From Craspedostauros australis (taxonomy: Eukaryota): 45,942 bases of DNA. The DNA lies in the NCBI GenBank assembly GCA_030167865.1, contig JALAGF010003398.1, positions 1 through 45,942 on the forward strand. Direction: 5' to 3'. The notes under the pieces were generated by a model, which saw only the letters and a program-made list of their open reading frames with translations, was not told where the DNA came from and made no database searches. How positions within the stretch are numbered: the stretch's first letter is position 1; every line of letters begins with the position of its first letter. Shown piece after piece: positions 1 through 45,942 of this stretch. Position numbers and translations under genes: made by a program.

Positions 1-148
1 CTTCTTTCTAGCAGATCAATCGCAACACTCCTTCTTGGCTTCACAGGTGCTGCCCTGTGTGACTCATAAATCCATCAACTCTTCAGGCTACAGACACACG
101 AGCATCATCAGCCCACAACGACAGCAGCATCAGCACCAACCATCTCCG

Positions 149-790
149 ATGATCGCAGCAAACAATCCACCGACCGTCCCATTCGGCATCGTGTCGGCAA
201 TGGCCAACAATCGCGTCATCGGCATCGATGGTGGCCTGCCCTGGAGCATCCCGCACGAGTATGCGATCTACACGAGACTGACCGCGAATAGCATCATGAT
301 CATGGGCCGCCGGACCTTCCTGGAATCCGAAAGCCAGGAACACATCGGACATGCCTCGCATTGCATCATTGTTTCCAGAACAATGAAGAAAGCTCCCGTA
401 TCCAAATTCCCCACCAAGCTGGAGGTTGCGGGATCATTGGAGGCTGCGTTGGAGCGTGCCAAAGAACTGGCAACACAGAAATTGAACGATAATACTGATG
501 CGACCAGTATCGACGTTCCTCCCAAGTGCTGGGTCATTGGCGGGGAAGGACTCTACACGCAAGCAGTGCAAAATGAGGCAGTGACACATGTCTACCTCAG
601 CATTGTGGACACGGAGGTTGATTTGACGTCGCCGTCACCAAAGACAGGCAAGCTTCCAGAAGCAGTCGCCAGGTTCCCTGACAAATCTGTTTGGGAGAAG
701 TCCTTCAAAGAGATGTCCAACACGGTGTACCCTCCTGAGGATGGAGCGCCGGGATTCACGCATCACGTTTACACGCGCAGTTCCCCATGA
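149..790 (+). CDS. Stand-alone dihydrofolate reductase-like protein (213 aa), not fused to thymidylate synthase
   Basis: DHFR motifs IVSAMANNRVIGIDGGLPW, IMGRRTF, CWVIGGEGLY and VYLSIVD. First in-frame ATG is at 149; the ORF track starts at a TTG at 35. Confidence 0.85.
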   Translation: MIAANNPPTVPFGIVSAMANNRVIGIDGGLPWSIPHEYAIYTRLTANSIMIMGRRTFLESESQEHIGHASHCIIVSRTMKKAPVSKFPTKLEVAGSLEAALERAKELATQKLNDNTDATSIDVPPKCWVIGGEGLYTQAVQNEAVTHVYLSIVDTEVDLTSPSPKTGKLPEAVARFPDKSVWEKSFKEMSNTVYPPEDGAPGFTHHVYTRSSP

Positions 791-918
791 TTTGGCAACA
801 TTGCTTACCTACGAGTGACTTGCTTTGGCATCACAAGGAAGCCTCGGCATGGCTACGAAGAGAGAAGAAGGTATAGTAGCAAAGAGGCAGTAAGATAAGG
901 TTCTCAGTTAGAGTAGAC

Positions 919-950
919 TACGAGTAGTCGTACGAGTAGTCGTACGAGTA
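919..950. repeat. 12-bp tandem repeat (TACGAGTAGTCG) x2.7
   Basis: Read directly: units at 919-930, 931-942 and a partial unit at 943-950. Confidence 0.9.
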
Positions 951-1218
951 TCGTGAAGAATGCCTCCAAATCTCCGTCTGTCTGTCCATCGCTTGTCTTT
1001 CATTCGTCTTTCGTTGTGTTTTGCAAACAGCGAAGTTTGCAGAACGAAGAGGACGCGACTGGGTTTCTCCCTCCGACACACAAACAACAACCACAACCCA
1101 GGAATCACTTCGCACAACCGTGTCAGAGTCAACACATTCCAGACACAAACACGCTGCACAAACACGCTGCACAACAAAGAGCTGAGAGGCCAGTCAATAC
1201 AGCACTTCAGATGAAACC

Positions 1219-3534
1219 ATGAGCTGGAATGGGTCCATGCAGAACTTGAGGCTTGGCACAGAAGACAGTCAGGACAGTGACACCGCTATTGCTGCTATTG
1301 CTTCTGCTGCTTCTGCTTCTGATGGTGACGGAGATGACAGCCAAGTTGGCGCGAACTCCCAAGCGGCTCTCAGTTCCATAGCCTCCAACGAAGGTCGCCT
1401 TTCGTTGTCACAAGATGGGCAGCAACCAATCAATGCAGCTGTTGCAACAACAGCAACATCACCTGATGATGATGATGATTCTCGATGGCACAGACATGAA
1501 GGCAAGCGCAAACCAGCAGAAGATTCAAGCAACATCACCACACCTGAATCGGACGATATTGATGATGACGATGACGATGATCAGGAAGACATGGAAGAGT
1601 ACCTGCTGGGGACGCTCATCGTGCGCGTGGTCGCTGCACGTGGTCTGGAGGTGAGAGGCATACCGTAATCTTGTTTGCAGCAAACAGAGAGGACTCCAGA
1701 GCTTCGCTTGTTACCTCCCAATGGATGCGTTTGCACAATGGCATTCCGCTGGCCCCGTTCTCACAACTGCTCGCTTCGATCACGATGTATTATACTTGCA
1801 ATCCCGTTGTCTTCATCACCATGGCATACATTCACACGCACGCAGAATCCGAAGAACAATGAAGCACCAAGGGGGTTGTTCGGTGTTGCCAGTCGATTCG
1901 GGGGCAATTCCAACCAAAATGCAATCAACCCGTACGCCAGCGTGAAGTTTGGCAATTCAACACAAAGGACTTCCATGGTCTTCAACTCCACAGACCCCAC
2001 GTGGCCAAGGCATGAGTCTATGTTCTTGGATGTATCGCTCCCGGCCAACCACCTCATGCACAATCCGCCGAAGGACATCACAACAGAAATGACGACGACA
2101 ACGACAACAGTAACGACAACAATGGCGACATCGGACAGCATGGCAACCCTTGACAGCAGCAGGAGCGGATCGCAGTACGAGTACAAGAAACCGAACTCCG
2201 TGTTGACGGTGGCGATCTTCACTGGCTCGGTCGACGGCGAAACGAAAACGAACAAGGAGGATAAGATGGGCTGGTCCAAACAGTCGGCGTCCGGCGATTC
2301 CGACGACACCTTCCTGGGAATGGCATCGATCGACGTCGTGCATTTGCTCACCGGCGTCAGCGCCACCATCGACAGCTGGGTATCGTTGACTGGGGTGGCA
2401 TCGAATCGCGCCCGTGTGCGGATCACCTGTGAATACGAAAGCAATGAAGCGAATCTGCGGCGAGGGGATCTGTGCCGTTTCACGCAGTTCTGCCGTCCCG
2501 ACGACTTGTTCCCCCTCGTGCCCCACCAGCAGTACCAGGTATCCGAAGTCATGGCCGACCACGTCCAGCTCTCCTACAAAACGCCGGAGGGATGGATCTG
2601 CTCGTTCCAGACACACAGGCACATGCTGGTGTGTGAAGTGCAGGCCTCAAGCGCTGCCGAGATCTGCCAAGAAGAGCTCTCATCCATCCAGGAACGGCTC
2701 TCAAACTCCATCGTCGCGAGCAGTCTCACGGAGACGATCGATCGTGTTCCCGTCGATGGTTTACTGTCCATCAGCAGCGAAGTGGTCCAAGGCAGTCTGT
2801 CCATCTTCGAACGCTGGTTCAATGGAGGAATTGACACGGCGGTGAGCGACATTGTGCACGCCACGAATTGGGACGGAAGGAACAATCCATCGGCATCATT
2901 CTCGTTGGACATACCGACGCACGACTCTCCCCACAGCAATTCTGGCAGCAGCAACAACACCACCACCAACAACAACAACAGCAGCAGCAGCAGCACTGGT
3001 CAGCAGCACTCTCAGGCCATCCAGGAAGTCCAGGAAGAAGTCAGCACGTTGCTCGATCTGCAATCCACCATGGCATTGGATTTGGATGGGAATGATCGCA
3101 CGGAGGCGCTGCCTGGCATGCCACCATGCCCAATCACTGGAGAACCGATGGTAGAACCAGTCGTTGCACCGGATGGTGAGTCTTGTGCAGATTGCGGTTG
3201 TGCGAACTTGTACTGAGACCTTGTACTGCAACCTTGCACTGCGGATGACAGCAATACTCACCAACCCCTTCATTCTGCCATTCTCCATGTCTTCAATCTC
3301 TTCCATTCCATTCTGCACCCAAACCAAACCACGCGTATAACTGCAGGTCATACGTACGAGGAAGTGGCAATCCGCCGATGGCTTGCCACAAGCGACAAGA
3401 GCCCGCTGACTGGATCCGTGCTCGCACATAAAAACTTGGTGCCGAACTATGGTCTCATTTCCAGCGTCGAATCATCAATACGCCAGCAGGCAGATACTAT
3501 TGATGGGGACGGTAGCAGGAACGACGTGCAATAG
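1219..3534 (+). CDS. C2-domain / U-box E3 ubiquitin ligase (~649 aa, 3 exons)
   Basis: Exons 1219-1650, 1846-3175 and 3347-3534, with GT-AG introns that keep frame. Splicing joins the C2 strands (GTLIVRVVAARGLE...INPYASVKFG...QRTS...DPTW...FLG) and rebuilds a full U-box, CPITGEPMVEPVVAPDG|HTYEEVAIRRWLATSDKSPLTGSVLAHKNLVPNYGL. Confidence 0.88.
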
Positions 3535-3781
3535 CCCTCATGCCTACTGTCATCCTATGTACTATGCACTCTTACGACACGACCTGTTGGAGATTGCAAT
3601 GAATTAGAATAAGACCATTGATGGATGTGTTATTACGCATGATGGTTGTAATACGTAGAGTACACTCCCTTGCTTCTGCAGCCTGTGTCATGCCACTGTG
3701 CGACTGATCAGCATCACTCCACCATCTTACGGATGCTACCCACACGCGAAATGTGATGTTCACGGTGTGTGTCATTGTCCT

Positions 3782-5451
3782 TCATTTGTCGCCAACCCGT
3801 GGAACCTTCAATGCGGAATACGGTAGCTTGGCATCCTTCGATATCGTTTCGGGATAAATCCTGGACTGCAACACGAACATGAACATATCGAATGTCGTAG
3901 ATGTCTCCCAATCAAACAATTCCTTGTTGGCAATCACCTTCTCGAGCTTGACGGCGTACCCAACACTGTTGGTGATGACCTTGTCAATATCTCGCAAGAA
4001 TCGTTGCTCAGTGGAGATGTCGGCAAAGTACGAGACCTCATCCCAATCAATGAAATCGGCCTGCGCTTGATACTGTTTTGGCCGTGTGAATATGGGCACA
4101 GTGTCACTGAGCACGATGTCTATCAGTCGTTGCGATCCCGCAGTATCACCCAAGACCTGGAAGGAGTATCGGGCTTCCGCCAACGCCGGGCATTGCTTGC
4201 CTCTGCCGCAAATGCTCATGTCATAAGCCGACGATGAGGATGCGGCAAGGTTGCCGCTGCTGGTATCTTCGCCCGATGGCTGCCCCATCCACTTGCACAG
4301 ATTGCGCCGATCGAGGAATCTTCGTTTCTCCGGATGCAGACTTGCGATCATTGCAAAATCATGCAACTTCTCTTCAGTCGGTTGACATCGGCTACCGAAC
4401 TTGTGATCAGGGAAATTCTCCCGATTGCGGTGATTGTCCTTGCGTCCGTCGAAACCGATCATATTCACCCTAGAAAACAGATTCTTCCATGGCATGGCAA
4501 ATCGGTACATCCAAGGCAGACGCTTCCAGTAGTAATTGTAGGAATTGACCATGATGTGATCCTTGCCGCCTGATTTTTGGAAGTACGGCGATTCGGAGAG
4601 CTGGTTCATGGTGTACTGCATGAGGCGGCCGCCACAGTGACCCTTGACGCAAAGTTCTTCCGGCTGGATGCCCCAGCGGGAATAGAAGTTGACCAGTGTG
4701 GGGACGACGAAGATCTTGGCCTCGTTGGGATCCTTGGTGCGTTGAGGATGGTTGTAAGCAGCCAAGAGGAACCAGAAATCTGTGCAGAGCTTGAACTGCA
4801 TGATGGTGCCAAGATCCTTGAGGGATGTGGGGTCATTGATCAGACTCAGCATGGATTTGCCCTGGTAACTTCCATGTTGCAGCCAGTCCCAATCTTCGTA
4901 AATGTAGAAAGGGACGGAGAGCATCGCTTTGGCATGATCGAGGGGTTTGGGTACCGGCTTGAGATCCATCCGGATGTTCGTGCTCTACAAGCATTGAGAA
5001 GTCGAGAACAAATACATGCGTGAAGTATAATAGATGAGCATGGCAACGGTGAGGGCAAGTGTTGAGGATATGCAGGTTGGTGTCAGTGTTGGAGTAAGTA
5101 TGGCATAGTAGGATAGAGTCGAGGTCTCAACTCCACCCTCCTCTGCAAGCACCACGCTGTCTCACTCACCGCTGGTGTGAAATTGGGCGTCCCCAAGACG
5201 CTGTCGGTGCAGATGGAGTACACATCTGTGAATTCTGCCACCATCAGCATCATCATGCCAATGAAGAGCAAGCAGTAGCCACAGATGCGTTTTCCGTTGC
5301 GTTGCAGGAATGCAAGGAGGCGTGCCAGCACAACAAAGATGGCACTCTTCATTGACGTCGTTGTCGGTGATGGAGTGCTGCCATCATCGTCGTCTCCCGA
5401 CGGCTGAAGGAAAGGCTTGGTTTCAGCCGCATTGCGTTGTCGAATGCTCAT
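3782..5451 (-). CDS. Exostosin-family (GT47) glycosyltransferase, type II membrane protein (~494 aa, 2 exons)
   Basis: Exons 5451-5170 and 4984-3782 (GTGAGT...TTGTAG, phase 0). N-terminal TM anchor. GT47 motifs FYIYE, RTKDPNEAKIFVVP, GGKDHIMV, GDTAGSQRLIDIVLSDTVPIF and IDWDEVS. Confidence 0.8.
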
Positions 5452-6065
5452 TTCGACCGATGGGGATGGATTCGATGAGGTGGAACGGAACTGCATGAAG
5501 TGCGACGGTGATGACTTGCTCTTGTGATGGCTGGCTGGATTCCTTTGTGAGTACGTATAGCATAATACTCGTATCCGCAGTGTTTGGCAGTCCTCTGAAG
5601 ATTTTGTGAAGGTAGATTGAGGGATTTGTGTACCCAAAAGACAATCCCATTCCACAGAAACCGTGTCGGATCGATCATTGGAGTGTTCCGTCATTTTCGT
5701 GGGTGTTCTTTTTGGTGTCTTTTTTCGGAAGCTGTGGTTGTGGCGGGAATCAATGCAAGGGACTGGAAAGATTCTGGATCCGCCTTTCTCGCACAGATAC
5801 CGCGCCAATACTCATGCGTAGATCTTACTCTACTTAGAGTCGTATGCAAGTGGTCGTGACCTGGTCCAATCGCAACATGGTGCAATTGGTGCTCCTCTAC
5901 TGTTCTATTACATTGACTAGAGTATTGTGCGAGAACACACTTCCAGAGCACCGCTCGAATTCCACAATCCGCAGCTCTTCGAAGTTGGCAAGCATGCTGC
6001 AGCCATGCCATACTCAAGTTGTTGTTGTTGCTGCTGCTGCCGTCGTTTGCCTCTGTGTTGTCCCA

Positions 6066-7946
6066 CTACTGGTCCAGCCTCGTGCCTCGCAGATCCACCC
6101 CAATGTCAACGAGAGCCTGATATTGAGATCTGTGCATGGCGCTGGAGATATCGTCGGCGCTTGCGACCCCCTTGAATCGACGGCGTTGTCCGTCCAGCCA
6201 TATTCGCAGGGCAGCGTGCTTCAAGGAAAGCTTCGGCTTGGAACCAATGTCAACATGTCCGTACTTTTCCTTGAATTGGCGCAGATCCTCGAACTTGCGA
6301 TTCCATTGTTCCTTCTTGAAGTTCCAAACGAACCCGAGATCAGTCAGCAGTCTTTCGCGTTCCTCGCTCAGCACACCTCGCGCCTTCCCGGTGCGTTGCC
6401 GCTTCACCCAGTGGCTCAAGCTTGTGTTGGCCGTTGCGTCTCGGGGGAACGGGCCTTCCACATGCCCGTGCTTCTTTTTGTACTCCACCAGCATCTGATA
6501 TTTGGCATGCCAGGTCTCCTCATGCACATCCAAAAGCAATGGTAGATCCCGCAGTTTGCTCGGTCCATGCTCATTCGCCGCGAAATGTGCCGTGGCATTC
6601 GTCTTCGATTTGTTCGTGCTGGCGGTATCGTCGTCGGAATGAAGGTTCATCCTTCCCAAGGCTCTGAGCCTCCCACCTTCGCTGGATCGATCATCCTCGT
6701 CGACGTCATCATGATCTCGCAAGAATCTGCGAAGCTTGATGCGCTGTCCCGCGACCCACGTGTGCAACGCGTGGTTGGACATGGGAACGCGCGTGTGTCC
6801 GTGTTCCTCGTAGAACTTGCACAAACGTTCGTAATTCTCCTCCCACGAGTCTTGGCGCAACGTCCAGGAAAAGCCGATCTTCTCCAACGCCCGGATGCGA
6901 TCCTGCGATACCTTGCCGGCCGAATACATGATGCGCTGTCTGGCAACCCACTGTGCCAGTTCTTTGTTCTCCTCGTCCGTCGACGGCACCTGCGCCTGGC
7001 CGTGCTCCTTGCTGTACTCGCAGAGCTGATCGTACAGCCTCCACCACCATTCCTCCAGCGGATCCAAGCTAAAGCCAATGCTCAGCAGCATCTTCTCGCG
7101 TTCGGGATCCAGCCGGTTGGCCTTGTACGCCTTGCGTTGGTTCTCGATCCAATAATTCAAGGTCTTGTTCTCGGATCGTTTCACTTCCATGCGTCCGTCG
7201 TGCTGCTCAGCGAATCGCAGCAGGTGATCGAAGTGCCTGTGCCACATGGCCTCATTGTTTGACCACTTGAAACCCAGCGACTCCAATAGCGTTGCCTTGA
7301 GTTGGAATTTCTTCAGCTTGCTGATCTTCTTGTTGCGGTATGCCGAGCGTTGGCTTTCGATCCATTCTGCGAATTCTTCGCTGACGCCCAACTTTTTTCG
7401 TTCCTCGCGGCATGCCTTTGCCCTGCTGGAGGGAACGTGGCAATCACCATGTTCTTCCCTGTACTGCAGGAGAAGCTCAATCATGGCCCTGTCTTCTTCG
7501 TCGAGGCTGTAGCCCTCTAACATGTTCGCGACAGCCGCCTCCCTGCTGCCTTCGTCACTATCGTCGTGCAGGTCGTCGTGGACCTGCTGCTGCTGCTTCT
7601 GCTTCTTCTGCCGCTGGCTGGACGAAAGGAACCGGCGAGAAACCGCTGCATGACACCTGTCATCTGCAATCTGCGGCCATCCCAATTCCCACTGTGAAAG
7701 GCAAGGGTTTGACGCAAGAGCGCGTGCCGAATCGGTAAATCGGATGACAGCATTCGTTGTTGACGCTATACTGCTGTTCCGAATGCACGGCCGGGTCAAT
7801 CGCAAGTGCAGTTGCGACGATGAGAATCGTTGGACGGTCTGTCGCCTGGTCGCGTTGGCCGGGCCCCACGCCGCTCTCCTCGCCGTCCTCTTCGCACTGC
7901 TGACGGTAGCCCCAACCGCGAGAATTGAAGCGCGAGAACCCAACAT
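6066..7946 (-). CDS. Helicase-associated (HA) repeat protein with six repeats and a probable mitochondrial presequence (626 aa)
   Basis: Six copies of the pattern W..y..L..y...hGh..Vp.....L..Wv..QR......l...r...L..lGF.W. The N-terminus is Arg/Ser/Ala-rich and poor in acidic residues (QRFSSS, RRFLSSS). No helicase motifs are present. Confidence 0.85.
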   Translation of the reverse strand: MLGSRASILAVGATVSSAKRTARRAAWGPANATRRQTVQRFSSSQLHLRLTRPCIRNSSIASTTNAVIRFTDSARALASNPCLSQWELGWPQIADDRCHAAVSRRFLSSSQRQKKQKQQQQVHDDLHDDSDEGSREAAVANMLEGYSLDEEDRAMIELLLQYREEHGDCHVPSSRAKACREERKKLGVSEEFAEWIESQRSAYRNKKISKLKKFQLKATLLESLGFKWSNNEAMWHRHFDHLLRFAEQHDGRMEVKRSENKTLNYWIENQRKAYKANRLDPEREKMLLSIGFSLDPLEEWWWRLYDQLCEYSKEHGQAQVPSTDEENKELAQWVARQRIMYSAGKVSQDRIRALEKIGFSWTLRQDSWEENYERLCKFYEEHGHTRVPMSNHALHTWVAGQRIKLRRFLRDHDDVDEDDRSSEGGRLRALGRMNLHSDDDTASTNKSKTNATAHFAANEHGPSKLRDLPLLLDVHEETWHAKYQMLVEYKKKHGHVEGPFPRDATANTSLSHWVKRQRTGKARGVLSEERERLLTDLGFVWNFKKEQWNRKFEDLRQFKEKYGHVDIGSKPKLSLKHAALRIWLDGQRRRFKGVASADDISSAMHRSQYQALVDIGVDLRGTRLDQ

Positions 7947-9166
7947 AATCGTGGCAATTGCTCAACGATGAAGGTTTGGTTTTCGGTCTGAATTCTGAAG
8001 TGTCCCGTTGGGTGCGCTCCTTTGTAATCGTGTGTCGTCGACCAACTCTGTGTTATGCCAATAGTGTGGTGGCTCGTATGCTTCTGCCCCGACGTTCGAG
8101 TATGGAAGGTGCGAGTATGGTGTGGTGAAGTCACCGAATGAACGGCTGGAGTGCAGAGAGTTGCCAGAAGATCCGAGCGGTTTCAGGTTGATGTGTTGAT
8201 GTGCTCTTGTTCTGTGGTTGTTGTTTGGTTTGTGGGGATCAATTAGCTCTTGTGTAATTCTCATCCACTTTCGGCTGCTTTGTTGGTTGATTTGAGTCTA
8301 GTCAAGTACCAATACGTCCGTGTAGGCCATAATTGTGTGAAAGTGGTGAGTATTCATTTGCTTTGATCTATTATCGCCAAAGGAGAAGCAACCGTGATTA
8401 TTGACTAGATTGACTCAACTCATCACCAATCATGTGTTTGTGTTGGATCGAATTTCTGGCTTCTTCTTTTTGTCGTTGTTGTTGTGGTTGCATGTGCGAT
8501 GGCGTGACGAAGACAAAGTCAGTAGGACGCGATGGTGTGACGACACCACGATTTTGTGCCAAACAAGAAAGCACAACAAACACACCGTGAAGCAAGGCGC
8601 AGAGTCGAAGCTGGAGACACGCCACACACTTCCGCAACGGACTGTGGGCCACTTCTGGAGTTTTCTGATCCTCGAATCAGCACAATGGTCATCACACAGT
8701 CGATCCATTATACACACTGCATTCCACCCAAGACAGAGACGGAGACAGAGACAGAGGAGTTCAAACACTGTTGCTTTGGACAAACAGACCAGAAGCAAAC
8801 GCGCACCAGAGCATTGCCAAGGAGTGAAGCACCAGCCGTGATCACACAAGAAGACAGACAGTTCTTTGCAGCGTTTGTGTTTGCAAGGGTTGATGCACAA
8901 AGGCGACGACGATAGAGCCTAAAAGAGACTGGAGTAGCTTAGCGTACCGTGCCGCACCGTGCATATAGTCCTCTCTAACAAAGAACAGCAGGGGACGGTT
9001 GTGTGAGAAGCACCGAGCTTGAGTACTCCACTTGCTCCATATTCAAAAGAGAGAAAGGGTTCCATTCTGCTCTTAATTAACACTAGCCAGACATTCACGT
9101 CGGTTGTGGGCACGTGGTCGACTGAGCGATCGCGTAGGCCAATCTGCCGCTCAGTCAGCCAACCAC

Positions 9167-9197
9167 TTGATCAATCAATTGATCAATCAATTGATCA
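9167..9197. repeat. 12-bp tandem repeat (TTGATCAATCAA) x2.6 containing the TTGATCAA palindrome
   Basis: Read directly; ends about 65 bp upstream of the RRN3 ATG. Confidence 0.9.
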
Positions 9198-9261
9198 GAG
9201 ACGGTCTGTCACACCCGCATCCACACTCGCGGTCGAGCACACAGCGTCATTCCTTGAAGAA

Positions 9262-12058
9262 ATGTCTGCTTTGGTCGACAGCACCGCTGCCGTGGTGGCG
9301 CAGACGCCTCGACATCCCACAAAGGTGAAGTCGACCACCCGCATCTCTGACCGCATCGTCCCAACGGTGACGCCCGTTGCGCCTGATCGTGCCAATGGTG
9401 CTGCCACGAGAAGCGGCATCGCAGTGGGTGGCAGTGTTGGAGTCACGCCCAACGCCAAAAGTCCCGGCGCCAATGCTGCGACTGCCGCTGATTCTGGAGA
9501 GAGCGTGTATGACAGACTCAAGAATTTCCTCCTCCCGAAGTGCGTGACGCCAGGCGCACGCGAGATGCAGCCTGTGGAAAGCTTCGTTGCCAATGCGATT
9601 GCCTCCAGACACACGTCGGATGACAACCCCGCGCATGACAAGGCGTATGCTGCGATCCTGGACGCGTTGCGTCGGCCTGCGGATCCCGAGATGCTTAGAC
9701 GCATTCTGCTCGCGTTTCGCACGGCTGGCAATGGCACCACCATGATCCAGCTCACTGGCTCGGCGCACACGCACGCCCAGCTCATCCACCTGCTCTTCCG
9801 GCTCAACTCATTCGACCCGCCCGCGTACAAGAAGCCGCCGACGCAGGATATGCTGAAGCCCTTCGAAACCTACTCGCTTGCGGATGCTCACATGAATGTG
9901 CTGCTGGCCCTCGTGTCGGCGCAGTCCACCAACGTCATCCCAGCCTTGCGATATGGCTGGAGGATGCTCATCTCGCGCGACGGCAACGCTCCCAATTCGT
10001 TGGTCGACAGAATACATGCCTTCCTCGCCAGCGTCATGCGTCTCGTGCCGCGCGCACGGTCGGACATGTTCTCCGTCATGTCGTCCACCTGTCCATTCTG
10101 GGCGGCCGACCAGAGCAAGATCATTTGGTTTTACAGACAGTGCCTCTCCGTGCTCAGGTATCACCCCAGCATCGAGACGCAAGTGCTGGAGCTCATCATC
10201 GACAAATCGTTGGAGATGGATGTCAACATCCAAATCAAGGACACCGGCGAGGCCTCCGTCGACGACAAGGCCAAAGGCAACGACAACGGCGACGACGCTG
10301 CTTTCGATTTGGATCTGGGGACGGGAGATGAGGCTGGTGCCAAGAAGCAACTGCAAAGTTCCAAGACCGCTGGCATTGACGTTGATGAATTGTCGGACAA
10401 GGTAAGGCCTCCGCAAGGCGAACGACGGGACGCGAGATATCATCCGAGCAGAAAGACTACTTTTGGGAGCATCATGGCGGTGTTCATCAACATAATTACT
10501 GCGGACGACGGTGGTGCTGCTCTGCACTTTCCGCAACAGATACTCAATGGTTTGTCGTTGCTGTTACTGCTTCTCCCGATTTCAACGTGATCCTCTCCCT
10601 TCCGATGCCATCGCACGATTTCTGCGAACCGTTCCTCTGCGATCCCATTGCACAATACATCTTCAGCTTGATTGCCTCCTGTACATCCTGCTAAAGTACG
10701 TCGACGACAAAGTGAAGGACGAGGCCGATGCACGACAGATCTACCAGGACATCGAACCCATCTTCGAGTCATCCATCCTGACGACGCACAAATCCAAGTT
10801 CGTCCAATTCTGCGTCTTCCATCTGTGCGGTCTGGAGATTGCGGCCCTGCAGAAACGGATCCAAGATCCGGACGAGCTGGCGCAGAGCTGCACGCTGGAC
10901 CGCGACTTTGCATCCAAGCTACTGGAGATCATCATCGATCCTTACCGCGCCACGACGACCAGACAGAGCGGCGCCTGCTACCTCGCCTCCTTCATCAGCA
11001 GAGCCAACTACGTGACATCCGACACTGTCTGCGAGGCGGTGGCAGCGCTGCTGCGGTGGGCCGAGGCCTACATCAGGTCCATCGAGGATACCTACATTCA
11101 TGCCACGGATTCGAGAGAGCAGAGCAAGTTCCATTCTCTGTTTTACACCGTGTGCCAGGCCGCATTCTACATCATGAGCTTCCGCGGCAAAGACGCCATC
11201 CTGTACCACCGCAGAGTGATGGAACAGCAAGCAACGCCGACAGGTGACGAACAACATCAACGCCAACACCACCAAGAAGAGGAGTATGAAGCTGACATGA
11301 ACATCGCCGGCAAACGATGGACCGTGATCTGTCAACATCCTTTGCAACCGCTTAAATTCTGCCTCGAAAGCGTCCGCAGCGAATTCCTTCACGTGGCGCA
11401 CGTCTTCGAGCTCGTCGACACGCAAGTCCTGAAGCAGCTGGTGAAGGACGCGCGCAACCTGTCCACCGGGCGCGTCGGTCGCAAGTCGGCATCGCGCATC
11501 TCCACAGCGGGCACATTGGCGCGACGGCGTCAGACCGGAGGCGTGGGTGGTCTGGGACAGGGTTCCAATCCACTGAACTCGTTCTTCCCGTTCGATCCGT
11601 TGCTGCTGCGACGATCACACGGATACGTCGAACCGGTGTACAACTACTGGCAAGGACCGTTGGATGATGATGACTTTGAAGAGGACATGGCCGACACGGA
11701 TACTGACAACGGTGTTCACATTGAAGCGGGCGGTGTCACATCCGAACATGACAACGACGACGATGATGATGATGATGATGATGACGAGGATGACGATGAG
11801 GAGGAGGAAGGTGACGAAGATAGCGACGATGAAGACGGCGACAGAAGCGAGTACAACGATGACGAATCCTTCGTCCAATCCTGCGATTCGGTAGGAACCA
11901 GACCGATGAGCTTTGGTTCCGCAGCGCCCACCGAATTTCCGCACATCATGCACACGCCGCAACGAGCAATCATCGACAAAGACACGCTGCGCAACATTTG
12001 GACGGATGCAGTAAAGCGGCCACGATCACATAGTATCCATTCGAACGGGAGTTGGTGA
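9262..12058 (+). CDS. RRN3: RNA polymerase I transcription initiation factor RRN3/TIF-IA (~843 aa, 2 exons)
   Basis: Exons 9262-10401 and 10667-12058; the junction gives DK|LD. RRN3 motifs LEMDVNI, ILTTHKSKFVQF, RQSGACYLASFISRA, FYTVCQAAFYIMSFR, LQPLKFC and FFPFDP, plus an acidic tail. Confidence 0.93.
11762..11782 (+). repeat. (GAT)7 microsatellite encoding poly-Asp in the RRN3 tail
   Basis: Read directly. Confidence 0.9.
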
Positions 12059-12441
12059 GCCAATAGAGAGTAGAGTAGAGCACGGTACATACGAGTAGCT
12101 ATTGCATTACCGTCCACACCTATTTACGCGTTGGGCAAGATACCATACATACCATACACGGTGTAGCAAACTCACATAACGACAGAGACTACGGATGATC
12201 AGGAACAACAAACATATGTGTACTCCATGAATCATTGAATGGTGCGTTTCATCACCTTCTGTTATCATTCTTTTAGTTCAAGGAGTGATTGGTGGAGTAT
12301 TTGAGGCAGAGTAGGCATTCATTCATGTGCCCAAGTCTTGACAATGTTGTGGGAATGCAAGATCAATTCGCTAGCTGTAGAATTAGAATAGAGTAGGTAG
12401 TATCATGTGATGAGAGCGCTCTGCGAGTGTAGATGCCATAC

Positions 12442-13050
12442 TTAAGGTGGCGGAATGGAGCTCTTCTTGAGCAGGATGTCGTAGACCAGAGTACTGCCAG
12501 GCTTGACGAGGCATTCCCCGTCCTCCAAACAAATGCCCTTGTCGCCAAAAGCGAGCTCCGGTGGAATGATGGCCTGCACCTTCTGGCCGACCTTCATCTC
12601 GGCGACCATATCGTTGATGCCCGGAATGACGGCCGTCGATCCGAGCTGGAACAGCAGAACATTCTGCTTGCCCTCGCTGTGTGTGCCGTCGAAGATCTTG
12701 CCGTTGATGAGGTATCCGGTGTACTCGATGGCGACGATGTCTCCCTTCTGCGGGTAATTGCCACTGGATTTGTCCTTCAGCACGGCGTACTTGGTGCCTC
12801 CGGCCGTCTTGAAGATCTGCGGCGCAGTGTCAGCGGCGAATGCGGGTTGGCTGCTGGCGAGGGATAGGCCCGTTGCCAGTCCTGCTGCCGTTCCGACGGA
12901 GGTGGTCAGGAAGCCTCGTCGCGAGGATTGCAGGGCGCCATTGATGTCGCCGTTGCTTGTTTCCATGGAAAGCGAGAAAGCAGCCGTGTTGCCGATTCCA
13001 ACGCACGCGCAGAGGGCTGCGAGCAGAACGAACGAAGTGTTGCGCATCAT
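12442..13050 (-). CDS. FKBP-type peptidyl-prolyl isomerase, thylakoid lumen, Tat-targeted (202 aa)
   Basis: Signal peptide ending NTAA|FSL, then twin-Arg SRRGFL, an h-region and an AFA|A cleavage site. FKBP core GDIVAIEYTGYLINGKIFD, FQLG...VIPG, MKVG...IIPPELAFG. Confidence 0.92.
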   Translation of the reverse strand: MMRNTSFVLLAALCACVGIGNTAAFSLSMETSNGDINGALQSSRRGFLTTSVGTAAGLATGLSLASSQPAFAADTAPQIFKTAGGTKYAVLKDKSSGNYPQKGDIVAIEYTGYLINGKIFDGTHSEGKQNVLLFQLGSTAVIPGINDMVAEMKVGQKVQAIIPPELAFGDKGICLEDGECLVKPGSTLVYDILLKKSSIPPP

Positions 13051-13629
13051 GGTGATTTTGATAGTGATAGTGATTGTTGTCGTGGTTGGTGTATGGGTAT
13101 GAGTTGGTGTATGTAATCTATTGGTTTGAGTATTGGTATGGAGATTATGAGTTGCTGTGTTGCAGGTACTTGTAACTCGTAGTACTACGACAACGAATGC
13201 CCCAATTGCGAAGTTGGATTTGTTTTGGTTGTTGTGGGTGTCGACAGGATGATGTGTTGGTGCGTTCGTGTTGATTGTGACCAGGTTGTCATCGGCGTCA
13301 TCCACCTCGCTCTTTGGTGATCTTTCTTGTGTGATGTGTCAAAGATCGCAACCACAACAGCAACAGCACAACAAATCGAAACGTCAACCACAAGTCTATC
13401 AAATCTGATCTAGAGAGAGAATACACGAACGTACCTACACTTGTGGACGGCTTTCCTTGAGAGTAGTGGACTTATTGACACATCGACAATGATTAAAACT
13501 CCATCTCTCACTCCTCTGACAGAGTGAGTACACGTAGACCCGTCCAAAAATGCAGCGCTACCACTATTAGACATCGCCACCTTCCATTTTACTATCCTAA
13601 TCTGCATTCGTGTTCACGAGTACCCCACT

Positions 13630-14879
13630 CTACTTCCCAACCCGCACAATCTTGTGCGCCAACGCCGCCGCGCCAAATCCATTGTCGATGTTGACAACGC
13701 CAACGCCTGGCGCGCAGCTGTTCAACATCGTCAGCATGGCGCTGATGCCTCCCAGCGACACGCCGTATCCGATGCTCGTCGGCACGGCGATCACGGGGAC
13801 GTTGGCAAGACCGCCGACGACGCTGGGCAAGGCACCGTCCATGCCAGCACAAACAATGATGCAGCCAACCTCGGGGTCGCTCAGCTTGGGGATGTTGCAC
13901 ACGATGCGATGCAACCCTGCGACACCGACGTCCGTGATGCGCTCCACGTCGCAACCCGTCGCCTCCAATGTCACGGCGGCTTCTTCAGCGACTGGTAAAT
14001 CCGTTGTGCCGGCCGTGGCGACGATGATCCGTTTCATTGCGTTGGCCGATTTTGCTGACGATTGATCAGCCTCGTTACCATCGGACAGCGACGATGCTTG
14101 CATCGATATGATCCTCGCAGTCTCATGGTACTCTATTGAGCCATTCTCCAATGGGTATTGCTTCAATTCTTCGTACTGTTGCATTGTCACTCTGCAACGG
14201 CATTGTCGTAGAGTAGAATAGAGTCGAGTACATTAGAGTAGAGTATTTGATGTTGTTTGTCAGTGTGGTATCCGTCGGGACAGATGCCATTGACATAGAA
14301 GCAGACAGAGCAACGTCCAGTGAGCAGAGCAGAGCAGGCAGAGCACCAGCGGCGGCGGCAGGAGAAGGTGAAACACCAATGCCATCAGCTCCACCTGTAG
14401 ATTCAAGAACGAATCTGCGGATGCCCAATCAATACAGCTCAGAGTGCAACAGAACACGCACTGCTCTCCACCCACCTGGTTGCCAGTATGGCCTTTTGGG
14501 AATCCATCAAGTCCCCCGCATCCACATGCTCGTTCACGTTCTTGGCCATGTCATCGAGGATCTTGGCCACCTGGAATGCCGTCTTGCCTTCCGCGAAGAC
14601 AGCCTCGGGGAATCCGGTCCGTCGTGAACGCGTGTGATCCAAGTTTGCGAACTGGGCCAGCGCATCTTCCGGCGTCGTTGTGAGGAGCGCTTCGGCGGCG
14701 CTGGGTTCCATCGTCCCATTCTTCACCTGTTCCAGGATTTCGGATACAGATACGGATGACGATGACGATGTTGCAGAACGTTGCACGACCAAGCAACGTC
14801 CTGTGGCTGGGCTGTGGATTGGTCGGCCATTGCGCAGCAACCGCAGTAGGTCTCCCGTCCTCAAACTTCTTGGCATCAT
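13630..14879 (-). CDS. larB: LarB-like protein (PurE/AIR-carboxylase fold; nickel-pincer cofactor biosynthesis P2CMN synthase family) with a probable mitochondrial presequence (~321 aa, 2 exons)
   Basis: Exons 14879-14476 and 14191-13630; the phase-2 GT-AG intron restores the conserved LATR|V. LarB motifs [72 protein letters not shown] and [21 protein letters not shown]. Confidence 0.92.
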
Positions 14880-16047
14880 GGTTGGGGTGTGAGGTTGTTC
14901 AGGCGGCGACTGTATGGCACTGTGTCTGCGGCTGCGATTGCGATGCGGCTGTTTGCTTCGGTGTCTTCGTTGGTATTGTTGGTTGTGCGCCGTGCCATGT
15001 GATGTGGTCATTTTCTCCGGAGATGGAGGCCAGGCAGGATTGTTCGACACTGATCTTCGTTGTCGTGAGCACATGACGTCATTCATCGCTCCTCCAACAA
15101 AAAGGACACACACCAAACTCATATTCTACAACTCTGTGTCTTTCCACAATGTGAGAATGGTCCAGGAGAACCGGATCAGAGACGAGGACGTCTACGACCG
15201 ACTCTACTCTGAAGCACCGCATCTGTATTGATGGCAGCAGCATGTACGATGTTGAAAGTTCGCCTTCTTCAGAGTCTGCTGTCACATGCTCTTGCTCTGG
15301 AACCAAGCTTCTATGCTAATCTCTGTAGACTGAGTTGATTTGTCGAACAACAAGACTCATGACGGACAATAGCCCGATCAACCATGTCTGTTTGTGTATT
15401 GTTTCTGTCTGTTTGAAAACCACAAGACTGACAGAAACGACATTTTCATATTGTTCGTTTTCTGAGTTAGACTTGACGGACAAGTAAATACGAACACAAT
15501 TGTGTTTGATTTTTCGTCAATACCGTTTTCAATCGAACATGTATGACGGACATATTCAATCGTGCTTTCGTGTATCGAAACCGAATGAGTCATTCAAGTC
15601 GTACATGTCCAATCCGTGTTCTGTCGAGACAGAACCAGTGACACGCATCTTCCTTTCGTTTACGTGTCACAAAATGGAAGCGAAAATCGAGGAAGTTGCA
15701 AAGAACTGCGGCCAAAGAACGAACAGAGGCGAACACAAGGGAGACAAACTTCAAACTTCATCGCTCCGCATCCCAAACCATTCATTCCAGACGAGAAATC
15801 GATCGTCACCACAAAATAGAAAAGACACACACGTCGACACAACGCAACGCAATCGATTGACACGCACAACCCAAAAGAACACAACCACAAAAGTCCTTCC
15901 GCTCTACTCGCACACACACACGCAAACACACGCCCAAGAATGCATTTGAGCATGACGACGGGTGCGACCACAATCACGAGCACACCGAGTACGCACAATG
16001 ATCATCACACAACAGCGGTGAGACGAAGACAACGACGAGGCACCACC

Positions 16048-17292
16048 ATGCGCGCAAACTTCGAATTACGCACGGTGTTCATGGCTGCCACAACGTCCTT
16101 GCTAGCACTGCATGGCATGTCAACGTGCGATGCCTTCCACCAAACCAGGCTGCGCGAAGCGACTCTGGCTGGTGCGCCGGTATTGGAAGCATCATCGCAC
16201 CTGGTTCCCACCGTCGCAACTGTGAATGTGGAAGTGCTTGAGGGATTGAACCGGTTGATCAACCGCGATCCAGCACACTGGAACTCACCATTTCCCTTCA
16301 CCGCAAGAGGAGAGGGAAGGCATGAGGAGCTCATCCATCCCGTTGCATTCCTGCGACAACCCAAGCATCACACACAACAAGCACGTGCTAGTTCACGCAC
16401 ACCGACATCGCCATCGCGATTGCCATCAACATCAACACCATCCGTGGCATCACCGAAGAGCGTCGTGTTCCTTGGCGGCCCTGCCTCCGGAAAGGGAACG
16501 CAATGCAAGCTTCTGGCACAGCGTCAAGGCTTGGTGCATCTGTCGACCGGCGATATGCTTCGAGAGGCAGTGAAACAGCAATCCGAAGAAGGCATGAAGG
16601 CCAAGAGCTTCATGGGCGCCGGCGAGCTCGTCCCGGATGAGGTCGTCGCTGGCATCATCAGCGAACGCCTCCAGGATGAGGACTGCCAATCACGCGGCTA
16701 CATCCTGGATGGATTCCCGCGCACAAGACAGCAGGCGAGGTTCCTGAAGGACTCAGGCATCTCACCCGACGTGACGGTGCTGCTCGATGTCCCAGAAGAC
16801 CAGCTCATCCAGAGGGTCGTGGGACGACGCCTGGATCCTGAAACGGGAAAGATCTACCATCTCCAGTACCTACCACCGCCACAAGAAGTCAAGTCCCGAC
16901 TGCTGCACCGGGACGATGATCGCATAGAGACCGTGGCGCCACGCATCCGCCGGTACAATGAGAATTTGGAGGACATCATCGAGGAGCTTGAGAAGGATGC
17001 GCCATTCTTCCGGGTGGATGGTTGCGGCGAGGTCGACGATGTATCCTCCCGTATCCAATCGGCGCTGAAATCGGTGGAACCGTCATCGCAACGCCTTCTG
17101 ACATCCGAAGGGTGGTTGCAAAACTTTGAAGCTGCTGAACTGGAAGCCTCGTCCCCAAGTTACGCCTTGATGAGTGAAGAACAACTTTCATCGTCGCAGC
17201 ATGAGATCACAGAAGAGCACGGCAATCGTCATCGTCGCCATAGCCACAACCATCACCACCGCCATCGCCATCCCGTTCATGGTGTGGCATAA
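16048..17292 (+). CDS. adk: Adenylate kinase, probably plastid-targeted, with a His-rich C-terminal tail (~414 aa)
   Basis: P-loop GGPASGKGTQ, HLSTGDMLR, GELVPD, GYILDGFPRT, LID RRLDPETGKIYH and HRDDD. Signal peptide ending TCDA|FH. An upstream ATG at 15952 is also possible. Confidence 0.92.
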   Translation: MRANFELRTVFMAATTSLLALHGMSTCDAFHQTRLREATLAGAPVLEASSHLVPTVATVNVEVLEGLNRLINRDPAHWNSPFPFTARGEGRHEELIHPVAFLRQPKHHTQQARASSRTPTSPSRLPSTSTPSVASPKSVVFLGGPASGKGTQCKLLAQRQGLVHLSTGDMLREAVKQQSEEGMKAKSFMGAGELVPDEVVAGIISERLQDEDCQSRGYILDGFPRTRQQARFLKDSGISPDVTVLLDVPEDQLIQRVVGRRLDPETGKIYHLQYLPPPQEVKSRLLHRDDDRIETVAPRIRRYNENLEDIIEELEKDAPFFRVDGCGEVDDVSSRIQSALKSVEPSSQRLLTSEGWLQNFEAAELEASSPSYALMSEEQLSSSQHEITEEHGNRHRRHSHNHHHRHRHPVHGVA

Positions 17293-17917
17293 ATCGACAC
17301 AAAGAAGAATACTCGTATGTGGAGCAACCAAGGAGAGAACTCCCGAATACTTTGCTTTAGAGATTTAGTAGAATCAACATGGTCATAGAATGTATTATAA
17401 TAGTGTATTCTACTATTCTACTACGGATGGATGATTTATCCTGTCTATACTGGTTTGCAGGAGGGCTGTTTGCGATGAATACCTTGTGGAATGGCTCGTG
17501 CATCCGCGCGCTTGGGTGGCAACGAACGGAACAGGCAAGTGGATTCTGTGCGCGCAGAACTAACGAAGCTGAAAGATACCTTTGCTCAAGTCACCAACAG
17601 CATCGAAGATCCTGATGATGGTCTGTGGTGAGCTGGCCAGAACAGGAGGAACAAGGATGCCATTCGCAACAAGAAGATCATCTGTTCCGACGGAGCATTC
17701 CTACAAGACTTCCACATCCTCATACTCCACTCCACTGAAGACTCTCTGCGCCACTCTCTCATTTGATCAATTGCGAGACTCTGTGGCTGCAGTTGGAAGC
17801 AAAGATACAAAGCGACGCAACGAAGCGAATCCAATCCAATTCAACTCCAATCCAACACAACACAATCAGTGAACCGAAACGAGAGATCTCGCTCCGCAAC
17901 CATACTCTTATCGTACC

Positions 17918-18810
17918 ATGGCTTGTTTGATGATGAGATCGGCCGTCTCCATGACAGCTCGAAGTGGAATGATGGCAGGCAGATCAACGATGACAGCCAC
18001 AGCACCGTCTCATTCGCTGTCGGCATCGTGCTTGCGACCGCGCAGCTACACGCCGCGATGGCTCACATCTGGCACACCAAAAAAGCCAGTCAAGAAGGCA
18101 CCGGAGCAGACCGCATTCCAGAAGCAACTCAATACCTTTCTGGGCCCGAAGGTGATGCCACCGCGTTGGACCATGGCGTGGTACAGGGAAGTGACGTTGA
18201 TCTGCACGGTGTTTGCCATCACAGGGACATCCACAATGGTGTTGGTGAGTTACTGACGACGCTGCGTGGTGGATCTGATGGTGCATCTTTGGACGATACT
18301 GTGTGCTACTCCACGAGTACGACTACTGTGCTGTGCCTGTCATCCAAGCACAATGACATCATGTGATGGAACTCAACTCGAGTTGCAATGATGAAGCGAA
18401 TCAAAAGAGCTGATGAAGCATCTCCATATCACGTGTGCTTCATCCGATCTGCGATCCAACGTACTGTACTGTGTTGTGCTCTCATCCGATTCATTCCAAT
18501 TCAATCCAATTCAATTCAATTTTCATACGAATGGAACAAAATCGACGCAACTGCACAGGTCCGGCCAGCCGTATCCAAAGGCCTGGGACTGAAGGGTAGC
18601 TTCAAGGAAGGACCATGGTCCTTCCGGATCTGTTCGTTAGTGGTGATGACGCCCATCTATGCAACGCTATTGGTGTGCGTCGGGACCGTGTTTGGCCGGC
18701 ATCATTACTTCCGTCATTTCAGCGTCAAGATGTGGAGCCGATTCGGCATTCCGCCCGAGATGATCGATGCGTCGTACCATCAGACCAAGAAGACATTCCG
18801 AAAGTGGTAA
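17918..18810 (+). CDS. Small 2-TM membrane protein resembling DUF6787, with a probable mitochondrial presequence (~192 aa, 2 exons)
   Basis: Exons 17918-18244 and 18559-18810 (GTGAGT...CAG, phase 0). Motifs VFAITGTSTMVL|VRP and PIYATLLVCVGTVFGRHHYF...KMWSRF. The N-terminus is Arg/Ser/Met-rich with no acidic residues. Confidence 0.72.
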
Positions 18811-19497
18811 GTGATATGGTGCTTCCTCGCTGACAACATGCAAGTATTTTTGGAAGTTTCTCGATTGTGGAAGGAGCTGTGTTGGGTTGGGTTGGGCTGG
18901 GCTCGTAAATATGACAACTTGGAATGAGCAATCGTGCTTCGATTCAGATGAACAGCTTTCCATGTGAACTTGGACGACAATCGGCATAGTAGTACCACTG
19001 CAAATGGCGCAGCATGTTCCGTCAGTCTCAAATGACACAATGTGCCGAGCAGAAGTCTTCTTTTGCGAGGAGCGAGGAGCGAACGATACAAGGACGGCGC
19101 CCACTTACCCGTCCATCCCTAACTATAATATGATGGCTCTGCCAGGTTACCAATGTACAACATAATAGAGGCACTCGCATGTACTCGTACTCAATGTGCT
19201 GCTTTGTTGCCGATGTTGCGGAAGCGAGAGGGCGAAACGAATGCAATCCATCCACGCAATTTGCAGCGAGATGACGTCATGTGTACCTCGGCGAATCCAG
19301 AGAAGCGAAAGAGAAAGCTCCCAAACTCGTGCTAATCCTGACACAGCAACATCTCCGCCAACATGTTCATCACAATGATCACTCATTCATTCACTCGTTC
19401 ACTCTGAATGTATCGACGCATTCACATTTCACAACCACACCATCTACGCCTGACGGCAATTGCATCATTCACTCACACACATGGTAGACAAGCCCAC

Positions 19498-20727
19498 ATG
19501 ATGACCAAACTGCGATCGTTTCTGAGATCGTCCACCACCAGTGCGCTGACCCTCTCATCATTGTCGCTGTCAGTCGGCTTTACCAGCTCCTTCGTCACAA
19601 GCGCCATCACGCATCCGGCCCATCACCATTGCTCACATCACGCCTTCCAGCCGTCATCGATTGTGTCATCGACACCCGCAATCTTTCGTTTCGCGTCGTC
19701 CGAGAGCAACAACGGCAACGGCAACAGCAACAGCAAGATCAGCCTCAACATGGCGCAGGCCGAATCGGCAACAGCCGATGCCAAGGTCCAAACAGCAACG
19801 TCGGATGAGATGGGTGCTGCATTGGACGAGAGCAATACCATATGGAACGATCTGCTGCCATACGAGAAAGGGTCACACAATTCAGCACGGATCGTTGTAC
19901 CAGATCATCATCAGCAACAGCAGCAGCAGTGTGACCAACAGGAGGATCCAACAGACGGCGACACTGCATGCATTGACGCATTCGATAAGTCGCAGTTCCA
20001 ACAACGCCTGGCGAACACCATCGCAGCAATGAAGGAGATTGGCAAATCCAGCCTTTGGGTCGAGATCCCGATGACCCGCGCCAGCCTCATCGAGGACATG
20101 AACGCGCTGGGCTTCGAGTTCCACCACGCCCAAGGCAAGACGGCCAAGCTCAATCTCTGGCTCAAGGATGCCACCGAATCCAAGGTCCCCGAATACGCCA
20201 CGCACCACGTGGGCGTCGGCGCCGTCGTCATCAACAGCCGCGACGAGATCCTGTGCGTGCGCGAGTTGCGTCGCAACTTCATGCCGTGGAAGATCCCCGG
20301 CGGTCTGGCCGATCTGGGCGAGCACATTGCGGAGGCGGCGCAGCGCGAAGTGCTCGAGGAGACCGGTATCGACGCAACCTTCCACAGCATCCTCAGCTTT
20401 CGGCACACGCATGGTCTGGGCAACGGTCGATCGGATCTGTATTTCGTGTGTCGTTTGGATCCCGTCGAGGTTGTGGATGAGGCGGGCGTTGCGATGATAC
20501 CAGCTCCCGTGCCGCAGGAATGCGAGATCGAGTCGGCGGCGTGGATACCGATGCAGCAGTACAAGGACATGGTGCGGGGCAACGATGGTGGCAGCGGCCA
20601 TCCGATGATGAGCCATGTCATGGATGTGCTGGAGACGGGCATGCAGATTCGGAAACGGACAGTTCACAGCGTTGTACCGGGACGCAAGCCCAATCCAATG
20701 TACCATCCGTGCGTCACGGAGGAGTGA
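19498..20727 (+). CDS. Nudix hydrolase of the NUDT6/AtNUDX2-8 type, with a pre-Nudix domain and an organellar presequence (~409 aa)
   Basis: Nudix box GGLADLGEHIAEAAQREVLEETG. Family motifs GFEFHHA, PEYATHHVGVGAVVIN, SFRHTH and SDLYFVCRL. Hydrophobic, Ser-rich N-terminal extension. Confidence 0.9.
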   Translation: MMTKLRSFLRSSTTSALTLSSLSLSVGFTSSFVTSAITHPAHHHCSHHAFQPSSIVSSTPAIFRFASSESNNGNGNSNSKISLNMAQAESATADAKVQTATSDEMGAALDESNTIWNDLLPYEKGSHNSARIVVPDHHQQQQQQCDQQEDPTDGDTACIDAFDKSQFQQRLANTIAAMKEIGKSSLWVEIPMTRASLIEDMNALGFEFHHAQGKTAKLNLWLKDATESKVPEYATHHVGVGAVVINSRDEILCVRELRRNFMPWKIPGGLADLGEHIAEAAQREVLEETGIDATFHSILSFRHTHGLGNGRSDLYFVCRLDPVEVVDEAGVAMIPAPVPQECEIESAAWIPMQQYKDMVRGNDGGSGHPMMSHVMDVLETGMQIRKRTVHSVVPGRKPNPMYHPCVTEE

Positions 20728-21344
20728 GAGTGAGTTTCTTCTCTCTTGGCTTCGGTCGGGCTGCAATGGCATACCTTGCGCGTTTGATGCTACTGGTGTT
20801 GGAGTGCCTGAGGATCCGGAACGCACCACGAGTATGCGCATGCAGTTGCCATGAGGTAGCATCCGTCTGTAAATACGAACATGCATCAAACGGAGATGTA
20901 GGTAGAGTCGTGTACTCTGGGCAGCTTGCCCCCAAGATAGCAAATGTAAATAGAAATGTTGCTTACGTAGTTCACGTGCTGGTATGTCGGTCTTCAATCA
21001 AATACTACTCATGCTACTACCCATTCTCGCTGCTTCGAGATGCCAGCAACTCCGTGTAGATACGCGTCTACGAATACGTTTTAACTGTACGGCCACGGCA
21101 ATCGCAACAGCCACAGAGAAATGTTTGTGTAAATCTACGACTCAGGTCCTTCTAAACTTATTTGACGTTGTTGTTGAGACGCGAGCATCCCGCGACGTCA
21201 AAAGGGTCCATTCATTCCGTCATCGCAAAAGAGCAGGGAGGAAAAAGTGGTTGACACTCGAACGTCTTTGATGTCGTCCACCCCGCGACCTCCCTTCCCT
21301 TCTCTGTTGTGTGGCGAAGAAGCCGGTTTCAGCGCACCTGCTGT

Positions 21345-21632
21345 TTAGCGGGCACGCTGACGCATCTTGCGGCGCTTTCTGCGAAGGCGGCGCATGCGCT
21401 TCTTCTTCCACTTCTTACGCATGCCGGCATCGACGGCAAGGCGCATCTCGAGGGCATCGTCCTCCTCGAGACCGTTACCCTCGAGCGTTCCTGCCTCGAG
21501 GGTCTTGGAGCCAACGACGAGGTTGAGCTGCTGGGCTGGGACGAACTCCTGGTTCTCGACCATGAGCTTGAGGCTCTCGACCGAGGCAGAAGGGTCCACT
21601 TCGTAGGCGACAGAGTTGACGAAGAGTTGCAT
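21345..21632 (-). CDS. RPL41: Ubiquitin-like (FUBI-like) domain fused to ribosomal protein eL41/eS32 (70 + 25 aa)
   Basis: C-terminal MRKKWKKKRMRRLRRKRRKMRQRAR (21422-21345) is the 25-aa eL41 pattern. It follows in frame a beta-grasp-like sequence, MQLFV...SVESLK..VENQEFVPAQQLNL..GSKTLE..TL...GL, ending in AVDAG. Confidence 0.9.
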   Translation of the reverse strand: MQLFVNSVAYEVDPSASVESLKLMVENQEFVPAQQLNLVVGSKTLEAGTLEGNGLEEDDALEMRLAVDAGMRKKWKKKRMRRLRRKRRKMRQRAR

Positions 21633-22587
21633 GTTTGCTTGTGTGTGTGGTTTGTATGGTAGAACTTGGTTGATCAAATCTGTTGTTGTCGTTGTTGTCA
21701 TCGCCGGGTGTTTGGAATTCGCGGGTGAGAAGAAAGACGGCAGAGCGGTGGGAGGCAAGATGGTGAGTTGGAGTGTCACGCGCACGCGCATCGTTGCACC
21801 GAGACAGCGCGATCATGCAACACAGATGATCGCAGATTTGGAGCCATCATTTCCGTTGCATTCCGCCGCAGCCGTTCATCCGATCCGAAGCACCATGGTC
21901 GCCACTCAACCGACCAACGCTGTTTCGCGACTTACCGACGGTATCGAGATCATACAGCAAATTCTGAGCACATCGTCTCCGTTTGTTGCGAAACACCCTC
22001 ACCTCCTCCACCGCGCTGTGTTGCTCCAAGCAAACGCTCCTTCGTGTTAGTTCGTGGCCAAGCACGGTTGGAGGACCACGCGAGTACGACTCGACGCAGA
22101 AACTCAACGAGTCTCTATGAAGTTGGTCTTCTTGATTGGTCGTGCAAGTGTTTCTGCGTTTCCGCTCTCGCGTAGAAGCCAGTACATGTTCTACTCACAG
22201 CGACACTGACGAAGAATGGGCAGTAAAGCGGGAACGGATGGTCCAATGAGTCAGTTGTATCGCATGCAAGAGCTCCTTTCAGACCTCGCCATGAATCGAC
22301 CCGTGTGACTACATCTGCCTCACCTTTCTTGTCCACCATTCGAGATTGCGGAAATTTGCGGAATGGTGAACTTGTGGCCCCTCTCTTGTTGCCGATTTCC
22401 GTCCTCGCCCACGTCGATACGGTCAGTGCCTGTGTGATCACAACACCCTCTTCGGTTTGCACCCATCATCAATCGACGCTGCCTCTCTACGATTGAAAGC
22501 AGGATCGATCGATTGATCACCCACATCAAACCAAACGCAATTCAAGAAGCGCATCAGGAATCAGGGGCAAAAGGCAAAGAAGGCAAG

Positions 22588-25500
22588 ATGGCGAAGAAGA
22601 AGAGATCCAGATCAAAGTCGAAGTCAAAGTCAAAGTCGAAAAGCAGCAGTGAGGGCAAGGGACTCACATTCGGCGCTTCGGGTGGAGATGACGACATCGA
22701 TAAGAGCGACATAGTGACGTCCCTTCCCACCGATGAGGAGGAACGCAACATGGCATCGGACGACGTTCGTCGGAAGGAGGATCTGGAGAATCTGGATGAA
22801 GGTCGCGTAAGCAACCATCCCAGCACGCTGGCCGCATCCAAGGGCAAGGTACGGAACGGCAAACTACAGATACTCTGTTCTGAAACACGCACCCTGTTTG
22901 GTTGTTTGTGTGTGCGTTGGTGTGCGTTGGTGTCTCTGATGTATTGGAATGCGCTCTCACTGCAAAGTACGGCATATCATCATGCTCCTGTATCTTCTTG
23001 GGATGTGTATGTCATTTCATGCCCCAACCACTCCCCTGCCCATGCGTTTATGCGTTTCAATGCACGTCCATACATCTTCTCACCTTATCCCTTTATGCAT
23101 TCACATACGTCCATTGTTCATCTTGAACCTCGCCAACATATATCTAACATCAATATCAACATTCACATCAACATCAACATTCACATCAACACTACACACA
23201 TAACTCAAAACGCAGAGGGTCGGAGAGGAGGATGACGGCGATGATGTCGATCCCTTCAAAGATGCCATGGGTGGAACCGGACTCGTCAATACGCGAATCA
23301 GCGACCGTGAGGGAAGCTACCAGAAGAGACGTCACAACCGCATGCTGCGCGAGGATGGCCTCTCCTTCAAGGAGACTATGGCTCAGGCCAACATGGAGAA
23401 GGAGAAGGAAGAGCTCATCCGCGAGTTGAACAAGGATGATGACGATATAGATGGTGGTGGGAACGACAGCAAGCCCAGCAGCGGAAGCGATGTCAAGACG
23501 GAGGACAGCAGCAGTGCGCCGAAGAAAGCATCCAAGCCACGCAGAAAGCGCAGGTGGGATCAGGGTGGTTCATCCGCCAGCAGCGGTTTGCCTCAATCTG
23601 CGGCAGACGCGCCATCTGGCATAGTGACGGACACTGAAGCGGACGCCGCATCCATCATTTCCAAAACGAAATCAAAGCGCGATGAGGATTCTGCAACGAG
23701 CAAGAAGAAGAGGAGGTGGGACGAAACACCCGCCGCATCTGTGACAGCAAAAGTATCGGAAACGACAACAGCCTCAACCACCAGCAAGTGGGATGCCACA
23801 CCAGCAGCGGGTAGCGCCACAACCCAAAAGCGAAATCGGTGGGAGGCATCGCCTCCCTCTGCTGGCACTGCTGCTGCTGCTGCTGCTGCTGGCGGTGCGC
23901 CGGTGACAGGCAACATGGCAAAGACGATGTCATTCGACAAGGAGATGGAATCGCGCAATCGTCCATGGACAAAAGCAGCGCTCGAAGCGATTCTGCCATC
24001 CGACGGATACGCCATCCTGCACCCGCCACAGGGTTACGTCCCCCTGCGAACCCCAGGTCGCAAGCTCCTAGCAGCTCCAGATGCAGCGGAGGAGAGCCAG
24101 GATGGATTCCAGATGGAGATCCCGGTCGAACAGAGGCAGGACGCCAGCATTCAGGAAATCCGCGAGGCGTACGGAGTCCCGCTTGCGCCCACCGCGGCGG
24201 AGGGCAGCGAGGTAGGAGCCTTGCCGTACATCAAACCGGAGGATATGCAGTACTTTGGCCGTCTCACGGAGAAGGTGGAGGACGGCAAGGCGAACAAGGA
24301 TGAGATGAACGAACGTCGCATCATGGCCTTGCTCCTCAAGATCAAGAGCGGAACGCCACCACAACGCAAAACCGCCATGCGTCAGATCACCGACCGTGCG
24401 CGGTCCTTCGGAGCGGGGCCGTTGTTCAACCAAATCCTGCCCTTGCTCATGAGCCCGACGCTCGAGGATCAGGAACGGCATCTCCTCGTGAAGGTCATTG
24501 ATCGCGTCCTGTACAAGCTCGATGACCTGGTCCGTCCATTCGTCCATCGCATCCTCGCCGTCATCGAGCCATTGCTGATCGACGAAGACTACTACGCCCG
24601 CGTCGAGGGACGTGAGATCATCAGCAACCTCGCCAAGGCAGCTGGGCTGGCCACCATGATCGCCACCATGCGCCCGGACATCGACTCGCCCGATGAGTAC
24701 GTGCGCAACGTCACTTCGCGTGCCGTGGCGGTTGTAGCCAGCGCCTTGGGCGTCCCATCGCTGCTCCCATTCCTCAAGGCCGTCTGCCAATCCAGAAAGT
24801 CGTGGCAGGCCCGCCACACTGGAATCAAGGTCATCCAGCAGATTGCCCTGCTGATGGGCGTCGCCATCCTACCGTACCTGCGTGAGCTCGTGGACATCGT
24901 TGCGCATGGCTTGACGGATGACATGCAGAAGGTCCGCATCATGACGGCCCTGACTTGCGCCGCGCTTGCCGAGGCCGCAAATCCGTATGGTATCGAAAGC
25001 TTCGACTCCGTCATCCGCCCACTGTGGAAGGGTGCGCTCGAGCAGCACGGCAAGGCCTTGGCCGCCTTCCTCAAGGCCATCGGATTCGTGATCCCATTGA
25101 TGGAGGAGAGCTACGCCAGTCACTACACGCGTCTCGTCATGCCCATCCTAATCCGCGAATTCCATTCCCCCGACGAAGAGATGAAGCGAATCGTCCTCAA
25201 GGTGATCCAGCAATGCGTGTCCACCGCAGGTGTGGAGCCGGATTACATCCGCAAGGACATCCTGCCAGAATTCTTCAAGAACTTCTGGATCCGTCGCATG
25301 GCGTTGGATAGGCGCAACTACAAGCAGGTCGTGGAGACCACCGAGGAGCTCGCGAACAAGGTCGGTTCCTCCGACATCGTCAGCCGCATCGTGGACGACC
25401 TCAAGGACGACTCCGAACCGTACAGGCGCATGGTGATGGAGACACTGCGCAAGGTCATGGACAACCTCGGGGCCGCGGACATTGATGATCGGCTGGAGGA

Positions 25501-26782
25501 GCAGCTCATCGACGGCATCCTGTACGCATTCCAGGAGCAGGCCGTGGATGCGAGCGCCAGTGCCAGCGGCGGACTTGGACGTGAGAGCCAGGTGATGCTG
25601 GACGGGTTCGGAAGCGTCGTGGTGGCGCTCGGAGAACGCTGCAAGCCGTATCTGAAGCAGATTGTGGCAACCGTCAAGTGGCGTCTCAACAACAAGGCTG
25701 CCACTGTCCGAATGCAAGCGGCAGATCTGGTCGGCCGCATCGCTGTGGTCATGAAGGCGTGTGACGAGGATCAGCTCATGGGGCATTTGGGTGTGGTGCT
25801 GTACGAGTACCTCGGAGAAGAGTATCCTGAAGTTCTGGGATCGATCCTGGGTGCTTTGCGCGCCATCGTGAATGTCATCGGAATGACGAAGATGACGCCA
25901 CCCATCCGTGATCTGTTGCCACGCCTCACTCCCATCCTGCGCAACAGGCACGAGAAGGTGCAGGAGAACTGCATTGACCTGGTCGGCCGTGTGGCTGACC
26001 GCGGAGCCGAATTCGTCTCCGCAAAGGAATGGATGCGCATCTGCTTCGAACTGCTGGAGATGCTCAAGGCTCACAAGAAAGCCATCCGACGCGCAGCCGT
26101 GAGCACGTTCGGTTTCATCGCCAAAGCCATCGGTCCACAGGATGTCCTGCACACCCTGCTCAACAACCTCAAGGTGCAGGACCGTCAGATGAGAGTCTGC
26201 ACGACGGTGGCCATCGCCATCGTGGCCGAGACTTGCGGTCCCTTCACCGTCCTCCCCGCCCTGATGAACGAGTACCGAGTGCCAGAAATCAACATCCAGA
26301 ACGGTGTGCTGAAGGCGATGAGCTTCATGTTCGAGTACATCGGCGACATGGGCAAGGACTACATCTTCGCCGTCACCCCGCTGCTGGAGGATGCCATCAC
26401 GGACCGCGACCCTGTCCATCGACAGACAGGATGCGCCGCGGTGAAGCATCTGGCGTTGGGCGTCACGGGCCTTGGCTGCGAGGAAGCTCTCATCCATTTG
26501 CTCAACCTCGTGTGGCCCAACATCTTCGAGGAAAGCCCGCACGTGCTGCAGGCCGTGTTCGATGCCATCCAGGGTCTCATGGTGGCCCTCGGTCCAAACG
26601 TCATCCTCCAATACGTCATGCAGGGTCTGTACCATCCAGCCAGGAAGGTCCGCGAGGTGTACTGGCGTGTGTACAACACCCTGTACATATACAAGGCTGA
26701 TGCATTGGTCATGGGGTATCCGATGATTGAAGACGAGGAATCCAACACGTACGCACGAACAACCCTCGAATTGTTCATCTAA
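22588..26782 (+). CDS. SF3B1: Splicing factor 3B subunit 1 (U2 snRNP) (~1275 aa, 2 exons)
   Basis: Exons 22588-22848 and 23216-26782. ULM motifs (RRWD, RRWDETP, SKWDATP, RNRWE), the segment [12 protein letters not shown], and highly conserved HEAT repeats ([40 protein letters not shown]). Confidence 0.97.
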
Positions 26783-27008
26783 GGCTACGAGCATGTACGG
26801 ACGGACGGACACTAGTGCTGCTTTCTTTATCATTGACTACTCTGTGTTGGCAATATGACGAGGATAATAGGAGTGCTTATCACACCATACCATAGATCCT
26901 CCTCCAGAGAGAGCATGAATGAGCGACATTTGCTTTGTGTTGCAGTGATTGTGTTGCGTTGCGCGATCCGAGAGGAGATCGTCAACCTCTCGAACGCTGC
27001 CACGTCCT

Positions 27009-28127
27009 TCACGATATCTCAGAATGCGCACACAGATCATCGAAAAGAAGCGTCCACAGCTCCATCAGAGTCTCCAAATGAGAGATCGTGCATTCATCAT
27101 TTTGTGACAGCAACCTGGGATTGGTCGTTCTGCGTTCGAACATCACGCGGGACTTTCGGTCGCTGTACTTGGTCAATCCGTGAATTCGTTTCTGGACGAT
27201 CCGCTGGAGTGTTTGGATGGAAGTCGATTTGCGTTTCAAGTTCAACCGCGTGACATCGGCTTTCTTGTGAAGCAAGTTGGCGATGAAACCGAACGATGCG
27301 GGCGAGATTTGGCGCAGAGCGCGGTTGCGAGGGCCCTGCATAGAAGACTGTTGCGTTGCGGCTCCGTCTGCACCTGCAGTTGAAGGCGCATTCATTGTCG
27401 GGATGCGATGAGCTGATCTATTGCTGGTGGTGCCAAACCACGATTCTGTACGGTGTGATGTGATACCAGCAGCTTGCGGTTGCGTTGACAACGCCCGCAT
27501 CATCCTCTTGGCCTCTGCGCTGGCTACGTTAGAGTATCGAGCATTGGTGATCCTCTCCTTGATGGGCTTCCGCTGGTCCATGTACTCATGAATGAGACTC
27601 CAGACATGTCGATCCACCCTGCCTTCATCAAGAGAGGCAAACGCTGATGGTTGTTCGTAGAGTGCCTTGAGCATGGCCAAGTGGAACGGGTGGAATGGTT
27701 GCAGCGCTTTCTGTTGTTCTTGTTCTTGTTGCATTGGCTGTTGTATTGGCTGCTGCTGCTGCGGCTCACCTTGTTGAGGTTGATGGTACGGGACCTTCGT
27801 ACTTGCGTCATTTGCACCGTCATCATCACAACGCTTTCGTTTCATTGAGCCATTGTCAGTAGCTGCATCTGTGCTTGCTGCCTCTTGGCGCGAATTTGAT
27901 ACCGTGACCGTGGCTGCTCTCACAGTACTCGCAGCCGCTCCTGCGTTAGGAATGGCCAGGTCTCCAGGTCGTTCCTGGTTGCCTTGGTTGGCATCGCCAT
28001 GGGGTTGTCGCACGGATACGAGCGTTACTTCTGCTGTGTCCGCATCAACTTCGATGGCTCCGCTTGTGTTCGCACCATCTCCGACAGGATTGCTCCCGTC
28101 TATCACTATTGCCACTCTTGCGCTCAT
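27009..28127 (-). CDS. Hypothetical protein (~372 aa) with a Q-rich low-complexity centre and a possible NLS (MKRKR)
   Basis: Long ORF filling the gap between SF3B1 and FIS1 with no overlapping gene. No domain recognised. Confidence 0.6.
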   Translation of the reverse strand: MSARVAIVIDGSNPVGDGANTSGAIEVDADTAEVTLVSVRQPHGDANQGNQERPGDLAIPNAGAAASTVRAATVTVSNSRQEAASTDAATDNGSMKRKRCDDDGANDASTKVPYHQPQQGEPQQQQPIQQPMQQEQEQQKALQPFHPFHLAMLKALYEQPSAFASLDEGRVDRHVWSLIHEYMDQRKPIKERITNARYSNVASAEAKRMMRALSTQPQAAGITSHRTESWFGTTSNRSAHRIPTMNAPSTAGADGAATQQSSMQGPRNRALRQISPASFGFIANLLHKKADVTRLNLKRKSTSIQTLQRIVQKRIHGLTKYSDRKSRVMFERRTTNPRLLSQNDECTISHLETLMELWTLLFDDLCAHSEIS

Positions 28128-28781
28128 TTCCAAATTGGTGTGGTGGAATACAGTGTTTACCTTCCTGTAGCAGACACGTCAATCGGCAAATGATATGATG
28201 GATGGATGGATCAGAGTGGACCGAATCAAGTAGTGCAACGCGGAAGCGATGGAAGGGAGAAACAGAGACGGAGCAACACAGAATGATGAGTGGCATCATG
28301 TTCGACATCATACCTCCAGTGCTCTCCCACACGAAGTGTGCTCTCATCACAGCGCAACAAACAACAACAACAACATTCACAAACGTTAGAGTTGTGCTAT
28401 TTTCAAAAATGGGATTGTTTTGCTCTTAAGTGTCGAACTGATACTACACGAGATTTAGGTCGCACATCCCAGTCCCGTTTACTCCACCCAATTCGTGGAA
28501 GGCGATGGTGAAGTCCAAAGAGATCGCAAGATTTCGGAGCGATTCGTGCGGCACAAAAGCGAGTGGACGCAACAACACAAAAGGAACGAGAGGAGGGAAC
28601 ACGAGAACACGAACCAAGAAGCTCAAGGGTTGTGGGAAAGAACACAAACACAACAACAAACGAAACCAACAACCAAACACAACAGCACGCACAACACGAA
28701 CAAGAACACCCCAGCCACTCCACTCTCCTCCAAACTACTCCAACCTACTCGACAAACACATTCGCAAACAAAGACAGGAAG

Positions 28782-29267
28782 ATGGGCGAAACGAAACGCG
28801 CGCAGAAGCAGACCAAGCAGCAGCTCGACGACAAGCTGCGGTTGGCCCAACCCAGCCGTCAGATCCTGGAGGACCTGGCCGTGGCCTGCGCCAAGGACCC
28901 AAGCCCCGACAACACCTTCCAGTACGCCTTCTGCCTGTCCAAATCGTCGGAGCCATCGGAGCTGCGCTACGCCGTGACCATCCTCGATGGTTTGGTCAAG
29001 GAAGGATACGAGCATCAGGTCGATTGCATGTACGGTGCCGCGGTGGCGTTGTACTTGCTGGAGGATTACGATGCGGCGCAGAATCGTTGCGAATCCATCC
29101 TTCGGTCCAGACCAGAGTCTCGCACCACGTCGGAGCTTCACTTGGCATGCATCGAGGCAAGGGAAGTGAAGGAACGGGAAGAAACGAAGAAGGTGGTGAC
29201 CGGGGTCGGAGCGGCTGTGGCGATTGGTCTGGCTGCCGGGGTTGCGAGCCTCTTCCTCAAGCGCTAG
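28782..29267 (+). CDS. FIS1: Mitochondrial/peroxisomal fission protein FIS1 (161 aa)
   Basis: TPR-like FQYAFCLSKS...AVTIL and DCMYGAAVALYLLEDYDAA...IL...PE. C-terminal tail anchor VVTGVGAAVAIGLAAGVASLF followed by LKR. Confidence 0.88.
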   Translation: MGETKRAQKQTKQQLDDKLRLAQPSRQILEDLAVACAKDPSPDNTFQYAFCLSKSSEPSELRYAVTILDGLVKEGYEHQVDCMYGAAVALYLLEDYDAAQNRCESILRSRPESRTTSELHLACIEAREVKEREETKKVVTGVGAAVAIGLAAGVASLFLKR

Positions 29268-29310
29268 GACAGAGGTCCGAGCCGTATCGTGACGGAGAGA
29301 CCTCCAGTAA

Positions 29311-29335
29311 TCTCTCTCTCTCTCTCTCTCTCTCT
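29311..29335. repeat. (TC)n microsatellite
   Basis: Read directly, just 3' of FIS1. Confidence 0.95.
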
Positions 29336-29848
29336 GTAAAGAGTGAAAGAGGAAGACACAGCGAGAGAGACATGGCAGGAGAGGATATTGCCGTCTTCAA
29401 GATAATGAAAGTACGTAGCACCATGTGTATCAATACATCTGGGGTGTTATTGCCCGGTACCCCTGCGCCTTCCGTTGCAGTTCATAAGCAGTGCGCAATA
29501 CAAGATTACTGCAAGTACAGGAATAGAGCAAAGTGTTTGCTATGGTACCATGGCCACAGAGTTGGCTGAGTTTGGACTCACGCTGAGCGGTCAAATCTCC
29601 GTGTGTCTCTCCAGAGAGAGCGGGAGACAGAGATCCCCCATTCTACTTCCACATACCCTGTTGATGTCTCCAAATGCCATCACGTTGTGTACGTGTGTAC
29701 TGGTGGGACCAACAACAAGAAGATTCGCTGCTTTGTCGATGCGTTTCGGTTGTTGTTGTCTAATGGTATCATTCGTCCGTTCTTTGGTTCGTTCATCCAC
29801 TCCAACCAACCATGCATCTATTAGTCTGCCCGTCCGTGTGAACGCAAA

Positions 29849-31069
29849 TTACGACCGCGCACCCACATCGATCAACTCTTGGACGTAATGCATTGTGAAT
29901 AGCGAACAGGATGAGACGACGGCCGTCGTGGCCAAACCGGCCTCTTCGATTGCCTCCTTGAGTAGCTCGAAGAGGGCAACCCACGCCATGGCACCACCAG
30001 CAAAGCCCAATCCAACTGGAAGCACTGGAATGAAGTGATGCACGAATTCGTAAGCGGGAACGGCCATCAGCGGTTGCGGGATGCTGGAGAGCACGGCCCA
30101 GAGGAAGGCTTCTGGGATGCTGGTGCCTCGTGGCAGTAATGTGACTGCCATGGCGAGGCCCTCCGGGATATTGTGCACGGCGAGACTGGCCGAGATGAAG
30201 ACGCCCAGTTCGCTGCCGTGGCTGCCGCCGAAGCTGACACCGATTCCAACGCCCTCCGAAAAGGAATGCAGCGTCATGACGAAGAATATCAGCAGGGCTC
30301 TTTTGGCGTCCGCACCACCCAAGCTCCCGATGCTGAGCTCTTCATGGCTCGACAAGAATTTCTCTGTGATTCGAATGAAAATAAGCCCGATGACAGCCCC
30401 GATGCCTGTTCTGGTGTAGCTGTCCAATTCTGCAGTGTCATGCGGATCGTCGAAGTTGCACCCCTCCGTAACAAGCGAGTAGCTGGCAGCAATCATCATA
30501 CCGGCGGCGGCGGCTGAAGATAGTTAGTAGCAATGGCGGTAGCAAAAGTGGCGGCCGGAATGATTGAATTATGAAAGGTTAGAAGAGCCATATATGTACA
30601 AAGGTAGGAAATTGCTGGAAGAACAAGATAAAGCAATCATTTGCTTGGAGACCGAATTGTTTGTGTGGAGTGGCAATGCCAACAATGCCAACCTCATCAG
30701 AGAGGGTGGCAATGATGATTTCGATAACACCGATGATCAGAACGATCTCCTTGACTGGCTGCTTGTCTGTGTTTGGTGGTTCTGTTTTTGCTGTTGAAAG
30801 GATTGGAAATGACATCATGCCCATCATATGTCGGAGCATGAAGCAGGCTTACCATTGGATATTCCGACCCAATACTCTGCCAGATTTTTTGTCAGCATCA
30901 ATGGCAACACGCCAAAGCCTGTGCTTATCGCAGTCAGCCACCCGTAATAGAAGACATGTTGTATCGATGGCTCCTCTCCATGATGTGGCTGGAAGGGTGT
31001 TGGAATTGTGATGTATGAGATGAGCGCGAGCGCCACGATGCCGCCATAGACGTAGGGTGAGTCTGGCAT
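29849..31069 (-). CDS. ZIP-family (GufA/ZupT-like) divalent metal transporter (~293 aa, 2 exons)
   Basis: Exons 31069-30853 and 30513-29849 (phase 1; junction SN|AAAAGMMIAAS). TM4 LHSFSEG, TM5 AVHNIPEG and GFAGGAM. Confidence 0.9.
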
Positions 31070-31686
31070 GGTCTTCCGTTGTGAAATTCTCGATTGGTTG
31101 CGATGGACAAAGGAGTGGATTGATGATCAATGACTCCGCACAGCTGTCGTCTGTTCTGAGTCGATCGCTGCCTTCGTCCTTCCTTGGTTGCCTCCAACGC
31201 CGTCTTCCTTTGAGTATGGTGGACGGAGGTCAATAAATCCTCGCGAAGTTTCGTTCTTCGCGACGAGCAACAGCAATAATGTCGAGGTTGACAGTGTCAA
31301 CGATCTGTGCTTGTCTGTCGCCCCAGCCGTCTGAAATCTGCTTTTCGGTCGTTCTTTCTCAATCCAATTCAATGCGTCGAAATGCAGTACTCTCTCTTTG
31401 TCTCCTCTCTTCTCCTCTTTGTTGTGCTCTGCTCTGCTCTGCGTTGTAAAGCTACTGGTATGAAGTCCGATGCGGCGCGATGCAATGCAGTGCGGAGTAT
31501 TAGCTTGAAGTGGTGGCAAACTGATTTGATGTCCTCACAGCTGGTGCTTGTATGCTTTGTAGTCGCAGAGGCACAGAACCGCACTCAAGCACAAGAGGTT
31601 GAATGAACGCAGCGTCCCCGAAGTTGATGTTGGGAATGGATGGCGTTGTTTGCGATCCTCTCTCTCCCTGGCGTCCTCTCTGGTCT

Positions 31687-31713
31687 TCTCTCTCTCTCTC
31701 TCTCTCTCTCTCT
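31687..31713. repeat. (TC)n microsatellite
   Basis: Read directly. Confidence 0.95.
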
Positions 31714-32433
31714 TCTGCATCCGACATCACCGTCGTTGACACCGCGCAAATTACGATCCGCTTCCACTCACAACCACCACAATTTCGGAGGCGTTCAGCC
31801 AAAGACATCATCACCAACCAAAGAAACGCAAGAGAGACAAGCAACCATCTCCCACCCGCATCCACCACGTACCAACGGACCAACCAATGATTTTTTGAAC
31901 GACTCGTTGTTGTTTGGTTCGCGTGTTTCATCCCCATCCGCCGTCTGTCCGTGTCTCACGCGATCACCAAACAACAAAACGTCTTCATCTGCAGCGGACA
32001 CCAACACTGCCAATATTTCGGACAAACTGACACATGGCAACGAATAAAGTGTCAAGAGTCGACCAACACGACCTCACCACCTCACTTTTTGTGAGCGCAA
32101 AACGATTTCGCCACAACGAACGCACCACGTATTTCGCGATCGTGTCATCAAATTCAGCGTCTCTCCTCTTGTCCTGCTGTCCTTGTGACTCATGTCAAAA
32201 GACGAAGCGCAGACATCACCCATCATCTCGGACGTTCGTTGCAGCGAACGGCCCCATCCCTTCGTCTCTTCGTCTCTTCGTCTCTTTCCTCTCCTCCCCA
32301 GCCTGACTGTTGAGGAGCGACGGTGGGTCCGATCACAAACATCAACTTGGCCACAATTCTTCCCTCCCTCCGAAAGACTCATCCAATTTGCACATTCAGC
32401 TCTGCTCGCTTCGGCACACCTCAATTCACGACC

Positions 32434-32868
32434 ATGCGCTCCGTCTCCAGTTCCGCCGCAGTCCTTCTGTGCTCGTCGCTCCTCGTGAGCCAGTCCGCCG
32501 CATTCCAGGTCAGCAACCCAGCTGTCTCGAGAGCGACGGCAGCAGCCCCGCCATCATCAACGACCGAGCTCCATATCTTCGGCAACGCCCTCAAGGACGC
32601 ATTCGGCAACGAAGACATGGGAAAGAAACAAAATGCGGGACTTTCGAATGGCCCCAACATCAATGAAGCCGTCCAAGTCAACGGCAAGCCAGTCAAGGGT
32701 GCCGTCGTGGGACAGAAGATTACTGCCGTCGCCAACAAGGTCCGCGTCAAGATCCCCGTCAACTGCCAGCAGGGAGATTGCGGCACCTGCGTGGTGCGTG
32801 TCAATGGTCGCAAGGTCAAGGCCTGCCAGACCGTTCTGGGTTCCGTCAAGACATCCATTCAGACTTGA
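32434..32868 (+). CDS. Plastid-targeted small 2Fe-2S ferredoxin-like protein (144 aa)
   Basis: Signal peptide ending QSAA|FQV plus a transit peptide ending TELH. Cluster motif CQQGDCGTC-x11-C (KACQT). Confidence 0.85.
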   Translation: MRSVSSSAAVLLCSSLLVSQSAAFQVSNPAVSRATAAAPPSSTTELHIFGNALKDAFGNEDMGKKQNAGLSNGPNINEAVQVNGKPVKGAVVGQKITAVANKVRVKIPVNCQQGDCGTCVVRVNGRKVKACQTVLGSVKTSIQT

Positions 32869-33341
32869 GCAGCGATCGTGAACACGAGCGTCGTTTGAAT
32901 TCATTCCTGCATTCATTGATTGATGGAGCGATGCATCCTCTGCCACACCAACCCTTTTCCCATTCTACCATACCAAACGCACCCCACTACGAAACAAAAA
33001 CAACCACAAATTACCAATTAAGAGACCTCTTATCGGACACCGAACACACACATGCATGCATACAGAAATACCTGAATGGATGCACTGACGCACGCACGTA
33101 GATGGGTCAACAACATCAGACCAGCAGAATCGTATCGCATCGTGTTCCACAATGATTCTATTTGTCGCTCGTATAATATCAATTATACTTCGCAAGCAAG
33201 AGGGCTGCTGCCTCAGACGTCAAGTAGACAATATGCTCATTGAGTTTCCCACCACCAATTCCTACTTTGACCATTGTGACTCTGGCATCCAACACAGTTT
33301 GCCCAGTACAGCGCTCTATACGAGTGTACTCTATTCGTAGC

Positions 33342-36220
33342 TCATACCAACTTGATGATGCAATAATGCTTGTGCGTGTCGAAGTCGAATGTCACCGTGG
33401 CATCGGGACTGGACGATGCAATTTTTTGTCGCAGTCGTTGGAGGTAGATGGAACCACTCACGGAGACCTTCACGAGTCGCCGCAGTTCTTCTGTTTGGGC
33501 CGACCCGAATTGAGCATCGATGCGTTTGGTGTGCTGGACCAGCTTGTCGGCCGTTGCCTTGCTGGATTGGAAGCATTCGGTAGCAGAGACGATGAGATCG
33601 TTCTGCGCGACCTTGTGGAAGTCGGAACCTTTGACGAAGTCGTTGTACACCAACGGAGGAGGGTGCTGGATGGCGCCGAATGCTTCGAAACGTTTGGCGA
33701 ACACTTTGCCCGGCGTTGTGAATTCGTACTCCTTGTGTTTCAGATATTCTGCTTTGCTCAATGCAGCCAGGTACTGTTTTCGTTTGATCACCAGTAGATT
33801 TGTGGAAGGAGGAGAGGAGATGGGATTTTGTGATACGGAAGTCAGATAGTGCAGTGCCATGGAGTGCCATTAGCACACGGGAGAATAGGACAATTGGAAC
33901 ATGAAATGACAGAGTGAGATGCTGCGAATGGATCAGGTAGCATTGGGCAACATGCACACATAGACGGCGAACATGCAGAGTAGAGCAGCGCGCCAAATGA
34001 TCTTTATCATCGCGTCTCCAGCACCGACCTCGGCACATCGGCACTCACCCGAACAATCCCCCTGCACAAACTCCGCTTCATGCTGACGAAGATGAAATCA
34101 AATTCATCTTCAATCTCCATCGGCGTTGGTGGTGGTGGAGGCGCCACTGTTGGTGCAGCAGCAGCCGCCTTCCCTTTCTTCTGTTTGCCGCCTTTCTTCC
34201 TGCCCTTGCTTTGTCTGGCACTGGATGCTGCAGCTGCTGCCGCTGCTTCGGCCTCCTGTTTTCGTATCGTCTCTTGACCGACCTGTTTCAGCCGTCGCAA
34301 GGATGATAGTTGACTGAGCTGAGAGGATAGCAGGTAGTCCCGATACCAGTACGCGACCATCAACTCATGGTGGCTGCAGAAGAGATCCTGCTCCACCCCC
34401 AGCACGACGAAGTGATCCATCAATTCGATCAAAGTGAGTAGCACATAGAGGCTCATGTAGGGTGGGACGGTGCCGCCTTGCGCGTGATCTCGGCGGTAGG
34501 AAGCATCCACGACGTTGGCTTCCTGCTGCAGCGATGCCCAGTCCGGCAGCATGACCGCATCCATGTAGGCTCGTTGGCGGTTGCGATTAAGTATCTGCAG
34601 CTTGAGCGTGTCGTAAATGGGCTTTGCCAGACGGCTCAAGAATGCCTGGGCGGTGGGGTGGACGAGGTGGGATTCTGGCGCTTCGGACAGCTGCTGGATG
34701 TGGCCGACGATGAGCTGGGGGAGGCCGTGCTGACCGAACACCTTGTCATCGAAGTACAGGTTGAGGATGATGAGAGATCGGACCAGGATGTTGTTGGATG
34801 ATGTCGATACATGCGATAGCATCCGCCGTATCCGTGCCAACGAATTGCCCCTCAAGAGCAGGTCGCACAGCGATTTCCGCAAATCCTGGCTTATCTGCTT
34901 CATGACCGACACGGACTCCGCCTGCGTGTGAAAGACTACCTTGCGAACTGGCGCATTGCCGACCAAGGGACGATTGACCAGAGAGTCAAATATCTTCTGC
35001 AACAAGCGTTTGATGTGGTCGTTCTTCCGTTCCTCCAACTCGGGCAAGGCAGATTCAATGCTCTTTAAGTGTGTGCCGCAGACAGCCGCAAGAAGGGACG
35101 CCTTCTCTGTCTCCGCTCGCACCGATTTGCCTGCTAATCTCGCAAGCACGATGCACGTTCGGAAGAAATCAAAGAAGAATTCCAATATCGACAACATCAG
35201 CTTTCCCTGTGGGTGTTCGTGCAGATCCAGCTTTCCGACCTCCTCGATGACATGCTTCATCAATGCGAGAGCCTGTGCCTCGTCCCTGTCTTCGAAGATT
35301 TTGATGCTGTACGTGTTGACACTGAAATCCTCCTCCTCGTAGATGTCAGCATTCAGGACGATGCTTCGGACGATATCAGTGAGCTCAAGAAGGATAATGG
35401 TGAGCGCAAAGACGATCTGCTGTGGGAGCGTTCCCTTCGGCTCGATCGTCTCCTCAATCGTCTCTTCCTTCTCTGATTGGTTGCCCTGGCCACGCTCGCT
35501 ACTTTGATGTGGTTGCTTGGTTGCGTCGGCGTCGGCGTCTGCATCTGCGTCTGCATCTGCCGCAGTTTCTGCTTTTGGGTCTGCCTTGTCTTCCGATGGC
35601 GCCTTTTGGGCGGGCGATGGAATGCCAAGTCGCTCCTTCATGTCCATGATGACGGGACGGTGTGTGTACAAGCACGTGAAGGTGCTCTCCACCACAGATG
35701 CTCCACCCAGCAGGCATTCGAATCGGACAAGGATCTCCATGGCGATGAATATGGCATCCTCCATCGTTAGATCATCCCATGGCAACGGGCAGATGCGGTC
35801 ATCGATTCCCCGCGGTGCGGGACGTGGGAACACGTAGACATCCTCCGGAGCCTTGGTGCCGTGCGGCGCAACTTGCGATGCGGGAACTTCACAGCAATCC
35901 ATCTTCTTGTCCATGATCTCCAAGGCTGCCATTGAATCTTGCAAATTGAAGGTTTCCTTGTTGCATATCATCGGATCAGCGAACGTGAGCGCAGATGCAG
36001 CACCTTCAATGAGCCACGTGATGTCCACCATCTCTTGCTTGCTCTTGGTTGTGCGAGGATTTGTGCTCATGGCCTTCTTTTTCTGCTCCTCACTTCGTGC
36101 CTCATCTTTGTGATCGCTGCTGACGCCATTCTGGCCGCCATTTGCCTCGTGTCTGTCCTTAACTCCCTCTTTGATTCTCTCCTTGGGAGCATCTGGAGTG
36201 TCTGCGGCTGATTCCGACAT
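33342..36220 (-). CDS. NAA35: NatC N-acetyltransferase auxiliary subunit NAA35/MAK10 (~867 aa, 2 exons)
   Basis: Exons 36220-34049 and 33773-33342 (junction LCRGIVR|YLAAL). Motifs DIT, FNLQDSMAALEIMDKKMD, TFTCLY, IYEEEDF, NRNRQR, YWYRDYL and RFEAF...PPPL.Y. The start ATG is uncertain. Confidence 0.9.
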
Positions 36221-36621
36221 CTCCCCTCCTTTCCACTGATCAGATGGAGTATGGTGTTCTACGCTCCAGATACACTGACTCTGGCTCCAAGAGTGTTTGG
36301 TCTTGGGCTTCCTTCCTTCCTTCCTTCCTTCTGCAGACGAAGGCGCTTCCGCCTGAGGCCTTCGCCTTGTCACAAGCAGAGCGTCCAGTGCCACTTGGGT
36401 GCCAGTCCTGCACTGATACAGTTACTCCACTGTGTATTGGTGTAGTATGAGTATGTCTCTCTCCACTCGTGCTCTCTCTAGTGCTCGTCTAGTGAGAGTG
36501 GGAGCGGTGGAGTTGGAGCACGAGCAGGAGTACGGGTACGTATGATACAATACAACCTTCTTTGATCTGATGCAGCACCAAGATCCGTCCCGAACCACTC
36601 GACGGTCTGGGTGCCAATCTG

Positions 36622-36644
36622 TCTCTCTCTCTCTCTCTCTCTCT
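36622..36644. repeat. (TC)n microsatellite
   Basis: Read directly; a (CTCA)n tract follows near 36724-36743. Confidence 0.95.
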
Positions 36645-37298
36645 AATTGCTTGTGCAATCGTGTGGCGTGGATCTCTGCCGCTATCTCTCCTCCAGGACG
36701 ACTATGGCTCCAGCCCGCACTCGCTCACTCACTCACTCACTCACCCACCCGCGCTTGCTCACTTTCATGTCTTGGCTCGGCTTTGTTTGTGCCAACGGCG
36801 ACCAAGAGCCATCCATCTCTCTTGTGCCATCGTGCATGCAGGAACTGGCATCGTGGAATTCGTGTTGGCTGGAGATCTCGTTGTGTGGGTCATGCCATTT
36901 GAGTCCTTTGAGTCAAAGAAGAGACAGTTACAAACCGTTACGTGCCCGCGCATCCCATCAAAACCTGTCCACAGGATCTGTCGAAAACAGAAATCGTGTG
37001 ATGGACCTTCCTCGGTGGATGGATTTGGACCGGCATTGTGGGGTTGATGATCGTCGAAGATGGCTGCGCAAGCAAGGGAAGCGTTCTCACAGCATAGATG
37101 AGAAAGCACATCACAGCAGATCAACGCAGTGACGGGATCATCGCAGTAACATGTGATGTCGCCTGCTTGTTGCGCGCGGCGGCGGGTTGCCTCTCCTCCA
37201 ATGTTGCCAATGCTCTCCAAACCTGCCCATAAACTGAGAAAGATCACCGCAGAACTTCATCACACCATCATTCTCACGACGCTGACCACGAAGACATC

Positions 37299-38412
37299 AT
37301 GAGCACCCACATCGAGACAAAGATAAGCAACCGCACTGCCGTCGCAGCCACCACCAACAGGAACGAAGGTTTGTTGGAACCAAGTGAAAGGGAGAGCCAA
37401 CAGAAGATCAAGGCCAACACTTCCTGGGACGGACCACTGCGAACATTGGAACGCTGCACCAAGTGCCACAAAGACACGCAGGAGAAGCTCCATGAAGTCT
37501 ACATCAATGACTATTCAGAGTAAGTTGGTATAATAGTCAACGCAAGGCTGGGACATTTGATTGCATCGTGTTTCATTGCATCGTATTGAGTTGCATGCAC
37601 TGTATGAGCTGCTTGCACTGTGGAACTTGCCTCCATTTCTCACACTCTGATTCTCATCCGTACACGTACGTCCTTCCCTTTTGCACAACAACTGCAGAGC
37701 CCAGGCATTCGATAGCAACCAAGTTCCCAGCCTCTGCTCCGAATGCCTCGTGGGCTGGCACGTCCCCGTCAAGAGAATTTCCAAACGCAAATGGCAATTC
37801 GGCTGCGTCGAGACATACGACCCCACCACCAAACGCCACTGTGTGCGTTTCAGCGACGGCGACAAGGAGCGTACCATGATTGACGCCAGGCCCTTTGACG
37901 CCTACCTCCCGCGACCCAGCGTGCCCAAATCCATCTTTCGTCCCGCGCCGGAACCCCAGCCACGCCGACGGGCGGAACACAAGCCTTGGAAGGCGTGGGA
38001 GGATGCCCTGCTGTTTCGGTTGCACGAGCGCGACAACGGCAACTGGAAGAAGATGCGACCTCTATTCCTCGACCGCACCGAGGCGCAGCTTCAGAAGCGG
38101 TTTGAGAACCTGTGCCAGCCGCTGGAGCTGAAGGACGGCGAGGACGTGGCATCCAAGGTGGAGGTCCTCTTGCGCAATGGCGGAATCCAAAGCATCGATG
38201 GCAGTGGCTTCGGTCTACTGGAGGATGGGACAAGTTGTCAGCGCTGCGGATTGCTCGTGCCATCGACGCAAACAGGGAACAAGGTGGATGGCGAAGCGGG
38301 ATGGTGCGAGAGCTGCATGGCCATGCCTGCCTATTGCAGCAACGACGTGCTTCTTGCATCGTACGGAAACACTGTCGGGAGCAAAGTGGCTTCGCCCCAT
38401 CCATCGAACTGA
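37299..38412 (+). CDS. Putative chromatin protein: C4 zinc finger, Tudor-like domain, Myb/SANT domain, C4 zinc finger (~311 aa, 2 exons)
   Basis: Exons 37299-37519 and 37698-38412 (GTAAGT...CAG, phase 2). CTKC...CSEC; Tudor LVGWHV.V.....KWQFGCVETYD....RHCVRFSDGDKE; Myb PWKAWEDALL......GNWKKM...F.DRT..QLQKRF; CQRC...CESC. Confidence 0.78.
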
Positions 38413-38870
38413 TGCGCTGGATGACCGGAGCAATCACGCGGAGACGATGGGAACACAAGAGCATGTGAAGGATATTGGAGAGTCACACCACGGGGTGCTG
38501 ACATGTGTGTAGAAAACAATCATTAATTGGGAGCTAACAATGTAGCAGAATGCCTCAGTGTATTTTATACTATCATCCTCGCAGCAGAAGCATTGACGCG
38601 ACTCGAACTGTATTGTGTGGATGTACGTGTGCGTGTGTTGCAGAGTATGTAGGGTTATGAGTGCTTGAGTAATCTACGTATTTGTGGATGGAACTGGCCA
38701 GCTCTTCCACGATGATCCTGCCACAGGAGATGGCAATCTATTGTACAAAATAACATGTGTAAGGAGGTTGATGAAAGATCTCAATCGAGCGATGTCCTTC
38801 CATCTCCATGAATCAAGACCTTTGCAATTCCCTTCGTCGACGGATATGTTCGGTGAGGCAATGCCGTACT

Positions 38871-40670
38871 CTAATTGTAGTCGAGCTCAAGAAACCGAAG
38901 CGGTTCGGTGCTGTCGGCGCCCCACGTTGGGCAATGGCAGAGGCTTCGATCGGAGATCTGGCTGATATCGATGACGAATCCTTTGTCCTGGTACTTCAAT
39001 CCAAAGTTGAAGATGCCCGGCACTCGAAGGTCCGCCGTGAAATCTGCATCGAGGACGAGCTTGCCCGCGTGGTAGTCGGCCACGATCTGCAAGGCTTGGA
39101 ACTTGTCCGGTTCCAGTTTGGCAATGATCATGATGTCGGTGATGGACATGGCGGCGGAGTACGCTGGTGGGATTGTGAACGTTCCCACCTGGGCATTGTC
39201 GTACCGAAAGACTCCGCTGCCCTTGTCTAGCACCACGTTGACGTGGTTGACGTTCTTGATGGAGATGAGGATTTCGAAGCTGGCACCGAGATGGAAGGAT
39301 ACGATCTGGGAGATGATGCCTGACCACGCCACCGCGTCATTGCAGACGTTGTAATCGGGGATGATTGGATAGAGGTAGATGACGACGATGGCGAGGAGGA
39401 CGATGAATGCGACCGCGACGTAGTAAAAGTAAGAACAAAACTGGTAGAGCCGACCCATGTGCGTCGGGGGGTCCATGTCGGCCATGGCGTAAAGATCTTG
39501 CGGGTTGTTGCTGTCGAACGCATCAATATTGGCGCTGGAAGTTGCGGGCAGCAGGGGAGTGCTGAGAGCATCTTGGATGGGAGGGCAGACGCCTTCCGAC
39601 TCGGGTTGTTCTTGTTCTTGTTGCTGCTGCTGCTGACTTTGCTGTTTGGATGCCTGTTCCTTTCCTCCTTCAGACGCTTCGGATTGTGCTGCTGCTGCTG
39701 CCTCCGCGTTGTCTGAAGGAGACGGATGAAGCGGTTGCTCTTCATCGTTGATCTGTTCGTGGACGTCCGGCGTGCCATCAGCTGCGGCAGTGCTGTGCTC
39801 ATCTTCATCCTCGTCGCCCTCCGCATGGGTCTGGAGGTTGGATTGGAATTCGGACGGTCGGAAGGTGGGACCGCCAATCACGGATAGCGGCGCGACGGAC
39901 GCGGCGACGGTCATGGTGGCGAGCTCATCGTACGATCCCTTGACTTCGCCCATGCAGCAGTAGCAGCAAGTGATGAAGCCGATGAGGGCGGATGCGACGC
40001 CGATGACGCAACCCATGGCCCAGAGCGGCATGTCGGTGATGATGAACTTGTCGAGCTTCTGCGGCTTGTCACGACGGCACCGGTCGTTGGAGTAGCAGTC
40101 CACCCCGATGCTGCAGCCGTAGGGCGATCCCACTGCATGACAGGCATTGTCGAACTCGCACCAGTGGCACAGATGCGACGCCAAGGCGCATTCGGAGCAC
40201 GTGTTGTGCGATGCGCACGTGGTGTTTTCCTTGGGAGCAGGCTTCGGCTTCGGTCCCGGCTTGGCCTTGCAGTCGCTGCCCCAGACGCATCCATGCACGC
40301 TTCCTCTGGCGTGACACGCGTCATCCGCATCGCACCAGTGACACGTGTAGGTGTTTGTGCAGGCCTTGCAATCGAAGATGGTGGCGCAGGTGCTGTTCTC
40401 GCCATCCACCGCGACATCCAGGTCGCTATCAATGTCGAGATCAAACAGAATCTCATCTTGTTCCTTCCATGTGCCAGTCTGAATGCTTGCGGTGTCGTAG
40501 TTGTGTCTATCGTTGTTGATGGTATCACTGTGTGCGGTGGTCGCTGCGGTGAATGAATCTGGTGGAGCAACTCCTTGCGTCGCCATCACAGCGACGAAGT
40601 TCGCCGCAATCGCCATCATTCCCACCATTATCGCGGCTGATCGCATCCTGGATCTCATCCATGCCATCAT
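38871..40670 (-). CDS. Membrane protein: signal peptide, two PSI-like repeats, TM with Cys cluster, acidic linker, second TM, LEA_2-like domain (~599 aa)
   Basis: Two repeats of C....C..C.....CHWC.....CHA.GS..GC..G.DC. TM1 ends in TCCYCC and TM2 is YYVAVAFIVLLAIVVIYLYP. LEA_2-like ISIKNVNHVNV.L......F.YDNAQVG. The start ATG is inferred from the signal peptide. Confidence 0.78.
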   Translation of the reverse strand: MMAWMRSRMRSAAIMVGMMAIAANFVAVMATQGVAPPDSFTAATTAHSDTINNDRHNYDTASIQTGTWKEQDEILFDLDIDSDLDVAVDGENSTCATIFDCKACTNTYTCHWCDADDACHARGSVHGCVWGSDCKAKPGPKPKPAPKENTTCASHNTCSECALASHLCHWCEFDNACHAVGSPYGCSIGVDCYSNDRCRRDKPQKLDKFIITDMPLWAMGCVIGVASALIGFITCCYCCMGEVKGSYDELATMTVAASVAPLSVIGGPTFRPSEFQSNLQTHAEGDEDEDEHSTAAADGTPDVHEQINDEEQPLHPSPSDNAEAAAAAQSEASEGGKEQASKQQSQQQQQQEQEQPESEGVCPPIQDALSTPLLPATSSANIDAFDSNNPQDLYAMADMDPPTHMGRLYQFCSYFYYVAVAFIVLLAIVVIYLYPIIPDYNVCNDAVAWSGIISQIVSFHLGASFEILISIKNVNHVNVVLDKGSGVFRYDNAQVGTFTIPPAYSAAMSITDIMIIAKLEPDKFQALQIVADYHAGKLVLDADFTADLRVPGIFNFGLKYQDKGFVIDISQISDRSLCHCPTWGADSTEPLRFLELDYN

Positions 40671-41766
40671 GATGTTGTGTCGCGCTTTGCGCTTTGCACT
40701 TGAGGATCTTGGGCTCTTGCGTTTGGAGGCAGGGAGGTTGAATGCCTTGGAGGTGTCGTGTGCGGATGTGTGCAGATACAATGATTTTCGTTGCGGCGAA
40801 GTTCTTTTGTCACATGAATGATGATGCTGGGACTTCGACGCGCAACGACGCAATTTCTTCGCGCTTCGCGAAGACCGTTCAACATCTCTCCTTTTCTTCG
40901 CGTTGTTCTGGTTTGCGTCGTGTTGATTCGTTTGTGCATCGTTGACACTTCTTTCGTGGGATTCCAACGAATCTGTTCGTTCGTGATCCTCGACTCATTG
41001 GATCTTCCTTTCCACATATATTGGGACTCATTAAGTACACTGTTTGCGGGAGTCAAGATGGCGAACAGAATGGTTGATTCGTGCAGAAACGAGAACTCAT
41101 CGATGAGATCTCCTTCGGTTTGAGACAGAATGCGCCCAACACGACCCCGTGCGAAAAGGAGAGACGCAAACACAACGCGAAAAGATCGGAGCGAGAGACA
41201 AGCAAAGACAGCGAGACGAGAGGTTCTCCCCCAAGATCTGACCTTTTGGTGCGAGGAGCTGCGCATCCAGCCTTTCTCAAATCATTGCGCACATCGCCAT
41301 ACTTCCAACAAATCCTGAGACTTTCTCATCTGCCAATCCATTTGCTGATCCTGCTGCATGTTATTATTAATAAGATATACACAAGATAATACAATCATTG
41401 AGCGAATTCCATCATCGCCAAGACATTGCGTTCATCACTGACGAGGCATCAAGGGAAGGCAAGCAGAGCACCATCGCTACTAGTATCAAAGGGCAATTCC
41501 TTGCGCACCAGTGCTTCCCACTAATAGGAGTACGACAACCGCCGGCTATCATCACAACACTTCCACGCTCCTGCATCCACATCGTCCACCACGTTGACAC
41601 CATTCCCGATCCAACGACGTCACGGACATCACAGCCATCACGGACATCACTGACATCACGGGCCGCACCGAGAGACACGAGCATCAGGAGCGCACTCTCT
41701 CCAGAGAGACGAGTGATAGAAACACCAGGAGCACCCACACCGCACCACACTACACCACACCGCATC

Positions 41767-41802
41767 CATACGCACGTTCATACGCACATTCATACGCACA
41801 TT
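41767..41802. repeat. 12-bp tandem repeat (CATACGCACRTT) x3
   Basis: Read directly; ends 40 bp upstream of the ATG at 41843. Confidence 0.9.
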
Positions 41803-41842
41803 CATAGCAACACCAAAATCCACACTGAAGAGAACGACCAGA

Positions 41843-42664
41843 ATGGATGAGGAAAGCATCAGCCCGCGATGCGTGCAGAGCACGGTGGACGCCTGCCTGT
41901 GGCAATGTCCGCAGCCGTTCCAGCCCTACATCTCCATGAACCTCAACACCCTGCCCAAGCTGCTCAACCACCTGCTGGTCATGATGGGAATATGCGACCT
42001 CTTCCTCTTCCTGTCATCGTGGTCCATCTCCTACCTCGTCTTCCTCGCCTCCATGTTCCTCAACCTGCAGACTGCCTGCGTGGCTGTCGTGGCCAACAAC
42101 AAGGGACGCATGCCCTTCGTGCCGAGGTTCCTCTCGCCAAACGAATTCATCGTCGGCGTTTCCTTGGGCATCACCATCGGCGGCACCCTGCTGTCGATGG
42201 CCCTCTTCCTTGTCTTTGGCAAGACCCGCAAACTGTGCAGGGGGATCGAACAGATGGATGGCAGCTCGCCGCAGATAGCCGAATTGCATCTGGGAATTCT
42301 GGATCTCTGCAACTACCGCAGCTCTGCGGTGCGGGCTGTCTGGTTCTGGAGCTTCGTCCTCTTCTGGTTGCAATTCGCAACGTGCATCCTCCTCGCGGCC
42401 GCGCGTCACGACATCGCATCGCTCGCCAACCACCAGTACAACAGCATCGGCATTGACGAGATCCGCGAGATCCACCAGGTCCATGCCAACCGTGTGAATT
42501 ACCAATCGCAAACGCATCCACCGTCGGGGAATTCGACTGGCGGACTCAACGGCGGGGCTGGTAACGCAGGTGCCATGGCATCCAACGGCGTCAAGAACAA
42601 CCAGGGTTCGCCTGGCAAGTTTGCGACGCCGCCGGACGTCAGCACTGGTCTCATGTCGAAATAG
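41843..42664 (+). CDS. Hypothetical protein with about 4 TM helices (273 aa)
   Basis: Strong C3 codon bias, about four hydrophobic segments, a Cys pair in the loop between TM3 and TM4, and a YNSI motif in the tail. Confidence 0.72.
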   Translation: MDEESISPRCVQSTVDACLWQCPQPFQPYISMNLNTLPKLLNHLLVMMGICDLFLFLSSWSISYLVFLASMFLNLQTACVAVVANNKGRMPFVPRFLSPNEFIVGVSLGITIGGTLLSMALFLVFGKTRKLCRGIEQMDGSSPQIAELHLGILDLCNYRSSAVRAVWFWSFVLFWLQFATCILLAAARHDIASLANHQYNSIGIDEIREIHQVHANRVNYQSQTHPPSGNSTGGLNGGAGNAGAMASNGVKNNQGSPGKFATPPDVSTGLMSK

Positions 42665-43370
42665 AGTGCTGCTCGACGAGCATGGTGTGCTGCCATTGTG
42701 GTCGAAGACGGCGGGCACATTGACGTTCGTGCACGTGCCTTTTGCATTCGCAAACGCGTAGAGACAAGTCGGATGCAGATGAAGAGACGGATGGAAACGC
42801 AGATGAAACGATGGGCGGGAATGCATCCAATGGATTTGAGGATGAGTACTCTGCGACAGCGTACCTCAATGAGATCGCCGTCGCGAAATCGTGGAGCGTA
42901 TGTCTTCCACGACACAACCCAAGACAATGGATAGGTACGAGTGAGCATTCTATTATACTACTCTGTCCATTACTCTGCCCATTACTCTGTGGATTTTCAA
43001 TGAGCAAATTCGACGAGTGAGAGTGGTACACTAACCAATATAATATTATAGAACAGTGCAGATACAATTGAATGCCCCTTCTTGGAGTCTTCGTCCGTCA
43101 TGTCCGTCCCGTTCATCGTGATGTTGCCCACCTCCATCATTTCCACGAAAAGAGGGGATTGTGTTTGCACCCCTCTGCCCGCCAAAATCAAAGATCCACG
43201 TCCAAGAAAGGCACGAATCGGCAATGGCCATACAACACAAAACACAAGGCAGACCAGAGCGGAGCAGCATGCCATGAGCAACCCTTGGCCAACCCTTGAC
43301 CTCGCCCTTTGACATACCCTTCAACGCACCCCGATGACACCAGCACAACAGCAAGCACAACAGCAAGCAC

Positions 43371-44591
43371 ATGAGGCAGTGGCAACGGAGAGCGAAGATC
43401 CACAGATGCTTGGTCGCCTTGATCGGTCTTTGGTTCTGCTTCACGGCGAGGATCATCCTTCGCTTCGATCCTTCCCAAGATGATGGAGCATCACAAACTG
43501 CGACGGGCATGGTCAATGGAAGTAGCAACATCAGCAGCAACATCAGCAGCAACATCAGCACCAGCAGCGATGGAAACAGCGGCAGCCACCATCGTCTCTC
43601 ATCGACCAACTGCGACGCCAAAAAGTCCTTCAATGACATCCTGAGTTGCGTGCCTTCCGATGCAAGGCTCCAGCTCAATGGATCCTGCGCCGCCTCCATC
43701 CAAACCTGGTCCGACGTCCAGCGCTGTCTCAATGGTCCTCGTCCATGGCTGAAACACCAGCAGCAGCAGAAGCTCACGATCCATCTCATCGGCGAACGCA
43801 ACTCCGGCACCAAGTGGATCGTCCAGGAACTGCAAAGCTGCTTCCCAACCACAATTCAGATTCAGCGCGATCTCTTTGGGCGATCGAAGCATTTCTTTCA
43901 GCGTCTGCCTGGATGGAACCCTGCAGTGTATGGCTCCCACATCGTCATCGCCATCGTCCGGGAACCCGTCGAATGGGTGGCGGCCATGATTGCGAAGCCG
44001 TATCACATGACGCTGCACCAGAAGGGATTTGACAGCGACAGCAAACCAATCCCATTGCCGTGGCAAGAGTTCGTGCGCAAACCATGGACGATGAACCGCT
44101 CCAAGCGTGACGCCAAAGTCGTGCAGATGCGCAAGAAACATCCGCGCCAACACTTGCCATGCCGCAATGGCATGCAGTATCACGAAGTCATCCCATGCCG
44201 CTTCGACGGCGGCACCATCCCCGACAACCTCGTGCGCGAGCAGTATCCCATCTACGAGCTGAAACGCGGTGGCAATCGATCCATCGACGAAGCCTACAAT
44301 CACATTCTCGAATTGCGCAGCGACAAGATCGTCAACTTCATGTTGGAAGTGCCGATGCTGCTGGGATTGGGCGGATACCTGGCGGTGCGATACGAAGATC
44401 TCGTGCGCAACGGCACGGCCCTTCTGATGCGGCAGGTCGGTGCGATGGTGGGAATGCGGGATCTGCCGGCGTCGTGCAAGCCGCAGGCGCCGCGTCCCGA
44501 GATGCTTGGGAGGCGCAAGATTCCGGATGGACTGCGGCACTGGGTTTTGGCGCATCGCGACGAAGAGACGGAGCGTTTGGTGGGGTACTAG
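43371..44591 (+). CDS. Type II membrane sulfotransferase-fold protein (406 aa)
   Basis: N-terminal TM anchor; 5'-PSB-like loop IHLIGERNSGTKWI; 3'-PB-like AIVREPVEW; VRYEDL; C-terminal ETERLVGY. Confidence 0.78.
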   Translation: MRQWQRRAKIHRCLVALIGLWFCFTARIILRFDPSQDDGASQTATGMVNGSSNISSNISSNISTSSDGNSGSHHRLSSTNCDAKKSFNDILSCVPSDARLQLNGSCAASIQTWSDVQRCLNGPRPWLKHQQQQKLTIHLIGERNSGTKWIVQELQSCFPTTIQIQRDLFGRSKHFFQRLPGWNPAVYGSHIVIAIVREPVEWVAAMIAKPYHMTLHQKGFDSDSKPIPLPWQEFVRKPWTMNRSKRDAKVVQMRKKHPRQHLPCRNGMQYHEVIPCRFDGGTIPDNLVREQYPIYELKRGGNRSIDEAYNHILELRSDKIVNFMLEVPMLLGLGGYLAVRYEDLVRNGTALLMRQVGAMVGMRDLPASCKPQAPRPEMLGRRKIPDGLRHWVLAHRDEETERLVGY

Positions 44592-44975
44592 TATGTACCG
44601 TACCGTGCCATACCATAATATGCGATGCCATGCCATACGAACATGTGCGGCTTCAATCGCAAATGGACAAGAGCGCAATCAGTTGGCTCGAGCATCCTCT
44701 GGTACCTGGTGATCTCTTTCCTATTTGCGGATAGAGAGATATCAATCGCTGAGAGCGTACGGTGCAACGGAATGATGGGATGTTGTACAAGCCATCGTTC
44801 CAACTGTATCCCACCACAAGGTACATTCACACGAGGACATGGAGTATCCACCCCTTCCTACTCACACGTATTTACATGCCACACTATTCTAGAGGGAATT
44901 ATTGTAGTGTACTGCTACTACTATTAACATACGTACTCTCCTCGTTTCGAATGACACACACACCACGTCATTTCC

Positions 44976-45942
44976 TCAGTATTGGAAGTTCCGAGTTTGC
45001 GAAATGTTGAAGAGAACGTCCCTACAGGATTGGAGCAGCCACTCCTTCGTCGCTTCGTCTACCTGATTCGCGATAGTGCTGTAGGGTTTCTGATCCATAG
45101 CTGCCCAGCCGTTTCTCTTGTACCTGCTACGCACGGCATTTCGCACGATGAATTCGTTGTTGGTTGCTCTCGTTCCCCACACGCGGACTTGGCGACCGCC
45201 TGTATCGTTGTACAGACCTTCCTCGGGATAGCCGAATTTCTCGTCCTTCATGAAATCGATGGCGGCCGTCTTCAGTGCGCCGGGTCCGGTGACTACGGGA
45301 ATGCGCTGCCTCAGCACATTGTTGACGTCGAACAGACGCAAGTAGACCCGATGGACGGCGTAGAACATGAGGGGATGTTTGGGCGACGCCGCGATGAAGT
45401 ACTGCGCGGGGAAGCCACCGCCTTCGACGACTATGTAGGCATCATCGTCCGGCTGGATTGCGGCGTCGGTGGTGAACCGAGGTCCAGGGGCGCTGTCCAT
45501 GTCGGAGTAGATACCACCGTACTCATACAGGACAAGATATCGCCAGAGATCGGTCTTGGCGGCGCCACTGATGAGGCATTCCTGTATCAGTTGCAGATGC
45601 GGAAACTCGGGCCAAAACTTCGTGAGCAACCTATCCACGGCTGGATCGTCATGGAAGAGGAAGGAGTGGCCTTCCAGCTCCCAATTCTTCAGGCTGGACC
45701 GGAATGCCCCTGTCAAGCAGGGTCTCTTGCCGCTAATGTGCACGATCCTTGGGATCTTGCGCGGCGGCAGCGTTTGGTTGGCGAACGTGCTGTTGATGAA
45801 GAAGGTGCCATTGGGGCACATATGCGGGTCAAACTTGCTCGTCTGGACGAGATCCTCCAGCGGGATGTAATCAATCTCGCGGCTGGTGTGCTTGGCCCTC
45901 TCCTTGGACATGCCTGGTGCTGCGGTCGCCCGTCGGTCGGGA
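44976..45942 (-). CDS. GT32 (Och1/Sur1-like DXD) glycosyltransferase, 5' part outside the window
   Basis: KIPRIVH, AKTDLWRYLVLYEYGGIYSDMD (DXD), FIAASPKHP and TGPG. The frame stays open from the ATG at 45911 to the window edge and no TM anchor is visible, so the gene probably starts upstream. Confidence 0.88.
   Translation of the reverse strand, partial: PDRRATAAPGMSKERAKHTSREIDYIPLEDLVQTSKFDPHMCPNGTFFINSTFANQTLPPRKIPRIVHISGKRPCLTGAFRSSLKNWELEGHSFLFHDDPAVDRLLTKFWPEFPHLQLIQECLISGAAKTDLWRYLVLYEYGGIYSDMDSAPGPRFTTDAAIQPDDDAYIVVEGGGFPAQYFIAASPKHPLMFYAVHRVYLRLFDVNNVLRQRIPVVTGPGALKTAAIDFMKDEKFGYPEEGLYNDTGGRQVRVWGTRATNNEFIVRNAVRSRYKRNGWAAMDQKPYSTIANQVDEATKEWLLQSCRDVLFNISQTRNFQY

What the first reader, a model, noticed from the sequence alone, without database searches (positions are those of the whole stretch)
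13630..14879. Spliced, apparently mitochondrion-targeted LarB: a possible nickel-pincer nucleotide (NPN) cofactor pathway in a diatom
Seen: a complete LarB-family ORF interrupted by a canonical 284-bp GT-AG intron and flanked by eukaryotic genes, so bacterial contamination is unlikely. About 40 aa of Arg/Ser-rich, acid-poor sequence precede the LarB N-terminal helix ([10 protein letters not shown]). The NSC cysteine is intact. The usual TAGTSD and GMEG motifs read TAGTTD and GMDG. Established: bacterial LarB carboxylates and hydrolyses nicotinic acid adenine dinucleotide, the first step to the NPN cofactor (LarB, then LarE, then LarC) used by LarA racemases/epimerases. The recognised nickel enzymes of diatoms are urease and Ni-SOD. 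Inference: diatom mitochondria may hold a third nickel-dependent system, or LarB has been repurposed (cyanobacterial CpmA is a homologue). No larA/C/E is in this window, and I cannot say whether eukaryotic homologues are already characterised.
Basis: partly seen in the sequence, partly recalled or inferred. Interest (0 to 1): 0.8.

Follow-up and report, generated by a model that had tools for sequence, protein, structure and literature searches.

The report
Spliced LarB gene in a diatom
A diatom nuclear gene, split by one intron and carrying a mitochondrion-type leader, encodes LarB, the enzyme that starts synthesis of the nickel-pincer cofactor; it is conserved across diatoms but mislabelled in databases, and such genes are already reported from other single-celled eukaryotes.

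Summary
On the minus strand, exon 1 (14879-14476), a 284-nt GT-AG intron (14475-14192) and exon 2 (14191-13630) give a 321-aa protein. A public-run contig matches both exons without a mismatch and skips exactly those 284 nt. Exon 2 alone passes NCBI's LarB equivalog model (200 bits, cut-off 175), while PurE scores 33 (cut-off 149.6). The catalytic-type Cys is invariant in 103 of 103 aligned LarBs. TAGTTD and GMDG are natural variants. Neighbouring genes are eukaryotic and have similar GC3.

Orthologues at 55-76% identity occur in at least 15 named diatoms. All carry a basic, acid-poor leader and nearly all lack a signal-peptide core, so mitochondrial import is plausible but unproven.

The wider claim is only partly supported. 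No genome was available, the window holds no LarA, LarC or LarE, and my searches for diatom copies were uninformative. One lead exists: a DUF111 (LarC-family) transcript reported in Nitzschia laevis.

The novelty is limited. Nickel-pincer genes in unicellular eukaryotes are in print, and an oomycete LarA homologue (gluconate 2-epimerase) was characterised in 2024. I file this as a new member of a known kind, of moderate interest.

The parts
14476..14879 (-). Exon 1 of larB: ATG at 14879, 134 codons plus the first two bases (AG) of codon 135. It encodes the leader and the LarB N-terminal domain.
   Evidence: NF033503 positions 1-38 match residues 80-117 at 31.3 bits. A bacterial LarB hits 14741-14547 by tblastn at E 2.6e-8.
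14763..14879 (-). Codons 1-39: the N-terminal leader that lies before the first column of bacterial LarB homology. It is a presumed mitochondrial presequence.
   Evidence: 7 R/K, 1 D/E and 8 S/T in 39 aa. Pooled leaders of 19 diatom proteins have 16.9% R+K and 1.2% D+E, against 8.4% and 10.7% in the rest of the protein; net charge +5 in the first 30 aa and no hydrophobic core (maximum KD10 0.85).
14192..14475 (-). Spliceosomal intron, 284 nt, GT...AG, phase 2.
   Evidence: Sequence. A public-run contig joins 14191 to 14476 and skips 284 nt, with ends CT..AC on the + strand. Intron GC is 51.4% against 57-58% in the exons.
13630..14191 (-). Exon 2 of larB: the last base of codon 135, then 186 codons and the TAG stop (13632-13630). 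It encodes the linker and the AIRC/PurE-fold catalytic domain.
   Evidence: NF033503 200.2 bits (cut-off 175) and Pfam AIRC 50.9 bits. PDB 7MJ0 LarB matches at E 1.9e-41.
13714..13716 (-). TGC codon of Cys294, which aligns with Cys221 of L. plantarum LarB (the NSC motif).
   Evidence: The alignment places the C of LNSC at chain position 221. The column is Cys in 103 of 103 aligned LarBs.
13538..13629 (-). 3' untranslated region, at least 92 nt.
   Evidence: The spliced contig extends to 13538.
14880..15122 (-). In-frame open stretch upstream of the favoured ATG, with further ATGs at 15122, 15086, 15074 and 15011. This is either 5' UTR or an alternative longer N-terminus. The question is unresolved.
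   Evidence: 81 codons without a stop, and a start at 15122 gives a hydrophobic N-terminus (maximum KD10 2.65). The transcript contig stops at 14648, so the 5' end was not observed.

Best explanation
[quoted passage not shown] It most likely does what bacterial and cyanobacterial LarB do. [quoted passage not shown] The roughly 39-aa basic, Ser/Thr-rich, acid-poor leader most likely directs the protein into mitochondria, where it would be cleaved.

Shown here: the gene model, a splice-joined contig in one public run (taken to be the spliced transcript if that run is RNA), family membership, conservation of the invariant residues, conservation of the gene and of the leader's character across diatoms, and the eukaryotic context.

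Inferred: the enzymatic activity, the mitochondrial location, and that LarE, LarC and an NPN-using enzyme exist elsewhere in the genome.
For: Family membership:
- Exon 2 alone scores 200.2 bits on the NF033503 LarB equivalog (cut-off 175), against 33 bits on purE (cut-off 149.6).
- L. plantarum LarB structure 7MJ0 matches at E 1.9e-41.
- The Cys221 column is Cys in 103 of 103 sequences. The D128, K, Y and N(IDNG) columns match the near-invariant prokaryotic residue.

The two motif differences are natural variants:
- The S127 column is T in 19 of 19 diatoms, A in 10 of 10 cyanobacteria, and S52/A17/T1 in 70 other prokaryotes.
- The E180 column is D in 19 of 19 diatoms and 4 of 4 other eukaryotes, and D in 11 of 70 other prokaryotes.

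Cyanobacterial LarB works in NPN synthesis. Synechocystis larB, larE and larC replace the L. plantarum genes in E. coli (PMC11796402, passages).

Expression and conservation:
- A spliced contig has 0 mismatches.
- Orthologues occur in transcriptomes and genomes of at least 15 named diatoms at 55-76% identity.
- 9 of 9 eukaryotic or fused homologues scanned pass the LarB cut-off, at 219-294 bits.
- The 19 diatom rows form one clade (SH-aLRT 99), with centric species branching first, which fits vertical descent.

Leader:
- 19 of 19 diatom proteins have net charge +2 to +8 in the first 30 residues.
- 18 of 19 lack a signal-peptide-like hydrophobic core.
- An R-x-[FYLIM]-[SAT] site occurs in 12 of 19, against 6.9 expected from shuffles.

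Pathway plausibility in stramenopiles:
- Phytophthora has LarB.
- Aphanomyces invadans has LarC.
- P. nicotianae has an active LarA homologue (PMC11770544).
- A 'DUF111-domain-containing protein' transcript is reported in Nitzschia laevis (PMC8401676).
Against: - No LarE, LarC or LarA is in the 45.9-kb window. None was found among 52 ORFs of 185 aa or more, and the best tblastn E-value was 0.032.
- No diatom LarE, LarC or LarA sequence was recovered by any search here. Those searches were crowded by bacterial hits, so they do not show absence either.
- The window's own leader has no strict R-3 cleavage motif and carries one Asp at residue 10.
- The 5' end of the mRNA was not observed. A start at 15122 would give a signal-peptide-like N-terminus.
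- The run that shows the splice is only guessed to be RNA.
- No activity data exist for any eukaryotic LarB that I could find.
- A mitochondrial LarB needs NaAD inside mitochondria, which I did not examine.
Confidence: 0.7

Rival explanations
1. Stand-alone or repurposed LarB. Diatoms would keep LarB but not LarE or LarC, and the product (P2CMN or a related carboxylated pyridine nucleotide) would serve another role, such as NAD-pool regulation or signalling, or the unexplained 'circadian phase modifier' phenotype of the cyanobacterial homologue (recalled, not checked here).
For: No LarE, LarC or LarA was found in the window, and none was recovered for diatoms in any search. All diatoms share T at the S127 column and D at the E180 column, a combination that is rare in prokaryotes.
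Against: In every system tested, LarB works with LarE and LarC (PMC11796402, PMC13524815). All 5 cyanobacterial genomes searched hold LarB, LarE and LarC together. Oomycetes have LarB, LarC and an active LarA homologue. A DUF111 transcript is reported in a Nitzschia species. The failed searches were limited by the tools and do not show absence.
Confidence: 0.15
2. Same enzyme, different compartment. The true start would be an upstream ATG (15122), giving a signal peptide followed by a transit-peptide-like stretch, so the protein would go to the plastid or the secretory pathway. Alternatively the leader is not cleaved and the enzyme is cytosolic.
For: 81 in-frame codons without a stop lie upstream of the favoured ATG. 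A start at 15122 gives a hydrophobic N-terminus with maximum KD10 2.65. The 5' end of the transcript was not observed. LarB may derive from cyanobacteria, since an eukaryote-plus-cyanobacteria clade is not rejected (p-AU 0.889). Aphanomyces LarC starts directly at the conserved motif with no leader.
Against: 18 of 18 other diatom orthologues, including transcript-derived ones marked complete, start with a short basic leader of 18-68 aa, and 17 of those 18 have no hydrophobic core. The residue after the putative signal-peptide cleavage site would be Met, not the Phe/Trp/Tyr/Leu that I recall as typical of diatom plastid signals (recalled).
Confidence: 0.15
3. It is a PurE-type AIR carboxylase or N5-CAIR mutase of purine synthesis, as public records name the orthologues ('phosphoribosylaminoimidazole carboxylase', 'AIR carboxylase').
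For: Pfam AIRC scores 50.9 bits. The source names of the diatom orthologues say so.
Against: TIGR01162 purE scores 33 bits against a 149.6 cut-off, while LarB scores 200.2 against 175. PurE structures match only at E 6e-8 to 2e-6, against 1.9e-41 for LarB. The LarB-specific N-terminal domain and the NSC cysteine are present.
Confidence: 0.02
4. Bacterial contamination, or a recent unexpressed horizontal insert in the assembly.
For: The family is overwhelmingly prokaryotic. The best prokaryotic matches reach 46-68% identity.
Against: The gene has a GT-AG intron, and a contig that skips it exactly stands in a public run. GC3 of 66-71% lies within the neighbours' range of 57-76%. Eukaryotic genes lie on both sides of it. 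The diatom clade follows diatom relationships.
Confidence: 0.01

Closest known systems
LarB of Lactiplantibacillus plantarum (PDB 7MJ0-7MJ2; P2CMN synthase)
   Same: The AIRC-fold catalytic domain matches at E 1.9e-41 over residues 118-242 of the chain. The Cys221 equivalent, D128 and the PTS, GYG and NIDNG motifs are conserved. The LarB N-terminal helices are present.
   Different: The diatom gene is nuclear and has an intron. The protein has a roughly 39-aa basic leader and a longer linker between the two domains: 321 aa against a median of 259 aa for 80 prokaryotic ORFs. Thr replaces S127 and Asp replaces E180.
Cyanobacterial LarB (Synechocystis sp. PCC 6803 LarB; CpmA-type homologues)
   Same: A phototroph lineage whose LarB, LarE and LarC make NPN (PMC11796402). 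A clade of eukaryotic plus cyanobacterial LarBs is not rejected (p-AU 0.889). In the quick tree, Cymbomonas and Phytophthora LarB group with 10 cyanobacteria (SH-aLRT 95).
   Different: Cyanobacteria have Ala at the S127 column and Glu at the E180 column (10 of 10), and no leader or intron. The paper says most cyanobacteria lack LarA, and 4 of the 5 genomes I searched did. The user enzyme is unknown in both cyanobacteria and diatoms.
Oomycete NPN system (Phytophthora nicotianae LarAH15 = D-gluconate 2-epimerase; Phytophthora LarB; Aphanomyces invadans LarC)
   Same: These are also stramenopiles with nuclear lar genes. Their LarB passes the equivalog cut-off at 255-256 bits. This is the only eukaryotic NPN enzyme with shown activity (PMC11770544).
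   Different: Oomycete LarB is only 51-54% identical to the window's protein. In the quick tree it did not group with diatoms, although a single eukaryotic clade is not rejected (p-AU 0.891). Aphanomyces LarC has no leader. No LarA homologue is known to me for diatoms.
PurE (N5-CAIR mutase / AIR carboxylase, Pfam PF00731)
   Same: Same fold family. This is the source of the public annotation of the diatom orthologues.
   Different: It fails the purE model (33 bits against 149.6). It has the LarB N-domain and the catalytic Cys that define LarB.

Membership tests
LarB (NCBIfam NF033503, P2CMN synthase) | Score above the curated equivalog cut-off (175 bits) | tested here: met
   Exon 2 alone scores 200.2 bits on model positions 59-208. 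Exon 1 adds 31.3 bits on positions 1-38. The spliced protein could not be submitted as one sequence.
LarB (NCBIfam NF033503, P2CMN synthase) | Nucleophilic cysteine (Cys221 of L. plantarum LarB, NSC motif). Its role is recalled from the title of Rankin et al. 2021, which I could not read. | tested here: met
   Cys294 aligns with chain position 221 of 7MJ0. The column is Cys in 103 of 103 sequences.
LarB (NCBIfam NF033503, P2CMN synthase) | LarB-specific N-terminal domain ahead of the AIRC-fold domain | tested here: met
   Residues 40-134 align with bacterial N-termini, including the GFPE and EGKT motifs, which are E in 69 of 70 and K in 69 of 70 other prokaryotes.
LarB (NCBIfam NF033503, P2CMN synthase) | TAGTSD and GMEG motifs (S127, E180) | tested here: inconclusive
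   They read TAGTTD and GMDG. Both positions vary naturally: A in 10 of 10 cyanobacteria, and D in 11 of 70 other prokaryotes. The functional limits of these positions were not available to me, because PMC8488589 is not held.
LarB (NCBIfam NF033503, P2CMN synthase) | Catalyses NaAD + CO2 to P2CMN + AMP | not testable with these tools
   Needs an enzyme assay or complementation.
Complete NPN cofactor pathway (LarB + LarE + LarC + a user enzyme) | LarE (TIGR00268) and LarC (TIGR00299/PF01969) in the same genome | not testable with these tools
   No genome is held. Both are absent from the window. Searches for diatom copies were uninformative. The only lead is a DUF111 transcript in Nitzschia laevis.
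Complete NPN cofactor pathway (LarB + LarE + LarC + a user enzyme) | An NPN-using enzyme (LarA superfamily PF09861, NphT-type AKR, or NPAD-type ornithine cyclodeaminase) | not tested
   None is in the window. No eukaryotic seed or genome was available.
PurE (TIGR01162) | Score above the cut-off of 149.6 bits | tested here: not met
   33 bits.
Mitochondrial matrix proteins with a cleavable presequence | N-terminal basic, hydroxylated, acid-poor leader without a hydrophobic signal-peptide core | tested here: met
   Net charge is +5 in the first 30 aa, with 1 acidic residue in 39 and maximum KD10 0.85. The same character holds in 19 of 19 diatom proteins for charge and 18 of 19 for hydrophobicity. 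No trained predictor (TargetP, MitoFates, HECTAR) was available.
Mitochondrial matrix proteins with a cleavable presequence | MPP cleavage motif (R-2 or R-3) | tested here: inconclusive
   The strict R-x-[FYLIM]-[SAT] pattern is absent from the window's leader. It is present in 12 of 19 diatom proteins, against 6.9 expected from shuffles.

The most novel reading that the evidence does not exclude
Diatoms as a group would run nickel-pincer cofactor synthesis inside their mitochondria, using a LarB of cyanobacterium-like ancestry. As in most cyanobacteria, they would feed the cofactor to an enzyme that is not a LarA homologue. Candidates would be an NphT-type aldo-keto reductase or an ornithine cyclodeaminase that uses the adenine-dinucleotide form of the cofactor. 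The second would tie nickel to the diatom ornithine-urea cycle. That diatoms have this enzyme is recalled, not checked. This would be a third, unrecognised nickel demand in a major group of marine primary producers.
Probability: 0.3. Interest if true: 0.7.

Novelty: new member of a known kind. Interest (0 to 1): 0.4.

Why it matters
Nickel use by marine phytoplankton is usually accounted for by urease and Ni-superoxide dismutase. A conserved, expressed LarB in pennate and centric diatoms suggests a further nickel-dependent cofactor system. Public records hide it under the name 'phosphoribosylaminoimidazole carboxylase'.

If LarE and LarC are also present, diatoms become a tractable eukaryotic model for the cofactor, because Phaeodactylum is transformable. 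They would also help with the open question of which enzyme uses the cofactor in phototrophs that lack LarA.

The practical gain today is smaller. It consists of a corrected annotation, a validated gene model and a testable targeting prediction.

Tried and rejected
**Genome and earlier notes**
- Whole-genome search for LarB, LarC and LarE: no genome is held.
- Earlier notes of this scan: nothing for this genome and nothing eukaryotic.

**RNA support**
- No RNA holder is listed. The single holder, X1, is only guessed to be RNA. The contig does not reach the 5' end.

**Hunt for diatom LarE**
- I used a 165-aa N-terminal piece of Anabaena LarE with lengths 'longer' (290 aa or more), hoping leader-bearing eukaryotic forms would surface.
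- All 120 listed hits were 75-95% identical; the few that carry organism names are cyanobacteria, and none came from a eukaryote source. This is uninformative.

**Hunt for diatom LarC**
- Anabaena LarC against 1.84 billion representatives gave 12,236 hits at E <= 0.001, with 150 listed.
- Of the 20 I looked up by name, 1 was eukaryotic (Aphanomyces invadans) and none was a diatom.
- None of the 150 is close to the Aphanomyces protein; the best is 42% over 483 aa.
- Only 2 of the 150 have an N-terminal extension, and neither looks like a presequence.
- ESM Atlas with Aphanomyces LarC returned bacterial clusters only.
- A metagenome scan with Aphanomyces LarC gave 79 loci at 30-56% identity (the 56% over a 36-residue stretch only), all bacterial-looking.

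**Literature**
- No paper links diatoms with LarB, LarC or LarE, with lactate racemase or with the nickel pincer. The exception is one DUF111 mention.
- Five papers were not held: Desguin 2014, Rankin 2021, Hausinger 2023 and Desguin 2025.
- The supplement of PMC11770544 held no eukaryote terms in its text, and its figures are not held.
- The supplement of PMC8401676 gave expression values only, roughly 7-30 in the table's units.

**Phylogeny**
- The quick tree split eukaryotes into two groups.
- Constrained searches found trees about 60 log-likelihood units better. Neither 'all eukaryotes' (p-AU 0.891) nor 'eukaryotes plus cyanobacteria' (p-AU 0.889) is rejected.
- The donor of the gene is therefore unresolved. 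Both groups were named after seeing the tree, and the prokaryotes were the 80 best matches to the diatom query, which is a biased sample.

**Rejected readings**
- PurE, contamination, and read-through of the intron.
Full report
**Observation**

The finding's coordinates hold a two-exon gene on the minus strand.
- Exon 1 runs from the ATG at 14879 to 14476.
- The intron, 14475-14192, is 284 nt and reads GTGGGT...TTGCAG.
- Exon 2 runs from 14191 to the TAG stop at 13632-13630.
- Joined by coordinates, the CDS is 966 nt and gives 321 aa with one terminal stop. Without splicing, the frame stops nine codons into the intron.

A public sequencing run holds one 827-nt contig (depth 21.9, no differences). 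It lies on 13538-14191 and 14476-14648 and skips exactly the 284 nt. The record only guesses that the run is RNA. Its small assembly (30,610 contigs, longest 5,407) looks to me like a transcriptome, which is my inference. The contig also shows at least 92 nt of 3' UTR, but it does not reach the 5' end.

Independent support for the junction comes from orthologues. The spliced protein reads ILATR/VT, and ATRV or ATRI stands at that point in 17 of the 18 diatom orthologues used for the leader and column counts.

**What it is**

Exon 2 alone exceeds NCBI's curated cut-off for the LarB equivalog model: NF033503 gives 200.2 bits against 175. Exon 1 matches the first 38 model positions. The purE model gets 33 bits against a cut-off of 149.6, and Pfam sees only the shared AIRC fold.

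The solved L. plantarum LarB (7MJ0) matches at E 1.9e-41. PurE structures match only at 6e-8 to 2e-6.

I aligned the window's protein with 18 diatom, 4 other eukaryotic, 10 cyanobacterial and 70 other prokaryotic LarBs.
- The cysteine aligned with Cys221 is invariant in 103 of 103.
- The D128, K, Y and N(IDNG) columns are conserved as in almost all prokaryotes.
  - The S127 column is Thr in 19 of 19 diatoms, Ala in 10 of 10 cyanobacteria, and S52/A17/T1 in the other prokaryotes.
  - The E180 column is Asp in all 23 eukaryotes and in 11 of 70 other prokaryotes.

Synechocystis larB, larE and larC replace the L. plantarum genes in E. coli (PMC11796402, passages). This shows that a cyanobacterial LarB is competent. 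I did not align the Synechocystis protein itself; all 10 cyanobacterial LarBs in my alignment carry Ala at the S127 column.

**It is the diatom's own gene**

- ORFs on both sides encode typical eukaryotic nuclear proteins: DHFR, a GT47 exostosin, a six-fold HA-domain protein, RRN3, FKBP, adenylate kinase, NUDIX, SF3B1, a ZIP transporter, NAA35 and a Myb protein.
- LarB's GC3 (66-71%) lies within the neighbours' range of 57-76%.
- Homologues at 55-76% identity occur in many diatoms: Nitzschia, Cylindrotheca, Pseudo-nitzschia, Phaeodactylum, Fragilaria, Mayamaea, Epithemia, Odontella, Ditylum, Corethron, Thalassiosira and Cyclostephanos, as well as MMETSP transcripts.
- Green algae (Cymbomonas, Closterium) and Phytophthora also have it.
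- All nine eukaryotic or fused homologues that I scanned pass the LarB cut-off.
- Their public names are 'phosphoribosylaminoimidazole carboxylase', 'AIR carboxylase', 'NCAIR mutase (PurE)-related' or 'hypothetical'. The family is therefore present in databases but mislabelled.
- In a quick maximum-likelihood tree, the 19 diatom rows form one clade (SH-aLRT 99) with centric species branching first. The window's protein sits with Cylindrotheca, Nitzschia and Pseudo-nitzschia (96). This fits vertical inheritance.

**Origin**

The quick tree put Cymbomonas and Phytophthora with cyanobacteria (95), and the diatoms plus Closterium beside them. Constrained searches found better trees. Neither a single eukaryotic clade (p-AU 0.891) nor a clade of eukaryotes plus cyanobacteria (p-AU 0.889) is rejected. 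A cyanobacterial origin, possibly through the plastid, is compatible with the data but not shown. The prokaryote sample was biased toward the query, and I named the groups after seeing the tree.

**Targeting**

Against bacterial LarBs, the window's protein has 39 extra N-terminal residues with 7 R/K, 1 D/E and 8 S/T.
- Pooled over 19 diatom proteins, the leaders have 16.9% R+K and 1.2% D+E. The rest of the proteins have 8.4% and 10.7%.
- All 19 have net charge +2 to +8 in the first 30 residues.
- 18 of 19 have no hydrophobic stretch of signal-peptide strength.
- An R-x-[FYLIM]-[SAT] site occurs in 12 of 19, against 6.9 expected from shuffles. The window's own leader has none.

Diatom plastid import needs a signal peptide (general knowledge), so mitochondria are the likeliest destination. 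I had no trained predictor and no experiment.

One caveat remains. Eighty-one in-frame codons without a stop lie upstream, and a start at 15122 would give a hydrophobic N-terminus. The orthologues argue for the shorter form.

**The rest of the pathway**

This is the weak point.
- No genome is held.
- The window has no LarA, LarC or LarE. None was found among 52 large ORFs, and tblastn with cyanobacterial and oomycete seeds gave a best E-value of 0.032, while a bacterial LarB control hit both exons.
- Attempts to pull diatom LarE or LarC from the protein collections, the Atlas and metagenomes returned only bacterial-type sequences, apart from one oomycete LarC from Aphanomyces invadans. The listings were crowded by bacterial hits, so this is no evidence of absence.
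- One lead is in the literature. A Nitzschia laevis transcript is annotated as a 'DUF111-domain-containing protein' (PMC8401676, passage). DUF111 is, by my recall, the old name of Pfam PF01969, the LarC family.

**What is already known**

- PMC11770544 (passages) says that NPN-biosynthetic genes and LarA homologues occur in some unicellular eukaryotes, citing Desguin 2014, which I could not read.
- The same paper shows that Phytophthora nicotianae LarAH15 is a D-gluconate 2-epimerase, and states that all eukaryotic LarA homologues fall in that branch.
- PMC11796402 notes that about 15% of genomes, including many cyanobacteria, have larB, larE and larC without larA. My five cyanobacterial genomes gave LarE 5 of 5, LarC 5 of 5 and Lar_N 1 of 5.
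- PMC13524815 (sections 6 and 14 and passages) adds non-LarA users. These are NphT-type aldo-keto reductases and an ornithine cyclodeaminase that uses an adenine-dinucleotide form of the cofactor. For the latter I saw only the reference.
- No open paper that I could search connects diatoms with these genes.

**Verdict**

Mitochondrial import is the best reading of a leader whose character is conserved across diatoms. A full nickel-pincer pathway in diatoms is plausible but untested here. Eukaryotic, and indeed stramenopile, NPN genes and one enzyme are already described. This is therefore a new member of a known kind. Its interest is moderate, and would rise if LarE, LarC and a non-LarA user turn out to share the compartment.

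Noticed in passing
window 14880-15122 (-): The larB reading frame stays open for 81 codons upstream of the favoured ATG, with further ATGs at 15122, 15086, 15074 and 15011. A start at 15122 would give a hydrophobic, signal-peptide-like N-terminus followed by a long basic stretch.
   Followed up: partly
window 15820-17289 (+): An adenylate kinase ORF is transcribed divergently from larB. Its ADK domain starts only at about residue 218 of the open frame, so it has either a long N-terminal extension or unrecognised introns.
   Followed up: no
window 19408-20724 (+): A NUDIX hydrolase with the PF18290 N-terminal domain lies 4.5 kb from larB. It is a nucleotide-pyrophosphatase-type gene close to an enzyme that cleaves a dinucleotide. 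This is probably coincidence.
   Followed up: no
window 29852-30523 (-): An ORF matches only the C-terminal part of a ZIP metal transporter (profile positions 176-299). The rest of the gene is probably in other exons. Its metal specificity is unknown.
   Followed up: no
window 9007-12055 (+): RRN3 (the Pol I initiation factor) is split over two overlapping ORFs in different frames (9007-10587 and 10496-12055). This implies an intron or a frameshift near 10500.
   Followed up: no
window 6069-7961 (-): A 631-aa ORF has six helicase-associated (HA, PF03457) repeats. By my recall this domain is much expanded in diatoms and other stramenopiles.
   Followed up: no
window 44976-45941 (-): An ORF open at its 5' end has a DXD sugar-binding glycosyltransferase region (PF04488). 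It also has a sub-threshold resemblance to the TcdA/TcdB glycosyltransferase domain. It is most likely an ordinary Golgi-type glycosyltransferase.
   Followed up: no
P0214 and P0228 (Phytophthora LarB records, 708 and 657 aa): Oomycete LarB gene models carry about 350 extra C-terminal residues with weak coiled-coil-type matches only. This may be a real fusion or merged gene models.
   Followed up: partly
P0215, P0232 and P0211-P0226 (unnamed and WOR-1 bacterial records): Natural LarB-LarE fusions (549-575 aa, both halves above their cut-offs) exist in prokaryote-type records. LarC-LarB fusions (PF01969 plus PF00731, from precomputed labels) exist there too. No such fusion was seen among the eukaryotic hits.
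   Followed up: partly
G001-G005 (cyanobacterial genomes behind L005, L017, L019, L037, L022): LarE and LarC are each present in 5 of 5 genomes, but a LarA N-domain in only 1 of 5. This agrees with the published remark that most cyanobacteria make the cofactor for an unknown user.
   Followed up: yes
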